Origin: a virus
Lineage: Duplodnaviria; Caudoviricetes
Length of the DNA: 64,000 nt
IMG/VR virus record: IMGVR_UViG_3300046678_000974
Span: 12,409 to 76,408 of that record
Strand: one strand, 5' to 3'
In this document: positions 1 through 64,000 of the stretch, in pieces
How positions within the stretch are numbered: the stretch's first letter is position 1
How the letters are laid out: each line of letters opens with the position of its first letter
Translations under genes and position numbers: made by a program
The notes under the pieces: model-generated
What the model saw: the letters and a program-made list of their open reading frames with translations, nothing else
Database searches by the model: none
What the model was told of the DNA's origin: nothing

Positions 1-1773
1 GCGGGGGCTAGCGGGGGCCTATTGGCTCGTGGCGCGAACGCTGCACAAGGCATTAAAGCGGCTGGCATGGGTGGCGTGGTCAATCGTGGTCTGATGGGTT
101 TCTTGATCACTGGGGTTGCTTCAGCGGCAGTGGACGGCATCACAGATGAGAACTCTGGTACCAATGAATTAATGAAGAATGCCTTGGAAGGTGCTGGTAT
201 CGGTTATGCTGTAGGTGGTCTGTGGGGTGCATTGATCGGTGCTTTAGCTGATGTCACTTTGAAAGCAGCGCATAAAGGTCTGACCAAGAGCATGATCGAG
301 AAAGACGATTATGCCAAACAGCATCCCGATGAAACCTTTGTCGATCCGATTAGTGGCATCGCCGTCACCGGTTTGAAGAACCGTGACGTGCATCCACCGG
401 CACCATTCAATCAAGCGGACGAGGATGTCCGCGAACACGCAGTACAAAATCGTATTGCAGGAACAACAGAGACGACTACCGCTGTTAGCGCTCGGGTGAA
501 TGCACCTCGTGTCTCGCGGATCACCCGATCACCCAATGATATGCGGCCAGAGCGTGGCACAGTGAAGCAGACTGATTTTGATAGTCCATTGGCACATCAG
601 CTTGCTGGTATCAATCAAACCCAACAGCAACAGCAGACGGCCAATGCCTTCCGTCAACAGGGCATCACGCCACAGACAATTCCAATGCCTGCTGGTGTAT
701 CAGAGATACCCGGTGTGGGCAAGCCGACAGGGCCGCTTATCCCCGCGATCAAGATCGATACCATGAACGTGGACACCTTGAATGTAAGGATGTTTGGTAG
801 CACAGGTGGTGGGGCTGGTGCAGGAAAAGGCGGAGGTGGTGGTGGTGTTTCAAGTGGAGCACCAATTGATGCTCAGAAAAATGGTACAGGTATTGCGCTT
901 ACTTCGGCACAAGGAGGATTGGCTGGACATACGATTGGTGGCAATTTGCCTGCCGGAGGATTTCATGGCGGTGGTCATAGTGGCGTTATGTCACCAGCCA
1001 CTGGGGGCGTTGGTTCGATTCCCACATCAAATGCGCCTGTCAAGCCACTATCCACTGCCGAACAGAAAAGATTGCAAAACGAATCGATGCAATTTTGGCA
1101 GACAGAAGGAGGTTTGAATAAACACCGAGCGGCTGGTATGACCGCACAGGAACGCGCTGAATCTGGATTTAATAAGAATGCGATTGGCGATAGTGGTTTA
1201 GCCAGAGGTTCTTTCCAATGGCATCCGGATCGGCAAAGGGCCATTCTGGCTGGCACCGGTATCGATGTGACCAGTCCGAATACAACTCATCTCCAAATGC
1301 TGCAAGCAGCGCATTGGGAAATGACAAAAGGTAAGGAACAAAAAGCATGGGCTGAAATTAATAAGACGAACACAGCACGGGAATCGGGCGCGGCAGGTTC
1401 GTTGTTCTACGAACGTCCGAGAGATCGGATTGGTGAGGCTAGTCGGCGTGGTGCTTTGGCGACATCGATTGAAAACGAGACACCGAATATGGGGGCACCA
1501 TTAGGTCTCGGTGCGACAACACCCATGGATCGAGATAAAGCGATGTCTTCGCCCAATATCCAAGGCCCACGAGTCAATCCTGAACAAGGTGATGTACCCG
1601 CGAACAATATGCATTTGACAATCCATAGTCCTAACTACTTGGATGGCGAACGTATCAGCGAGCATGTGGCGCATCATATCATTGGTGGTGGCCCTACTGC
1701 GATGGGTGGTTCGACGGCGTTTGATCCCAGAATGCATCCGATGGGGCCGGGAGCCTCGATTGGTAGGTTCTAA
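1..1773 (+). CDS. Tape measure protein, C-terminal part, with phage tail lysozyme (Phage_lysozyme2-like) domain; 5'-truncated
   Basis: Frame is open from base 1. Gly/Ala-rich body, then AAGMTAQERAESGFNKNAIGDSGLARGSFQWHPDRQ...SLFYERP, typical of tail lysozyme domains. Lies directly upstream of hub/spike genes. Confidence 0.8.
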   Translation, partial: AGASGGLLARGANAAQGIKAAGMGGVVNRGLMGFLITGVASAAVDGITDENSGTNELMKNALEGAGIGYAVGGLWGALIGALADVTLKAAHKGLTKSMIEKDDYAKQHPDETFVDPISGIAVTGLKNRDVHPPAPFNQADEDVREHAVQNRIAGTTETTTAVSARVNAPRVSRITRSPNDMRPERGTVKQTDFDSPLAHQLAGINQTQQQQQTANAFRQQGITPQTIPMPAGVSEIPGVGKPTGPLIPAIKIDTMNVDTLNVRMFGSTGGGAGAGKGGGGGGVSSGAPIDAQKNGTGIALTSAQGGLAGHTIGGNLPAGGFHGGGHSGVMSPATGGVGSIPTSNAPVKPLSTAEQKRLQNESMQFWQTEGGLNKHRAAGMTAQERAESGFNKNAIGDSGLARGSFQWHPDRQRAILAGTGIDVTSPNTTHLQMLQAAHWEMTKGKEQKAWAEINKTNTARESGAAGSLFYERPRDRIGEASRRGALATSIENETPNMGAPLGLGATTPMDRDKAMSSPNIQGPRVNPEQGDVPANNMHLTIHSPNYLDGERISEHVAHHIIGGGPTAMGGSTAFDPRMHPMGPGASIGRF

Positions 1774-1780
1774 ATAATCG

Positions 1781-2260
1781 ATGCCCCTCGTAACATCCCA
1801 ACCCGATCCGATTCTGGTGATCACTGGACCATCGGGTAGTATCACCTTCGGTGGCTTTGAAATCCCAGAGTTCATTCATGTGGGTGGGCCATTTCGGGCA
1901 ATCGTTCATAAGCAGCCGGGTGGCACAAGACAGATCGATTCGATGGGACCTGATCCTGATCCGATCAAATGGGATGGAATATTCCTCTCGGCTGATGGCT
2001 ATACACGCGCCCGTGCTTTGTATGCCATGTATGAAGCTGGTGATAAGGTCACAGTGAAATGGACTGGTTGGTCGCGGGATTGTGTAATCACTCACTTCAC
2101 GTTACGTTATAAAGCAAATAATTATGTTGAATATGCCATCGAATTGACCGAAGTGACTGTCATTCCAACCGGCGTGTTGATCGGTGTTGATCAATCGACT
2201 CTTCAAGGATTGCTGAAAGGTGCAAGCAATGTACCAAGCGGTGGTGGTGGTCTGGGATGA
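1781..2260 (+). CDS. Tail tube initiator-like protein (P2 gpU/Mu DNA-circulation N-terminal type)
   Basis: ITFGGFEIPE...HKQPGGTRQIDSMGPDPDPIKWDGIF...VTVKW pattern; position between tape measure and hub. Confidence 0.6.
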   Translation: MPLVTSQPDPILVITGPSGSITFGGFEIPEFIHVGGPFRAIVHKQPGGTRQIDSMGPDPDPIKWDGIFLSADGYTRARALYAMYEAGDKVTVKWTGWSRDCVITHFTLRYKANNYVEYAIELTEVTVIPTGVLIGVDQSTLQGLLKGASNVPSGGGGLG

Positions 2261-3498
2261 GTGGTAGTGCCAATGATTTTGCTCAACATAGCGATGTTTG
2301 GCGGCCTCGGTATCGTGTGCTCATCGGCAAAGGTGGTGTGCGGGCGCCGGGTGATGTAGCTGATATCGATGTTACTGCGATCACCCTATCGGTGATGACA
2401 CAAAAACAGAACTGGTATCAGGCTGATCGCCATAAAATTGTTTTGAGTTTGTGGGAGCAGCGTCAGTTTGGCTATTTCTTCTGGGCTGATTTCATCTCAA
2501 TGTCGGTACTTGTGGAGATAGGTTTCGAGAAAAACTTGACAACGGAAATGACTGAAGTGTTTCGTGGTTTTGTTGATAAAATAGCCATTGACGCAGTACG
2601 TGGTACGGTGACCTTGACAGGTCGTAATACCTTTCTGTTACTGACTGATGGTAAGGAAATCAGCTTCGATACCAACGCCACTATCAAAGAGATCATTGAA
2701 CGGGTGGCTAAGGAAACCAAAATCGAAGTCGATACCAGTCAAGTGAAAAAAGTTGACCTCGGTACAATGAAGGGTCGCTTCTGGCCAACCAATGAAGAAA
2801 AGGTGGATGGGCGGGATGGTCATAATGCTACGATGAACCCCAATGATATCTACTCGCAAATCTCGCGGGAGTACGGTGTGTTCTATTATGAAGATGGGGG
2901 CACCGTGTTTTTCAAGGACAATGATCTAGAGGGCACCGTTGGGTTTGTTGCGGTGGCACCTCAAGGCATCTATGAGGAACCGAGTGTTACTAAGCTGACA
3001 GCATCCAATTGTACCTCATTGGAGATTGAGCATAATCTGAATATCAGTCAATGGGACTGGTATGTGAATGCCACCAACTATGATCATGCTGGCGAAGCAG
3101 ACGGCAATCGCGCCCTGTATCCTGAAGGTAACAAAGATTCGCCTTTTGGGCGAGCGCATTATGCGCAGTCAGCTAATCGCCATCACGATGACAATGTAAA
3201 ACTGGCAAAATCGCAATTTGAAGAGTTCACGCTGCACGAATGGAGTCTGACAGCCAAATGTTCAGGCCCACAGATACTTGGATTAAAACTGAATAATCTG
3301 CTCAACATCGAAGGTACTGGTACCATCATTGATGGAGATTATGTGATTGATTCAATTGAACACCAACTTGATTTTCAACGTGGCTATGTTGGTACCGTGA
3401 AGGGTCGCTGGGGGGCTGGCATTGCTGGTCAGACTGGCGCGGGATTATCTGGGCCATCTGGCATTGGTGCTGATGTTCCTGGTGGAGCACCAACATAA
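2257..3498 (+). CDS. Baseplate hub / late control D-like protein
   Basis: 413 aa; VFRGFVDKIAIDAVRGTVTLTGR and C-terminal GDYVIDSIEHQLDFQRGY motifs; synteny. Confidence 0.7.
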   Translation: MSGSANDFAQHSDVWRPRYRVLIGKGGVRAPGDVADIDVTAITLSVMTQKQNWYQADRHKIVLSLWEQRQFGYFFWADFISMSVLVEIGFEKNLTTEMTEVFRGFVDKIAIDAVRGTVTLTGRNTFLLLTDGKEISFDTNATIKEIIERVAKETKIEVDTSQVKKVDLGTMKGRFWPTNEEKVDGRDGHNATMNPNDIYSQISREYGVFYYEDGGTVFFKDNDLEGTVGFVAVAPQGIYEEPSVTKLTASNCTSLEIEHNLNISQWDWYVNATNYDHAGEADGNRALYPEGNKDSPFGRAHYAQSANRHHDDNVKLAKSQFEEFTLHEWSLTAKCSGPQILGLKLNNLLNIEGTGTIIDGDYVIDSIEHQLDFQRGYVGTVKGRWGAGIAGQTGAGLSGPSGIGADVPGGAPT

Positions 3499-4217
3499 TG
3501 GCATTCGTTTCCGATCAGATCATCAATATGGTCAAACTTCATTCCAGTAAGATCAATGAATCTTATGGCTCGGTGAAGTATGCTCGTCTGAAAGAATATG
3601 ATCCTGAACATTGTATCGCTAAAGTTGCATGGTACGATCCCAATGAAGACAATTATGAAAAACTGATCTCTGGGTGGCTGCCGATCATTGTACCATTCAT
3701 CGGTAAAGGTGATGATACGCAAGCTGATGGTGGCGAGGCATGGGGATTTGTTGCACCGCCTAATATCGGCCAGCCAGTGGTTGTGCTTAGCCAACATGGT
3801 GATTTCAATAATGGTTTGATCATCGGTGGTAGCTATTCGAGCAAATCACCGGTACCTAAAGTTGATGGCAAAGCGACTGAGGATGGTGAGTTCCTCATCA
3901 TGCACAAAAAAGGTAGCTACATCAAACTTTGGAATGATGGCGATATCTCTATATTCACAAAGCATGATTTGAACTTACACATTGATCATAATGGTAATGT
4001 CCATATCCTCGGTGATCTCAATGCAGCCATAGATGGCCAAGTGGCAGTAGCAGGCGGCAAATCAGTGTTAATCTCAGCCAAATCACAAATCGCTCTGGAT
4101 GCTCCAGTGGTCAATGTCAGCAAAACACTCACCGTTGGTAATGGAGCAACCGGACAATTTGAGACTAACGGAACTGTCGTGACCGTGGAGAACGGCATCG
4201 TGACCAATATAATCTAG
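3498..4217 (+). CDS. Baseplate central spike (gpV-like)
   Basis: OB-fold-like N-terminus (SGWLP...WGFVAPPNIGQPVVVLSQHGDFNNGLIIGG) followed by beta-helix repeats; coupled to the hub gene. Confidence 0.8.
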   Translation: MAFVSDQIINMVKLHSSKINESYGSVKYARLKEYDPEHCIAKVAWYDPNEDNYEKLISGWLPIIVPFIGKGDDTQADGGEAWGFVAPPNIGQPVVVLSQHGDFNNGLIIGGSYSSKSPVPKVDGKATEDGEFLIMHKKGSYIKLWNDGDISIFTKHDLNLHIDHNGNVHILGDLNAAIDGQVAVAGGKSVLISAKSQIALDAPVVNVSKTLTVGNGATGQFETNGTVVTVENGIVTNII

Positions 4218-4227
4218 GATAAGAACT

Positions 4228-4785
4228 ATGCCTCTCATTCAAGCCGATCAAACAGCCATTGCAAACGTCAGTGGCGGCCTCTGTAACCTGCATCTCGATG
4301 CAAGTTTCGGCCTATCAGCAATCCTTAATCTCGTCCATTTTCAGAACTTTCATAGTGCCATCAGCAATGCTACATGCTGTGATCTAGTCACATTGATCCC
4401 ACAATCACTGAATACCATCTTGTCTGAGATCAATGGCATTCTAGCCAATATCGATTCAATTGTACCAATGACCGGTTTACTCCATGTCCCCACCAACTTG
4501 ATTGGTGTGATCAAATGGATCGCCAGTTTCGTTCAAATATTCATTGGACCATTCCTTGTAGCATTGCTAAAGAAAATTGCAATGTTAGGTGGTGTCATTG
4601 GTGAAGTAACTACATTGGCCGGTGCGATTGAACATGCTCTATCCGATCTGGGTGGATGCGCCGAATCCTTCTTGCCGAAGGTGAGTCTGAATGTTGCGCC
4701 TCTCAATGTCACCCTACCGGGCGGACAGACCATCGGACATAATGGCTTCAATCTTAACATCGCAGGAACACAGGCAACAACCTAA
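4228..4785 (+). CDS. Hypothetical protein (hydrophobic, tail region)
   Basis: 185-aa ORF continuing the operon. Confidence 0.55.
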   Translation: MPLIQADQTAIANVSGGLCNLHLDASFGLSAILNLVHFQNFHSAISNATCCDLVTLIPQSLNTILSEINGILANIDSIVPMTGLLHVPTNLIGVIKWIASFVQIFIGPFLVALLKKIAMLGGVIGEVTTLAGAIEHALSDLGGCAESFLPKVSLNVAPLNVTLPGGQTIGHNGFNLNIAGTQATT

Positions 4786-5072
4786 TGAGCAGTACAGTCC
4801 CTCCATCAGTAGATGTCATCCAATCGCAACAGATTGCCACCCTAATCGCACAGACTGCTGCGCTACAAACGGCGGTAGCATCTGCCACAGCATCAGCATC
4901 TGAGATAGCAGCTTTATCTGCCAAAATCGACGCATTACAAAGTCAAGTCGATGATATCAATCATCAATTGGACGTGGGACCACCGAAGTTCGGTGTGTGG
5001 GAGATATCAGGGGCTGGTGATTCCGTAGGAGAGATCAATTCAGTGATTGATAATATTCTAAAACAACCTTGA
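4785..5072 (+). CDS. Hypothetical coiled-coil protein
   Basis: TAATG overlap with upstream stop; heptad-like IAALSAKIDALQSQVDDI. Confidence 0.55.
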   Translation: MSSTVPPSVDVIQSQQIATLIAQTAALQTAVASATASASEIAALSAKIDALQSQVDDINHQLDVGPPKFGVWEISGAGDSVGEINSVIDNILKQP

Positions 5073-5128
5073 TTTATAATTATGGCATCACCCAAATTAG
5101 CACTAAATGCCACTGACTAAGGTACATC

Positions 5129-5380
5129 ATGATCACGCAAGAAGTCTATGAGCAGACCTCAATCAATGCACTATCCAAGATTAGAGCAATATTGCATCAG
5201 GCTGAACAAGTTCATCCCGACATCCCCATGTCGATAATGGTCTCGCTATTGGCTGACGTATCCTTGTTGAATGAATCGCCTGAGACATTCGAGGAAGAAC
5301 TGCTAAACTCAATTAGACAATGTCGAACATTGCGATATGATATGATCTGTAATGAGGCTAGCTCATCAATTCATCATTGA
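5129..5380 (+). CDS. Hypothetical protein
   Basis: 83 aa, AAGG RBS upstream. Confidence 0.5.
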   Translation: MITQEVYEQTSINALSKIRAILHQAEQVHPDIPMSIMVSLLADVSLLNESPETFEEELLNSIRQCRTLRYDMICNEASSSIHH

Positions 5381-5541
5381 GTCGATCGCAGCCATACTGC
5401 CCTCGCACTATGCAAGGACCAAAATGGACACCGCTTACGCCGGGTAGGATTGCCAATCTCTGGATTCTTACGCAAACAACGGAAAAACAGCTTCATTGCT
5501 GAAGGACGTCTCCGAACAAACGGCGGCAACGGATAGATCAT
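5374..5541 (-). CDS. Possible small basic protein (55 aa)
   Basis: ATGA overlap with the stop of the upstream minus-strand gene; MIYPLPPFVRRRPS...; not in the ORF track. Confidence 0.3.
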   Translation of the reverse strand: MIYPLPPFVRRRPSAMKLFFRCLRKNPEIGNPTRRKRCPFWSLHSARAVWLRSTQ

Positions 5542-5864
5542 AGCTCAGCGACTGGTAACAATACCGTTCGTTGAATGACGGCACCCACATTGGTGACGAC
5601 CGTATAGACTATCTCATAAACTTGGCCATCCACACCGCCATTGATATAGGCGGAGAGTATCGTTGGCAACACACGATTGCCACTGATCACTGGTGTTTCG
5701 ATGGTCAGATCAGAATTGTCACAAGTCACGGTAAAGCTGGTGATGGTCTGCGCATGAGGCTGTGAGACATTGCGTTGGAACTCTTGCGCCAAGCCGAAGT
5801 CGAACCCAAAGGATCGCCGCTCGCTTGGAGTTTTTCCTATAAACAAATAAGGGACAGCCGTCAT
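5538..5864 (-). CDS. Phage fibre-tail adaptor-like protein
   Basis: KTPSERRSFGFDF...SAYINGGVDGQVYEIVYTVVTNVGAVIQRTVLLPV matches the usual pattern of this small family. Confidence 0.6.
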   Translation of the reverse strand: MTAVPYLFIGKTPSERRSFGFDFGLAQEFQRNVSQPHAQTITSFTVTCDNSDLTIETPVISGNRVLPTILSAYINGGVDGQVYEIVYTVVTNVGAVIQRTVLLPVAEL

Positions 5865-7903
5865 GTCAGCATCAACTCTTCCACTCGTAGATCAACGAGT
5901 TCATCATCGTCTATGGGATTTATCGTCTCAAAGCCGACAGCTTGATCACTGAACCGCAGTCCTACTACCAATGGCTCATCACGCATCGCGACAATAATAT
6001 CTGGTCCTCTCCATCGGGTGGTGACTGCCATAGCTGCGACAAGATTGATAGTGAATGTCGCCTGCATCGTCGTATTGGCGATCATCGTCACCATCGCGAT
6101 CGACGGCAGCGTCAATGTGATATCGAGCGACTGCTGAATACCCAGCCCCGCAGAGAACTCAAACGGCGGTAATGTCAGGGTGATCGATAGCGGATTGGTA
6201 AGAGTGACATCAATCGTCCCAGTCTCAGCAACACTATCAACCGCTACAAGATTAATGGTTTTGGCCGAGGTTGCGGTTAGCTGATTTGCTGATCCGGCAC
6301 TGGTAGTTGCAGGGATGGTTAGATCGAGTTGCTTCCCAACCGTGTTGGCTATACCACTGGTATTGGTTCCGGTAAGCGGTGGAGTAACAGCACCGATGAG
6401 ATTGCCCAACGCAAGCGAACTGCTGGATGCTGGAATAGCGAAACTGAGATCAAAGCTGAAGGCACCGATATTTGCTGCGCTACTGACACTGGAGAGCGAG
6501 ACAAATTGCCCACTGACAACAGAGAGAGTGCCTACAGCACCGGTGCTTGAAACGCCGGTAATCGATTGATCATGATCAATCTCAAAGGTAAATGTTCCGA
6601 TTGCCCCAGATGCATTCACGCCGGTTAGCGCAAGCTGTGCTTCGATCGATGCGGTGGCTGCAACACCTGTTCCAGTCGCACTGGCGGGCTGGATAAGGAT
6701 GGCTGTGGTAACACTGCCGATATTGCTACTGGTTGTGGTACCAGCAATGTCATGATCAATCTCGATTACGAGTGATCCAACGACTCCTGCACTTGTGACT
6801 GAATCGGCAACCACATTGGTGGTCGAGGAGGTATTGACTGCGAGCGTACCAAGTACACCGGGACTGGCAACGGCTGGAATTGCAATCGAAGATGAGGCAC
6901 TGATCGTCGGTGTACCGACACCACCGGTGCCAACAACTCCTACAATATCATGATCAACTTCGACTGAAGTGGTGCCGATGCCACTTGTGCTGGCGGTACT
7001 GGGAATAGCCAGATCGATTTCAATCGATGGCGTTCCGGCATTGCCTGTACCAGCATTACCAGTAACTCCATAGTCGATCTCTACTACGACTGTGCCAATG
7101 ACACCATTACTGGAAACACCAATAACCGATCCGGTATCATCGACCTCGATGGTCGGGGTTCCAACAGCGCCAGTACCGGCAGTACCAGTGGCAGAACGAT
7201 CGATCTCGATTATGACTGTACCAATGGCACCACTACTAGAGACGCCGATTGGTGAAGCAGTATCATCGACCTCGATAGTTGGCGTACCTACGCCGCCGGT
7301 TCCTGTAACCCCTGTGACGCCATGATCAACTTCGACTATGACTGTACCAATGGCGCCGCTACTAGAGACGCCGGTTGGTGAAGCAGTATCATCGACCTCG
7401 ATGGTCGGGGTTCCAACAGCGCCATTACCGGCAGCGCCAGTGACAGAACGATCTATTTCAATAACCGGTGAGCCGGTACCACTGATTCCAGTGACACCGG
7501 TAACGCTATGGTCTATTTCGGTATGAGTTGTGCCTACACCACCGGTGCCCGCAACTCCTGTAGCACCACGGTCGATCTCGATAACAGGTGTACCAGTCCC
7601 ACCGGAACCTGCGACACCGGTTACAGAATGATCGATTTTAGTCGATGGTGATCCTACGCCACTACTACCAGCGACGCCAGTAACGCCATGATCGATTTCA
7701 GTATGGGGGGTGCCAACGCCGCTGGTGCCAAATACACCGCTTGGAAGAGAAGTGATCTGTGCAATTGTTGAACCAACGCCACTGGTACCAACAACGCCAG
7801 TAGGCGAACCACTACCATCAAACCCTGCGGGTGCGTATGATTTGTATTTCTTTTGAGGGCGACGCCACAGGCGGCGGAAGACCCCCGTGCTGGATGTCGC
7901 CAT
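5861..7903 (-). CDS. Repeat-rich fibre protein (19-21-aa TGVxGxGxVGTPxIEID repeats)
   Basis: 680 aa, roughly 20 degenerate Thr/Gly/Val repeats. Confidence 0.65.
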   Translation of the reverse strand: MATSSTGVFRRLWRRPQKKYKSYAPAGFDGSGSPTGVVGTSGVGSTIAQITSLPSGVFGTSGVGTPHTEIDHGVTGVAGSSGVGSPSTKIDHSVTGVAGSGGTGTPVIEIDRGATGVAGTGGVGTTHTEIDHSVTGVTGISGTGSPVIEIDRSVTGAAGNGAVGTPTIEVDDTASPTGVSSSGAIGTVIVEVDHGVTGVTGTGGVGTPTIEVDDTASPIGVSSSGAIGTVIIEIDRSATGTAGTGAVGTPTIEVDDTGSVIGVSSNGVIGTVVVEIDYGVTGNAGTGNAGTPSIEIDLAIPSTASTSGIGTTSVEVDHDIVGVVGTGGVGTPTISASSSIAIPAVASPGVLGTLAVNTSSTTNVVADSVTSAGVVGSLVIEIDHDIAGTTTSSNIGSVTTAILIQPASATGTGVAATASIEAQLALTGVNASGAIGTFTFEIDHDQSITGVSSTGAVGTLSVVSGQFVSLSSVSSAANIGAFSFDLSFAIPASSSSLALGNLIGAVTPPLTGTNTSGIANTVGKQLDLTIPATTSAGSANQLTATSAKTINLVAVDSVAETGTIDVTLTNPLSITLTLPPFEFSAGLGIQQSLDITLTLPSIAMVTMIANTTMQATFTINLVAAMAVTTRWRGPDIIVAMRDEPLVVGLRFSDQAVGFETINPIDDDELVDLRVEELMLT
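7090..7720 (-). repeat. Intragenic tandem coding repeats (57/63-bp units)
   Basis: Near-identical blocks such as gtatcatcgacctcgatggtcggggttccaacagcgcca at ~7135 and ~7386. Confidence 0.8.
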
Positions 7904-7918
7904 TTGTTACACCTTAGT

Positions 7919-8392
7919 TTACGTGTTTTCCGAGAAAACCAAATAGCCATCCATGGTTGTTGCGCTACCGGGTGCGGTTTCCAAGCCGACGATCAATCCT
8001 TCAGAGACAGCAAAACTAGGTCTCCATTCAGGTGCTGGCACGAACAATAGTCCATTAAGGACATTCCAACCCCAAGAGAATAGGGTGACATTGGTACCAT
8101 TGGTGGTGGCTCGCGCGGTATTATTCAGTCCTACGGTTGCCATACTACAAGTGCTATCGGTTGATGTCAGAGCAACAGGCGTTTGGTTGACCGAACCGCC
8201 TGATCCGAGGGTGACGGTGGCACCAAATCGCTTGATGATGACACGTAGCTCAGCCGGTGCGGTTGAACTCTCTGAATTGAGTTCGAATTGGTGCAACGTG
8301 ATGCCGATCGAGGTGCCGATTTTGAACGCGAACAGGTCTTGTGCGGCAGAGACAGACACATTGTTGAATTGGATACTATAGTACCGGGCCAT
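7919..8392 (-). CDS. Hypothetical virion protein
   Basis: Start moved to MARYYSIQF (ATG at 8392, AAGGA RBS); beta-rich sequence. Confidence 0.65.
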   Translation of the reverse strand: MARYYSIQFNNVSVSAAQDLFAFKIGTSIGITLHQFELNSESSTAPAELRVIIKRFGATVTLGSGGSVNQTPVALTSTDSTCSMATVGLNNTARATTNGTNVTLFSWGWNVLNGLLFVPAPEWRPSFAVSEGLIVGLETAPGSATTMDGYLVFSENT

Positions 8393-8412
8393 GGATGATT
8401 CCTTCGTGATAT

Positions 8413-9690
8413 TTACCGGAGCAACATGGGGCGTTGTTTCCATGGCTTGAGTATTGGGCCATATGATACGCTGGTATACGTGATTCGCACCTGACCCCTT
8501 CCGCCTGCCGAACCGTTATTAGTAGTTGTTGCTGCACCTCCGCCACCTCCTGGTGCACCTGCGGCACCCGGACTGACCGCTGCGGTTGCTCCACCCCCAC
8601 CTTCGACATTGGATACACCAGCCGCACCGCCAGAACCGGCATCGCCAGTCCCACCAGTACCGGTTGTGGCAGTTGTACCGGCCCCATCCTTACCTGCCGC
8701 ACCGCCACCACCACCTCCAGCGGTACGGGTCGCTCCTCCACCACCAGCATTCTTGGCGACATTACCGATGGATGTCGCAGTTGCTCCACCAACGCCTCCG
8801 GTAACTCCCGATGTCGCGCCTCCGCCTCTTGCCAAAACGTAACAAGCACTCGACTTCCAGAAGCTAGCACTACCGGCAGCTTCAAATTGAGTACCGGCGA
8901 TGCGGAAAGTAATGTCTATTGCCGCGCCATTCGTCACAGCAAATCCCATGCTTATGTTGACATTGGCATTTGTGGTTGTTGCGCCGGTGCATGAGGGTGT
9001 GCGAGTAAGTGTTGTGGTCCAAGTAAAATTGGCAAATCCAATACCAGCGAAACTAACACCATCAATGAACTGAAGAAATGGAGTAGCAATATTAGTCAAG
9101 CCTGTGCCAACATTGTCTCGATAGCAAGTGTAAAAGCTCTCGAAATAAGTTGTTGACGTCGCTATACCGCTGGTAAGACCGATTGCAAAGAATAGATTAA
9201 CGTTACCGCTGGCTCCCGGTGTTCCGTTAACACGGAGATCGACATAGGGGAACCCGCTATTCAAATCAGTACCAAATCCAACGACTGATGTAGTCAATCC
9301 AGCAGGATTACCGCTATATGACCAACCAGTCGGTAGGGTACCAGGAGTACCGACAACTGCACCGGTGTTGATTGAGTTTGGAAAGAGATTGATATTATTG
9401 GTACTGAAGCTAGTATCGGTACCAGCCGTGCTATTCGCCGCACCTGTACCAGCCGATCCAGTATTCTGAGTGAAACTTATTCCGCTTGCGACATCATGGG
9501 GCGTGACCGTGTACAAACTCTTGGCCCATGCCCCACCCGCACCTCCGGCCCGGAATGATGTGCTCGATCCACTACCGCCCGATCCGGCTCCCCAACATTC
9601 CACAGTCAAAACAGTACCGACTGGGGCATCTGATGGAACTGTCCAAGTCTGTGGCGAACCGGATGTTGTTGTGAGTGTGACGACTGGCAT
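8413..9690 (-). CDS. Glycine-rich fibre protein with inserted carbohydrate-binding-like domain
   Basis: TWTVP...TVECWGAGSGGSG N-terminus, Gly-rich C-terminus ending GRGQVRITY; internal NLFPNS...IAGTQFEAG segment. Confidence 0.65.
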   Translation of the reverse strand: MPVVTLTTTSGSPQTWTVPSDAPVGTVLTVECWGAGSGGSGSSTSFRAGGAGGAWAKSLYTVTPHDVASGISFTQNTGSAGTGAANSTAGTDTSFSTNNINLFPNSINTGAVVGTPGTLPTGWSYSGNPAGLTTSVVGFGTDLNSGFPYVDLRVNGTPGASGNVNLFFAIGLTSGIATSTTYFESFYTCYRDNVGTGLTNIATPFLQFIDGVSFAGIGFANFTWTTTLTRTPSCTGATTTNANVNISMGFAVTNGAAIDITFRIAGTQFEAAGSASFWKSSACYVLARGGGATSGVTGGVGGATATSIGNVAKNAGGGGATRTAGGGGGGAAGKDGAGTTATTGTGGTGDAGSGGAAGVSNVEGGGGATAAVSPGAAGAPGGGGGAATTTNNGSAGGRGQVRITYTSVSYGPILKPWKQRPMLLR

Positions 9691-9732
9691 GCTGATATTT
9701 ACCCCTGAAGGTAAATATGATCATGAGCAGGG

Positions 9733-10173
9733 GTGAATATGGCTATGAAGATAAGCAAAAACGGCATCAATTTTATTCAAACCTTCGAGGGTGTTCGATA
9801 TGAAGCCTATCAGGATTCAATTGGCGTTTGGACTATAGGCTATGGCCATACGGCTGATGTCTATGAGGGTATGAGCATTACTCCCGAACAAGCCACACAA
9901 TATCTGGCTGATGATCTCTGCAAGTTTGAAGGCTATGTTGATAGCTATGTCACGGTACCATTGACACAGAACCAGTTTGATGCACTCGTCTCGTTTTGCT
10001 ATAATCTTGGCGGAGGCAACTTACACAAATCTGATGTATTGTCGTTGCTGAACTCTGGTCAATATGATCAAGCGGCAGATGCCATTTTGGAATGGGATCA
10101 CGCTGGTGGTAGGGAACTGCCCGGACTTACTCGGCGTCGCAGAGCCGAACGCGATCTCTTTTTAGCGCAATAG
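9733..10173 (+). CDS. Phage lysozyme/endolysin (GH24)
   Basis: FEGVRYEAYQDSIGVWTIGYGHT catalytic E-D-T motif; LTQNQFDALVSFCYNLG; GLTRRRRAERDLF. Confidence 0.95.
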   Translation: MNMAMKISKNGINFIQTFEGVRYEAYQDSIGVWTIGYGHTADVYEGMSITPEQATQYLADDLCKFEGYVDSYVTVPLTQNQFDALVSFCYNLGGGNLHKSDVLSLLNSGQYDQAADAILEWDHAGGRELPGLTRRRRAERDLFLAQ

Positions 10174-10176
10174 TAG

Positions 10177-10207
10177 TAACACCAGCCCAATTATGGGACT
10201 GGTGTTA
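10177..10207. terminator. Hairpin between convergent genes
   Basis: taacaccag-ccca...tggg-a-ctggtgtta stem. Confidence 0.55.
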
Positions 10208-11783
10208 GGGCTACCCAATTCGTACCATCGAACTGATACCATAGATCAACTGCTGTGGTATTAGTGTTCAATGTACCGGCGCCAGCACCGCCATTGACAA
10301 TAGTCAATGTGCCAGCCAATCCAGCATTGCCTGAGCGGCGAATATGCACTGTACTGCCGGTACGTGGTAATTGTGTGCTGGCTGTGACACTTATGCGAGC
10401 GCCCAAAGTTAAAGTGAATGAGGTGATACTCGATGGCACAACGATGGTCGCATGTTCGTGTTGGCTCCAATGCGTGTAGGTTGCTGACACATTAAGCTTA
10501 GCGCGTTCACATACTGAATTGGCTGCACCATGCACGAATCGGTTGAACATCTCCGGCGTGGCATTACTTGCCATCGGCATATGATCGTCCAAGAATATAT
10601 GCCCTTGGATATTGCCACCCGGATTATCAAACGAAATGAACTTGTTGACCTCGAAGTTTGGCACATAGTCCGGTGATGCGGCACCAATCAATCCCAATAG
10701 ACCAAAGTTTGAGGTAATTTCACCGGTCGCTGCTAAACATGTGATGTTCAAATTGTTAATGATTACTGTTGATGAGCCGCCTTGATAATCGCCGTAGAGA
10801 TATGGCGTGCCGGTTAATGCTGCGGACAGAATGATCGGATCGACAATCTTAAAGCCGTTAATGGTAAAAGCTGATGCTGCTCCTGAAAAGAACGAAGCCT
10901 GTGAGCCAGTCAGTTTTATTTGTTCCATATGCAAAGCATTAATCGTAACGGCTCGGGCGCCAGCACCACCAAATAAAATTGCTACGTTACATGCACCATT
11001 AGCGAGTGTAAGTCCATCGAAGAATAACTCACCAACCGTACCTGGAAAGTTAATGAAGTTAGCAATGGCGGGATTACCAGAACTACCGCCTTGTATAACT
11101 AGATTTTGAAATTGGCTGGGCGGAATAGCGGCGGCTTCTTGAGGATTGAAGTTCAATCCAATATTCTGAAATCCAATAGCACTGATGTCATGGAATCTGT
11201 TGCCTGATATATTGGTCGCAGCAACATCGACAGCATTATATGCTGGATTGGTTGCCATTGGCATATGAATATCACCAACTATGCTATTCACCAAATAACC
11301 AATATTCAATGCCTTGGCAGAGGTGAATCCTGTCTGTGCTGCACCATACGAAAGATTTAACCCCTCGATCTTCACGCCACTGCTTGCTGTCGCACCGGTG
11401 GTATCACCAATAGTAAGAATGGGACAAGAGGGAGTCGTAGCGTAAAACTGTATAATCTGCGATCCATAGCGCGAGCCAATTAGGGTCAATCCATAATTAC
11501 CAACACCTTGTGCTGGAATACTCAGACCAGTTGAGGAATTGATCTCATAGACGCCCGGTTCAATAACAAAGAACTTACCATGAGATGCAGCATAGGTGAT
11601 GGCATTTTGTAAGGCTGTCGCATTAGTTTGTCGGACACCGGTTGTTTGACCTGCACCCATAACCAACCCAGAAGCTAGATGGGCAAACACCGAACCGCGA
11701 ATAATTGCTGGGGCGCCAAGTCCCGAAGCGTTGAGAACATCATCTTGGCCACCACCGGGAACTTGTTGATAGTTGAATGTCAT
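10191..11783 (-). CDS. Beta-helix (pectate lyase-like) tailspike/depolymerase
   Basis: NATALQNAITYAA...FVIEPGVYEI...LIGS pectate_lyase_3-like start; beta-helix periodicity; ends YQFDGTNW. Confidence 0.6.
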   Translation of the reverse strand: MTFNYQQVPGGGQDDVLNASGLGAPAIIRGSVFAHLASGLVMGAGQTTGVRQTNATALQNAITYAASHGKFFVIEPGVYEINSSTGLSIPAQGVGNYGLTLIGSRYGSQIIQFYATTPSCPILTIGDTTGATASSGVKIEGLNLSYGAAQTGFTSAKALNIGYLVNSIVGDIHMPMATNPAYNAVDVAATNISGNRFHDISAIGFQNIGLNFNPQEAAAIPPSQFQNLVIQGGSSGNPAIANFINFPGTVGELFFDGLTLANGACNVAILFGGAGARAVTINALHMEQIKLTGSQASFFSGAASAFTINGFKIVDPIILSAALTGTPYLYGDYQGGSSTVIINNLNITCLAATGEITSNFGLLGLIGAASPDYVPNFEVNKFISFDNPGGNIQGHIFLDDHMPMASNATPEMFNRFVHGAANSVCERAKLNVSATYTHWSQHEHATIVVPSSITSFTLTLGARISVTASTQLPRTGSTVHIRRSGNAGLAGTLTIVNGGAGAGTLNTNTTAVDLWYQFDGTNWVALTPVP

Positions 11784-11793
11784 ATATTTTCCC

Positions 11794-12924
11794 TTAGACC
11801 AAGTTGCTGGAAGCTACAGCCGTTAGACTTGGATTGAGTCCAGTGACAGAGGCGTTGATTGCAGTCGAACCGCTATGACCACGCCAACTATTGCCGAACA
11901 TAATGACTGATGTATTGGCTCCTCCACCAACGGCATTCACTGGAGTGGTACCGGTTGTCGCGCCAAACTTGGTTGAATTGCCAATCACTGCGGTATCCGT
12001 ATTGCCACTAAGGAAGAGATGATTGCCTGACATGGTTACTTGATCGGCAAAGTTGCGGATCGTATTACCGCAAATCACACCATTGCGATTGTTTGTCCAA
12101 CGAATATTGCTGGCTCCATTGGAGTCAATGATATTATTCGAGATTACATTATCTTCGGTCGAATCGGCCACCACACCATTGCCACCATTGAACTCGATCT
12201 TGTTGTGGGTAATGATGTTATCTTGAGCACCACTATCCAACTGGATACCATGCGAGCTATTACCGTTGATGAAGCAGTTCTGAATGCGACTGTCACCTAC
12301 GTTCCAAACTCCGAGGGTATTCGCAGCAAATACACAGCCTTCGATTACGGCAGTTGGAAATCCACCGGAGGCGAAAGTATTTCCCTCGATACCGGCATTG
12401 CATTGGGTGAAGACACAATCACGAAAATAGAACGGGATACCAAGTGCAAGTGTCACACCATGATGGGTGCTATCACCGATGATTGCCATGTCCACCATCG
12501 CGGTGCCACGGTTATCATTACCTGTACCTGATGTGGATGTTGCGACAGCACTACTTGATCCACTGGTCTTCTTCAATACTGAACCTAACAAAGTGGACAG
12601 AGTGCCAAATGGATAACTGTTGGTGGGTGTGGCGCCGCGTAGGGTGACACCGACTGGGATGGTAATGGTTGAGATGACACTGACACCAACTGGCGCGATT
12701 ACAATGTACTTCTGAGTACCAACTGCGGCATTGAAGGCATTCGTCCAAGCAGCCGTATCATCCGAGCTACCATTGGCTTGTACGCCAAAGTCAGCGGCCC
12801 AGATAACATCTCCGAAGTGCGATCGAAGACTGCGGGCGACCGCACCGGTGGCCGTTTGAACCACAGTGGCAGTCGAAAGATCGCCAGTGACCGGTTGGTT
12901 GTTGCTGTTATATAGATATGTCAT
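11794..12924 (-). CDS. Right-handed beta-helix tailspike-like protein
   Basis: IWAADFGVQANGSSDDTAAWTNAFNAA; repeated Asn-ladder NxIxxN motifs. Confidence 0.75.
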   Translation of the reverse strand: MTYLYNSNNQPVTGDLSTATVVQTATGAVARSLRSHFGDVIWAADFGVQANGSSDDTAAWTNAFNAAVGTQKYIVIAPVGVSVISTITIPVGVTLRGATPTNSYPFGTLSTLLGSVLKKTSGSSSAVATSTSGTGNDNRGTAMVDMAIIGDSTHHGVTLALGIPFYFRDCVFTQCNAGIEGNTFASGGFPTAVIEGCVFAANTLGVWNVGDSRIQNCFINGNSSHGIQLDSGAQDNIITHNKIEFNGGNGVVADSTEDNVISNNIIDSNGASNIRWTNNRNGVICGNTIRNFADQVTMSGNHLFLSGNTDTAVIGNSTKFGATTGTTPVNAVGGGANTSVIMFGNSWRGHSGSTAINASVTGLNPSLTAVASSNLV

Positions 12925-12939
12925 TTAGACCACATTTCA

Positions 12940-13452
12940 TCAGACTACGGACCAATTTGTACCGTTGTAAATTAGATCGACACTCGAAAAGGCAAGATTG
13001 AGTACGATACCAGTGGCGCCCAACACGTTATCAATATTCTGCGTGGCTTTCACGGTGATCGCATTTGTCGCTGCATCACCTTTGCCGTCTTTCACAGTGA
13101 TAATTCTTCCAGTCGTGGGGGCGGCTGGCAGGGTTACTTGAGTGGCAGCACCACTCGTCTTATTAATGACCACATAGCGATCAGTTGCAGCGACGGTATA
13201 GTTGCCAGCGGCGATGATCACAGCAATCTTACGGACTTCGGCAGACGAAGTGGTGATAACACCACCAACGCTCAGCGTATTTGATAGAGTGATCGGACCA
13301 GTCAGCGTTTGCGCCGTGCTTTGATGGATCGACACTGCATCATCAAAGGCGTTGTTCAGTCCGAGAGGAACAGCGCCGCCAGTATTGGCGCCGCATTGAG
13401 TGCCGTCCACAAAGACGACAGAACCATTATAGGAATTGCTAAAAACCGACAT
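12940..13452 (-). CDS. Short tail-fibre module protein, paralog 1 of 3
   Basis: True start MSVFSNSY at 13452 (GAGGA RBS); TDRYVVINK...GRIITVKDGKGDAATNAITV...YNGTNW. Confidence 0.75.
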   Translation of the reverse strand: MSVFSNSYNGSVVFVDGTQCGANTGGAVPLGLNNAFDDAVSIHQSTAQTLTGPITLSNTLSVGGVITTSSAEVRKIAVIIAAGNYTVAATDRYVVINKTSGAATQVTLPAAPTTGRIITVKDGKGDAATNAITVKATQNIDNVLGATGIVLNLAFSSVDLIYNGTNWSVV

Positions 13453-13481
13453 CTCATATCCTCGGAGTATGGGATATTTAG

Positions 13482-16400
13482 CTAGCCCACTGAGGCTGTC
13501 CAACTCATGGTCATGCTGGTACTTGTGGTCGAACCAATCAATGGTGTCCCCGGTATCGTAGGCAATCCAACCGTAGGTACGGGTTGTGGTGCTGCGCCAA
13601 CTGCATTTAAGACAACCACACTCATTGCTGGAATAGTGATCCCTGCGAGCAAAGCCGACGTAGATAAGGTGGTGGTAAAGCCAGTCGGGTGCGTCGAAGA
13701 CAACTCCCAATATGTCCAAGCTGATGTCGATGAACCATTCATCGCCACCGAAACTGGATAAGCTGTAGAGACATCGTAATTGATGATCTGACAGCAGGTA
13801 CTGTTGGCGTTCACAGTCCCCAAGGTTACGATGTTCATCCCAGAAGAGGTTGTTGAACTGATAACATTTCCGGGTGCCAATGCTCCCAGTTTTTGATATA
13901 CATATCCCGGTGGACGTAGGAAATATGGTCCTTGTCCAAACGTATTTGAATCTATCAGCCCATACCATTGATCATAGGCGATATCCCAACGATTAGCCCA
14001 TGCCAAGGTTCCTACTTTGCCGATAGTGGCATATCGAAATGCTGCATATACAGCCCCGGTCACATCAGCCTGATATGAACTGGCACCGGGCTGTCCGTCC
14101 ATGTTGAACTCGGTGAGGAATATTGGTGCTGTTGAAGATATCGCTGTATTGACATTCTGACGAACATCTAAGAAGATATCAGTGAGTTCATCTGAGAAGC
14201 ATTGTGCAACTGACTTGCTACCATTCTCCTCGGTATATCCATGTCCACTGATGAAGTCAGGATGACAGTTTTGAATGAATGTCGTTAATCTTTGATTATT
14301 GAAATACGAATCATCCAAGCCACCGCATTGATATGAGGGATCAACGGCTTTTATTCCAACCGCCATGGCGTTAAAAAGGCCGATACACGAATTGATATCG
14401 GTACCATCGGCTTCGTTAGCAAATGTCCAATAATAAACTGGCACACCACCATTCTTGAAATGTTGTGCTATTTGCTGACAACGATCTTGATGAACTGCCC
14501 AGTCAGATGGTGAAGTGATGTTCAACCATGAACACCATCCCACTGTGATGATTAAGTTGGCGGTCGTTAACGTGGTGCCAATGGTAAAGCACTTCTGCGC
14601 ATTGTTGATAAAATTATCAATCCAACTCCAATCTGCTGCTGATGTGCGAGTGGGAAAAATCTGTGTGATGTGGAAGTTCTGATTCCAGTTAAGACGAATG
14701 GAACCAATGTTCATCGACTTGCAGATGGTTTGAAATGCCGGATCGACCATCAATCCATAATCACCACGTGTGATGTTCATATCATTACAGGCAACACCAT
14801 AAAACTTTGGCGATATTGCCACACCGGTTAGTGATGTCAAATTGAAGGTGACGTTCGGTCCTGTCGGTGGTTGAACTGGCGGTCCCGGAACCAATCCCAA
14901 GGGGCTGACTGTTGTACCACTGGAGGGCTGCCACGCATCACTTGATACTGTTTTGAAGTACCATAGTACACCTTGCGGCAGATTTGCCGGACCAGTGATT
15001 GGTCCTGAGAATGTTTGGGTCGATAGATTCCAAGTGAACCAATTCTGAGAAGGACCATCTTGGGCAAAGATTATGTTTTGATAGAGATCGATTGCACTGG
15101 TATTGCCGCCACCATTGATAATGTTCCCATCCATTCGGAAGTTCTCTTGGACATCGATGGTATAGGTATGACCTCCAAATACAATGCTACCATTATTCGG
15201 TGTCGCATAGGTAGAAGTACTCAAAATGGTCGCAGATGATTGCCGCCAAACTTGTCCATTCACATAGGCAAGCGATATTACAGTGTTACCAGCCGAAGCA
15301 TCGACTGCGCCGTTTACACTAACACGCGAATTGGCCAATGTCCAACTGGACAAATCAGAACCAATAATTGACGTTAGTGGTGGCACCGTTGAACCATTGG
15401 GCGATGCTGAAACGAATGGATTGGCAACAGATGCCCAAGGATCAGATACCAGCGTCTTGACAAACCAATTCCCTAATGAGTTCTCGATATAAACACGGCT
15501 ATTCAGATACACAACTTCGACAGCCGAAACATCTGGTACCCCATTGATCACAACACGATTGTTGCTCAATGTCCAAATGGTTAGATCGGAACTAATGATC
15601 TGAGTTGCCGGAGGAATGATAGTTTCATCGGCTGATGGTGTTAATGAAGGCGGTCCCGGTGGCCCACCCGGAGGTGGTACTGGTACTTGGCTGATGCTAT
15701 AGATTTGTGACAGATAGGCGGATTGTTCAGGATATAATGATCCACCACCCCATGCTGTAACTACGCCGAAGTCAGGTGATGAACCACGATGCGGTCCCCA
15801 ATAACACCATGCCCATGAGATTGGCTGTTGTCCAGTGAGGAACCGAGGGCCACCACTAGCTTGGCCATTGACGTACTGCACGAATGTATTGCCCCAATTG
15901 GTAGCATCAGTGGTCAACATAGCATCGCCGCAGGCCATAACCATTACCGGTGCGATGTTATTAGATACCATGAAGCCCCACATCGTATTGGCGCGATTGA
16001 TATAAACGGTACCAGCATCAATACCGGTACCAATCGGCGCAACCTCATTAGGGAATGACTGGACGCCATAGACAACTTTATTGGAGACAGTGAGGTTCAC
16101 CGGCGTGGTCGAGGCCAATCGCAAGTCGCCTTCAAAGGAACCGGTCGCCACATTGAGGGGTGCTTCGCAGATGATCAATGGGTTACTGTCGATTGCTTGG
16201 ATGGCATTGCCCACACTGACGTACATGGCGTGCAGATCGGTTGGGGTGTTATCACCCCATGTCGCACCGAGATTGACGCCTTGGGCAGATATGGGTGCCC
16301 AGCGTAGATCATAACCTAAGATTGCTGTGTTATTAGCATAGCGATTGGCTATCCGTGTCCAATGCTGCGCAAATATACTCGATGTGATTGTACCTGTGGT

Positions 16401-18344
16401 TCCCGATCCATCGGTACCATCGGTGCCGTTTCCGGTGGAGAACCACAATCCATTGGCTTGGCCTTGTGCATCAGGGAGTACGATACCTTCACTGCTATGA
16501 GAATCGAGAATAACCCGCATGCCAATAAAGCCAGCATAAGCAATAATTGCATCGAGCACTTCCATATAGGCTAAGCCCACAAGATCAGGATTGATCGTTG
16601 TGTTGATGCCGGTGATCATATCGTTGTTCATAACGCCAGCGTCATTGAGCAAGATACGAATAGCGTTGAAACCAAGACGCGCCATATCCTCCATCGTCAC
16701 TTGGTAGCTGACGATATCAAGACCACGCAGGAAACCATTGCGTAGGTGCATACCATCCCAAGTGATCGCGTTGATGCGGATTGATTGGTTATTGATGTCG
16801 AGTATCTGACTACCCGAGACATGCATGGGGCCATTTGTAAGTGCGTGAATTGGTGCCGGTTGTGGTGTCGGTTGCGGCCCCACTGGTGGCCCAGGGGGAG
16901 GACCAGGGGGTGGCCCTCCTGGTGGTGTCACTGGCGGAGTTGGTTGGGGTGGCCCTCCTGGTGGTGTCACTGGCGGAGTTGCTTGCGGTACATTGGCGAC
17001 CGGTATAGGTGTCGGGATATTACCCGCAGCAGTGATGCCTGTCGTCGTCAACCACAATTTTCGACCGGTTGATTTCCAATCGTTGTAGAGTTTCCGTAAC
17101 CAGCCATTATCGCCCCAGAGTGGCAAGCCATAAGGACTTTCCGGATCGATTGCTGTTTCCCAATAGGATTGTATGTTGGACGAATTGGCACTTTGGCCGA
17201 AAGGCGCACTAATCTCGATGCCGATCGCGTCCCATATCTGGGTCGCACCCGAACCCCAATCCATTGCGGTATTGCTACCCTTTGGGCCGACCGTAGCTGG
17301 GGTAGCTTGGTACAGCACAGAACCACTGAATATCGATTTACAGGCTGCGTAAAGTGCTCGCCATTGTGGCATGTAATCAACCGGACTATCGCCGTCGCCT
17401 TTATAGGGAAATATACCGGGGGCAATTGAAAGAGCGATGCAGCCATTTCGTGTTGCGCATGTCGCTAATTGAATAGCAAGAGACTGTAAGTTGGTGAGAA
17501 ACACCACAGGATCAGATGGTTGGATCAGATACTTTGCTTGTAGATCAGTCGAGTTCAACACTAATGCAAGGATAACCTGAAGACCATTGGCTTGATAAGT
17601 AGCGCAGACTTGGTCGATCGACCCTCCAAGGATAACCGGATCATTGTTGGCATCCTTCCAGTGTACGTCAGTGGCATGTACATTCGGCATAAAGGCCAGC
17701 ACAGGCACATAGACTGCCGAAACATTCAAGGTGTTTTTGATTGCCGCACTGTTGGCTGGTTCACCACTACCCGGATATAAGTCCTGTACGGCAGCGACAA
17801 TGTTCATGTTCGCAACAGGCGGTACTGGATTGGGTGATGGCCCCGGCGGCGGTGTCGGTCCCGGTGTTGGTGTGGGGCCGGGCGGCGTGGGCGTTGGTGT
17901 GGGGCCGGGCGGTCCCGGTGGTGGTGCAGGTAGCGGGACGAAAGGAAGTGGATTCAATCGATCATTGATATGTTGGATCGCCTCAATAAACTTTTGAGCC
18001 GGTCCCGGATAGCCTAGCACATTGGACATGCGCAGCAGGTATTGTTCTGCCCAATACGACATCCACGCATCGTTGAGGGGTACGGTTAGATTGCCGACGG
18101 TATCAGCGGAAACAATCGATGCTTCGTTGATTTGTTTGGTTTGAAACAAGATCGCTTCATTGGCAGCGATGAAAATCTCTTCCAATCCCGGTGTACTGGG
18201 ATCGGCATTTGATTCAATTTGATTAAGGGCGCGTTGAAGATCGGCCGCCGATTGGGGATTGGTCGTTGCATCGGCTGGGATTTGCAACTGTGAAATCTGT
18301 TGCAACAACTGTGCAAGCTGCGGGGAAATGTCCGTCATGGACAT
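13482..18344 (-). CDS. Giant multidomain glycosidase-like fibre: GH113-like (catalytic Glu absent) + GH5-like (catalytic Glu absent) + repeat modules + GH39-like + terminal FN3 A-B fragment
   Basis: 1620 aa with Pro-rich linkers. GH5_1 pattern (ILDINNQSIRI...GFNAIRI...GMRVILDSH...GYDLRWAP...NIAPVMVMACG). C-terminal barrel keeps FANEAD and IFLTEFN. Confidence 0.8.
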   Translation of the reverse strand: MSMTDISPQLAQLLQQISQLQIPADATTNPQSAADLQRALNQIESNADPSTPGLEEIFIAANEAILFQTKQINEASIVSADTVGNLTVPLNDAWMSYWAEQYLLRMSNVLGYPGPAQKFIEAIQHINDRLNPLPFVPLPAPPPGPPGPTPTPTPPGPTPTPGPTPPPGPSPNPVPPVANMNIVAAVQDLYPGSGEPANSAAIKNTLNVSAVYVPVLAFMPNVHATDVHWKDANNDPVILGGSIDQVCATYQANGLQVILALVLNSTDLQAKYLIQPSDPVVFLTNLQSLAIQLATCATRNGCIALSIAPGIFPYKGDGDSPVDYMPQWRALYAACKSIFSGSVLYQATPATVGPKGSNTAMDWGSGATQIWDAIGIEISAPFGQSANSSNIQSYWETAIDPESPYGLPLWGDNGWLRKLYNDWKSTGRKLWLTTTGITAAGNIPTPIPVANVPQATPPVTPPGGPPQPTPPVTPPGGPPPGPPPGPPVGPQPTPQPAPIHALTNGPMHVSGSQILDINNQSIRINAITWDGMHLRNGFLRGLDIVSYQVTMEDMARLGFNAIRILLNDAGVMNNDMITGINTTINPDLVGLAYMEVLDAIIAYAGFIGMRVILDSHSSEGIVLPDAQGQANGLWFSTGNGTDGTDGSGTTGTITSSIFAQHWTRIANRYANNTAILGYDLRWAPISAQGVNLGATWGDNTPTDLHAMYVSVGNAIQAIDSNPLIICEAPLNVATGSFEGDLRLASTTPVNLTVSNKVVYGVQSFPNEVAPIGTGIDAGTVYINRANTMWGFMVSNNIAPVMVMACGDAMLTTDATNWGNTFVQYVNGQASGGPRFLTGQQPISWAWCYWGPHRGSSPDFGVVTAWGGGSLYPEQSAYLSQIYSISQVPVPPPGGPPGPPSLTPSADETIIPPATQIISSDLTIWTLSNNRVVINGVPDVSAVEVVYLNSRVYIENSLGNWFVKTLVSDPWASVANPFVSASPNGSTVPPLTSIIGSDLSSWTLANSRVSVNGAVDASAGNTVISLAYVNGQVWRQSSATILSTSTYATPNNGSIVFGGHTYTIDVQENFRMDGNIINGGGNTSAIDLYQNIIFAQDGPSQNWFTWNLSTQTFSGPITGPANLPQGVLWYFKTVSSDAWQPSSGTTVSPLGLVPGPPVQPPTGPNVTFNLTSLTGVAISPKFYGVACNDMNITRGDYGLMVDPAFQTICKSMNIGSIRLNWNQNFHITQIFPTRTSAADWSWIDNFINNAQKCFTIGTTLTTANLIITVGWCSWLNITSPSDWAVHQDRCQQIAQHFKNGGVPVYYWTFANEADGTDINSCIGLFNAMAVGIKAVDPSYQCGGLDDSYFNNQRLTTFIQNCHPDFISGHGYTEENGSKSVAQCFSDELTDIFLDVRQNVNTAISSTAPIFLTEFNMDGQPGASSYQADVTGAVYAAFRYATIGKVGTLAWANRWDIAYDQWYGLIDSNTFGQGPYFLRPPGYVYQKLGALAPGNVISSTTSSGMNIVTLGTVNANSTCCQIINYDVSTAYPVSVAMNGSSTSAWTYWELSSTHPTGFTTTLSTSALLAGITIPAMSVVVLNAVGAAPQPVPTVGLPTIPGTPLIGSTTSTSMTMSWTASVG

Positions 18345-18346
18345 AT

Positions 18347-18883
18347 TTACCCATTGGGTATGCCTCGTTTCGAGATTGCAGAAGGGATAATAAGCGTAGA
18401 TGCCGTGGCGACAGCGAAGGTTATTACCGAGTTCCGAGTCATTGGATTTTCCAATGGTGCTTCGAGACTAACCTTTGTCGCTGTGCGATTTCCCATTGGA
18501 GGGAGGGTGCGCGTAGGAATCGGAGACGGTGGCAAGACCCCGGCAACAGGCGTGGGAAACAGAGCACTGATATCAGCGTAACCTTGAGCGAATGGGATAC
18601 CCGAGGGAATTGTGTATATTTGTTCAACCGATGTCACCAATCCAAACGTATTGTAGCCTGCACAGTATATCAAGTTACCAATCCCAATACCATCAACAGG
18701 AAACAACATCAGTACTTGATCACCTACAAGATTGTCAGTCGAGGTGATCGCATCGATCGGACCATTGATCACCCAATCGCTCAGGTGATTGGTGGTCATG
18801 ATGCTAACAAAGCCGGTGGCATCTCCGAAGTTTTCCAAGGCCAAGCGAATGGCATCGGCATGTAGCACTTTGATCTCTTTCAT
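18347..18883 (-). CDS. Hypothetical protein between the two giant glycosidase genes
   Basis: 178 aa, ATGA-coupled to the upstream gene, stop 2 nt before the next gene. Confidence 0.6.
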   Translation of the reverse strand: MKEIKVLHADAIRLALENFGDATGFVSIMTTNHLSDWVINGPIDAITSTDNLVGDQVLMLFPVDGIGIGNLIYCAGYNTFGLVTSVEQIYTIPSGIPFAQGYADISALFPTPVAGVLPPSPIPTRTLPPMGNRTATKVSLEAPLENPMTRNSVITFAVATASTLIIPSAISKRGIPNG

Positions 18884-21800
18884 GGCGTCTTCTTGATCCC
18901 CGCAAACGAACTGCCGATCACCCCAGCGGCTGGTGTATTAATCACACCAGTATCTTGATTGCCCGAGGAACCCTGTGGATCACCGGTCGAGACTGATACT
19001 CCGAAGAATATATCAGCATTACGTACCATCTCATTGGTAAGTGCCTGCCAATATGCATTGAACACTGGTGCCACAACACCAGAAGGTGCTGGTACCGGTG
19101 GTAATGGTGGCCCGCTGGCCGGTGATGTAGCCAATTGCGGTACTACAGTGTTAGGACTAACACGATCGCCCGGACCATTCTTAGGGGAGGTCGCAAATGC
19201 CTGACCACCAATATGTTGGTTCCGCAAGGGACAAACGAACTGGAGAATGGTCGGCAAATCTTGATTGAGATTGGCAGTAATTGATGGATCAACATCCTGT
19301 GTCACACAGAGATGGAAGCCGTCAGGTGAACTACCCCGCCACAATGCTCCAAAGGTTTGCAGACAATTCCAGATCATCTGTCCTTCCGTAGTCAATCCAT
19401 TTGGCATGATCGCTGATTGAGGGATACCCACCGTGGTACCAGCGACCAGATTGCCAGTGTATGGCACGATGTCTTGCAGGTCTTGTTTCTTTTGCGGCCA
19501 TGATGCCGGTGTCAGATTATCCGATCCATCACTGCTACCACTGCGCAAGAACTGAGGAGCATGCATATAGCGAAGCATATGGGTGATGGCTGGATAGGTT
19601 GTGTTTCGATTGGGATCGAAATCGTATGAGGTCAACATTCCGGGGATACCACTGTACCCGTAATTAGATGACTCTTGATCCTCACCGTAATGATCACTGG
19701 TTGGATCATCGGTCTCGCCAAACGATGCGAACACATTCTGGTCACCGGTGATGGGTGACTGATTGATGTCAACGAAGCTCCATGTGGTTTTGGGATTACC
19801 GGAGATATCCCAGACATTAAAGCTATTGCGACCAAACGAAGCACCTGATGTAGGGCCGGGGGTATACGCCTCCAAAGGTATATGGAGATTGGCAGTCAGA
19901 CCGCTGTCGCGTTGATACGCGTCTGGGGCGGTAGCAAATGTGCTGATCGGATCACTTGCAGCGGCAAACCAGATCACATCACCCTGTGCGATTGACGGCG
20001 TGACACTACCGCCGTGACGGAGATCGATGGTATCGCTATCACTGTTCTGTCCCCAAACGGCACCACTACCGAGTTTGGTCACCCAGACACTCGGGCCACC
20101 AACGGTGCCGGTGGAACCATCGCCGCCGGGGACGTCCCAATAATTGCGTGGAGCGACCACAGGTGCTGGTGGTGGAAAGATCGGTGGTGGCGTTGGAGGG
20201 GGTTGTACAGGCGGCCCAGGTGGCAACACAGGCGGTCCCGGTGGTTGCACTGGAGGGGTTGGTACAGGCGGGGTTGGCCCAATAGGGCTTGGCGGTACTG
20301 GAACGGTTACATTAAACGTGCCAGTCAATGTAACGAGACTACGCGATGGTAGTTGCAGATTGAAATTACCGGTGACTGTCAAGTTCTGTTGGATAGGTGG
20401 GTTGGCGTGTGCCGGTGACAGTTCCCAATAGATCGCAGTTTGGTTCGGCAATCCGATCAAGGTAACAATTTGCGTAGATGGTGAATAGTTGATGAACGCG
20501 GTGCTGAATGAATAGGTATCAACAGAGGCTTCAATTGCTCCGCCGATTTTTACTGTGCTGGCAAGACAAATCACATTCGTCAAAGCCGGACCAACTGATG
20601 AAAAGACTTGGGTACCACCCATGATTCTTCCAAGTTGCCCCAACATATAGCCCATTGGTCGAATATTAGAACCGTCGTTATTGACGATAGTGAAGTTATT
20701 ATTCTGGCCAATAGTCCAGATAGCCCCACCCATGATGTTATTATCGAGATTGGCACGAGCACCCAAAGTGTAGAGCGCACCGAAGATTGCACCATCGATC
20801 GTTTGCATCATCGGTTCAGAACCGTTAAAATCAATATTCCATTCGCCCAAAAATATTGGAATATTGGGGAAGGCTGCTCGCATGGTCGCAATATCGCTGG
20901 TTTGGCGATTGATGATCGATGAAAATAACGAGAAGTTGTTAGTATAACTACCAGTCACATAGGTGTGGTATGACACAAAATCTGGATTGTGTGACACCAA
21001 TGGAGTGTTAAAATCGCTTCGGGCAAACGAGGTGGTAGGCCCACCTACTTGATAGTTGGGGTTGACCGACTTCAGAGCATTACGGATTGTATCAAAGGTA
21101 TTAAAATAACTGATCTGATCAGCATCAGGTTCATTCCAATATTCCCAATAGAAACATTCGAAACCATTATTCTTGAAGAAGTTGGCTAATGCGATTGCTT
21201 GGGACGCACTACCTTTGGTCGCAAGACCACCAAAGGTAAACACCTGCTGCATACGGGATAGATCAGACGCGCTAGTCGGTTGTTGCCACATCTGACTCCG
21301 CAAACCAGTGAGCCAGTTGTTCTGCATTGTAATGTTTTGATTGCCACCACCGGGCCAATGATCAAGTGATCCCTGTGTGTTATGACGAAACAAACGCCAG
21401 TTCTGTTGGTGATAAGTTGATTGCCAACCGGGATTAGCGGCGGCTCCATAATCATTAACCCCCGGCGAGTTCAATCCCTCGGACCCAACACCCCAAATAA
21501 ATGGCGAGATTTGACCGACAGGTGTTGTAAGACCGATGACCACTTGCGTACCGACAGCCGGTGATGGGCTGGGCGAAGGAGGCGGCGCCGGTACTGGTGG
21601 GGGAGAGGGAGGTTGTCCAGGTAGATTGGGGGGCGGTGTAACTGGTCCGGTGCTGAAGCTATTGGTTAATTCGATGTATTGAAACCAGTTGCCAGTGGTT
21701 GCATCAGCGGCATAGATGAAGTTATCAAATAGATCGGCCTGCCCAGTATTGCTGCCACCGGGTACTGCGCTGCCATCTTTGTTGAAGTTTAGATTTAAAC

Positions 21801-23565
21801 CAATGGTATAGGTATGACCATTGAGTACCAACGATCCATTACCAGATGTGATATAAGTCGTGGTACTAGGTGGTGTCGGTGTTGGTGTCGGACCGGGTGG
21901 CGATGGCATTACCACACCTATCGTCGGATCGACAGATGTACCAGAACCGGGAGACCACACATCGGATGGAAAGGTTTTTGCCCACCATAGATTGGATGAG
22001 TTTTTTTGCCAAACTTGTCCACTGATATAAGCAATTTCAATCACATTCGATGATTGGCCATCGGAGTTTCCGTTCACGCCGACGGAACCATCACCCAAGA
22101 TTGTCCAAACAGTACCATCGACGCCGGTGATACTAGCCCATGGCGGAACTTGAACACCATTCAAACTGGGAGTCACACCGGGCGAAGGAGGCGGCGAAGG
22201 CGGAGGTGGGCCAACCGGTGGGATAGGTACAGTCGAACCACTAAATGGCAGCGTACTTAACATCACCACTGAAATGGCGGGTACGTTAACCGTTAGATTG
22301 GTGGTCGTCGTTTGATGCGGGGTGTTCTGATTGACCGAACCAATCTCCCAGTAGTTGTATGTCCTGCCGGGAATATCGCCGGTAACACTGAGTGTAATCG
22401 ATTGCTGCGATGATCCGTAGTTGATCAATTGGATCGTATAATCATTACCATTCTTGGTCGCCAATACACCGAGGTTGCTGGCCGAACCAATGATCGTCAC
22501 TTGTTGTCCAGCCATCCAGCGTGCGCATTGGGAAACAGTATAGCCAGTCGGACGAATGAACCCAGCAGGTGCACTGCCGTTTCCGTTTAGCGGAATGACA
22601 CCGAAGTTGCTATCACCAAACAAGTTCCAGTGACCACCATAAACCACATTAGCGCCAGATTTGGCGACAGACTGCATGGCGAGAGCCGAGTGACAGGCAC
22701 CCACATACGATCCGTTGTCCCCATCGCTTCCGTTAAAACTGACATTGTGTTCGGTGATTGCCTGTGGTTTGTTGGCAGTCACATTGGCGATCGGAATAGC
22801 GAGATTATTTCCCCAAACACTGGCATCGTTCAAGTTTTGTGTTGGTGACTCGGTACCGGTCGCGCCAGACGTATAGCGATGCCATGAGCAGCCAGCAAAT
22901 TGCGACCCCAAAGTATTCTGGGCATTTTGCGCATCATCTTGGTAAGGGAAATCATCCGCTAATCCGAAGACATGGTGGGTGTTTCCGGTACCATCATTGT
23001 ACGCAGCGAGTGCTGTAGCGACTGCACTGATACAGGCGAGATGAGTGCTAATGTTTTGGCCATGGGGGTATTCATTGAATACCTCCCAGAGGTAGCACGG
23101 AAATCCCTTGCTGAACGCGTACTGTGCGAGTTGGACGAATTGTTGACCGAGTAGCGCTCGATCGTTGGCATTCGACAGATTGAGCCAAGGTGGTGCGCCG
23201 GGACACAGCATCAACTGGGTCGTTGCTGGGTTCATGAACTTAAGGGCGTTATTGAAGAGATCGCCTACCCAAGTGTTGAAGTTGGGACTAGCTCCCCTTG
23301 ACGGGAAACACCCACCCATAACGAAGCTGGAGGCCAGAGGATTGGCGGGTGATGGGCGAGAATTATCCCAGTTGAAGCGCAGGAAGGGGATGGAGATTTG
23401 GGAGGCCAGCGACTGGAAGGTTGAACTCGTGCAAGCTTCACCGGCAAACGGGGTCTGACTCTGGAACGAGTCCATCTGCATCTGATTGGTGGCGAACCCA
23501 TAGAGGGTACGGGGAACGATGATGCCAGTAGTGCTGGTAAGATTGACGGTAATGTTGACCATCAA
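18880..23565 (-). CDS. Giant multidomain glycosidase-like fibre: two GH39-like barrels + repeat modules + C-terminal domain of unknown function
   Basis: 1561 aa; WEVFNEYP/AITEHN and WEYWNEPD/IFLGEWN clan GH-A motifs; Pro-rich linkers. Confidence 0.8.
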   Translation of the reverse strand: MMVNITVNLTSTTGIIVPRTLYGFATNQMQMDSFQSQTPFAGEACTSSTFQSLASQISIPFLRFNWDNSRPSPANPLASSFVMGGCFPSRGASPNFNTWVGDLFNNALKFMNPATTQLMLCPGAPPWLNLSNANDRALLGQQFVQLAQYAFSKGFPCYLWEVFNEYPHGQNISTHLACISAVATALAAYNDGTGNTHHVFGLADDFPYQDDAQNAQNTLGSQFAGCSWHRYTSGATGTESPTQNLNDASVWGNNLAIPIANVTANKPQAITEHNVSFNGSDGDNGSYVGACHSALAMQSVAKSGANVVYGGHWNLFGDSNFGVIPLNGNGSAPAGFIRPTGYTVSQCARWMAGQQVTIIGSASNLGVLATKNGNDYTIQLINYGSSQQSITLSVTGDIPGRTYNYWEIGSVNQNTPHQTTTTNLTVNVPAISVVMLSTLPFSGSTVPIPPVGPPPPSPPPSPGVTPSLNGVQVPPWASITGVDGTVWTILGDGSVGVNGNSDGQSSNVIEIAYISGQVWQKNSSNLWWAKTFPSDVWSPGSGTSVDPTIGVVMPSPPGPTPTPTPPSTTTYITSGNGSLVLNGHTYTIGLNLNFNKDGSAVPGGSNTGQADLFDNFIYAADATTGNWFQYIELTNSFSTGPVTPPPNLPGQPPSPPPVPAPPPSPSPSPAVGTQVVIGLTTPVGQISPFIWGVGSEGLNSPGVNDYGAAANPGWQSTYHQQNWRLFRHNTQGSLDHWPGGGNQNITMQNNWLTGLRSQMWQQPTSASDLSRMQQVFTFGGLATKGSASQAIALANFFKNNGFECFYWEYWNEPDADQISYFNTFDTIRNALKSVNPNYQVGGPTTSFARSDFNTPLVSHNPDFVSYHTYVTGSYTNNFSLFSSIINRQTSDIATMRAAFPNIPIFLGEWNIDFNGSEPMMQTIDGAIFGALYTLGARANLDNNIMGGAIWTIGQNNNFTIVNNDGSNIRPMGYMLGQLGRIMGGTQVFSSVGPALTNVICLASTVKIGGAIEASVDTYSFSTAFINYSPSTQIVTLIGLPNQTAIYWELSPAHANPPIQQNLTVTGNFNLQLPSRSLVTLTGTFNVTVPVPPSPIGPTPPVPTPPVQPPGPPVLPPGPPVQPPPTPPPIFPPPAPVVAPRNYWDVPGGDGSTGTVGGPSVWVTKLGSGAVWGQNSDSDTIDLRHGGSVTPSIAQGDVIWFAAASDPISTFATAPDAYQRDSGLTANLHIPLEAYTPGPTSGASFGRNSFNVWDISGNPKTTWSFVDINQSPITGDQNVFASFGETDDPTSDHYGEDQESSNYGYSGIPGMLTSYDFDPNRNTTYPAITHMLRYMHAPQFLRSGSSDGSDNLTPASWPQKKQDLQDIVPYTGNLVAGTTVGIPQSAIMPNGLTTEGQMIWNCLQTFGALWRGSSPDGFHLCVTQDVDPSITANLNQDLPTILQFVCPLRNQHIGGQAFATSPKNGPGDRVSPNTVVPQLATSPASGPPLPPVPAPSGVVAPVFNAYWQALTNEMVRNADIFFGVSVSTGDPQGSSGNQDTGVINTPAAGVIGSSFAGIKKTP

Positions 23566-23599
23566 CTATTTACCGGCCATCTCTCCGGTCTCTCAAGGT

Positions 23600-24230
23600 A
23601 ACACCTGTCTCAAAAATGAGACAGCAATCATACGCTCCAGCGCAATCGAACCATTGCTCTGATAATTAAAAAAATGTAATCTTGCTGTTATATGATTTTT
23701 CAGACGACAACCACTTGTCGGCATCTGTGTCGTCATTTGGCAATTTTTTAGACGACCTGTCATTTGCAAAAAAAAAGACAGGGCGACCAGCAGGGAGCCA
23801 CTGTACCCCTCTGGGGACGACGACTGGCAGGTCGCGATTGCCAGCCCTGTACGCTCTTCTGGCGGCGATAGCGATCCTGTTCTGTACCAGCCCTGCCTTG
23901 CTGTCGCTTTTCCGATTCAAAGTACCAAAACTTCGCAAGGCTAAGCAAGGAAGCTCTGCTTCCGCAGCGTGCCGCAGCGAATGATTGTTTTCTGCGACGG
24001 GCGGGCGAAGCCCCGCCTGTCGCTGAACAACGGGCGACTCAATGGCGCCAGTCGGCCCTTCTTCGTCTTCTCTTCGACCAGTGGTCTCTGTATCTGAGGG
24101 AGCGACATATGTCGCTCCCTATCGTTTGAGGGGGGTTGTCAAACCCCTGTCAAATCTGAACCTACAGAAGTCAATGACTATAGAGAGAGGATTCATATTA
24201 GACATGGCTTTGACAGGGGTTTGACAAGGG
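23600..24230. other. Hairpin-rich intergenic region (possible origin/ssi or regulatory RNA)
   Basis: Hairpins ctgtctca-aaaa-tgagacag and gcgacgggcggg...cccgcctgtcgc; 24-bp palindrome agggagcgacatatgtcgctccct; 19-bp inverted repeat pair. Confidence 0.5.
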
Positions 24231-25118
24231 AGGGTAGCAACTTGCGAACAGGACATATGATCCGCTGGTTATGCGCCAGTTGGGATCGAAGTTTTTGGTG
24301 GGACGAAATGGTCCCATGTCAATGCGTTGCCCATCAATCATGAGAATGACACGGGGGTCTTTGGCGGGATCAAGGTGATTTGTCAAAGCAATCATTTGAT
24401 TGGGGAATAACCGCTCACCTTGCTGATACAGAAAGCCCACATGATCATAGGAATTGAAATCGGCTGTGAATGCCCGACTCTCGTCTGTCCATGTAGTGCC
24501 ATGCTTCATCTTCTTGCTGCGAGTTCGATTGCCCAGAAACTCATGGGCTGATTCAGTGCGGCAATTGATGGCTTTTTGCGAGCCATCTTTATAGAACAAT
24601 TCAATCTTGAGCCACCATTCACTGAAATGTTTGCGCCGATGTGCAGGGATATCGAGTTCGTGACTAATCTGGCATTGGATTTTTTTCACCTTCTCCACTT
24701 GAATCCCCTGCCATTTGGTGATCTCTTTGGGAGAAGTTGGTGGGTTTGTGTTATCTGGCGCATCAGTGCGGTGTTCGACATCAGCGACACGGTCACTGAA
24801 CTCCTTGACCCACACACTCTGTGCGTTAAGACGACCTTCGAGCCGACGTATTACTGCGTCTTGTATGTCGATCGTTTTAGTAAAGCGCTTGATGATGTGC
24901 TCTTCGAACTCATCGAAAAGTTTATGAACTTGTTCGGCAGTATAATATTCAGGTTCATTCGGCTCGGTCGGAGCAGCATGCAACTGTATGACGTTTGACA
25001 TTGGGTAATCCTTTGATGTTTTCCTTGTCATGATATCATTCCCTTGATCATTTTCGGATGGGTGGTCTAGCAGAGTACCTAGAGGAGGCCAATCCCCTAG
25101 GTAGCTCCGACCCATCAC
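24198..25118 (-). CDS. Hypothetical protein (start probably downstream, e.g. MTRKTSK or MSNVIQL)
   Basis: Long ORF with coiled-coil N-terminal part; no family recognised. Confidence 0.55.
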   Translation of the reverse strand: MMGRSYLGDWPPLGTLLDHPSENDQGNDIMTRKTSKDYPMSNVIQLHAAPTEPNEPEYYTAEQVHKLFDEFEEHIIKRFTKTIDIQDAVIRRLEGRLNAQSVWVKEFSDRVADVEHRTDAPDNTNPPTSPKEITKWQGIQVEKVKKIQCQISHELDIPAHRRKHFSEWWLKIELFYKDGSQKAINCRTESAHEFLGNRTRSKKMKHGTTWTDESRAFTADFNSYDHVGFLYQQGERLFPNQMIALTNHLDPAKDPRVILMIDGQRIDMGPFRPTKNFDPNWRITSGSYVLFASCYPPLSNPCQSHV

Positions 25119-25200
25119 GACATTATCAAAGGACGATGCCCGCTAAAGCATCACATCTATTTATACCACTTCCATCAAAACACCGCAATAGCGCAAGTTA

Positions 25201-25677
25201 TCAACCACGTATCGGGTCTTGTGCCCATGTGATCTCCTGCGCCCCATCGATCTCCCGCTGTGATGGTTTGCTGCCGCGTATCGTCTCACCCCGTACCATT
25301 TGGACCTCTGGCTTCAGTTGCTCCTTGCCCAGACTGATCTTGCTACCACGGATGATCTCCCGCCGCGAACACACACGGCGTACCTCTTGCATCTCATTGC
25401 GCCATTCTAGATCGATGTGCAACCGATCATCCGTCTCCCATACCATCGCCACCGCAATCGCGTCAAATGCCATGGACATTATCTGGATGCGTTGCGCAAT
25501 CGTGTCATCGAGTTCAACGCGGATTATCTTTTCGTCTGGGCGATAGAATATCGCGATCGGCTGTATCGATCCAGTCTTCTCAAAGTCCAACTTGCTACGG
25601 AACTTGGTGTCAGCCAATAAATGTAAGGCTTGTTTTTGTGTTAAATATTCGGTTTTATTCATCCCTATTCGCCCCAA
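25201..25677 (-). CDS. Hypothetical protein
   Basis: 158-aa ORF, divergent from the next gene across an AT-rich spacer. Confidence 0.55.
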   Translation of the reverse strand: MGRIGMNKTEYLTQKQALHLLADTKFRSKLDFEKTGSIQPIAIFYRPDEKIIRVELDDTIAQRIQIMSMAFDAIAVAMVWETDDRLHIDLEWRNEMQEVRRVCSRREIIRGSKISLGKEQLKPEVQMVRGETIRGSKPSQREIDGAQEITWAQDPIRG

Positions 25678-25727
25678 TAAATGTTATATTTATAAATAGA
25701 TCAAGATATCAACACAGAGGAACTCGT

Positions 25728-26072
25728 ATGAAGTCTGCCCCTTTTAGTATCTCAGCGTTTTGGCGGAATGATCGACCCGAAGGTATTGCGGTCTTATTTC
25801 ACGGCGGTGATAATCTGGCTGCCATTGAACATAAGATCGCGTTGGCCTGCGAAGAAATGGATCAGCCTGACCATGATCACAGTGCGATTCTGCTGGCACA
25901 ATTAGCCGAATATGCCAGTCGTCGTGACGCATTGTCTCTTGATGAGAAGATCGATGTTGCTTGTCTGATCGGTGCCTTGCAGCATGTTGGTGTGATCATC
26001 GCAGATAACTTCAATGGTCTGATGATCATCAAAGGTAGAATCCCTATCTATAATGATGAGAAGATCGTCTGA
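25728..26072 (+). CDS. Hypothetical protein
   Basis: Start MKSAPF with GAGGA RBS. Confidence 0.55.
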   Translation: MKSAPFSISAFWRNDRPEGIAVLFHGGDNLAAIEHKIALACEEMDQPDHDHSAILLAQLAEYASRRDALSLDEKIDVACLIGALQHVGVIIADNFNGLMIIKGRIPIYNDEKIV

Positions 26073-26233
26073 TGATCATGCGTGAAGTAAAGTCTGATAT
26101 CTCCATGCTGGATGACCAGCATCGGGTACTACACTAAATATTTTCGTGCCGTGACATGGTGCCGGTCGAGATGTCCGGACTACTGTTATCTTCTCCTTTC
26201 GGGATATAGGTTGTGAAACATTGCGGCACTCCC

Positions 26234-26340
26234 TTGTAATCCCAAGGTGATTGGTCTATATTAAAGTCTCTGGGTCACGTCCTGTTCCGGAAAACCCCTC
26301 AGTAGCATTCGCTCCTAGCTACTGAGGGGTTTTCTATTTG
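26234..26340 (+). ncRNA. Candidate ~70-nt small RNA or attenuator
   Basis: TTGTAA-17-TATATT promoter (26234-26262), no ORF, then 17-bp stem gaaaacccctcagtagc/gctactgaggggttttc followed by U-rich tail. Confidence 0.45.
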
Positions 26341-26371
26341 ACGGTAAATATCCGAAAGGATTCTTTCGCGA

Positions 26372-26767
26372 ATGGACCTGTCCCATCTTATCGGTACTGA
26401 CATCGCCATTACATCGTCCGTCAATGCCACTGCTGATCTGTTGAACATTGTCAATCCGATCGAAGGACAGCAACGCGTGCTTCGGCGTCTGTTGACCAAT
26501 CCCGGTGATTACGTTTGGCAACCCATCTATGGTGCAGGACTGGCACGATTCGTTGGTCAGCCAATCAACAATCTCACTCTCAGCGGTACAATTCGTCAGC
26601 AGATGAAGCTGGAACGAGCGGTTAAACAAGTGCCACCTCCCAATGTCACCCTCGCCAGTCAACCTACCGGTGTGGTGGTCGCAGGAGTTCAATATATCGA
26701 TGCTGATACCAATCTTACCTCGGCGTTGAGCATCCCGCTATCAGACTTGCCGCAGGCGGGAGCATAA
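26372..26767 (+). CDS. Baseplate wedge initiator (gpW/gp25-like)
   Basis: QRVLRRLLTNPGDYVWQPIYGAGLARFVG motif; directly upstream of J. Confidence 0.75.
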   Translation: MDLSHLIGTDIAITSSVNATADLLNIVNPIEGQQRVLRRLLTNPGDYVWQPIYGAGLARFVGQPINNLTLSGTIRQQMKLERAVKQVPPPNVTLASQPTGVVVAGVQYIDADTNLTSALSIPLSDLPQAGA

Positions 26768-26770
26768 ACC

Positions 26771-27946
26771 ATGACATTGTTTACCAAAAACTTTGATCAA
26801 ATGGTCGATGCACAACAAGCATCGCTCCAAGTCGCCAATCCATTGTTTACGTTCTCGGCTGGTTCCGACGTCCAAGCCTTCGCAGAAGCCAATGCTGGGA
26901 TCGCACTGTTCCTCCAATATTTGATCTTCAAGACCCTGACACAAACTCGACTGGCTACCAGCTTCGGTGCGGATGTCGATAGTTTCGGCGCTGATTTTTT
27001 ATTCGCGAGATACCCAGCGATCTCTGCTACCGGTCAAATCTTGATTACGCGGTTTACTGCTCCCAATGAAATCCGTATCCCGATCAATGCCGTGGTCAAG
27101 ACATCAGATAATGCCGTCAGTTTTGCCATCATCCCCGATAGTAACAACGCTACCTATAACGCAGGGTTTCAAAGTTATGTTATGAATCCGGGGGTGTTCC
27201 AAGTCTCGGCATTGGTCAAAGCTATAGTACCCGGTACTATAGGCAATGTCGCTGCCAATACAGTGACCAAGCTGTCAGCCTCCTTGGCGATCGGCTCATT
27301 GACCAATCTGGCACCCTTCGTTAATGGCGTCGATCAAGAATCGGATGCGGCATATAAGAATCGGTTTCAGTTTTATATCAATACTCGTTCGGCCAGCACC
27401 CGTCTTGCTATTGAGAACGCGATCATCAACACCCAGACCGGTTTGACTTATACCATCAATGAAAATGTTGATGCCGAGTTTAAGCCATTGCCGGGACAGG
27501 TCACCATCTATGTTGATGATGGTACCGGGTTTCCGCCTGACATACTGTTTGCTGGTACAGTGGCAACACCGGGGCTGTGGCAGAACATCAACAATGTAAG
27601 ACCCGCTGCGGTATCGTTCACTGTCGAACCAGCCCATCCGGTACCAGTGAATATCGAAGTCAGTACCATCTTCAATCCGGGATATAACAGAAACGATTTT
27701 GTTGGACTTATCGGTACTGCTATCGCCAACTACATCAATTCGCTTGCAGTAGGGCAGACCCTGTATATGACGCGCTTGTATCAGGTGATCTACGATAGTG
27801 TTCCGGGTGCTCTGGCTGATGCGCATGATCTATTGATCAATGGCGATTCAGTCGATGTCACTGTGACACCGGCGGAAGTCCTGCGGTTCATCAGCAATGC
27901 ACCGCCCGGATCAGATATCCCACCGAGCGAAATGACCATAGATTGA
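26771..27946 (+). CDS. Baseplate J-like protein
   Basis: ATGQILITRF...GTIGNVAANT...NGVDQESDAAYKNRF...VTIYVDDGTG...VRPAAV. Confidence 0.9.
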   Translation: MTLFTKNFDQMVDAQQASLQVANPLFTFSAGSDVQAFAEANAGIALFLQYLIFKTLTQTRLATSFGADVDSFGADFLFARYPAISATGQILITRFTAPNEIRIPINAVVKTSDNAVSFAIIPDSNNATYNAGFQSYVMNPGVFQVSALVKAIVPGTIGNVAANTVTKLSASLAIGSLTNLAPFVNGVDQESDAAYKNRFQFYINTRSASTRLAIENAIINTQTGLTYTINENVDAEFKPLPGQVTIYVDDGTGFPPDILFAGTVATPGLWQNINNVRPAAVSFTVEPAHPVPVNIEVSTIFNPGYNRNDFVGLIGTAIANYINSLAVGQTLYMTRLYQVIYDSVPGALADAHDLLINGDSVDVTVTPAEVLRFISNAPPGSDIPPSEMTID

Positions 27947-27953
27947 GGCAGTA

Positions 27954-30422
27954 TTGATGACCTTTCTGACACAGACTGATGTCGTTGAGCGCCTGTACAA
28001 TCTATTACCACGTGGCTGGTACCCCGACCTCCAAGATGCGCCCAATCTTCAAGCCGTCTTGTCGATGTTGGCCGCGACGTATAGCAATGACTTTGATGGT
28101 CTCTATCAACTTCTGCTCTACGTCCAGCAACAAGCACGGGTGTTCACCGCTACCGACTTCTGGCTCGATCTAGCAGCACAGGATTATTTCGGCAGTCGTC
28201 TACAGCGTCATGTGTCAGAATCAGATACCAGTTATCGTCGCAGAATCATCCTCAATCTCCTAGCACCACGTGGTACTCGGCCTGCTTTGGTTGCTAATGT
28301 AACTAACCTTACAGGTGTTACACCGAGAGTCATTGAACTTCGTAATCCGGGTGATTGCGGTTCCTATTCAAGCCTTGGCAATCCTGTCTGGGGTGGCGCT
28401 GCATATAATCAACAGGGTGCTTATGGCACGCTCACTATGCCGTTCCAACTGTTGATCAGTGTACAACGTCCACAAGGCGAAGGTATTCCGCTGATCAATG
28501 GCTATAGTATGCCGGGCAGTGGCTATGCCACCTATCCTAAGCCATTCGGTTTTACTGGTGGCAATCTACCCCCAGCAAATACTTGGGGTATCTCATCTTA
28601 TGAACAACTGATCGATATCATCGGCCAAGTTACCGATACCGATATCTATCAAATGGTATCGGATACCATGCCTGCTGGAACCATCGCTTGGACGGCGATT
28701 CATTCCGAGTTCGTTGAGTCACCACCCATCGGTGGTGGTGCTATGCTGGATGTTAATTTTTATCTGAATATGTCGGTGTTGTCAGCCAGTCGAGGCGTGC
28801 AAGGTGCACAAGCATTGGCGAATATGGCGTTTCCGATCCTGTTTCATGCCACCATGGTCGAGCAAGCCCACCTGCTCGGGCATTTTACGATGTCGCCTTT
28901 CCGTTTCTCGGCTGGTATGTCCTTGGTGTCGCCTTTGATGGTAACGATCAATATGATCATGCCGATCATCGTTTTCAAAGCAGCGATGCAATTCGAAGCG
29001 CTCTCTGCCAAGTTCACTATACCAGCTATCAGTATGACGCCAACCGTAATCTTTACTGGCCAAACACAGCCACTATTGCCTGCCAATTTGCCCTTCACCC
29101 TCGGCACGATCGTCGGTGCGCAGCCATTAATTGGTATCAACTTCATACTTGGCCAGTCTGCTCCAGGTGAAGCCGGAGGCATGCCGGCTATTGCAGTCAA
29201 TTCTGTCTGTCATGTGGGCGATTTTGCCGCTTCAGTGCCGCCTTCTCTTGCATCGGTCACTGCTGGTACAGTCGCCGGTCTCACAGAAGTTACCGGTGTC
29301 GGTCTGTCCAGCAGTTTCAATATCCCAGCAGTCAGCGGCACGACGATCGCCGCTCCGCTCGCACCACAACCGCAGCCAGTGCTGCCGGAAACACTGCCGT
29401 TCCTATTGGGTGGTGGCGTGCAGACCCAGCCACAAGTCACGTTGGCACTGCCGGATGTACAGAGCACAACCATTCTGGGCAGTCTTGCCGTGCCACCGAG
29501 ATTGGCTGCTGTCACAAGCCAAGCAACCCTTGGCACGCTTGGCGTCTCGACCAGCGCGTTCCAAACTTTCAATCCAACAAGGAAGACCAGCAATATCAGT
29601 CTTTCTCCCGATCTGCTTACCGCAACCAAGACGATTGGCACCAGTGCCGATCCGATCTTTGGGACCAAAACGGCTACGTCTGGATTGTACTATTGGGAAG
29701 TCACAGTCAGCATTACCAATGCCAGTCAGATCACCGCTGGTATCGCCAATATTACAGCACCATTCGCATCAGGTGATTTCATCGGCTTCGATGTCAACAG
29801 TATCGGTTGGGCAGCAAATGGCAATGTGTTGGAAAATAACATATCACAAGCATCATGGCCAACATGGACGTCAACCGGTGCACCAATCCAGCCTCAGACA
29901 TTGACTACCAGCGCACCCGGCGGCACACAGATGTCGCTGGCTTGGGGCGCCGCTGTCGATGTAATCACCATGTGCTTTGCCTTCGATGCCTATGATGGCT
30001 TGCTATATGGTCGTATAGGCGCCGGGCCTTGGAATGGTGGTGGCGCAACCACCTCCGCCGGACTAGTGACACTCGGTGTGACACCGCTTGGACAAGGCAC
30101 CTCTAGTGGATCGACTGCGATGACAATTCTTGGCCAGACGCCGCTTGGTAGCTCGATCGCAGGACAGTCCAGTGGTGCTGTTATCCCGCCGCCATCTGGG
30201 CCACCCAATGCGCCTCAAACACAAGTCGGTACCATCCTGTCCGGTTCGGTCGTGATCACATGGCAGTCTACACAAACCGGTTTGCTAATCCCATCCACTG
30301 TGTTCGACGGTGGGGCAATCGGTCCAGCGGTAACCCTGTTCTCGTCGGGCGATAAGGCAGTCATGGCAGTTGATAGTGCGCACTGGCAGTATCAGCCACC
30401 TGACGGATACACAGCATGGTAA
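27954..30422 (+). CDS. Baseplate wedge gpI-like protein fused to a linker and C-terminal SPRY/B30.2-like domain
   Basis: WLDLAAQDYFG...ESDTSYRRRI...RGTR at the N-terminus; GLYYWEVTV...FAFDA...YQPPDGYTAW SPRY-like C-terminus. Confidence 0.75.
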   Translation: MMTFLTQTDVVERLYNLLPRGWYPDLQDAPNLQAVLSMLAATYSNDFDGLYQLLLYVQQQARVFTATDFWLDLAAQDYFGSRLQRHVSESDTSYRRRIILNLLAPRGTRPALVANVTNLTGVTPRVIELRNPGDCGSYSSLGNPVWGGAAYNQQGAYGTLTMPFQLLISVQRPQGEGIPLINGYSMPGSGYATYPKPFGFTGGNLPPANTWGISSYEQLIDIIGQVTDTDIYQMVSDTMPAGTIAWTAIHSEFVESPPIGGGAMLDVNFYLNMSVLSASRGVQGAQALANMAFPILFHATMVEQAHLLGHFTMSPFRFSAGMSLVSPLMVTINMIMPIIVFKAAMQFEALSAKFTIPAISMTPTVIFTGQTQPLLPANLPFTLGTIVGAQPLIGINFILGQSAPGEAGGMPAIAVNSVCHVGDFAASVPPSLASVTAGTVAGLTEVTGVGLSSSFNIPAVSGTTIAAPLAPQPQPVLPETLPFLLGGGVQTQPQVTLALPDVQSTTILGSLAVPPRLAAVTSQATLGTLGVSTSAFQTFNPTRKTSNISLSPDLLTATKTIGTSADPIFGTKTATSGLYYWEVTVSITNASQITAGIANITAPFASGDFIGFDVNSIGWAANGNVLENNISQASWPTWTSTGAPIQPQTLTTSAPGGTQMSLAWGAAVDVITMCFAFDAYDGLLYGRIGAGPWNGGGATTSAGLVTLGVTPLGQGTSSGSTAMTILGQTPLGSSIAGQSSGAVIPPPSGPPNAPQTQVGTILSGSVVITWQSTQTGLLIPSTVFDGGAIGPAVTLFSSGDKAVMAVDSAHWQYQPPDGYTAW

Positions 30423-30437
30423 AGGCTTAAATAAGAC

Positions 30438-33398
30438 ATGGCCAAACCTAACTTTTTCGTAGGCGAGTTGCTCGCAGCCGATGAACTCAATGCAGCTTTT
30501 GCTGATTGCGTTTCCCTTAGCGCAACAGGTACCCAAACACTTGCTTCGATAATCAATCTACCACAACTCATTGCAACCATCAGCGTTCAAGCAGAACAGT
30601 TGGTGGTTACCGGTGATCTGGTGTGCACCTCTAGCTCAGCCGTAACCCTTCCTGTAGGCCCAACGATCGAACGGCCTAATCAGCCTGCGGGTGGAATGCT
30701 GCGTTGCAATTCCGATGCCGCTACCTTGGAAGCCTATCTTCCTTCGGGTAAATGGGTCACACTCGCAACCACCGATGCCGCTGTCACACCGGTCAATCCT
30801 CCACTCAGTATGGAAGCACCAACATTCGGTGTGGCTACCAGCAATGCAATCCCAATGGGTTGGTCGAATCCACACGGGGGCACTGCCCCATTCACCTTCA
30901 AGGTTGAGTTTCGTCCCACTGGATCAGCAATATTTGCCACTTGGACACAGCAAACTTCTGCCCTCGCTACGACAGTGTCAGGTCTGCTACCAGCAACTCG
31001 CTATGATTTTCAGGTCACCGCGTTCAATGCGGCTGGTTCGGCAATCTCCAATATAGTCTCCACTAATACAGTTGGCTTCCTCGATGGAGGGCCGGGTAAT
31101 CTTACCGCTTCCCAACCAACTAGCACGACAATGGCATTGACGTGGTTGCCAATCAGTGGTGCAGCCTACCAAGTTCAATACGCAGTACCAGGAGCAACCC
31201 TGTGGACTGATTTCGATGGGCCTGTTAGCGGTAATAATGTCACTGTCACAGGACTCATCGCCAATACCCAGTACCTGTTCCATGTCATAGCCAAGACATT
31301 ATCGAATAACGCTGAGTCATTGGTAGCACAAAATGCCACCCTTACAGCAGCCACCACAGCCCCCAATACGGCGACAGCTTTGGTGGCTAATGGCATTACT
31401 ACTTCAGGGTTTACCGTCTCGTGGCAGCCTCCTACGGCTGGCACACAGCCATTGTCCTATCGCCTGCAATATCAATTGGCAGGTACCTCAACATACACTG
31501 ATTATGGCCAAGCACAGACCCAGACCTCAGTATCTTTGATCAATCTCGATTCGTCATCCGGCTACAACGTCCGAGTGATCGCAACGAATTCGGCAGGGTC
31601 AAGCACCAGTGTGCCATTGACGATTACAACTCTTACCGCTGTGGCAAACCCCGGTGAGGTTAAGGGATCGCAGATGTCGAGCCCAACAGCACCAACGATC
31701 ATCGCTCCCTTCATCGCCAATGTTCCTCAAGCCTCAGCAATCGCCCTCACCGGTATTCAATTGATCGATCCGGCTGCCATCTATTCGCCCGGAACAATCG
31801 CAGTCACAGTATTGGCCAACACTGGCATGGTCACCATGACAGATGTGAGCGGAAATAATATCACCGGGTCTGGAACCAATGTCATCAACTACGCCTCAAC
31901 TTATCCCGCAGTACAAGCCGCATTGGCATCGTTGGTCTATACCGCGACTACCCTCGGGAGTGACAACGTTACCATCACAGTAGTTGATCAATTGATCAAA
32001 CAGACTGCATTATCGATTGCGATTACTGTCTCTGATGGTGTAGGAGTAACTCCATCACAGCCTCCACCGGGGGGTAATCCATCCTCAACGATTACTGCAA
32101 CTGGACAGCCTTCTGATTTCAATGGCACCTTAGCCAATCGCTCCAAAAGTTTCACTGATCGTCTGGGAATCAATGTGCGGTTGGAAGACCCCGGCTATAC
32201 ACGGAACTTCACTGGACTGCAAGCAGCAGTGTTGGAAAATCTGATCATGTATGTGGGTCAGAGCAATATCCCATATCTTCGGCATAACGCAGGTACTGCC
32301 CTCAATCCAGCGTTCATGAGTCAGATTGCCACCAATACCAATACCCATTTTATTCTCGCCATCGATCAAAAGGTCCAGCCACAATCCTATAGTGTGGTCA
32401 CTAATCTCATGGAACAGATGGCATTGTTCTATAATAATTCTGTTTCTGCTTTCGAAGGACCCTATGGTGCCGATCAGGCACCCACAGTGTTGGGTCCAGT
32501 TAACTTTTTGCCGTCAGCAGCACAGTTTCAGAACACCTTATACAGTGCCGCTCATGCAGTCGGTATACCAGCACGCCAGTTGACACCGATCGCACCCGGT
32601 AATAACAACCAGTTCGGTTCGCCTCCAGCCGATGTCGGTACCACTTCGTTGTTTCCGCCATTCAGTCCTAATGGTACCGGTAGTCCATTGTTCACTACCG
32701 ATTCCAATGGCTATCTGGCAAATGCTTTGAGTGGTGCACGTACCGCAACACCCAATCTACCAACCGCAATCGTCTCATTCGGCTGGCAATCATTCCCTAA
32801 TGGTACCACCAATACAGGTCTCGGGTTGGTTAATGAAACCACACAGGCCGTCTATATTTTGGAGACTTTGTTCTCGGCTTACAAACAGAACGTCACCAAT
32901 ATCATGATCAATGAACTGCTGGATGTGCAGGTCGGTCAATCAATCGATGATTTTGGTCAGTCCTTTGGTCTGTTCAACTCAGCAGGCACACAGAAAATCT
33001 CAGCCTTGGCCTTGCGTGCTATCATGTCCAAGCTGATCGATAATTCAATCTTCTCATTCAGCTTCGTACCAGGGCATCTGGATTATACCGTGACCGGTAA
33101 GCCCGGTCCCTATGGTGGCTTCGTGAATACAGGCTATCAAGATGTGGTGTTTCAACGTTCAGATGGTACCTACCTATTAATTATGTGGAATGAACAAGTT
33201 CTCAATACACGGGGTGGTAATAATGCTCCGCTCAATGTGCCGAGTGTGCCGATTATCTTGACGTTCAATGAGACCACCAAGAGCAATGTTCAAGTGTTTG
33301 ATCCGATCTTAGGACAGACTGTACAGCAACAGAGCACAGTGGGATCAATGAATATCAGTCTGCCGCCCTATCCTATCATTGTTCAGGTGACCTTCTGA
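30438..33398 (+). CDS. Tail fibre with three intact FN3 domains and a GH-A-like barrel lacking catalytic Glu
   Basis: Fibre-anchor start FFVGELLAADELN; three FN3 repeats; DRLGINV...AFEGPYGAD...AIVSFGW...FGLF. Confidence 0.75.
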   Translation: MAKPNFFVGELLAADELNAAFADCVSLSATGTQTLASIINLPQLIATISVQAEQLVVTGDLVCTSSSAVTLPVGPTIERPNQPAGGMLRCNSDAATLEAYLPSGKWVTLATTDAAVTPVNPPLSMEAPTFGVATSNAIPMGWSNPHGGTAPFTFKVEFRPTGSAIFATWTQQTSALATTVSGLLPATRYDFQVTAFNAAGSAISNIVSTNTVGFLDGGPGNLTASQPTSTTMALTWLPISGAAYQVQYAVPGATLWTDFDGPVSGNNVTVTGLIANTQYLFHVIAKTLSNNAESLVAQNATLTAATTAPNTATALVANGITTSGFTVSWQPPTAGTQPLSYRLQYQLAGTSTYTDYGQAQTQTSVSLINLDSSSGYNVRVIATNSAGSSTSVPLTITTLTAVANPGEVKGSQMSSPTAPTIIAPFIANVPQASAIALTGIQLIDPAAIYSPGTIAVTVLANTGMVTMTDVSGNNITGSGTNVINYASTYPAVQAALASLVYTATTLGSDNVTITVVDQLIKQTALSIAITVSDGVGVTPSQPPPGGNPSSTITATGQPSDFNGTLANRSKSFTDRLGINVRLEDPGYTRNFTGLQAAVLENLIMYVGQSNIPYLRHNAGTALNPAFMSQIATNTNTHFILAIDQKVQPQSYSVVTNLMEQMALFYNNSVSAFEGPYGADQAPTVLGPVNFLPSAAQFQNTLYSAAHAVGIPARQLTPIAPGNNNQFGSPPADVGTTSLFPPFSPNGTGSPLFTTDSNGYLANALSGARTATPNLPTAIVSFGWQSFPNGTTNTGLGLVNETTQAVYILETLFSAYKQNVTNIMINELLDVQVGQSIDDFGQSFGLFNSAGTQKISALALRAIMSKLIDNSIFSFSFVPGHLDYTVTGKPGPYGGFVNTGYQDVVFQRSDGTYLLIMWNEQVLNTRGGNNAPLNVPSVPIILTFNETTKSNVQVFDPILGQTVQQQSTVGSMNISLPPYPIIVQVTF

Positions 33399-33871
33399 TG
33401 CCATTCACCAATTATGCTGATGGAACCGTGATCTTTGCCGCGCAATTGAATGCCGACAATGCCACATCACTCGATCTCAACACAGCAACTACACAAACCC
33501 TTCAAGGCGGTCTCACCCTGTCTGGGCTATTGACCACACAGGCAGTGACCACCAATGGTGTGCTCACTCTCAAGGGTGGTACCATCAATAACGTTAAGCT
33601 GATCACCACCGGTGCCAGTTATACCATGCTGCCCACCGATCGATACATCTTTTGTCAGACCAGTGCCGCTATTACGATCGCCTTGATATCAAGCCCAACA
33701 CAGGGACGTACGATTACAGTTAAAGACTCGGGTGGTACGGCAGGGACTGGGAATATTACCATTTTGCCAGCGGCTGGCTTCATCGATGGTATAACCAGTT
33801 ATGTTATCTCTGCCAACTATGGTACCGCAACTTTCATATATTCAGGGTCGAGATGGTTAAGCGGCGCCTGA
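33398..33871 (+). CDS. Short tail-fibre module protein, paralog 2 of 3
   Basis: TDRYIFC...GRTITVKDSGGTAGTGNITI...IDG...YSGSRW. Confidence 0.75.
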   Translation: MPFTNYADGTVIFAAQLNADNATSLDLNTATTQTLQGGLTLSGLLTTQAVTTNGVLTLKGGTINNVKLITTGASYTMLPTDRYIFCQTSAAITIALISSPTQGRTITVKDSGGTAGTGNITILPAAGFIDGITSYVISANYGTATFIYSGSRWLSGA

Positions 33872-33892
33872 TAACGGAGCGTAAATAAGATC

Positions 33893-34468
33893 ATGTTTCT
33901 AGCATCGGTCTACACGGGCATCGCCCTCAATTCGTTTTCAGTCATGTGGAACAACGCCACATTGACAATATACAGTGGCGTACCACCCGGTACCGCCGAA
34001 GCCTCGCTTAGTGGTAACACTCAGCTTGTTCAATATGTTTTTGCTGCTACCGCATTTAGTGTGGTGTCCACCGCAAGCGGATTCGACACACAGACTGCAA
34101 GTTTTGTCGCTTCAGCCGTAGCCCCCACCAATACAGGGACAGCAACCTTTGGCCGAATCGATATCGTGCCAGCAACATGGGCCGCTACCACAGCTTATGT
34201 GCGTGGCGCTGTGGTCAGCAAGTCGAGCAACTATTACACCTGTGTTGTATCAGGAACTTCGGGATCAAGCGGTCCCTCTGGTACTGGCCTCGGCCAATTG
34301 GATGCGACTACAGCATGGGATTACGTCGGCCCTACCACGGCAGGCACCACAGCGGCACAGGTCACTGTCGGCACCTCTGGTACTGACATCATCATGGCTT
34401 CTACCGCGTTACAGACTGGTGTGACGGCCACCATTACGGCTTGCAACTTACAGATACCGGTCAACTGA
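33893..34468 (+). CDS. Virion structural protein with inserted CBM5/12-like motif
   Basis: ATLTIYSGVPP...TGTATFGRI...GTSGTDI frame with insert WAATTAYVRGAVVSKSSNYYTC. Confidence 0.55.
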   Translation: MFLASVYTGIALNSFSVMWNNATLTIYSGVPPGTAEASLSGNTQLVQYVFAATAFSVVSTASGFDTQTASFVASAVAPTNTGTATFGRIDIVPATWAATTAYVRGAVVSKSSNYYTCVVSGTSGSSGPSGTGLGQLDATTAWDYVGPTTAGTTAAQVTVGTSGTDIIMASTALQTGVTATITACNLQIPVN

Positions 34469-34929
34469 TGACAATTTCAAAGATTCTAGTCACCAACAAT
34501 ACTGATGGCAATCATTCGCCAGATACCTGGGCCATGGCCGCAGCAGAGATGCTGGCCAATACCATGAACCTGACTGGACAGAATGCTATCGATGGACAGC
34601 GATTGGTCATCAAGTTTGCCGATGTTCTGATCAAACACTTTGATCAGATTCAAAAATTAGAGACTAAGAAGTTGGAGAATGATGCTAAACATCTATTGAC
34701 CAACTTCGATGATGAACTCGAAATCGATCTGCGCAAGATTGTCCAAGAGCTACAGAAGGTGGCCAAAGGTACTGTCTGGGAAGCACATTATCAATCTCCG
34801 TCTGTGCAGGTTGCGGCCATAGATGAATTGCGTCGGCTATTTTATACCTCGATGCACGTCGATCGCTTGGCTTTCGCTACCAAAAATCCTGATAATCTAC
34901 ATGCCGCAACTTATATGAAGGTGAGTTAA
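34468..34929 (+). CDS. Hypothetical protein
   Basis: TGATG-coupled start MTISKIL. Confidence 0.6.
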   Translation: MTISKILVTNNTDGNHSPDTWAMAAAEMLANTMNLTGQNAIDGQRLVIKFADVLIKHFDQIQKLETKKLENDAKHLLTNFDDELEIDLRKIVQELQKVAKGTVWEAHYQSPSVQVAAIDELRRLFYTSMHVDRLAFATKNPDNLHAATYMKVS

Positions 34930-34930
34930 T

Positions 34931-35602
34931 ATGGCTATCACAACTGCAATGGCGACCAGCTTCAAATCCGAACTGATGCAAGCCTCGCATTGTTTCAATG
35001 CACCCCCCGGTTCGGCGCCAACTGGTAACACCACCAGTGCCAGCACATCAGTGACCTCAGTCAGTTCACTAACCGGTATTTCCGTGGGTCAGAAGATCAG
35101 TGGCACTGGTATTCCGGTGAACACTGTAATCGCCGCATTGCCCTCCACAAGCAGTCTTACGCTTAGTATAGCTGCAACCGCTACCAATACCGGTACAACC
35201 TTTACTCTGGCAGGCGATGTATTCAACATAGCACTGATCAAGTCAGGCATGGCCGGTACCTATGGAGCAACTACTAGCAACTATAGCGCTGTTACTGGCA
35301 ATAGTGATGAGGTGAGTGGTACTGGTTATACGGCTGGCGGATTGGCATTGGGTAATGTCACTCCAACCAATGATGGAGCCTCGGTTGCTTGGACTAGCTT
35401 CAGCCCTAACCCCAGTTGGGCCGGCGCCACCTTCAGCACCGCAGGCTGCATCATCTATAGCACCTCAGCACGCAATGCAGGGGTCACTGGACGTGCCATT
35501 TCCGTCCACGATTTCCAAGGTGTCCAATCAGTATCAAGCGGAACTTTGACAATTCTTATCCCTTCCGCAACGAATACTACGGCGTTGCTACGCCTGAGTT
35601 AG
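34931..35602 (+). CDS. Conserved phage virion structural protein
   Basis: MAITTAMATSFKSEL...EVSGTGYTAGG...CIIY...VHDF...TILIP pattern common in phage tail regions. Confidence 0.65.
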   Translation: MAITTAMATSFKSELMQASHCFNAPPGSAPTGNTTSASTSVTSVSSLTGISVGQKISGTGIPVNTVIAALPSTSSLTLSIAATATNTGTTFTLAGDVFNIALIKSGMAGTYGATTSNYSAVTGNSDEVSGTGYTAGGLALGNVTPTNDGASVAWTSFSPNPSWAGATFSTAGCIIYSTSARNAGVTGRAISVHDFQGVQSVSSGTLTILIPSATNTTALLRLS

Positions 35603-35662
35603 ACTTCAGACGCAATGCTTGGCTCCTAGGCATGGCGAGTACGGCTCGGTGTTTGAAGTCTG

Positions 35663-35704
35663 GAGGGTAGATGAGTTTTCCTCCTGTCTCATCTACCCTC
35701 TTTT
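35663..35704 (+). terminator. Intrinsic terminator
   Basis: 13-bp stem gagggtagatgag/ctcatctaccctc followed by TTTT. Confidence 0.75.
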
Positions 35705-35921
35705 AATTTGGTAATGATCCCGTCTCATTGATGATTCGAGCCATCCGTATCTGATCCCGCATCAAGTTCACGATGCTGTCTAACAATTTGTTCTGAACTT
35801 CGGGGTCTTTATTCACCCCAATGATCAACATCAACATGGTGGAGATCATTGCCGATATCGTATCATCAAAACGACTACCATTGATCGCAGCACTCAGTTT
35901 GCCACAGAGTTCATCGTCCAT
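35703..35921 (-). CDS. Hypothetical protein
   Basis: Coupled small ORF. Confidence 0.5.
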   Translation of the reverse strand: MDDELCGKLSAAINGSRFDDTISAMISTMLMLIIGVNKDPEVQNKLLDSIVNLMRDQIRMARIINETGSLPN

Positions 35922-36166
35922 CAGTTGGTTCTCATTTCACGAATGCGTCTGATCTTCAACTTAATATGCTCCATCAACATCTCCAGTAACTGATAGGGAT
36001 TGTCAAAGTCAGCCAAGAGATTGCTGATCAAGTTGGATAGGGTCTGCCAGTTGTCATGACCAGCATCCTTCACCTTTTCAAGTTCACTATAGATGTTCAG
36101 GATCGCTCGCTTCTCAATCTCAGCAATCTCTGGTGGAACAGGTCGAAATATCGAATCGTCTGTCAT
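35921..36166 (-). CDS. Hypothetical protein
   Basis: 81 aa, AAGGA RBS. Confidence 0.55.
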   Translation of the reverse strand: MTDDSIFRPVPPEIAEIEKRAILNIYSELEKVKDAGHDNWQTLSNLISNLLADFDNPYQLLEMLMEHIKLKIRRIREMRTN

Positions 36167-36167
36167 G

Positions 36168-36434
36168 TTATTTCCTTTCCAAGCGGTCTAATGCCGCTTC
36201 AAGTTGCCAATCTTCATATCCCGGTATAAAACTACCGTCCCTTTTTTCGATCAGGATACCATATCCCATCGCAGTATAGCGTGCAAAGTTAGCCATCAAT
36301 TGCTGCGACCCGTCGTTCCAACCTACGGAGCTTACGACGGGCGCGGATTCGCGCGTGGGTTTCTGGTTTAGCATAGGCATAGCGTTCGACAAGGCTTCGG
36401 TAGGCTCTATGTTCTTGATGATAATCTTTGGCAT
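36168..36434 (-). CDS. Hypothetical protein (true start uncertain)
   Basis: Overlaps the upstream ORF by ~145 bp. Confidence 0.35.
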   Translation of the reverse strand: MPKIIIKNIEPTEALSNAMPMLNQKPTRESAPVVSSVGWNDGSQQLMANFARYTAMGYGILIEKRDGSFIPGYEDWQLEAALDRLERK

Positions 36435-36702
36435 ACTGTAGTGCCCTTTTCTTATTCGCTCTCGTTGATTCGATCACTGAATTGATCTGACATATCTTAC
36501 ACCGTGATTGATAACCAGACTTGCTGAGTTGGTAACGATGGAAATCGCGACATTCTTTTACCACCCCACACATTGAACACGTCTTAAGCTTATCCTCCGG
36601 CCATGCCGGCTTCTTTCTCGGTGTCAATGGACGTCCAACAGCCTTGGGCTTGAAGCCAAAGGGCATCTCATACTTGATCGCTCGCCTAGGTTTACCAATC
36701 AT
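36289..36702 (-). CDS. Cys-rich Zn-finger protein resembling the N-terminal part of phage HNH endonucleases
   Basis: CSMCGVVKECRDFH...YQSRCKIC followed by an Arg-rich helix; no HNH motif. Confidence 0.55.
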   Translation of the reverse strand: MIGKPRRAIKYEMPFGFKPKAVGRPLTPRKKPAWPEDKLKTCSMCGVVKECRDFHRYQLSKSGYQSRCKICQINSVIESTRANKKRALQYAKDYHQEHRAYRSLVERYAYAKPETHARIRARRKLRRLERRVAAIDG

Positions 36703-36807
36703 GATAAAAAATCCCTAAAATACCCCCCTATTTAGCATAATCACCGTTACGAAAATAAATACAGGGTCAACCCATCAAGGCTTGACGCCATAATAAGGAC
36801 AAGAAAC

Positions 36808-37218
36808 ATGGCAAGACCCAGAACACGACCAGACACTCTTACTGTTCAACATGACCGGCAGCGTGATACTAATCGATATTATGATACCGATCCATTTGAT
36901 GGTTGGGCCAAGACGGCGTTGAATAACGCACGCCGTCGGGCGCGATTGAAAGGCTTGGCCTGCACCATCACAGTGGAAGATGTTAAACAAGCTGCCAAAC
37001 ATGTGACCCATTGCCCAATCTCTGGTGTTGAGTTGCTCTACGCACGTGGTTATGGTCTGCGAGCCAATTCAGCCAGCATCGATCGCTTCGACAATACTTC
37101 TGATTATACCCCAGAAACCATCGCAGTGATCTCCATGCGGGCTAATGCCATCAAAGGCAATTGTAGCATCGATGAGATGATTGCCATCGGTGATTACGCC
37201 AAGCTACGCAAGCTGTAA
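36808..37218 (+). CDS. His-Me finger (HNH-like) endonuclease
   Basis: CPISGVEL...SASIDRFDNTSDYTPETIAVISMRANAIKG. Confidence 0.65.
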   Translation: MARPRTRPDTLTVQHDRQRDTNRYYDTDPFDGWAKTALNNARRRARLKGLACTITVEDVKQAAKHVTHCPISGVELLYARGYGLRANSASIDRFDNTSDYTPETIAVISMRANAIKGNCSIDEMIAIGDYAKLRKL

Positions 37219-38202
37219 CTTTTTAGGGTTCAACCGCAGTGCCGTTCCAGCCATCGATAATGCCGCCTTTCGATCACCCAAATGCAGGTACGCAATGCCT
37301 GCCAGATCATATGGCCCCTCATTGTTGGCATAGCGATCAGCCATATAGGCAGTCGTGGGCGGTACTGCGGTCGCCCGTAAACAGAGATCAATACAAGCAT
37401 GAACATTCGCTTGGTTTAAACAGTACTTCGCCGCTGCTACATACGAATCCCGCGATCCATCTTCTAATGTCGCCCGCATAAACCATTCATATGCCTTCGC
37501 TTCACCCAATAAAGCATAGGCTTGCGCAATATATCGCATTGAACTTGCGCGTTCTGCCGCCCATAATGCAGTCTTCATCTTGAGATGATGCTGCAAGGCC
37601 GTGATCGCTTCACCATATCGCTGCATCATGAAATATTCCCGTCCCAGATAGTGCGCACTACGATCATCATCAGGGTCTTCCCGCACCGCCATCTCTAACA
37701 GGTCGATATAGTGTCGGTTTTTTGTCGCATCAGGATGATGCTCAATCAGTATCTCATCACATCGACCCATCTGCTCTAATCCTCTCGCCACCAAAGTCTC
37801 ATGTACCGGATGCTTCCAGCGGTGGGAGAATCGACCGACAATCTTATCAGTCCAGAATGTTACCTCGGGTGACCACACATAGCCATATTGCAACCGATTG
37901 CCAGTCCATGATCTCTCCAATAACTCACGCCAACCAGGTACCAGTACCTCATCCATGTCAAGCGAAACCACCACATCACACTCCGGTAACAGAGCTAAGG
38001 CAGCATTGCGAGCATCATCAAACCGAAATGGACTAATACGGATTTGCTGATAGGCTATCCCATAGTCCGCTAAACGACTCATGGTGGCATCGGTCGAACC
38101 GGTGTCCACCACAAGCCGATGGTCAGCATCTTCCGTCGAGTTCGCCCAACGATCAACAAATCTCTCTTCGTTAAGCGCAATCGTATACACCGTGATTTTC
38201 AT
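37204..38202 (-). CDS. Glycosyltransferase family 2 with TPR-like repeats
   Basis: VYTIALNEE...VVDTGSTD...SLDMDE (DxD)...HPVHE; helical C-terminus (RSAHYLGREY). Confidence 0.85.
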   Translation of the reverse strand: MKITVYTIALNEERFVDRWANSTEDADHRLVVDTGSTDATMSRLADYGIAYQQIRISPFRFDDARNAALALLPECDVVVSLDMDEVLVPGWRELLERSWTGNRLQYGYVWSPEVTFWTDKIVGRFSHRWKHPVHETLVARGLEQMGRCDEILIEHHPDATKNRHYIDLLEMAVREDPDDDRSAHYLGREYFMMQRYGEAITALQHHLKMKTALWAAERASSMRYIAQAYALLGEAKAYEWFMRATLEDGSRDSYVAAAKYCLNQANVHACIDLCLRATAVPPTTAYMADRYANNEGPYDLAGIAYLHLGDRKAALSMAGTALRLNPKKLQLA

Positions 38203-38239
38203 CTATAGGGTTCTTTATATCTTGATACCTCTATATAGC

Positions 38240-38587
38240 CTACTTTCGCTTATAAAGACGATCCAGCTTAAAGATGCGCTCAAGTTCCTTGTGTGCCGAA
38301 TTGGGGTCTTGCGGTACCCACTTTTCAGCAATCTCTTCGTCCATAGTCCGGGGTTCACCCGGTGCCCAACCAAAGTCAGTTGGCCAATAGCCCGATGGAG
38401 GAAATGATGCGATACCCAAAATACCTCGCGCCCACATCGATGTCATGGACATCGTCTGTGATACGTAGTTGAGGAATCGCGTCGCTGAGTCTTCGTCACG
38501 TCCCTCGATATACAGAGTGCATACGCAGCGATATAGCTTCTCAGGCGGGATGGTCATTGAACAGGTTCCTTGTGACAAATCCATCAC
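38240..38587 (-). CDS. Hypothetical protein
   Basis: ORF; start probably MTIPP. Confidence 0.5.
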   Translation of the reverse strand: MMDLSQGTCSMTIPPEKLYRCVCTLYIEGRDEDSATRFLNYVSQTMSMTSMWARGILGIASFPPSGYWPTDFGWAPGEPRTMDEEIAEKWVPQDPNSAHKELERIFKLDRLYKRK

Positions 38588-38721
38588 AGCATGTTATACC
38601 AAACCTGTCAACCCCTAATGGTCCCTACCTTACAATCCGGATAAAACCTCGCGCCTATGCATAAATCATTTAGATGTCAAGATATAATGTGCTATATAGC
38701 TCAAGGCTTGGAGAAAATGCG

Positions 38722-38946
38722 ATGTGCGAAAAAGAGTTGACGATGAGGGAGATCAGCGAGAAATTGCTGGTTAGTATGCAAACCTTGCATACATGGCGAA
38801 AAGGTAGTCCATTACGCGATCCGCTAACCGCCAATCGACAGGAACGTGGCGCAGGCTTCGTGGTAACAATTTGTGAATGTAATTTGCTCGATTATCTAGA
38901 AAAATATCGACCCGATCTCGTTCATCGTTGGCCAAATCAACCCTAA
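38722..38946 (+). CDS. Small HTH DNA-binding protein (MerR/Xis-like)
   Basis: LTMREISEKLLVSMQTLHTWRK. Confidence 0.55.
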   Translation: MCEKELTMREISEKLLVSMQTLHTWRKGSPLRDPLTANRQERGAGFVVTICECNLLDYLEKYRPDLVHRWPNQP

Positions 38947-38967
38947 AGCTGTCAACTTAAATAGGGG

Positions 38968-40236
38968 ATGGATGTTGTTATCCCCTATCGACCTCGCCCT
39001 TGGGCACTGCGTGTGCACAATAATCTATCACGCTATCGCGTGCTCGTATGCCATAGGGCCGCTGGGAAAACCGTATTCGCAGTCAATGATCTCATTCGCG
39101 ATGCGCTCACCGGCCCACCACAAGCACGTTATCTCTATATTCTTCCGCAACAGAATCAAGCCAAGCGCAGCGTGTGGGATATGCACGTGGAAAACTTCTG
39201 TCGCAAACTGCCCCAAATCCATATGCATCGTCAAAGTATGACAGTAACATTCCATAATGGTGCCAAACTACTGATTATGGGGTCAGACGATCCAGAAAAC
39301 TTGAGAGGCTTGCACGTTCATGGTATTGTGCTCGATGAGGTCGATGATATGCATCCAGAGGTGTGGACTGTTGTCAGACCAACACTAATGACTCATACCG
39401 GTAGATGTTGCTTTATCGGTACCCCGAAAGGCAAAAAACGACTGTACGACTATTATCAATGGGGACAAAATCCCGAGTATATCGAATGGACTTCAGAATT
39501 ATTGACATGGCGGGATACCGGTGTGATTTCATCCGAAGAAATCGAATCTCTGAGACAAGAGTTTTCCCCAGAAAAGTTCTCCCAAGAACTCGAATGTGAC
39601 TTCGAATCAGCCAATGTTGGCGCGTACTATGGTCGTCAACTCACTGAACTCCGCGAACAAGGACGTATTAAATACTTCGATCCACCTCTCTATCGCCCCG
39701 ATCTCGAAGTTCATAGTTGTTGGGACTTGGGAATCAGAGACCATATGGCAGTCTGGTGGTATCAACTCGTAGGCGAAACGATCAATTTCATTGACTACGA
39801 AGAGGCGGGGTCGATGGGATTCCCTGAATGGGGCGCCATCTTCGAGAATAGAACCAAAGAATATGGCTACAGATATGGCGACTTCGTTGCCCCATTCGAT
39901 ATTCGCAATCGCGAGCTTGGTACCGGTATCAGTCGCGAAGAGTCTGGTGCGCAATTTGGCCTCTATTTCGTTCGATGCCCAGACCAAGGTGTGGCTGACG
40001 GGATCGAGTTAGTCAGACAAACCCTGCACAAATGCCAATTCGATCTAACACGCTGCGATAAAGGCGTCGAAGCCCTGCGTGCATATCGATCAAAACTCGA
40101 TAATCAAGGCCACCCAGTCGGACCCCTACATGATTGGAGTTCTCATTCAGCAGATTCGTTGCGCTATGGAATCACTTGGATCGAACAGGTGGTCAATCGA
40201 CCCGCCCCAATGCGTATGCCAATTCGACGTATGTAA
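38968..40236 (+). CDS. terL: Terminase large subunit
   Basis: Walker A HRAAGKT, Walker B IVLDEVDD, coupling motif FIGTPKG, nuclease WDLG...HSADSLRY. Confidence 0.93.
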   Translation: MDVVIPYRPRPWALRVHNNLSRYRVLVCHRAAGKTVFAVNDLIRDALTGPPQARYLYILPQQNQAKRSVWDMHVENFCRKLPQIHMHRQSMTVTFHNGAKLLIMGSDDPENLRGLHVHGIVLDEVDDMHPEVWTVVRPTLMTHTGRCCFIGTPKGKKRLYDYYQWGQNPEYIEWTSELLTWRDTGVISSEEIESLRQEFSPEKFSQELECDFESANVGAYYGRQLTELREQGRIKYFDPPLYRPDLEVHSCWDLGIRDHMAVWWYQLVGETINFIDYEEAGSMGFPEWGAIFENRTKEYGYRYGDFVAPFDIRNRELGTGISREESGAQFGLYFVRCPDQGVADGIELVRQTLHKCQFDLTRCDKGVEALRAYRSKLDNQGHPVGPLHDWSSHSADSLRYGITWIEQVVNRPAPMRMPIRRM

Positions 40237-40242
40237 GGAGAT

Positions 40243-40443
40243 ATGATGGTTACTGAAAATTACCCGTGGACTGAAGTCATCTGCCAACAATGCAAACGCA
40301 AGTTTATGACCCCATTTCCACTATCAAGAAAATACTGTCACACAAATTGTAAAGTGTTGGCCCATCGCATCAAACACGGCGCCAAACCACGAGCACATCA
40401 CAAGCTGGGAGAAATCACCGGCAAAGCTATACCGAACCGGTAA
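40243..40443 (+). CDS. Small Zn-finger protein
   Basis: CQQC...KYCHTNCK. Confidence 0.5.
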   Translation: MMVTENYPWTEVICQQCKRKFMTPFPLSRKYCHTNCKVLAHRIKHGAKPRAHHKLGEITGKAIPNR

Positions 40444-41329
40444 TACCACTGGAATCTGCACCACCAACCACATCAACCACATCAGAGGATTCAATACCGG
40501 TGAAAAAGCTATGATCGTTCAATGTACCATGACCCAAGACCATCACAGGTACCACCTGCGCAGTGTCAGTCGGATATTCAAGTTCGTATAGTAAATCACG
40601 CTTCCATAGATTCTGCTTTTCGACTACATCATCAACCATAAAGCCAGCCCCAATCACTGGACCCGAACATGACCCGTCGTCAAAAAAGAATCGATCCAAT
40701 CCCTGCAAGTTCGGATCAACCAATGAACAAAACTGATCTCGTAATCCCACCGTGGCCGTCCAAAATGTCACCCGCCAAATCCCACATTGACGGTGAACTT
40801 CACTCAACACATTCACGTCCATTCCAAGCGCCACACTTACCCGCTTATAGGTATTCAGGGTCAGAACTGGCCCCGTGGCAGATGCACCGGGAAACTGCCC
40901 AGCAAAATATGTCGCAATCGAAGCAGGGGTGTCTGTCGAGGATAACCGCATGGCTACACCAGCACTATTCCCATAAGCCACCGACATGACCTCGATATCA
41001 CTGGCAAGACCTTCAAAGGTCACCGCGTTGCCAGCAATCGAAGCAAACATCGTCGGCGCAGGCACCCGCACCGGTTGATGCATGTGCTGCCGTAGAAACC
41101 GAGTTGTATTGCGCTGTCCCGGTTGGGAAAAGACCGTAATGTTGGTGATCGGCGGATTCGCTGCCAAGTCTTTGACCAGTTGCTGATCGACCGGCCAGCC
41201 CCTCATTAGCCGAAATGGCTGATTCAATGCATCACACATCCCAACAGCATAGGGCTGATAGGATGAACTCGTCAGTATCTTGGCAATCTCACGAACGAAT
41301 TGCGACTCAACAATCGATGCATCAGGCAA
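40427..41329 (-). CDS. Putative tail completion/terminator protein
   Basis: 300 aa, last in a neck-gene-like cluster; RGWP and YELEYPT motifs. Confidence 0.45.
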   Translation of the reverse strand: MPDASIVESQFVREIAKILTSSSYQPYAVGMCDALNQPFRLMRGWPVDQQLVKDLAANPPITNITVFSQPGQRNTTRFLRQHMHQPVRVPAPTMFASIAGNAVTFEGLASDIEVMSVAYGNSAGVAMRLSSTDTPASIATYFAGQFPGASATGPVLTLNTYKRVSVALGMDVNVLSEVHRQCGIWRVTFWTATVGLRDQFCSLVDPNLQGLDRFFFDDGSCSGPVIGAGFMVDDVVEKQNLWKRDLLYELEYPTDTAQVVPVMVLGHGTLNDHSFFTGIESSDVVDVVGGADSSGITGSV

Positions 41330-41338
41330 TGTGTTAAG

Positions 41339-41485
41339 TTATCCTCGTACCTTTTTTAAGCGTGGATTTTTCTTCTTCGCCGCTTTGCTCGCATTGCGTG
41401 AAGCATTGGCTAATATCGCCCCAGCACTCTTCTTGCTGATGCCCTCTTTGCGGGCAATCTTGCCCTGTACACTACGAAAACTCAT
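41339..41485 (-). CDS. Small Lys-rich phage protein (48 aa)
   Basis: MSFRSVQGKIARKEGISKKSAGAILANASRNASKAAKKKNPRLKKVRG; below the ORF-track cutoff. Confidence 0.65.
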   Translation of the reverse strand: MSFRSVQGKIARKEGISKKSAGAILANASRNASKAAKKKNPRLKKVRG

Positions 41486-41489
41486 CTCA

Positions 41490-41777
41490 TTATCCCGCCG
41501 ATACAGTCATTACACCCGAGTTCGACCATATACGACCAATCACATGCGGATCAGCCGTTGGCAAATTGGTCATACTGACCGAGGCATTCGTTAAACTGAC
41601 CGTACCAGTCATACTGACTGCACCAGTCGCTGTCAGTCCACCAACTGTCGTGGTACCCGTGAATGTCGGACTAACCGGAGTGAAATTAACGCCACCAACA
41701 ACAATAGTGTCAGTGTCGATACCTTGACGGACAATCAAGCCGTGATAGGATTTGTCGCTGGTGAAATATGTGGCCAT
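41490..41777 (-). CDS. Hypothetical virion protein
   Basis: Ends LPTADPHVIGRIWSNSGVMTVSAG, a common phage fibre terminal motif. Confidence 0.55.
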   Translation of the reverse strand: MATYFTSDKSYHGLIVRQGIDTDTIVVGGVNFTPVSPTFTGTTTVGGLTATGAVSMTGTVSLTNASVSMTNLPTADPHVIGRIWSNSGVMTVSAG

Positions 41778-41831
41778 ACAAATATTTATAGAGCCCACCC
41801 CATTCGATGGGAAATCAATATGGAATTAGGA

Positions 41832-42473
41832 CTAGGGTTGCTCCATCGCCATCGAGAAGTACCACCCTTCCTTCCCCAGTGATGGCATCGACACAACATA
41901 ACGTCGTCCGAGTTCATCAATGATGACGTCATACTCTTCGATCATCACACCATCAGGCAATAATGGCGCATAACCAATCATCCATGGCGAGCGTACCGAT
42001 CCCGGTGTATGCGCCTCATTCGTCTCGCCTTTGGTACCTGGACTAATCGCAATCGGCCAGCCCGTAATTTTCGTCACCGGTGTGGTATCACCACCATAGC
42101 CATTGTCGATCGACCCAGATGGCTGAATCAAATTGATCGTCGCATCACAACGAGTCAATTCAGCCGGTCGTAATGGCTCAATCCATGCCACAAAGAAGAT
42201 GTGCTGATCGTAATCCCACAAATAATCACCCACTTTGATCAAAGTAAGATCAAGTAGTGCATAATAATTCTGCTTGTTGTACTCAGATGGCTTCATAAAG
42301 CCAAAATGATAGTCCTGATCAAACGCCAGCGGCAATTCTTGCACAATGTTCTGATTGCGCAGAACTGGCCCAGTATCAAGCGGACGGAAAACCACAAAGG
42401 TATGCCCAACTTTACTCGCCGCTATCGAATAGCCATGATTAACGTGCGATTGAATGATCGCTTCAGTAACCAT
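41832..42473 (-). CDS. Putative head closure protein
   Basis: Beta-rich; W...P...DVIIDELGRRYVV pattern; follows the adaptor-like gene. Confidence 0.5.
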   Translation of the reverse strand: MVTEAIIQSHVNHGYSIAASKVGHTFVVFRPLDTGPVLRNQNIVQELPLAFDQDYHFGFMKPSEYNKQNYYALLDLTLIKVGDYLWDYDQHIFFVAWIEPLRPAELTRCDATINLIQPSGSIDNGYGGDTTPVTKITGWPIAISPGTKGETNEAHTPGSVRSPWMIGYAPLLPDGVMIEEYDVIIDELGRRYVVSMPSLGKEGWYFSMAMEQP

Positions 42474-42884
42474 CTAGCGAACCATTCGCACCGATGAACC
42501 CGAACCCGAACTGTAGCGGAAAAATGGCCCCGGATCAAGCTGCATAAAAGCACACAATTGAACGCGATGGTAATTGAACAAATCCTGCCGATCCCATGGT
42601 TCGTGATCATTGCGCGTCCAGACTGCCGCTTTCTCCGTATCGAGATTGCTGCGACTGACAAAGATGTCATTCTCCAATTGGTTCAGTTGAGGCAACATCT
42701 GACCCTGTAGCAACGCAATCTCATCATCGCTCAGATTGTTCATGCGGTACTCAAGCGTGTTGTACTCACTAAAATATTGCCAATACATCAGCGATCCACC
42801 ACCCATACGCGTGTCACCCAAGGCGCCATAACCGCAAAAGCGTCTGATATCTACTTTGTCAGCCGAGGCGAGCGTAAGAGTCAT
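42474..42884 (-). CDS. Putative head-tail adaptor
   Basis: KVDIRRFCGY...LEYRMNNLS...NLDTEKAAVWTRN helical pattern. Confidence 0.5.
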   Translation of the reverse strand: MTLTLASADKVDIRRFCGYGALGDTRMGGGSLMYWQYFSEYNTLEYRMNNLSDDEIALLQGQMLPQLNQLENDIFVSRSNLDTEKAAVWTRNDHEPWDRQDLFNYHRVQLCAFMQLDPGPFFRYSSGSGSSVRMVR

Positions 42885-43192
42885 TCGACAACCACAAAAC
42901 TAGTGAACTTGCAGTCATGCAACATCTGAATCTCATCAGCAGAATCAACCACCTGACCAGCTTGCCACATGCGATTGACACCCTTCTTGTCAATGAAACC
43001 CCACATCCGAGTCATCTTGATCTTGCTAGGTAGTTTCGGTTCTTCCTTGACAGGAACAGCCACATCCATTTTATCGTCTTTGATTTCCACCTTGGCAACA
43101 CCAGCTACCGTCTTGGTTTCTGCTTCCATCGTCAATCTTCCCTTTCTAGTATTTACCGAAACTTCCGCATTGTCCTCAACATCGATCGCCAT
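42881..43192 (-). CDS. Hypothetical protein
   Basis: ATGA-coupled to the downstream gene. Confidence 0.55.
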   Translation of the reverse strand: MAIDVEDNAEVSVNTRKGRLTMEAETKTVAGVAKVEIKDDKMDVAVPVKEEPKLPSKIKMTRMWGFIDKKGVNRMWQAGQVVDSADEIQMLHDCKFTSFVVVE

Positions 43193-44199
43193 ACCCGCTG
43201 AGTCTCTTCATTGTAATCCTGCAAGCCATGCCATTGCGCACGAACCCATTCACGACGCAACATCTCAGCACGCATCAAACGATATACCATGTCATTGCTC
43301 ACTGTCGGATCAGCAATTGCATATTCACCCAGCCATGGTATCTCTTTCGAACCAATCAACGGCACCCCAGCACTCACCGCATCCGCCCCAACAATACAAA
43401 ACGTCTCGGAGAACGATACGCACATACAAAAATCCATCTCTTGCATCAAATCAACAAACTCATCATGCTCCAACCATGGATGCTCTACCAATTGAGAGCT
43501 ATAGGTATGCGAAAATAATGCCCGCAAATTGCGCAATACCGGTGAACCAACTTGCTCAATGCGACTGGCATTGATATGGAACCGTAAACGTCGCCGTGTC
43601 TGTTGACAAAACTGAATCGCCGCTACTGCCTGTTGTAATTGATTCTTCAACGGTCTAATGGCCCCGAAACAGCCTATGTCAAATACATTGTCACCACCAT
43701 GATGATCACCCAGTGGCGGTACTATATCCAGCGGATAATAATTCGGCGCATATGCATTCAGATCATAGAACTCTTGGCGACCATATGACCATGCAATCGT
43801 TTGAAAATCATTCATCGCTACAGGGTCATTCGACATCACCATAACACCACGTGACCAATATCCATATAGCCATTCTGTGGCAATTCCCTCATTCGCAATA
43901 AACGGTACATCAGAATGATTGCGCACCGCCCATTTAACATTAGGCCATTTCGGAATGAGAACGTCCAGTTTGCTCGGAACGACCCAGAATGCCTCTAACA
44001 CGACTAAGTCTGGTCGGAATAGAGCAATTGCTGCGTCTATTTTGTTGTTGTCCTCTAATTGAACCATCTGGGCGACATAGCCCATGTCGGTCAACATATC
44101 GACAATAAAACTTACTGAGTTTTTTAAGCCACTAGAGAGATCGGAACCCGTACCACCCCAGTAACCTTCCCTCCGCTTGAGGCAAAATAATATGCGCAT
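43153..44199 (-). CDS. GT-B fold (GT4-like) glycosyltransferase
   Basis: IGCFGAIRPLKN...VSFSETFCIVGADAVSAGVPLIGS (E-x7-D/E motif). Confidence 0.7.
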   Translation of the reverse strand: MRILFCLKRREGYWGGTGSDLSSGLKNSVSFIVDMLTDMGYVAQMVQLEDNNKIDAAIALFRPDLVVLEAFWVVPSKLDVLIPKWPNVKWAVRNHSDVPFIANEGIATEWLYGYWSRGVMVMSNDPVAMNDFQTIAWSYGRQEFYDLNAYAPNYYPLDIVPPLGDHHGGDNVFDIGCFGAIRPLKNQLQQAVAAIQFCQQTRRRLRFHINASRIEQVGSPVLRNLRALFSHTYSSQLVEHPWLEHDEFVDLMQEMDFCMCVSFSETFCIVGADAVSAGVPLIGSKEIPWLGEYAIADPTVSNDMVYRLMRAEMLRREWVRAQWHGLQDYNEETQRVWRSMLRTMRKFR

Positions 44200-44239
44200 A
44201 TGTTATTTATGGTCTCAATCTATCAATCTAAATAACGGT

Positions 44240-44482
44240 ATGAGCCATTCTTTCCAACATCTCCCCCTCCCCGTGCAACAGATTATCAAACAACAATTCG
44301 AACAAGATATGCGTAAACACTTTGATCTGCTCCAAGTTGAACAATTGGATTATTTTCTTCAGCAACTGCATATCCAAACAGAATTGCAAGACTTTTGTGA
44401 AAAGTTGTGGCAAGAACAACTCAATCATTATCGCGAGGATGTATGGGAAAGTTGGCTAGAGGAAAAAGACCTCGCCCCATGA
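44240..44482 (+). CDS. Hypothetical Gln-rich protein
   Basis: ORF coupled to the methylase gene. Confidence 0.5.
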   Translation: MSHSFQHLPLPVQQIIKQQFEQDMRKHFDLLQVEQLDYFLQQLHIQTELQDFCEKLWQEQLNHYREDVWESWLEEKDLAP

Positions 44483-45012
44483 GCTATCACGTCCTTGCTG
44501 CCGATCCCCCGTGGGCCTTTCGACCTACCTATAATTCACACGGCATACGGTCTGTCCTCAATCATTATAACATCATGACCCTCGATGACATTAAGGCATT
44601 GCCGGTTCAAACACTCGCCGCCAGAGACTGTGTGCTGTTCCTATGGGCGATCGACACGCATATCCCAGAGGCGCTGGAAGTGATCACCGCATGGGGCTTT
44701 CGCTACAAAAGCGTCGCCTTCACATGGGTCAAAACTACATCCACAGGTAAATATGCCATCGGCTGTGGTTGGTGGACACGGGCTAATACCGAGACCTGTC
44801 TGCTCGCCACACGCGGTAAGCCTAGACCCCAAGCTAAGGACGTCAGACGCCTCGTGGTCAGCCCCAGACGCGAGCATAGCCGCAAACCAGATGAGATATA
44901 TGATACACACATCCCACGCCTATGTACCGGCCCATACATCGAATTATTCGCCCGTACAACACGGATCGGTTGGGATCGTGCATTTTCTAATGAAGAAAAT
45001 AAGTTTGATTGA
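44479..45012 (+). CDS. MT-A70 family adenine methyltransferase
   Basis: ADPPW, CVLFLW...WGFRYKS...WVK, NTETCLLATRG, REHSRKP, IELFAR. Confidence 0.92.
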   Translation: MSYHVLAADPPWAFRPTYNSHGIRSVLNHYNIMTLDDIKALPVQTLAARDCVLFLWAIDTHIPEALEVITAWGFRYKSVAFTWVKTTSTGKYAIGCGWWTRANTETCLLATRGKPRPQAKDVRRLVVSPRREHSRKPDEIYDTHIPRLCTGPYIELFARTTRIGWDRAFSNEENKFD

Positions 45013-45106
45013 TTTGAATAATCGCGTTCAGTAATCAAACTGAACTCTTCCAAGGAGAGCACCAATGGATAATTGTCCGATTTGTGGGCAACCACATCCA
45101 AAATGA

Positions 45107-45130
45107 AGAGAGGCCCGTAAGGGCCTCTCT
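45107..45130. terminator. Bidirectional hairpin terminator
   Basis: agagaggccc-GTAA-gggcctctct perfect 10-bp stem between convergent genes. Confidence 0.7.
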
Positions 45131-45132
45131 CT

Positions 45133-45465
45133 TCATTCACCCTTCGCTTCACGTACGCGCCGTTCCATCGATTCCTGATCTTCACGATACATCGATTCCG
45201 GATAATCTGCCTCACACTCATACAGATTAACCATCACATCACGAGTAATAATCGTCTCAGACATATCACCCTTTAACATAGTTCCCGTCAGATCATACCG
45301 AATGCCATTTACCCAAAAACCTCCCTTCGGATAGGCATTCCATGCATCCGCCGCCTCTTGAACTTGAACTAAGAAATCATCCGCCGAGAGTTCAGTCTCA
45401 GACTCGATCACCCGCTCATATTCAATAGTCTCAGTCGTCGTCACGATTACACAATGCGTTGCCAT
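45133..45465 (-). CDS. Hypothetical acidic protein
   Basis: Member of a tightly packed operon. Confidence 0.55.
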   Translation of the reverse strand: MATHCVIVTTTETIEYERVIESETELSADDFLVQVQEAADAWNAYPKGGFWVNGIRYDLTGTMLKGDMSETIITRDVMVNLYECEADYPESMYREDQESMERRVREAKGE

Positions 45466-45466
45466 G

Positions 45467-45691
45467 TCACTTGCCCTTTCTCGCAGCCAGTTGTGTCAGT
45501 ACCAACGGTATCATCGGTGGGATCGCATGATCCTCACTCACCCATCGACGCAGCGTTCGCTCGTTAATGCCTAGAGCAGCCGCCAACGAACGCTGCGTAT
45601 AACCATACCGATCAATCCAGCCTTGCAATTCATCACCCGTCATACGATCAGGATCAGACCGAATAATTCCCTTGTCTTGTGTTTTTCCCAT
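45467..45691 (-). CDS. XRE-type HTH protein
   Basis: YTQRSLAAALGINERTLRRWVS. Confidence 0.75.
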   Translation of the reverse strand: MGKTQDKGIIRSDPDRMTGDELQGWIDRYGYTQRSLAAALGINERTLRRWVSEDHAIPPMIPLVLTQLAARKGK

Positions 45692-45727
45692 AATCAGAAT
45701 GTATGACAGTTTACCCTAGATAGCAAA

Positions 45728-46774
45728 TCACGTATTCGTGCGGGGGGGTTTTTGTGCATCAGGGAAGGGATCAATCGCTCCGTTCATAACCTCATACCAA
45801 GGCAACGATAATGGCTGATGTGCATTAGCCATCTCCCGCGTGCGGGCTGGATTATTGACCATGGTGGCCCTACGCGGGAACCTTGTGCCAAAGCGGTTAG
45901 TGACGATGGAGCCGCGCCGATGATGTGGTTCTACGGTGCGTCCGGTCGGTTCGCTCGGCAAGCCAGATATCCAATGCGTACGAGGGATCAGATTGATGAT
46001 ACGCACGACAGGTTGTACCTTCGGTAGTCCGAGCCTTTCGCGCCGGGCGTTAATCCGCAGCGCCTCATGCGTCCCTTCCACCACCACCATGTCGCCCTTC
46101 TCTGCTCCCATGAGCTTCTGGATGGTGTGTAGCAGCACCAGCACGCGAAGCCAGACCTCATGCTCATGCTCTCTAAGCAGCGACCGTCGCCGCTCGACAT
46201 CGCCAACGTGGCGAAACTGGGCATAGGCGTCATAGGTGGTCGAGTCGTCATCCAACTCGCTAAGCGGGGCGCCGACCGTACCTTGTCCGTGTAGCAGAGG
46301 CACGGACACAACGGTCTCCAACAACCAGACTTGGTCTTGCCGCACCCAGCGGAACGGGATGAGATTGAGTCCGTCGCCGTCGCCGTTTGGCGTGCGTATC
46401 ATGCCGACCCACCAGATGATCGGCGTACCGCCTTTGTTATCCTGTAGGTAGAGAGCTTCATCATAGGGTACGGACAGGAAGCCTTTGCCAAACTGCTCAC
46501 CGAGGAAATGCATCGTCTCAGCGGCCATTTCCAGTAAGGTTATAGACGGTTTGCCATTCTCGGTTTTAAAGTTACTATCGTCCAGCCGGGGTTCGATTTG
46601 AGTTAGATCGAACACTGGCAACATATGATAGTCGGAACCCACATCATTCACTGAGCGGCCCGGTTCAAACCGCACTTTGCCAGTGGTCGATACTTTGACG
46701 CCAGCAATGCGATGCAAACGCACGGCCTCTATGAACGATGCATGAGCGTCAGTACTATTGAGCAAGGGTCTCAT
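45728..46774 (-). CDS. Hypothetical phage protein
   Basis: 348 aa; C-terminal PHHRRG motif. Confidence 0.55.
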   Translation of the reverse strand: MRPLLNSTDAHASFIEAVRLHRIAGVKVSTTGKVRFEPGRSVNDVGSDYHMLPVFDLTQIEPRLDDSNFKTENGKPSITLLEMAAETMHFLGEQFGKGFLSVPYDEALYLQDNKGGTPIIWWVGMIRTPNGDGDGLNLIPFRWVRQDQVWLLETVVSVPLLHGQGTVGAPLSELDDDSTTYDAYAQFRHVGDVERRRSLLREHEHEVWLRVLVLLHTIQKLMGAEKGDMVVVEGTHEALRINARRERLGLPKVQPVVRIINLIPRTHWISGLPSEPTGRTVEPHHRRGSIVTNRFGTRFPRRATMVNNPARTREMANAHQPLSLPWYEVMNGAIDPFPDAQKPPRTNT

Positions 46775-46792
46775 GACATTTTCCTTCCAGCG

Positions 46793-47416
46793 TTATTTCA
46801 AAGCGATCGGTGGTGTCTTGTCCTCCATCGGTTCATGCATACTGTCACATTCTGCGTTCCAGCAACATGGCGTTCCAGCCTTCGTCAATGACGTATACTT
46901 GATATACATCGTGGTCTTGCAATCGTCACATTGGAACTTGAAGGTGCCATTACCGCCCCCACTCCGTGGCCCCTTGTATGGCGTTTTCAAACCATGCCGG
47001 GGCAATGGTGGTAATGCATTCACCAACGCCGTCAAATGAGCGCGTAGCCCCGCCATGGGCGTCGTATTCCACTTCTCGCGCTTCTCCAAGCCCAATGCCT
47101 TACAGGCTTCAGCAAACGCCTTGCCATGCACCGTCCCCGAGGGCATCAGCGCATGGATGATCTCATGCACTAAGACCCCCGCTACCTCCACCGGATCGCT
47201 CATCTGGCCATCTTCATAGGCCGTCACGAAGATATGGGAAATCTCACCCTTCTCGTTTTGGGTCTTGGCCGTACAAAATCCCAAACGACGCGTTAGCATC
47301 GTAGACATCGTCACCGTCATCTGGCCATGAATCCTATAGCCATGCTCCCGAAACCACGGTCGCAACATTTCAGCCATTCGGTTCAGCCACGCCTCGCGAT
47401 TGAGTTTCTCAGCCAT
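46793..47416 (-). CDS. SprT-like Zn metalloprotease domain protein
   Basis: VLVHEIIHA (HExxH), HGKAF, C-terminal CDDC...C Zn ribbon; start reassigned to MAEKL. Confidence 0.7.
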   Translation of the reverse strand: MAEKLNREAWLNRMAEMLRPWFREHGYRIHGQMTVTMSTMLTRRLGFCTAKTQNEKGEISHIFVTAYEDGQMSDPVEVAGVLVHEIIHALMPSGTVHGKAFAEACKALGLEKREKWNTTPMAGLRAHLTALVNALPPLPRHGLKTPYKGPRSGGGNGTFKFQCDDCKTTMYIKYTSLTKAGTPCCWNAECDSMHEPMEDKTPPIALK

Positions 47417-47417
47417 C

Positions 47418-48473
47418 TCATGCCTCCTTCTTTGCAGACCGCCGCGCACGATCCTTCGCATTCTTCGCCGCCTTCTGTTCATCCGTCAAGGGCTTGCGCT
47501 TCCCCTTGGCCTCCGGCGTCACCGGCAAGCCACCCGTCGGTTCTACAGGCGCCACCGGTTCTTCCACAGCCACAGGTTCTTCCACAGGCGCTTGGGGCAT
47601 CGTTACCTTCGTCGGCGGTTCAATCACCCACGGATCAGGATTCTTCACCCTCTTGCCGTCTTCCTCGCGAGGATTCATCTCACACCGTCCCTCCGCCAAA
47701 GACTGCCATATCTCCGGTGACTTCAACCGATAATCCGCCACCTGACCGATCAAGGTACGCACACTGACTTCCTTGAGACGATTGTAGTTACAGGCAAACC
47801 ACTCCAATACCTCGTTGCTCTCTTTAAGAGACAACGATCGGCCCTTGTAAATCTTGTCCCGCAATAGATGCTTGCCGTCCGTCCCCATCCAACATGAAAA
47901 GTGAAAGCAATCCAACGGCGTAAATGACAGGAAACTGTGTAACTGAAATCGCGATTTCAACGCGTCAATATGACTTCGCATATTCTTGTCAAACGCCAAT
48001 AGCTTCGGATCGTGAACAGGTTTGTTCGAAATAAACCCAAACCGGCAATTTACATGAAACCGGCCATGGCCACCCTTGCGAAGGTCTACAAATAGCCGTT
48101 CGCCTTCCGCATTCGCCACAATCTTCAATTTGTTCATTAAAGGTTCCGATGCCCACACATGGTCATTGTCATCCGACAGCAACACATTGCGGGGATGGCG
48201 GTACTTGTACAATTCATCAGCAATTTGCTGATCATTGCAGTTTTGCAGTGGCACAACCCGAGCACCACCTATCGCCAGATTCTCATCTGCGCCAAACGAT
48301 TTCCCAATACCGGGCGGTCCCACCACAAGCAGACTGTGATAGGTTCCATTGCCTAACGCTATGTAATATTGGTATAGCGTCATCATTTGACCGTGTAGCT
48401 CGTTGGACTCAATCCGATAGCCGCGTGGTGCACTGCTCATGCTATCCACTCTCTTCCAAAGGTTCCAACCCAT
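47418..48473 (-). CDS. AAA-like P-loop ATPase
   Basis: GPPGIGKS, VLLSDDND, GFISN. Confidence 0.75.
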   Translation of the reverse strand: MGWNLWKRVDSMSSAPRGYRIESNELHGQMMTLYQYYIALGNGTYHSLLVVGPPGIGKSFGADENLAIGGARVVPLQNCNDQQIADELYKYRHPRNVLLSDDNDHVWASEPLMNKLKIVANAEGERLFVDLRKGGHGRFHVNCRFGFISNKPVHDPKLLAFDKNMRSHIDALKSRFQLHSFLSFTPLDCFHFSCWMGTDGKHLLRDKIYKGRSLSLKESNEVLEWFACNYNRLKEVSVRTLIGQVADYRLKSPEIWQSLAEGRCEMNPREEDGKRVKNPDPWVIEPPTKVTMPQAPVEEPVAVEEPVAPVEPTGGLPVTPEAKGKRKPLTDEQKAAKNAKDRARRSAKKEA

Positions 48474-48874
48474 GCGATGCGCTGGCGTCGGTCGGTTAGG
48501 CTAGGCGTCGTCCGTCAGTCTTGCTCGCGGGAACGAGCGGGTTCAGGCAGTACCGCCTTACGGCACACAGACGCATAGTCAATCAACAATAGCGTCCATG
48601 GCGTCCCTCTATCTGATGTTCTGGCACAATTGTGTCAGAACGTCACACCCATCGGAGGCCGACAGGACGAGAGAGCCGTTAAGGCAATCCCAACGTATAA
48701 TCGGTTACCACAGGGGCAATCCGATCGAGTTTAAGCCCCTACACACTGGGTGAAAGAGCGCGGTGACTTCTGCCTCCGCCTTTTAGACCCCCAATCGCCT
48801 TGGACGATTGAGACAAAAACTCTGCTGGCCAGAGAGCTTGCGGTCTTTATAGCCCCTCGCCGGTCAGCCGTCAA
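48474..48874 (-). promoter_or_regulatory. Sigma70 promoter plus ~365-nt structured leader
   Basis: TTGACG-17-TATAAA (48874-48846); several stems downstream; no ORF of 60 aa or more. Confidence 0.6.
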
Positions 48875-48971
48875 ATGACATTATTGTGATCAGATATCCC
48901 CTTGACAAACCATCCAATTCGTGCTAGCCGTCATATGAGACAAATCTATTTTTTAAGACACCCCCTAGAAA

Positions 48972-48998
48972 GATATGGGGACGAAATGTCCCCATATC
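48972..48998. terminator. Hairpin terminator
   Basis: gatatggggac-gaaat-gtccccatatc perfect 11-bp stem right after a stop codon. Confidence 0.65.
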
Positions 48999-48999
48999 A

Positions 49000-49266
49000 T
49001 CAGTTGGGCAGTTCTTCGTTCTTTGTAAGCGCTTTCCGCAAATCGCGAATGAGATTGTTGAACTCGATTAGATATCGTTCCAGTTCAGCGTCGGATTGGT
49101 TGCTAACAATCTCCTCAACCAAAGTAGCCGCCACAATGGTAGCCTCCCTTATACTGAAGTGGTGGGCGACACACTGTTGCGTAATATAATGCGTAAACGC
49201 ACGTATCTCATTCATTTTGTCACTCATGCCGTCACTCATGCCGTCACTCCCTCGGTTCAGGAACAA
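49000..49266 (-). CDS. Hypothetical protein
   Basis: Small early-region ORF; 12-bp tandem repeat gives MSDGMSD starts. Confidence 0.5.
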   Translation of the reverse strand: MFLNRGSDGMSDGMSDKMNEIRAFTHYITQQCVAHHFSIREATIVAATLVEEIVSNQSDAELERYLIEFNNLIRDLRKALTKNEELPN

Positions 49267-49276
49267 ATACCATTGA

Positions 49277-49474
49277 TCAACTATCGCGATTGCGGACCAC
49301 TATCTCGATGTCGTCGTCATCGACACCGTCACTGATCAGTGTCAGGTAAGCGTACTCTGGCTCGTTGTACGTCGTAAGGCGGAAGTCGTATGCGAGGCTG
49401 GCTGTCGTCTCGACTAGGACCTCGCAGTCGTCCGGCAAATTGGAGAGTCCAGTGATCAACTCACGCTTCTTCAT
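49277..49474 (-). CDS. Hypothetical protein flanked by 24-bp direct repeats
   Basis: GGAG RBS; repeat tcggttcaggaacaaataccattg at 49252 and 49498. Confidence 0.55.
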   Translation of the reverse strand: MKKRELITGLSNLPDDCEVLVETTASLAYDFRLTTYNEPEYAYLTLISDGVDDDDIEIVVRNRDS

Positions 49475-49489
49475 GTCATTCTCCTATTG

Positions 49490-49672
49490 CTAGACCTTCG
49501 GTTCAGGAACAAATACCATTGTCAATACAAGCCATCGATCCTTTGCACGACTCCATACCCCACTGCGATAAAGCCAGCCTCCCGGTACCTCTAATCGTTC
49601 TGTTTGATCTGTTTGATCTGACCTATCCGATTCAGATACAATCGTATACCAATGTTCCATTTCGTATCTCAT
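49490..49672 (-). CDS. Hypothetical protein
   Basis: TERLEVPGGWLYR...MVFVP motif typical of small phage proteins. Confidence 0.6.
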   Translation of the reverse strand: MRYEMEHWYTIVSESDRSDQTDQTERLEVPGGWLYRSGVWSRAKDRWLVLTMVFVPEPKV

Positions 49673-49827
49673 TTCTTTAACTCCTTGTCCTCACGCAATA
49701 CTCGCTCTAACAACGCAAGCAGATCATCGATACCCCCCTTACCATTCTTGAGATAATCAAAATACGCCGCCGGATTCTTCTTTTTGATTATCCGTAACGT
49801 CGCATTCAATCTCACGTGTTTGCCCAT
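49669..49827 (-). CDS. Hypothetical protein (52 aa)
   Basis: MGKHVRL...; ATGA overlap with the next gene. Confidence 0.45.
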   Translation of the reverse strand: MGKHVRLNATLRIIKKKNPAAYFDYLKNGKGGIDDLLALLERVLREDKELKK

Positions 49828-50024
49828 TGCCGATACTCCGTATTGTCCGTTACATCCTCCGCATACCAGCCTTGTGTCGCCGTATACTTTCGTCCCATCG
49901 TCGCCCGCAAATATATCATGGCATCCTCCGGCGATTCAGCCCAGCGGTCTAACCCCGCAAGAATCGTCGTACGCTCCCCCACATGCCGTCGATAGCAATA
50001 TAATCGCACTTTGTCGTTCGCCAT
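49812..50024 (-). CDS. Hypothetical protein
   Basis: Packed small ORF. Confidence 0.5.
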   Translation of the reverse strand: MANDKVRLYCYRRHVGERTTILAGLDRWAESPEDAMIYLRATMGRKYTATQGWYAEDVTDNTEYRQWANT

Positions 50025-50485
50025 TATTTCTTCCTCTGATCTACCCCGTGAAGTCGCCCCAATTCATCCGGACTCAATCCCGGATCAAATGACATGCCCA
50101 TGTTTATATCTTGTGAGCGTAATAATAAGTGCACTTGTCTCATCTCTTCCACCGTCATGTACGCCGTCAGCGTCAATTGGTGAACTCCATCCGGTACCTC
50201 AATCACAGACATCGGTACAGGCCCGTCAGTCTTTTCAATCCAATTATCCCCCACAGGCTTGCCGTCAATCGTACACTCCGTTACAATATCGTCAATGTCA
50301 GTATCGCCGCTGGTTTCCTTTCGTCGCGTCCGCCAACTGAACGATCCATTACATAGTTTCTCAATCTGTTCATCGTCGTCCTCCGCCTCGATCCGTATCC
50401 GTCCCTCCATCGTTTCGTAATGCGTGATCTGGCGAACCAAATATCCTTCATATCGAGCCATGTCATGCCCTCCTACTGCCGTCAT
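50024..50485 (-). CDS. Hypothetical protein
   Basis: GGAGG RBS before MARYEG. Confidence 0.55.
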   Translation of the reverse strand: MTAVGGHDMARYEGYLVRQITHYETMEGRIRIEAEDDDEQIEKLCNGSFSWRTRRKETSGDTDIDDIVTECTIDGKPVGDNWIEKTDGPVPMSVIEVPDGVHQLTLTAYMTVEEMRQVHLLLRSQDINMGMSFDPGLSPDELGRLHGVDQRKK

Positions 50486-50515
50486 ACATCATTGTATCAA
50501 TATATCAAGTCACGT

Positions 50516-50761
50516 TCACGTTATCTCACGTACCCAATCATACGGCGCGTTCCAATCGCTGCCAGCAACAGTGTAGTCTTCGTCCTCCGGTATCTCTTCG
50601 TCGCGAATCATTTCAGCCAAATATTCCTCCGCCGCCGTCCGTGTAGCGAACTCTAATAGACCATACTCCATACCGTCAGGATCAATAATTGTCCAATATT
50701 CCGGCACAATCTCCCAATCTACATTCTCAGTTCCCTCCATCATGTCTAAATTGAATCGCAT
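50516..50761 (-). CDS. Hypothetical acidic protein
   Basis: Small ORF. Confidence 0.5.
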   Translation of the reverse strand: MRFNLDMMEGTENVDWEIVPEYWTIIDPDGMEYGLLEFATRTAAEEYLAEMIRDEEIPEDEDYTVAGSDWNAPYDWVREIT

Positions 50762-51007
50762 GGCGTTGTCGCGACAATCATCCTTATAGCCCTTGGGATG
50801 ATAGAAACCACAGCCGTCACATTCATGTCACCCCCTGATTTACCCCCTATTGGCATGGTTTTTGGGGGCGGATAACTAGGGTGAGGCGTCATAACTCAGG
50901 ACAGAGTCCCGTGCCACGTGCGGGGTCGCGTCGGTGCAAGTCCGGCTGGCGCCATCAGATTATAGTCCTCCTATTGGGGCGGCAGTACACCGCCCCAAAT
51001 TGATTCG

Positions 51008-51202
51008 TCAGCCGTTAGCCCAGTCAGCCCATATTGGCAATTCTATTTCCGCCTGTCCAGCCTCACGCCAGCCCTCGGTCCAAGACTGCCACAATTCAAG
51101 TTCATACTCTGTCTCCCACCCAGAATAGGGATTATCCTCAATCCCATATTCGCCCATCACATACGCTTCCCACCCTTCATTGAACGCTACTTGCGGGTTC
51201 AT
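51008..51202 (-). CDS. Small protein with ribosome-modulation-factor-like motif
   Basis: AFNEGWEAY...NPY...QSWTEGWREA. Confidence 0.45.
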   Translation of the reverse strand: MNPQVAFNEGWEAYVMGEYGIEDNPYSGWETEYELELWQSWTEGWREAGQAEIELPIWADWANG

Positions 51203-51277
51203 GACTCATCCCAACATACCAAGAGTGACATAACACCAACAAAACCAACACCACAAAACAACAGGATTAACATGTCC

Positions 51278-51694
51278 CTAGACTCCTACTTGCTCAGTGA
51301 CACGTAACCACCCACGCTTCATGAACATGTCATAATCAGCACGTACGTCACTATTGTCACGTTTCGCTACATGTCCCGCAGCAATATCCGCCAACGAATA
51401 TGTTTCGCGTGCATCAAACGGATAGATTCCGCGATCCGTAATGATATGCAAAGCCTCTTGTATCCGCTTAAACCGTACAGCCACACCATATTCAGCACAC
51501 AAGGATTGTAGCCGGTCGTATGTGGTCCGAGTCGGCCAGCAACACATGCCTATAACAATGTCGCCCCCAGATACCTTGTACGCAATGCAGTTTTCAAACA
51601 GAAACAACTTGTCCCCAGTACTCCGAGTATTGCGCAAAGTCTTTTGCTGGCCAGCCTTAAACGCCGCCGCTATACGCATTCCGGTTACTCGCAT
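51278..51694 (-). CDS. Hypothetical early protein
   Basis: First gene behind the leftward copy of the repeated promoter. Confidence 0.6.
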   Translation of the reverse strand: MRVTGMRIAAAFKAGQQKTLRNTRSTGDKLFLFENCIAYKVSGGDIVIGMCCWPTRTTYDRLQSLCAEYGVAVRFKRIQEALHIITDRGIYPFDARETYSLADIAAGHVAKRDNSDVRADYDMFMKRGWLRVTEQVGV

Positions 51695-51718
51695 TGTCTT
51701 GTTCCTTTCGGTCTATCG

Positions 51719-51877
51719 GCTTTCGTGACTCTTAGATAGGGCATATCGTCCAAAGTAGCAAGGGTTTTTTACCCTATCTTACATCACGAAACCGTGTATC
51801 ACGAAAACGAGAGCAAGCAAAAAAACTATTGCCCTCCCTGACAAAATGCCCTACATAAGATTCACGAAAGCAGCGAA
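51719..51877. promoter_or_regulatory. Divergent pair of repeated early promoters (copies C and A)
   Basis: TTGCTA-17-TATCTA..TCACGAAAGC (minus strand) and TTGCCC-17-TACATA..TCACGAAAGC (plus strand). Confidence 0.7.
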
Positions 51878-51910
51878 ACCCCGAAACAATGCCATAGGGA
51901 ACAGAGACAA

Positions 51911-52249
51911 ATGACCGATGCAATCGATTTCCGCCAGTTTTTGAATGGCGAACGCACATATGAGCGGTTCTGGCAAATGAGTCCTCGGGACCAAAGTGTC
52001 ATATGGAATAGCCTGAAAGAGACAGAAAAGGTTACATTCAGGGACTTACGCTGCCTTAGCCCGCAACTGCGCGGATATGAAGGATATCGAGTCGAAGTTT
52101 CAGGCGAGCATTACAAGTATCGCTTTATTGTCGGACGCTCGACGGGCTGGAAACCGGTGCATCTTGAAATCAAAACCAAACGCTCGCACGGAGGCGGTGC
52201 TGCATCTAAGTTTTATGACAGTGTCAAGGTAATAGAGCGCGTTCGCTAA
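51911..52249 (+). CDS. Hypothetical early protein
   Basis: CLSPQLRGYEGYRVEV...RFIVGRSTGWKPVHLEIK motif. Confidence 0.65.
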   Translation: MTDAIDFRQFLNGERTYERFWQMSPRDQSVIWNSLKETEKVTFRDLRCLSPQLRGYEGYRVEVSGEHYKYRFIVGRSTGWKPVHLEIKTKRSHGGGAASKFYDSVKVIERVR

Positions 52250-52287
52250 TCGTTAGCCGAATATTACCCCCCTGAAGGGATAAGACA

Positions 52288-52569
52288 ATGGTCGTAGTGG
52301 AATATCGGTTGCGGCGACAGACTCTCGAAAATGATACTGATTGGTCGGATGTCTATCGTTGCGAATATACCCCTGCTACACAACACAAATATCTTTGGCC
52401 GAGAGAAATCGCAAAAGCAATCGCAAAGTCTCACCGAATTGGAAAAGTCGCCCTAGTTGCAATTAACACCGAGGAAAGAGATACCGAACTCGGTCATTTG
52501 ACACGGTTTTGTATTTGGGCCGAAACACCAAAAAAGCGTACGGATATGGACATAATCATTCTTGAATAG
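52288..52569 (+). CDS. Hypothetical early protein
   Basis: AAGGG RBS. Confidence 0.55.
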   Translation: MVVVEYRLRRQTLENDTDWSDVYRCEYTPATQHKYLWPREIAKAIAKSHRIGKVALVAINTEERDTELGHLTRFCIWAETPKKRTDMDIIILE

Positions 52570-52586
52570 CTAGATACCGCCTACAC

Positions 52587-52684
52587 TCTTACATCACGAA
52601 ACCGTGTATCACGAAAACGAGAGCAAGCAAAAAACTATTGCCCCCTGACAAAATGCCCTATATAAGACTCACGAAAGCAGCGAA
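52587..52684 (+). repeat. Second copy (B) of the ~100-bp promoter cassette
   Basis: Near-identical to 51777-51877. Confidence 0.85.
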
Positions 52685-52696
52685 GGGATCAAGACA

Positions 52697-52903
52697 ATGG
52701 CAAAGCAGTACACGGTCGTGGTTTATGACAACGTGTTTTCGATGGAAGGGATAGCCCGTCGTACGAGTCCAACGTTGGCCAAGGCGAAAATATTAGCCAA
52801 GGCCATGTATGCGGAGCATCGCGGGTATCCTGATAGGGCGGTATGGGTATTCGCCGGTAGCGAGCACATGCTTTCGCCAATCGTGTTTGAGATTACCCCC
52901 TGA
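52697..52903 (+). CDS. Hypothetical early protein
   Basis: Behind promoter copy B. Confidence 0.6.
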   Translation: MAKQYTVVVYDNVFSMEGIARRTSPTLAKAKILAKAMYAEHRGYPDRAVWVFAGSEHMLSPIVFEITP

Positions 52904-52957
52904 AAGCCCGGAGGACCGATGATACAAGGTTCGGTTTATCCGCGTGATGCTGGGCTT

Positions 52958-53034
52958 GCCAAGGAGGGTTGACGATGGGTGGGGGCGGCTAACAACTGCC
53001 CCCTTACGTCTCGGTTCAAATCCGAGCGTTGGCA
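52958..53034 (+). tRNA. tRNA-like element or pseudo-tRNA (anticodon position AAC, Val)
   Basis: Acceptor GCCAAGG/CGTTGGC-A (6/7 pairs); T-arm CTCGG-TTCAAAT-CCGAG; anticodon arm with loop CTAACAA; no D-stem; no encoded CCA. Confidence 0.5.
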
Positions 53035-53045
53035 TACCGCAACCC

Positions 53046-53291
53046 TCAAAACAATTGTCTCTGTTTTGTCCATTCTTCCAGCCGTTTATAGGAACCAGCA
53101 CATAGATCACGCTCGATGATCGCCTTGTTTGCCACGGATGCGGCGGTGTTCGCCCATTTTACAAGAGTCGGTAGTGAACGACCCGGAGGTGGTGGGGTCG
53201 GTAGAACGGCTTCGTGTGTGCATGTACCGACCGGCGGCGCTGTCATGCAACTAGATAAGCAAAGCATCGCAAGGAATATTCCTACTTTCAT
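53046..53291 (-). CDS. Lipoprotein, o-spanin (Rz1)-like candidate
   Basis: Signal peptide with lipobox LSSC; Pro-rich stretch; CAG near the C-terminus. Confidence 0.5.
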   Translation of the reverse strand: MKVGIFLAMLCLSSCMTAPPVGTCTHEAVLPTPPPPGRSLPTLVKWANTAASVANKAIIERDLCAGSYKRLEEWTKQRQLF

Positions 53292-53689
53292 CGTCTCGGA
53301 CCCGCCAACCGCTGTCCAACAGCTTGTGCTACATCGCCGCGTAGATTATCAATCGATGCTCGCAATCCTTCGATTTGCAGACGCAAATCTTTGTTAGCAT
53401 CACGACCCTCTGTCAGCCGCACTTTGAGATCGTCAACAGTCTCGCGGGAAACACCGATACGTACGGCAAGCTGCAACTCGCCAACATTATGTTCTAGCGA
53501 TGTGACTTTTTCGGCAATTACATCGACATTCGCGGTCTTGGCTTGAGTAAGCAGTTGGCCGCCGCCAAATGTTGTGAGTAACGCCGCAGCGTAAATCATG
53601 TCCTTACGCCCGAAAGTAAGGGAACTGTTGCCATTGTCTTCAGCCATCCAGATTCCTAAAAGTGGTATAACCATCGTTTTCCACGGCAT
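53288..53689 (-). CDS. Membrane-anchored coiled-coil protein (i-spanin-like candidate)
   Basis: Hydrophobic segment followed by heptads; ATGA-coupled to the lipoprotein gene. Confidence 0.4.
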   Translation of the reverse strand: MPWKTMVIPLLGIWMAEDNGNSSLTFGRKDMIYAAALLTTFGGGQLLTQAKTANVDVIAEKVTSLEHNVGELQLAVRIGVSRETVDDLKVRLTEGRDANKDLRLQIEGLRASIDNLRGDVAQAVGQRLAGPRR

Positions 53690-53821
53690 ACTGGACCATT
53701 ATTTACCGCTTGTACAGCGTCTTCCTAGCGTTGCCCGGCGGAGGATAACTAGGGCAATGAGCGAAACTAGCGACGAACGGCCCTCGAAAGGGGGCCGTTT
53801 TCATGTCTAAATACCCTCGTT

Positions 53822-54253
53822 ATGAGCGAAACTAGCAGCGTCCCAGATATACAAGAGAGTCGCAAGGTGGTTGATAACCCCATAAAAAGAGACTCTAAAG
53901 GGCGTGTTTTGCCCGGAAAAAGCCTCAATCCGCATGGTAGGCCACGGGTTAGAACGGTTATAGAACAGTTGAACGCAAAGGGCTTCGATTGTATTGAGGA
54001 AGCCATTGAACTGTTTCAAAACCCAAAGACAACAACATATGTCAAATGGGACATACTCAAGGAACTGTTGTCCTACCAGTACGCTAAGCTACGTACGGTT
54101 GCAGTCACGAATCCCGACGGCGAACAAGCGTCTATCAAGATATCGTGGGACACAAATGATGCTAAGCAACAGTTCGTTGACCATATGCAAAACGTTCACG
54201 ATAACGTGAAGGACGCTATCTTAGCCGATGATGATAACGATAAAGACTGTTGA
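53822..54253 (+). CDS. Terminase small subunit-like protein (DUF5681-type)
   Basis: RDSKGRVLPGKSLNPHGRPR motif followed by helices. Confidence 0.6.
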   Translation: MSETSSVPDIQESRKVVDNPIKRDSKGRVLPGKSLNPHGRPRVRTVIEQLNAKGFDCIEEAIELFQNPKTTTYVKWDILKELLSYQYAKLRTVAVTNPDGEQASIKISWDTNDAKQQFVDHMQNVHDNVKDAILADDDNDKDC

Positions 54254-54760
54254 TTAACCGTATCTGTTACCGTATCTGTTGCATGCCTTAATATACCATG
54301 AAGGTCTAGCGTTCATATAGCGTGGCCAAACGCTAGATGCAATCGTATATCAGCGTGTACACGCGTTCGTGATTAACGTTAGTAGCACATAGCAAGAACA
54401 TATGTAGACTGTTGATATACGGTCTAACTAACCGTAACTAAGTCATTGATATCATTGAGATAATAAGACGTGATAATAGCCCTTCTCACGTTAAAACCTA
54501 CGGTTGCATAACAGTCCGTATCGTGCAACCAAGCGTTCACATACGCGTGTATCACGCTAACGTGTATTGACCATATCGATATGGCACAATGCACAATCCA
54601 TTGCGTATTGTGAGGGGGGGTGGGGCATACCCGTCTTGGGGTTTTGAAGGGCGCACGCAAAAAAGCGGCCACGGTTCAAATATAACTTGACACTCCAGAA
54701 CCTCTTGATATATTGAGACCTCACATGGAGGGATGGTGATGACCCGGTTGTTGGTTTACG
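54254..54760. other. Non-coding region at a strand-composition switch (origin or packaging/terminus site candidate)
   Basis: Tandem ccgtatctgtt repeat, many short palindromes, G-run gaggggggggtgggg; plus strand is C-rich to the left and G/T-rich to the right. Confidence 0.45.
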
Positions 54761-54761
54761 G

Positions 54762-54980
54762 ATGATGCAATGTCTGGAATATACTGGATCGGCCAGCAAT
54801 TGGCCGAGGATATTTGCATGGTGTGAAGATCAGTTCGAGGGTGAGTTTCGGGCGTATTCTGCTATGAACAGTCTATTGTTGTTCATCCATGATGAGATGG
54901 ATATATTCAAGTTCACGGTTGCTTGGGGTGCTCATCCGCCGAGTGATATTTCGAAATATCATCGCCCGTATCGGGTTTGA
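54762..54980 (+). CDS. Hypothetical protein
   Basis: Small ORF. Confidence 0.45.
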   Translation: MMQCLEYTGSASNWPRIFAWCEDQFEGEFRAYSAMNSLLLFIHDEMDIFKFTVAWGAHPPSDISKYHRPYRV

Positions 54981-55305
54981 GTTGACAGCGACATAGTTTG
55001 GTATGTTCTTCGAGTGCGGACAAGCGGCGTTCGAGGCTTTCCCAGAAGTCCCGTGGGCGGAAGTCGCGTTTGATATTTCCCAGTTCGTTTTCATGTCCCT
55101 GCACCTGTAGCCGAAGCGTTTGTAGAATGCCGGTACCATGGGTTTCGATTTCGGTGATTCTGGCGGAATTGACTTCGATTTGTCGCAGACTGGCGCCGAC
55201 ATAGAGTACTGAGCCGCCTATACCGAATAACAGACCGACTACGGCGACGACAGTCGCTTTACCTACATCAACATGGAAGTTCGAGCCATTACCGTTATCG
55301 CTCAT
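54913..55305 (-). CDS. Single-TM coiled-coil membrane protein
   Basis: MSDNG...ATVVAVVGLLFGIGGSVLYVG TM segment. Confidence 0.55.
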   Translation of the reverse strand: MSDNGNGSNFHVDVGKATVVAVVGLLFGIGGSVLYVGASLRQIEVNSARITEIETHGTGILQTLRLQVQGHENELGNIKRDFRPRDFWESLERRLSALEEHTKLCRCQLKPDTGDDISKYHSADEHPKQP

Positions 55306-55460
55306 CGAATATTTACCTTGACACCCCAGAACCACTTGATATATTGACATCCTCTTCAACAAGGTAAAAGCAATGGAACTGCGGTATAAGGTAAGGTTCG
55401 AGGCGTTCAGCGATTTCTGTCGGTTTCTCAACTACTGTCAGGCGATCCCGTTACCGGTGA

Positions 55461-55718
55461 GTGGCTTCTTTGCCGATAGTATCAACAGGAGTTACAGTGA
55501 TGGAAGACCCCTATACTGACGAAGAGCTAGCTCCGTACGATGCTGAGGGTGCGATGATAGACCTTGAATTGAACATTGCCATAAAGATGCATAGCGACAT
55601 TTTGCGTGAGATGAAGGCATATGTCAAAAGCGATTCCTTGGCGCGGGTCAGCGGCATCGTTGATGCATTACAGATGATATTGCGGGAGGAGTATCTCTGT
55701 ATGGAAAGGCTTAGTTGA
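55461..55718 (+). CDS. Hypothetical protein
   Basis: Small ORF. Confidence 0.45.
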   Translation: MASLPIVSTGVTVMEDPYTDEELAPYDAEGAMIDLELNIAIKMHSDILREMKAYVKSDSLARVSGIVDALQMILREEYLCMERLS

Positions 55719-55782
55719 TGGATACATGGTGGGCGGTATGGTTATCAGCCTTGGTATTGCTGATTGTGGTGACGATATTCTA

Positions 55783-55894
55783 TTGACAGGTTGATAGGGA
55801 TTTGATATAAGGGGATTGTACCTCTCGGCAGGGTACATTTCTTGTGGTGAGAAGAACGGCGGAGGTTAGCGACTGCAACCCCGCCGTTTTCTTT
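55783..55894 (+). ncRNA. Candidate ~80-nt small RNA
   Basis: TTGACA-17-TATAAG promoter; hairpin tgtacc..gggtaca; terminator aacggcgg..ccgccgttttcttt; no ORF. Confidence 0.5.
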
Positions 55895-55902
55895 ATCTGG
55901 TA

Positions 55903-56136
55903 TTAGGTATCATCTTTTTGTGCAAGCAGGACGTCTTTGACCTGTGAACTGCGCGATGATCCGAAATAAAAGCCTGTTACGGCGCCGATGCCTGATCCGA
56001 CGACCAGACCGGCGATGCTATTCATAATAGCTGCATCGCCTCTCCAGAACACACCGAGCACGGTACCTGCGACGATGATCAGGATGATGATCGCGACGAT
56101 AGATTGTGGTGAAAGCAACGAATCGGTATGGATCAC
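55903..56136 (-). CDS. Holin-like two-TM protein
   Basis: IVAIIILIIVAGTVLGVFW and IAGLVVGSGIGAVTGFYFGSSRSSQVKD; GTG start assumed. Confidence 0.7.
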   Translation of the reverse strand: MIHTDSLLSPQSIVAIIILIIVAGTVLGVFWRGDAAIMNSIAGLVVGSGIGAVTGFYFGSSRSSQVKDVLLAQKDDT

Positions 56137-56155
56137 GAGTTCTGGTCGGAAATGG

Positions 56156-56542
56156 TCATTCGTCTTTGAGTAGTTTATCGAATTGCGCTTCGAGATCATC
56201 CATTTTGGTCTCGATGTCATGCAGGGTGACATCGTCATCGAAGATGGCATGATCCATATCTTCGATTTCAGAGAGTTCGTCTTCTAGATGATTCCATGCG
56301 GCTCGCCATTCTGCCTTGCGCAGATGATAGGCGATATAGGCTTCGACCTTCTCCATCGTTACGACGGCATGACCCGGTCGATTGCGGTTCATAAAGAAGG
56401 CGTCATGTAGGAAGTAGGCGATCTCGGTGCGCTCATTTTCGCTGGCATCACGGAGTATCTGACCCAACCTGATCTCTTGATTGATCTGTGCGATCACGTT
56501 GTTGGTCAGGTCGGTGATCAGGTCGTGGGTTGTGTTATCCAT
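56156..56542 (-). CDS. Hypothetical protein
   Basis: 128 aa, coiled-coil C-terminus. Confidence 0.55.
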   Translation of the reverse strand: MDNTTHDLITDLTNNVIAQINQEIRLGQILRDASENERTEIAYFLHDAFFMNRNRPGHAVVTMEKVEAYIAYHLRKAEWRAAWNHLEDELSEIEDMDHAIFDDDVTLHDIETKMDDLEAQFDKLLKDE

Positions 56543-56621
56543 AGGGGTTTCTCCTCATGGGTTATTTACTCGGGTCGATCGGCCAAAGGTAAATAAGGGG
56601 ATCATATAAGGAGCTAAAGCT

Positions 56622-56882
56622 ATGGCGACAACAGATGGCACTGAGATGGCCGTGAATCCTTTTCATGAGCGGGTGGGCAAGCTATTGGGTGAGTTTGTCG
56701 GCAAGCCGGTGACCAGCGGCTTGGTCAATGAACTGACGTCACGGGTGAGCAAACAATCGGGGGTGACCTCGGTGATCAGTGAACAGACTGGCAGTGGCAT
56801 CAAGTTGATGGTCAACCATGTTGAGGGGGTATTTCATTGGCTGATCAATGAGACGGTGACCCTGATCAAACATAAAATCTGA
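56622..56882 (+). CDS. Hypothetical protein
   Basis: AAGGAG RBS. Confidence 0.55.
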   Translation: MATTDGTEMAVNPFHERVGKLLGEFVGKPVTSGLVNELTSRVSKQSGVTSVISEQTGSGIKLMVNHVEGVFHWLINETVTLIKHKI

Positions 56883-57037
56883 TGAAGATCGATATTGATC
56901 CTGACAAATATGCGAAGTATAAGATGCTGTTGAGACCAATTGGTGTATTTGCATTACCACCATCTGATTTCACTGATCATTTGCTGACGCATGTATTGCT
57001 AATTTTGGAAAATACGAAGCCGCGCACCGATGACTGA
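56882..57037 (+). CDS. Hypothetical protein (51 aa)
   Basis: TGATG coupling; MKIDIDPDKY... Confidence 0.45.
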   Translation: MKIDIDPDKYAKYKMLLRPIGVFALPPSDFTDHLLTHVLLILENTKPRTDD

Positions 57038-57119
57038 TTGCCAGCAGGCATCACCGAATAGGGCTTGACAGGTTGATCTCTTTAATTTACATATATTTGT
57101 GTATATCTGGAGAGTAAGC

Positions 57120-57308
57120 ATGCCGGTAGACAGGGGAGAACGAGCGAAAATCGCGATGTTGTGTGAGTTGGTTGCGCAATTGAAGGAGTTCAACGCCAAG
57201 TTGGAAGTGTCTATTGCGAGGCTGTATTCTGATATTGCCCCTACTTCCCCAGATGGCTCTCCGAGCATTTTTTCGGTTCCCTCCGACGAGGTAGACGAGG
57301 AAGAGTGA
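57120..57308 (+). CDS. Hypothetical protein
   Basis: TTGACA-17-TACATA promoter at 57065 and GGAG RBS. Confidence 0.5.
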   Translation: MPVDRGERAKIAMLCELVAQLKEFNAKLEVSIARLYSDIAPTSPDGSPSIFSVPSDEVDEEE

Positions 57309-57348
57309 GCTTGATCGGTGGCCTTGCGGGCCGCCGCAAGCTTTTTTG

Positions 57349-57654
57349 TTATGCGGCGTCGGTAGGATGAGGCCAGAGACGATAGATGCGGACGAAGAGT
57401 CCATTGATTTGTTGCAGATCGTGTTTGGTGGCTGCCATATTTTGTGCATTAGGGGCATTATCGAGACAGCAGGCGCTGTGTTTGAGAAGACCGGCGAGTT
57501 CGTGTAACTCGGTGATCAATTCCAAGAGAACTTGATTATTTGTTGACGGCACTATAGTAGCCACCGATTCGATTGGCGGCATCTTGTAGGGATTTGATAA
57601 GTTTGCTGCGTTCTGGTTCGTTTGGTATGTCATGATCTGAGAGCCAACTGACAT
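57349..57654 (-). CDS. Hypothetical protein (start uncertain)
   Basis: Overlaps the upstream gene's 3' end. Confidence 0.35.
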   Translation of the reverse strand: MSVGSQIMTYQTNQNAANLSNPYKMPPIESVATIVPSTNNQVLLELITELHELAGLLKHSACCLDNAPNAQNMAATKHDLQQINGLFVRIYRLWPHPTDAA

Positions 57655-58195
57655 GCAGCATGCCGATCACCTGATTGGACAGGTCATTTATCGGCACAAA
57701 GAGGCCGACCTTGGTACCGCGTCGCATGGTGATATCTTTGAGGGTGCCATTGCGCAGGTCCTTGGTTTCGATCCAGACGGCATGCTGTGAGACCATTTCT
57801 GGTAGTAGTTGGGCGAAGGCGCTGGCTGGTAGATTGGCGACTTCTTCTTGATTGGCGGAGACACCGGGGGAGGTAATGATGGTTTCGACTGAGACGAAGA
57901 AGAGGCTATTATTTCCGACATCATGGACGCTATTGTGGAAACGAGCGATACTAATGCGGTTGGCATTGAACTGGCTCAGGAAGTCATTGAGCATTGCGTC
58001 GATAACGGTATAGGTAGCGACGGTTTTCTTGAACTTGGTATAGCTGCCGACGTAGGCTTCACCGAACTTTGATGCGTAGGAACCGGTGAACATAATAGCG
58101 CCATAGCCGATAACGCCGAGAAGTACGAGGGTGATGACGAACGGGACGTGTTGCCGCATCCACTCTGCGAGGGTTGGGATGTCGCGAAGTTCCAT
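57536..58195 (-). CDS. Single-TM protein with GAF-like domain (T4 holin T-like architecture)
   Basis: TM aa ~19-36; ANRISIARFHNS...GLFVPINDLSNQVIGMLHVSW GAF-like strands; 219 aa. Confidence 0.5.
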   Translation of the reverse strand: MELRDIPTLAEWMRQHVPFVITLVLLGVIGYGAIMFTGSYASKFGEAYVGSYTKFKKTVATYTVIDAMLNDFLSQFNANRISIARFHNSVHDVGNNSLFFVSVETIITSPGVSANQEEVANLPASAFAQLLPEMVSQHAVWIETKDLRNGTLKDITMRRGTKVGLFVPINDLSNQVIGMLHVSWLSDHDIPNEPERSKLIKSLQDAANRIGGYYSAVNK

Positions 58196-58213
58196 ACCTC
58201 TAGTTATCTCAAG

Positions 58214-58834
58214 TTATCTATGGATCGTGATCAAACACCCTGCGACGAGGGTGACGACCATACCGAACAGGGCTGCTTGGCCATAGCGTTGGGCCATATG
58301 CTCATTAGTGATGTACACGGTGACCGCTTTCAATTGGATGCTATCGAGGGAGACTCGGATACTATCCATGAGATTTTTACCGAGATGTTTTAGTACTTCG
58401 CCACTGGCAGCTTGTAGACCTGCGTTATTTCTCACATCGATAGTGTATTGCAGTTCTTGTAGTTTACGAGTGATCAGTTCATTGGTTGTGGAGACGTGTT
58501 CGATTTCTCCGACGGGTAAGGCGGCATCGGTAAGGATTTGCATATTGGTTTCGATATGGGTGAGTGCCTCATGATAAGGGGCAAGATAGCCTATATCGCC
58601 GGTGATGATATAGCCACGTTGGCCGGTTTCGGCATTGAGCAGAGTGACCATTAGAGCATGGGCGGCATTTTCAGCGGATTGGGCTTGATCGATTTTTTGT
58701 ATGATTGCGCTGAATTGCCAGCAGGCGGCGACGGTCATGATCAAGCTGATAACAAAGATCACGGAGAAAAACATACGCATGAGATATTTATATGTTTTGT
58801 GTCGTACTAGATAACGTGATTGATATGGGTTCAT
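58214..58834 (-). CDS. Stand-alone CHASE3 sensor-domain membrane protein
   Basis: TM1, LLNAETGQRGYIITGDIGYLAPY, GKNLMDSIR, TM2, then stop. Confidence 0.85.
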   Translation of the reverse strand: MNPYQSRYLVRHKTYKYLMRMFFSVIFVISLIMTVAACWQFSAIIQKIDQAQSAENAAHALMVTLLNAETGQRGYIITGDIGYLAPYHEALTHIETNMQILTDAALPVGEIEHVSTTNELITRKLQELQYTIDVRNNAGLQAASGEVLKHLGKNLMDSIRVSLDSIQLKAVTVYITNEHMAQRYGQAALFGMVVTLVAGCLITIHR

Positions 58835-60345
58835 TGGGTTCGCACGTTAGTTGAGGTTGCTGGTGAATTGCTGCCTTTTTGTGGTGATTGGCCAGCTTGG
58901 GCCAATTTGAGTTGGTTGGCTAGGAGTTTTTCCTGATCTTGTTCGATTTCGCCTAATTCGGCATCGATATCTTCATATTTGAAGAACTTGTTAAGTTGGC
59001 GCAGGGCTTCTTTCTTCGACATAAGACCGCCTTGTACGAGTGCAACGATTGTTGCACTTTCTGTTTGTTGGTCGAATGGAGTAGCGGGGAACCAATCTGG
59101 GTAGATCAATTCGAATGATACATTGGTCGCAGACATATTGGTACGCTTGCCTTTGACGATGATCGGTACTTTGTTGGCGATCATCAGCATCATATTGAGT
59201 AGTTGGCGGATGCCAATCTCGCAATAGCTTTCTCGCAGGGTAGAAGCTAGTTGTACTGTCGGCAGATAGAGGAATCTTTGTACCACGGAGCTATGTGAAG
59301 TGGCGATCTTTGATGGATCGGCTCGATTGGAATGGATTGAGTGCAGGGCTTCGTCTTTTAGCTCTTTGACGGTATCGATGATGGCGTGTGCGGCATCACC
59401 GGTGATTTCGAGTACTTTGGCATCGCCTTCGACCCCCAGAACCAATGCATTACCTTCGGCGCGTACGAAATCAGCGACTTGGCTTGGATTGCGAACTTTG
59501 AAGACCATCAAGGGGTCGGATGCGTATTTCAAAGCGGCATCGGAACGACTCATTAGGTAATCTATTTGGACTGCGTTTTCGATGGCTGGTTCGAAGGTGC
59601 AAAGACCATCTATTTGGTTTCCGCCGGGTAGATTTTTGATCCAGACGAATGGTACGAAGCCCAAATTGTGTTGAACTGAGCGAGTTGGGTCGATTCTGGG
59701 GCGATAATTTTCATCATGGGTGACTTCCCATGGTTCGAACCACGTTTCTGCGTCATTATCCCAGATGCGTTGGAACCAAAACCACTTATTCATGGCTAGT
59801 TTGTCGATTTGGTAGCCTGCATTGAGTAAATCGCGACCTTGTAGTTTGTATTTTTCTGTTAATTTGATGAGTTTTTGTGGATCGAGAGGATCGAATTGTG
59901 GTGTTAGGAAGGTGGTCCAATGCGCAAGTGGGAAGAATCGGTTATTGAGGACGCGGATTTGGATAGCGACGGAACCGATGGCACCTTTATAGGCGGCATC
60001 TTGCATCAGGTAGACTAGATGGCTGTCTTGGATGACATCTTCGCACCATTGTTGGACGTTTTGGTCTTCGGTGAGGATACTTGGGAAGCGATCTTCACCA
60101 AACATGAAGGATGTGGACTCTTCGACCACGGATCGCATCAAGTTCAGTCCAGTATTGGTAGATGGGGCGCGATTGATCTCTTCGATGTACCGAACTGCTG
60201 ATTTTCCGACGTATTGCTGATAGTAGCCGTACTCGAAGCAGTCGTAGAGGGTACCCTCTAGGATTTTCTGGTAGATGAAGAGGTCATAGTACCGATCAGG
60301 CAGTTGTTTGTCCTTAACGGTTTTCTCTCGAATGATGCTATACAT
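58831..60345 (-). CDS. Portal protein
   Basis: 504 aa; HNLGFVPFVW, QIDYLMSR...LKYASDPLMVF, SKKEAL; SPP1 gp6-like layout. Confidence 0.8.
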   Translation of the reverse strand: MYSIIREKTVKDKQLPDRYYDLFIYQKILEGTLYDCFEYGYYQQYVGKSAVRYIEEINRAPSTNTGLNLMRSVVEESTSFMFGEDRFPSILTEDQNVQQWCEDVIQDSHLVYLMQDAAYKGAIGSVAIQIRVLNNRFFPLAHWTTFLTPQFDPLDPQKLIKLTEKYKLQGRDLLNAGYQIDKLAMNKWFWFQRIWDNDAETWFEPWEVTHDENYRPRIDPTRSVQHNLGFVPFVWIKNLPGGNQIDGLCTFEPAIENAVQIDYLMSRSDAALKYASDPLMVFKVRNPSQVADFVRAEGNALVLGVEGDAKVLEITGDAAHAIIDTVKELKDEALHSIHSNRADPSKIATSHSSVVQRFLYLPTVQLASTLRESYCEIGIRQLLNMMLMIANKVPIIVKGKRTNMSATNVSFELIYPDWFPATPFDQQTESATIVALVQGGLMSKKEALRQLNKFFKYEDIDAELGEIEQDQEKLLANQLKLAQAGQSPQKGSNSPATSTNVRTQ

Positions 60346-60408
60346 GATGACCTATTTAAGGTTGAGAAGATCGCTACTGGCTAAATATTGGCATCTAAGG
60401 GGTAAAAC

Positions 60409-60921
60409 GTGATGGGTGTTGTTGCCAATTCTGCATATCAAGAGGGATTAGCCCTCAAGGCCAATTCGGCGGATGTGATTGCCAGTTCCAATCCGATTGG
60501 GTTGAATGATCTGGTCGCTGATGCATTTTCGTTATCTGGTGTGCCTGTTGGTGGCAGTGGTTCGCCCGCCAGTCAGACGGTGGCTGGTCCTGTAGTGTTT
60601 TCTGGTGCGGTGACCTTCAGCGCTGGTCTATTGGGTCATGTGGTGGTTCTGAGCGTAGCTGGGCCGTATACGGTGGCAGCGACGGATCGTTATGTGTTGG
60701 TCAACTTTGCTGGTGCGATGATCGTCAACTTGCCGGCGGCGCCGGTGATTGGTCGTTTGGTGACTGTGAAGGACATATCTGGTTTAGCAGCAACCAATGT
60801 GATCACCGTGAAGGGGACGCAGAACATTGATGGTATTACTGGATCGACCGGTGTGGTGGTCAATACGGCGTATGGATCGGTTGATGTGGTGTATAATGGA
60901 ACCACCTGGAGCATCTTGTAA
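60409..60921 (+). CDS. Short tail-fibre module protein, paralog 3 of 3
   Basis: TDRYVLV...GRLVTVKDISGLAATNVITVKGTQNIDG...YNGTTW. Confidence 0.75.
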   Translation: MMGVVANSAYQEGLALKANSADVIASSNPIGLNDLVADAFSLSGVPVGGSGSPASQTVAGPVVFSGAVTFSAGLLGHVVVLSVAGPYTVAATDRYVLVNFAGAMIVNLPAAPVIGRLVTVKDISGLAATNVITVKGTQNIDGITGSTGVVVNTAYGSVDVVYNGTTWSIL

Positions 60922-61019
60922 TGGCAAAACGACCAAAACCTCGACCGGTTCCGGCAAAACCGACCATTACATCGGTCAAGCCAACGAGTAATGAATCGGT
61001 TTCATTGATCTGGAGATGA
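60921..61019 (+). CDS. 32-aa mini-ORF encoding FN3 strands A-B
   Basis: TAATG-coupled; MAKRPKPRPVPAKPTITSVKPTSNESVSLIWR; stop AGA-TGA-C lies 1 nt before the next ATG. Confidence 0.5.
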   Translation: MAKRPKPRPVPAKPTITSVKPTSNESVSLIWR

Positions 61020-61020
61020 C

Positions 61021-63267
61021 ATGCCGTTAACCTATCAACCTGCATTTCGTGTACATGGCACGACGACATGGATCAATTTTGGTCAACCGGTGACGAGCAC
61101 GAGTGTATTGATCACTGGATTGTCGCCATCAACGCAGTATGATTTTCAGATTACTTCGATCAATGCGTTTGGTTCGACGCCGAGTACACCGATTTCCGCG
61201 ACCACACCGGCGGTTACGACGATCAACAGTATTGGTCTAGCGCCGCAGACATTTTCTGCTGGTTCAGCGATTGGTACCACGGTTGGTACTGTGACGGTTA
61301 CCATGTCATCGGGCAATTTTACTGGTGCATTGACAGTGACTGGTACCGATGCTGGATCATTTACCAGTCCTATTGTTGGCAATCTGTTGAAGTTGGCAGT
61401 TGGTAATACGACTGTGAAGACCTATAGCATCAACATTGTTGCCACACAAAGTGGGGTGACCACATTTACCCAGCCCTTCAGCATTACTGCTACATCAGCA
61501 GTTACTGAGGCATCGGAAGGTGCGTTGATTACGACTATTGGTCCGGTGATGAATGCTTCACTTACCAAATACGTGGCTCAGTCTTCACCCCCATGGAATG
61601 TGTTTGCGCTGATTAATACTGGTACCGGTCGTGATCCGCAGATCAGTTTGGACACGGGGAGTGGTCCCCAGGTATTGCCACAGAGTGGTTTGGTTGCCAA
61701 ACTGGCATATCACAATCACGTTGAATGGCAGTTCAATGGCACGAATTGGTATTGGTGGGATACGGCGTCGAGTGCCACACCGGACAAGTTCACATTGTGG
61801 ACGATTAACAGTGTCAATTTGTCAGGTAATGGCACTTATACGCCTAATTTGGCGGCGAATCAGCCAGTTAGTACTGTCTCTGTTGTGCAGTCTGATGGTC
61901 AGACATTTCAGGGGACCTATTCGGTTGTCTCGACACCGAGTGGTGCCTTCAAGATGGTTGGTGCGGTATTGACGTCGAATGTGGTTTTGAGTGCATCAAG
62001 TTATAGTGTGACTGTGACAGCGACGCCGAATGTAGTTGTTGAAGGTGCATTATCGACTACAGTCAATTTGACGAATGGTACTGTTTCTAATGTCCAAGTA
62101 CCTCTCGGCATCCATCTTGGGAATGGATTGTTCTCATCTGCTGCACCTTATGGCAGCACGAATCTGCATTGGAATGGTGTGATTAGCGCTATGGGGCGTA
62201 CTCCGGCAGTTTTAGGAGCTACGGGGGCTAATACGTTTGGTGGTTTTGCTGGTGGATCACCCCCGCCTAATTGGGGAGCAGGTGATTTAGGTAGTTGGCA
62301 AGGTGCGAGTATTCCGACCAATGGTAGTGTGACTCCTCTGCTTACTTGGTCGTTTACTGATGGAACGACTGATCAGGCATTTTCTGCTTATGCGGCAATA
62401 GGCACGGCGAGTGAACCATCATATGGTGGGCAGAAACTATCTTTCTGGATTCAGAATAGTCTCACGCAATGGAAAAATGCTGGTTTCACCAAAGTTTATA
62501 TCCGCGTGAACTGGGAGTTTCAATCTAGTACATCTACTGGTGGTCCTATTGGAGGATTTGGGGTTGGTAGCACAGGAAACTTGCCAATTTGGCGCAATGC
62601 TTGGCGGGGTTTCTGTAATGCAGCCCATGGTGTCTCTGGACTTACTGTAAAGATGGTTTGGTGTCCAGCAACGGCGAATGATACTGGTGATCCAGCCGTT
62701 CCTCCTTTTGGAGCGATATTGAATTATTTTCCTGCTGTGAATAGTGGGTCTGGTTTTACTGGTGCAGCCGCTGATGGCTTTGCTCCGGCTGCTGTTGGTG
62801 GTAAGTTTGTTGATGTTATAGGACCTGATTTGTATGCCTTTGGTGGCGGTGGATTATCGTATCCGGATGAAGTTGATCCCACGAGTTTGACGACTACGAC
62901 TGCATGGTTTTTTGATTCTTGTGTGAAGATTGCCCAATCACAGGGATTGACTTTTGGCATATCTGAGTTTGGGGATTTTTCAGGCCAAACTGAGGCTACT
63001 GCTAGGGCTTGGGACCCGACCTATAGTCAAGGAGGGCGCACTGGTGGTTGGACTCCCAATCATTTTTTCAACTATATGAACAATCTTAAAAATCTCAGTC
63101 CTGCGGTGCCTATTGAGTTCATATGCATCTATGACGTCAATGTCGCCCCATTACTAATTCCATTCAGCAACATGTCACAGACCAACAGTGATTTGATGGG
63201 TTATCGGAAAATCCTTGGCCTAGGAGGCACTGCTCCGACTCCGATAATGACAATTGCTGTGCCATAA
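61021..63267 (+). CDS. Fibre protein: FN3 C-G fragment + cadherin/Ig-like domains + GH26-like glycosidase
   Basis: MPLTYQPAFRVHG...YDFQITSIN; KVYIRVNWEF, VDVIGPDLY and FGISEFG GH26-like motifs with both Glu present. Confidence 0.75.
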   Translation: MPLTYQPAFRVHGTTTWINFGQPVTSTSVLITGLSPSTQYDFQITSINAFGSTPSTPISATTPAVTTINSIGLAPQTFSAGSAIGTTVGTVTVTMSSGNFTGALTVTGTDAGSFTSPIVGNLLKLAVGNTTVKTYSINIVATQSGVTTFTQPFSITATSAVTEASEGALITTIGPVMNASLTKYVAQSSPPWNVFALINTGTGRDPQISLDTGSGPQVLPQSGLVAKLAYHNHVEWQFNGTNWYWWDTASSATPDKFTLWTINSVNLSGNGTYTPNLAANQPVSTVSVVQSDGQTFQGTYSVVSTPSGAFKMVGAVLTSNVVLSASSYSVTVTATPNVVVEGALSTTVNLTNGTVSNVQVPLGIHLGNGLFSSAAPYGSTNLHWNGVISAMGRTPAVLGATGANTFGGFAGGSPPPNWGAGDLGSWQGASIPTNGSVTPLLTWSFTDGTTDQAFSAYAAIGTASEPSYGGQKLSFWIQNSLTQWKNAGFTKVYIRVNWEFQSSTSTGGPIGGFGVGSTGNLPIWRNAWRGFCNAAHGVSGLTVKMVWCPATANDTGDPAVPPFGAILNYFPAVNSGSGFTGAAADGFAPAAVGGKFVDVIGPDLYAFGGGGLSYPDEVDPTSLTTTTAWFFDSCVKIAQSQGLTFGISEFGDFSGQTEATARAWDPTYSQGGRTGGWTPNHFFNYMNNLKNLSPAVPIEFICIYDVNVAPLLIPFSNMSQTNSDLMGYRKILGLGGTAPTPIMTIAVP

Positions 63268-63275
63268 ATATCGTT

Positions 63276-64000
63276 ATGACCATTTCCTACAATGTTTTGT
63301 ATCGTGTGCATGGCACCACTACTTGGACAACGTTTGGTAATACCGCTTTAACAACGGTTACAGTTACTGGTCTTAATCCAAATACTTCGTATGATTTTGA
63401 AGTACAAGCGGTCAATGAGGTTGGTACGGCTACCTCCAACATTGTGCAGGGCAGTACCTTGGGTGGTGTGACGTTCACTAGCATCACGCTATCGTCTCAG
63501 ACATTCACTGCTGGATCGAATGTTGGCACGCCGGTTGGCACAATCTCTGTTGGGCTATCATCAGGTACTTTCAATGGTGCATTCCAACCGATCACTGGGC
63601 CGGATGCAGCGTTCTTCCAAATTGTCTCTGGGGTGTTACAATTAGCGGTCAATAATACAACGGCTCGCTCGTATAACATTTCTATTACGGTCAATCAGAG
63701 CGGTGTGACCAATACGCCTTTCACACAAGCATTCCCGAATATTGTCGCCAGTGTGGGTTCGCTTGAAGCTAGCGAAGGTGCTCTGATTCAGACTATTGGT
63801 CCTACGATGAATGCTTCGCGTACCAAATACGTGGCTCAGTCAACTGGGCCGTGGAATGTGTTTGCGCTGATTAATACTGGTACCGGTCGTGATCCGCAGA
63901 TCAGTTTGGACACGGGGAGTGGTCCCCAGGTATTGCCACAGAGTGGTTTGGTTGCCAAACTGGCATATCACAATCACGTTGAATGGCAGTTCAATGGCAC
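63276..64000 (+). CDS. Paralogous fibre protein (FN3 C-G fragment + Ig-like domain), 3'-truncated
   Basis: Open to the window end: MTISYNVLYRVHGTTTWTTFG...YDFEVQAVNEVG...; absent from the ORF track because it has no stop. Confidence 0.8.
   Translation, partial: MTISYNVLYRVHGTTTWTTFGNTALTTVTVTGLNPNTSYDFEVQAVNEVGTATSNIVQGSTLGGVTFTSITLSSQTFTAGSNVGTPVGTISVGLSSGTFNGAFQPITGPDAAFFQIVSGVLQLAVNNTTARSYNISITVNQSGVTNTPFTQAFPNIVASVGSLEASEGALIQTIGPTMNASRTKYVAQSTGPWNVFALINTGTGRDPQISLDTGSGPQVLPQSGLVAKLAYHNHVEWQFNG
63852..64000 (+). repeat. At least 149-bp perfect direct repeat of 61594-61742
   Basis: Identical sequence tggaatgtgtttgcg...ttcaatggcac. Confidence 0.95.

Follow-up and report, generated by a model that had tools for sequence, protein, structure and literature searches.

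A fibronectin type III domain split at a gene boundary, probably a snap-together joint for hanging enzymes on a phage tail

The window analyzed here is a 64,000-nucleotide (nt) stretch of a virus of the Caudoviricetes (IMG/VR record IMGVR_UViG_3300046678_000974, positions 12,409 to 76,408) that comes from soil or rhizosphere metagenomes, and all coordinates given below refer to it. Near its 3′ end a small fibre gene, a 32-aa mini-ORF and the gene of a 748-aa enzyme-like protein form a string, which is followed by a paralog of the last gene. Hereafter, we call strands A and B of a fibronectin type III (FN3) domain the tag, and strands C to G the catcher. The features of the locus are as follows.

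60412..60921, + strand: small fibre-like protein of about 169 aa (phrog_972 tail fibre match, E 6e-5)
60921..61019, + strand: mini-ORF, 32 aa, A-B tag, ending in SVSLIWR and the stop, one residue past the strand-B Trp
61021..61218, + strand: residues 1-66 of the 748-aa protein, which make up FN3 strands C-G, the catcher (Pfam profile positions 26-83 only, PDB FN3con, invariant Met1)
61021..63267, + strand: 748-aa enzyme-like protein, ORF starting MPLTYQPAFRVHGTTTW
63276..63998, continuing at the record start, + strand: paralog, 712 aa in total, starting MTISYNVLYRVHGTTTW, with its catcher at 63276-63470

The small-fibre gene opens the string; a TAAATA motif lies at 60382-60387 and AAGGGG just 5′ of its ATG (60412), and its homolog in the syntenic locus L006 has the same end point. 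Its TAA overlaps the ATG of the mini-ORF (TAATG), which has GGAG 9 nt upstream and encodes FN3 strands A and B behind a leading stretch that is basic and rich in Pro. A -1 frameshift from the small fibre into the mini-ORF was considered and rejected, as the 24-nt overlap window holds no slippery heptamer. Only 1 nt lies between the mini-ORF and the start codon of the 748-aa ORF, which is in the +1 frame. In the latter frame a TGA stands five codons upstream with no start codon in between, and GGAG (61012-61015) precedes the ATG at 61021 by 5 nt, a good placement for a ribosome-binding site. The 748-aa protein consists of the catcher, a conserved module of approximately 345 aa and a variable C-terminal domain without a Pfam family; the label 'GH26-like', given to it in an earlier note on this DNA, found no support in Pfam. 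The ORF of the paralog wraps round the end of the record, and its ATG has a TAAATA motif 5 nt upstream. A blastn search of the locus DNA against GenBank phages gave zero matches, and the 748-aa protein used as an IMG/VR query retrieved no relatives. Nor was any RNA data set listed as containing the locus. The mini-ORF had no detectable homologs and is known from this genome alone, where its DNA showed no similarity to the remaining sequence. An open stretch of 32 codons says little in favour of coding, a point that counts against the explanation preferred below.

The 748-aa protein and its paralog both begin at FN3 strand C, as had been read from the sequence in the earlier note. Matches to Pfam fn3 and FN3_DSCAM on the two proteins start only at profile position 22-31 of 84-89, and PDB FN3con aligned to the catcher from FN3con residue 44 onward, the earlier strands being skipped by both kinds of match. 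For the 748-aa protein alone, the coverage of Pfam fn3 (PF00041) runs from positions 22/47 to 83, and strands A to G are covered only when both chains are combined; the catcher is without two of the three strands in one sheet. A read-through fusion of the two ORFs (AGAT read as R) matched PF00041 at positions 4-83 with 27.8 bits (cut-off 25), and the score was 27.8 bits with or without the mini-ORF, which therefore brought no gain. The fusion was colinear with 16 intact FN3 domains in the alignment. Its AF2 model, which was guided by an alignment of intact FN3 domains, was a complete FN3 with a pLDDT of 94.5, in which strands A and B were residues 15-23 and 26-32, and it resembled whole solved FN3 domains with a TM of approximately 0.77.

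Four A-B pieces that lack strands C to G of their own had been reported for the window, one of them the mini-ORF. The other three, together with the intact domains that served as internal reference, are the following.

13485..13604, - strand: last 40 aa of the multi-glycosidase protein (1620 aa), a C-terminal extension made of a linker rich in Pro and a tag (13485-13562) ending in WTASVG and the stop
29883..29945, + strand: A-B-like piece 1 in the C-terminal SPRY-like region of the 822-aa baseplate protein (tag-profile rank 2 of 1,553)
30201..30263, + strand: A-B-like piece 2 in the SPRY-like region of the 822-aa protein (tag-profile rank 4 of 1,553)
30804..31637, + strand: three intact FN3 domains in the 986-aa fibre, whose unbroken BC loops served as internal reference

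In alignments with intact FN3 domains, every break was located in the BC loop. The last residues of the 1620-aa protein are STTSTSMTMSWTASVG, followed by the stop codon. When the 47-aa tail of this protein was compared with the PDB, it matched only the first two FN3 strands (11 matches; the best RPTP-sigma, E 2e-3), and the tail is absent from P0012, the only homolog found, which stops right after the last glycosidase domain. For the 822-aa region, the name SPRY agrees with a lead from the ESM Atlas, which is its sole basis; a homolog search with the C-terminal region gave none, and the AF2 model of residues 540-822, made with no alignment, was unusable (pLDDT 32).

The short pieces went undetected by a local HMM of the three intact FN3 domains and by an A-B HMM, and the mini-ORF alone had no significant FN3 match in Pfam or PDB. 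Because HMMs were judged insensitive at about 20 residues, W-anchored profiles were adopted. With a profile built only from six A-B tags of other phages, ranks 1-4 of the 1,553 W-anchored sites were taken by the 1620-aa tail, 822-aa insert 1, the mini-ORF and 822-aa insert 2, with scores of 29.8, 27.7, 27.2 and 24.2, respectively, against a background of -7.8 (sd 7.8), and the score of the mini-ORF equals that of bona fide tags. A profile of the intact internal FN3 domains (1,504 sites) placed 822-aa piece 1 at rank 3 and piece 2 at rank 6, and the mini-ORF only at 41. The existence of the four pieces is thus upheld by the profile from other phages, the mini-ORF being the weaker case with the intact-FN3 profile.

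Related phages were also searched for the same split point, as the earlier note had proposed, and it was found at gene boundaries in six sheath-initiator loci and in L016. Among the 159 scanned proteins, which are those retrieved by profile and other searches with both window copies included, 18 start at strand C; besides the 748-aa protein and the paralog these are at least 16 others, mostly distant. Met1 is invariant in the 748-aa protein, the paralog and P0005. In six distinct myophage loci (L007, L009, L010, L017, L019 with L020 alike, and L021 with L022 and L023 alike), the sheath initiator (PF10934) ends in strands A-B and the next gene opens at strand C. These sheath-initiator tails are 30-40 aa long, solved sheath initiators (117-125 aa) are without them, and the tail in L010 matches the A-B strands of a titin FN3 (E 2e-4). 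In 8 gene pairs of other phages, the tags stop 0-6 residues past the strand-B Trp, where the catchers begin. The frames of tag and catcher genes are the same in L007, L017 and L019 and different in L009, L010 and L021; therefore, no single recoding event accounts for the split. Because other phages carry the split, it is probably, as judged from these sequences, a joint by which enzymes snap onto the tail.

A second arrangement is seen in L016, a 114-kb contig that encodes two adaptors of 89 and 92 aa, each with an N-terminal catcher and a C-terminal tag. Their fn3 scores of 28.9 and 30.4 bits are above the cut-off, each in two stretches, and each adaptor directly precedes a catcher-led enzyme, one of which (P0022) is a homolog of the 748-aa protein. 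By its sequence, the mini-ORF is a tag-only version of these adaptors. In the syntenic relatives L006 and the ERZ26871208 contig, the upstream gaps are 39 nt and 13 nt, too small for an A-B ORF, and the sheath-initiator alignment run against IMG/VR retrieved one locus, L012, that has no tail. The catcher alignment run against metagenomes and genomes found only intact bacterial FN3 domains, which were used as unbroken references. Searches of the phage's own genome with PF10934 and PF05118 gave no match, the PF05118 control being uninformative. No description of split FN3 joints in myophage baseplates was found in the literature.

We then consider the pairing of the two pieces. When the mini-ORF was co-folded with residues 1-70 of the 748-aa protein, the score was 0.60 and that of the best control 0.26, which is graded 'weak support': 58 of 80 solved complexes attain this mark, as do 2 of 110 mismatched pairs, but passes scoring 0.60 or less comprise only 7 of the 80 solved complexes and yet both passing mismatches, and halves of one domain may pass through likeness alone. 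The co-fold runs shared at least 98% of contacts, with a partner pLDDT of at least 75. That the A-B and C-G pieces would be the halves of an FN3 docking joint completed in trans is strongly supported by the comparison of sequences and by analogy. This core of the earlier proposal stands on comparative genomics and on the precedent of phage Tuc2009, with binding itself weakly predicted. The mini-ORF departs from the picture of tags on the baseplate and on fibre tips: its product would be a free 32-aa peptide, and so cannot tether an enzyme.

In the baseplate tripod of Tuc2009, a Lactococcus phage, BppU ends in a 25-residue hairpin that completes a beta-sheet in domain 2 of BppA, and the assembled unit is similar to a titin domain (mBio 2016, PMC4742702). 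The likeness to the present case lies in a C-terminal hairpin on a baseplate protein and an incomplete sandwich in an accessory carbohydrate-binding protein, which together make a two-chain, non-covalent Ig/FN3-like joint. Here, too, the hairpin extension is missing from tail-less relatives, and the partner sandwich is without exactly those strands. The likeness is one of architecture: BppA carries its incomplete domain at the C-terminus, whereas enzymes and fibres carry theirs at the N-terminus here. The tag carriers also differ, being a giant glycosidase fibre and apparently internal loops in this phage and the sheath initiator and the 89-92-aa adaptors in its relatives, and a tag-only peptide such as the mini-ORF has no Tuc2009 counterpart.

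Completion of an incomplete Ig-like fold by a strand of another chain is known from chaperone-usher pili (Pap/Fim). The adaptors of L016, with catcher plus tag, would accept and donate like pilins, and an exchanged filler is one possible role of the mini-ORF. However, pilins miss the last strand (G) and receive one strand, from a chaperone or from the N-terminal extension of the following subunit, whereas here the missing piece is the N-terminal A-B hairpin and a hairpin is given, with no chaperone or usher homologs involved; the case therefore falls outside the donor-strand class, and donor-hairpin exchange at this locus is pure speculation. The words tag and catcher are an analogy with SpyTag/SpyCatcher, in which the fold is of CnaB type and a Lys/Asp(Asn)/Glu triad forms a covalent isopeptide bond, whereas here the fold is FN3 and the joint would be non-covalent.

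Other explanations have to be weighed against a docking joint. A programmed +1 ribosomal frameshift at AGA-UGA-C, which the earlier note offered as an alternative for this locus, would fuse the mini-ORF to the 748-aa ORF and so give an intact N-terminal FN3. The 748-aa ORF does lie in the +1 frame, the room for a shift is confined to ATC TGG AGA ahead of a weak-context UGA-C stop, and the fusion would make a complete FN3 according to the alignment and AF2; prfB likewise has a UGA-C stop after a zero-frame codon and its downstream ORF in the +1 frame. However, the tRNA that reads AGA would find no pairing on GAU, a slippery CUU-U-type codon is absent, and GGAG (61012-61015) overlaps the P-site AGA (61014-61016) and does not stand 3 nt upstream as the Shine-Dalgarno sequence of prfB does, while its 5-nt distance suits the 748-aa ATG. 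Neither a re-pairing P-site codon nor the Shine-Dalgarno spacing nor conservation of the shift site was thus found at the end of the mini-ORF. The downstream ORF has its own conserved start, and its Met1 is the unvarying first residue even of homologs that lack an upstream ORF. In addition, the tag is in the same, -1 or +1 frame relative to the catcher in other loci, indicating that fusion is not the conserved outcome, and fusion would leave the BC loop some 5 residues short of its length in intact domains. These points make the frameshift very improbable. We give still less credence to an assembly or sequencing error, a 1-nt indel that would have split a single gene. The record does come from metagenome assembly, possibly from the very runs that were found, but separately assembled contigs from two runs of two studies show 0 differences and 0 gaps over the junction (60400-61623), so the indel that would place the mini-ORF and the 748-aa ORF in one frame, an outcome the earlier note had allowed for, is not seen; moreover, the junction is not a homopolymer and the start position of the 748-aa protein is conserved in homologs.

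A third kind of explanation needs no partner. The truncated FN3 might be shielded in cis by the domain that follows it, or through oligomerization, and the A-B-like pieces might be chance Pro/Ser/Thr-rich, linker-like segments ending in Trp. The pieces are indeed short and simple in composition, local HMMs missed them, and modelling failed to place either of the 822-aa pieces. Nevertheless, a profile made elsewhere puts the four pieces at ranks 1-4 of 1,553, the tags of 8 gene pairs in other phages end 0-6 residues past the strand-B Trp, exactly at the catcher start, and the 1620-aa and L010 tails match only FN3 A-B strands in the PDB. By a rough estimate, a top-4 site would lie on the correct strand and no more than 100 nt upstream of either of the two catchers with a chance of about 0.005, and we consider this explanation improbable. 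To be taken more seriously, though still unlikely, is the reading that split-FN3 docking is real and the mini-ORF a remnant that is untranslated or serves no purpose. A deletion or module exchange would have left it as the 3′ end of what was once a gene for an adaptor or another tag carrier, as in L016, and the 748-aa enzyme would dock on virion tags as the paralog would. This reading is consistent with the want of such an ORF in the syntenic L006 and ERZ26871208 contig, with the L016 adaptors as plausible ancestors, with a peptide that has no anchor part, and with the failure to detect homologs or conservation of the mini-ORF. Against it, the 99 nt stay stop-free, the mini-ORF has its own ATG in the TAATG overlap with GGAG 9 nt upstream and 1 nt to the next start, and its tag score is on par with bona fide tags; dead DNA is usually lost fast from phage genomes.

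The explanation we prefer, and consider likely with some reserve, is an FN3 in two chains, in which the tag hairpin completes the catcher as a non-covalent joint and the mini-ORF peptide fills the catcher of the 748-aa protein. According to this explanation, two chains made by separate translation share the FN3 at the head of the 748-aa protein, which is divided at the BC loop, with the A-B hairpin supplied by the mini-ORF and the C-G catcher heading both the 748-aa and the 712-aa proteins; a hairpin from another chain would complete the sandwich and form the docking joint. The sequences show the split, how it is conserved and where the genes begin and end; the binding, the matching of tags to catchers and the part played by the peptide are inferred. 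The joint would be one example of a device widespread among phages, with tags at the C-termini of baseplate, fibre and small adaptor proteins and catchers at the head of fibres and of enzymes that degrade glycans. The tags borne by the virion of this phage are most likely the 1620-aa C-terminus and the two 822-aa baseplate loops, which would hold both enzymes on the tail, and we infer that such joints could build a cellulosome-like array on the virion. The mini-ORF, apparently coupled in translation just 5′ of the catcher, probably descends from a catcher-plus-tag adaptor gene. Its peptide would most likely fill the 748-aa catcher during synthesis, either as a cap giving free enzyme or as a placeholder until assembly. 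A bolder extension, which we think unlikely, takes 'phase-shifted' FN3 units, with gene boundaries in the BC loop and not between domains, as a general construction kit of phage tails. The adaptors would donate hairpins and so chain or branch fibres in a pilin-like manner, and the tag-only peptide would be a co-translational placeholder displaced by a virion tag (donor-hairpin exchange), or would decide between free and mounted enzyme.

How several receptor-binding or glycan-degrading proteins are mounted on one baseplate, and how such modules are swapped between phages, is understood only in part. A short hairpin tag with a five-strand catcher would allow prediction, at the level of sequence, of which tail proteins attach to which others, and would explain why fibre genes look as though they begin part-way through a domain. 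It would also warn annotators not to merge or 'repair' such gene pairs as frameshifts. For phage engineering, the joint would be a natural small non-covalent plug for swapping enzymes or receptor binders, and, should the tag-only peptide be functional, it would offer a new control over virion-bound versus free enzyme.

The genes concerned lie in a tight run on the plus strand, downstream of the divergent portal gene, in an IMG/VR record of 76,408 bp that has 127-bp terminal repeats and of which the window takes up bases 12409-76408:

58831-60345, minus strand, portal gene, divergent from the plus-strand genes downstream
60412 (ATG)-60921, plus strand, small fibre-like protein (phrog_972)
60921-61019, plus strand, mini-ORF of 32 aa, its ATG overlapping the stop of the small fibre gene (TAATG)
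61021-63267, plus strand, 748-aa ORF, one base past the mini-ORF TGA, in the +1 frame
63276 onward, plus strand, 712-aa paralog of the 748-aa protein, crossing the end of the record

The earlier note had considered an indel between the mini-ORF and the 748-aa ORF. The junction is no assembly slip: separately assembled contigs from two runs (soil and rhizosphere, from two studies, either possibly the source of the record) cover 60400-61623 with 0 differences and 0 gaps, and there is no homopolymer at the site. A second small fibre-like gene (12940-13449, minus strand, also phrog_972, a paralog 47% identical over 150 aa) directly follows the end of the gene for the 1620-aa multi-glycosidase protein, which bears a tag, and the copy at 60412-60921 directly precedes the mini-ORF tag. 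TAAATA motifs, in agreement with the T4-late-like boxes suggested earlier for this genome, occur at 60382-60387, upstream of the small fibre gene, and 5 nt before the paralog ATG (region 63255-63275), the latter without a Shine-Dalgarno element.

The 748-aa protein and its paralog had been described as starting in the middle of a fibronectin type III (FN3) domain, at strand C, and this was borne out: the Pfam fn3 match starts only at profile position 22-31, and FN3con (PDB) aligns to the N-terminal C-G piece, the catcher, from its residue 44 on. About 345 N-terminal residues are common to the two proteins and an independent homolog from another contig (P0005, 630 aa); Met1 is invariant and the first residue in all three, and the C-terminal domains differ. 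Because P0005 starts 39 nt from a divergent portal-like gene, and two such catcher-led proteins at the syntenic locus L006 stand behind the small fibre with a 13-nt gap, an upstream ORF for strands A-B is absent at both loci. Among the 159 proteins gathered when a profile was run against 1.84 billion representatives and in earlier searches, 18, the two window copies included, begin at strand C, sharing the pattern M, 3-8 residues, then Y-x-x-x-Y/F-R. Such N-termini are what one would expect if a conserved module served for attachment and the enzymes C-terminal to it could be exchanged. In the C-terminal half of the 748-aa protein (62101-63264), no match to a Pfam family was obtained up to E ≤ 1, leaving its 'GH26-like' label without Pfam support, and P0005 has in its place a GH16-like domain (E 4e-4, below the cut-off), so that a putative enzyme module is swapped behind the conserved part. 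The 748-aa protein ends (63229-63267) in GGTAPTPIMTIAVP, which resembles an inter-domain linker plus the first part of strand A of an FN3 domain; the following gene begins MTISYN, and this end may be the scar of a tandem duplication. A PF05118 (Asp/Arg beta-hydroxylase) gene comes right after catcher-led enzymes at L006:12101-12643, L016:9841-10413 and on the related contig ERZ26871208; none was detected in a search of the window's own genome, whose control was uninformative.

Four orphan A-B pieces, or tags, had been proposed in the window. The 1620-aa protein carries a 40-aa C-terminal extension consisting of a Pro-rich linker followed by STTSTSMTMSWTASVG at the very end; this tail gives matches to solved FN3 domains in strands one and two alone (best E 2e-3). 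Its only homolog, P0012 (2,198 aa, L004:3728-10324), 53% identical in the last domain, ends right before the extension, without a tag, and the genes that come next are small and unrelated. Two internal pieces with the same A-B pattern are found in the 822-aa baseplate protein; in the ESM Atlas, the region that contains them falls close to SPRY domains. Local HMMs are insensitive for such short pieces, and W-anchored profiles were used. With a profile built on 23 unbroken FN3 domains from other phages, the first 822-aa piece ranked 3rd, the 1620-aa tail 4th, the second 822-aa piece 6th and the mini-ORF only 41st of 1,504 sites. With a profile built on six bona fide C-terminal tags from other phages, all four pieces proposed took the 1st to 4th ranks of 1,553 sites (scores 29.8, 27.7, 27.2 and 24.2 versus a background of -7.8, sd 7.8), the next two sites being intact FN3 domains in the 986-aa fibre.

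The decisive evidence is comparative: the same split point recurs in other phages, and the earlier note had suggested looking for it in related ones. A second catcher-led group (MSGT..TYQVRYRVKG...) lies directly after the sheath-initiator gene (PF10934) in E217/Pam3-like myophage baseplate modules. At six distinct loci (L007, L009, L010, L017, L019, with L020 the same, and L021, with L022 and L023 the same), the sheath initiator is extended by 30-40 aa, and this tail has FN3 strands A-B at its end, stopping 0-6 residues past the strand-B Trp, and the following gene starts at strand C. Solved sheath initiators (117-125 aa) are without this tail, and for the one of L010, FN3 domains of titin and fibronectin were matched in their A-B strands (E 2e-4). 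The window has a likely gp25-like wedge/sheath-initiator of 131 aa at 26372-26764 (phrog_43, E 2e-3) without an FN3 tail, its tags being borne by the 822-aa protein instead. On L016, a 114-kb contig, two proteins of 89 and 92 aa (L016:1681-1950 and L016:6248-6526) start at strand C and end with strands A-B of a next domain, their fn3 matches, in two stretches, exceeding the Pfam cut-off; each directly precedes one catcher-led enzyme, and one of these enzymes, P0022, has the conserved N-terminal module of the 748-aa protein. By their layout they are adaptors, with boundaries two strands out of step with the domain boundaries, and could in principle chain head to tail like pilins. In bacterial proteins retrieved with the same query, the FN3 domain was unbroken.

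Read through with AGAT as R, the mini-ORF and the 748-aa N-terminus are colinear with 16 intact FN3 domains, with a BC loop 5 residues shorter, and Pfam on this fusion reaches profile positions 4-83 with the score unchanged. AlphaFold2 gave a complete FN3 (pLDDT 94.5) resembling whole solved domains, with mini-ORF residues 15-23 and 26-32 as strands A and B, which indicates compatibility only, because the alignment of intact domains steers the model. Co-folding as two chains, a check proposed earlier, favored the pair (0.60 versus 0.26 for the best control), graded by the tool as weak support; two halves of a single domain often pass such a test through their likeness.

Fusion of the two by a prfB-like +1 frameshift at AGA-UGA-C, the alternative raised in the earlier note, would have to occur within ATC TGG AGA, since a TGA lies five codons ahead of the 748-aa ATG in the same frame with no start codon in between. 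The UGA-C stop of the mini-ORF is weak, as such a shift would favor; however, the AGA-reading tRNA is unable to re-pair on GAU, and GGAG overlaps the P-site codon, whereas prfB has it 3 nt upstream. This GGAG lies 5 nt before the 748-aa ATG, the spacing of a normal ribosome-binding site. The 748-aa start is conserved, and elsewhere tag and catcher genes are either in one frame with a stop between (L007, L017 and L019) or in different frames (L009, L010 and L021), so the conserved outcome is two chains, neither read-through nor a single type of frameshift. On these grounds we consider the frameshift very improbable.

For the mini-ORF as a separate chain, its own ATG, the GGAG 9 nt upstream and the coupling on both sides argue for translation. 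A free hairpin made beside the nascent catcher would complete the FN3 of the 748-aa protein; it could cap the catcher, leaving the enzyme free, or occupy it until a tag on the virion takes its place. Judged by sequence, the mini-ORF matches the final third of an L016-type adaptor, linker and tag without the catcher; the alternative to these roles, that it is a mere relic of an adaptor gene, seems rather unlikely to us. The paralog has no such peptide upstream.

BppU of phage Tuc2009 has a C-terminal hairpin of 25 residues that completes a sheet of BppA domain 2, giving a composite titin-like domain (PMC4742702). This is a solved case of the same principle, and the split-FN3 joint proposed here is predicted from sequence and models. 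The joint would work like donor-strand complementation in pili, yet it does not belong to that family, nor is the pair one of the covalent tag/catcher systems. A literature search found no description of a split-FN3 joint in sheath initiators of myophages, in adaptors or in enzymes carried as cargo. Thus, the principle is known from Tuc2009, and what is apparently new is its predicted use in myophages by sheath initiators, adaptors and enzyme-like cargo.
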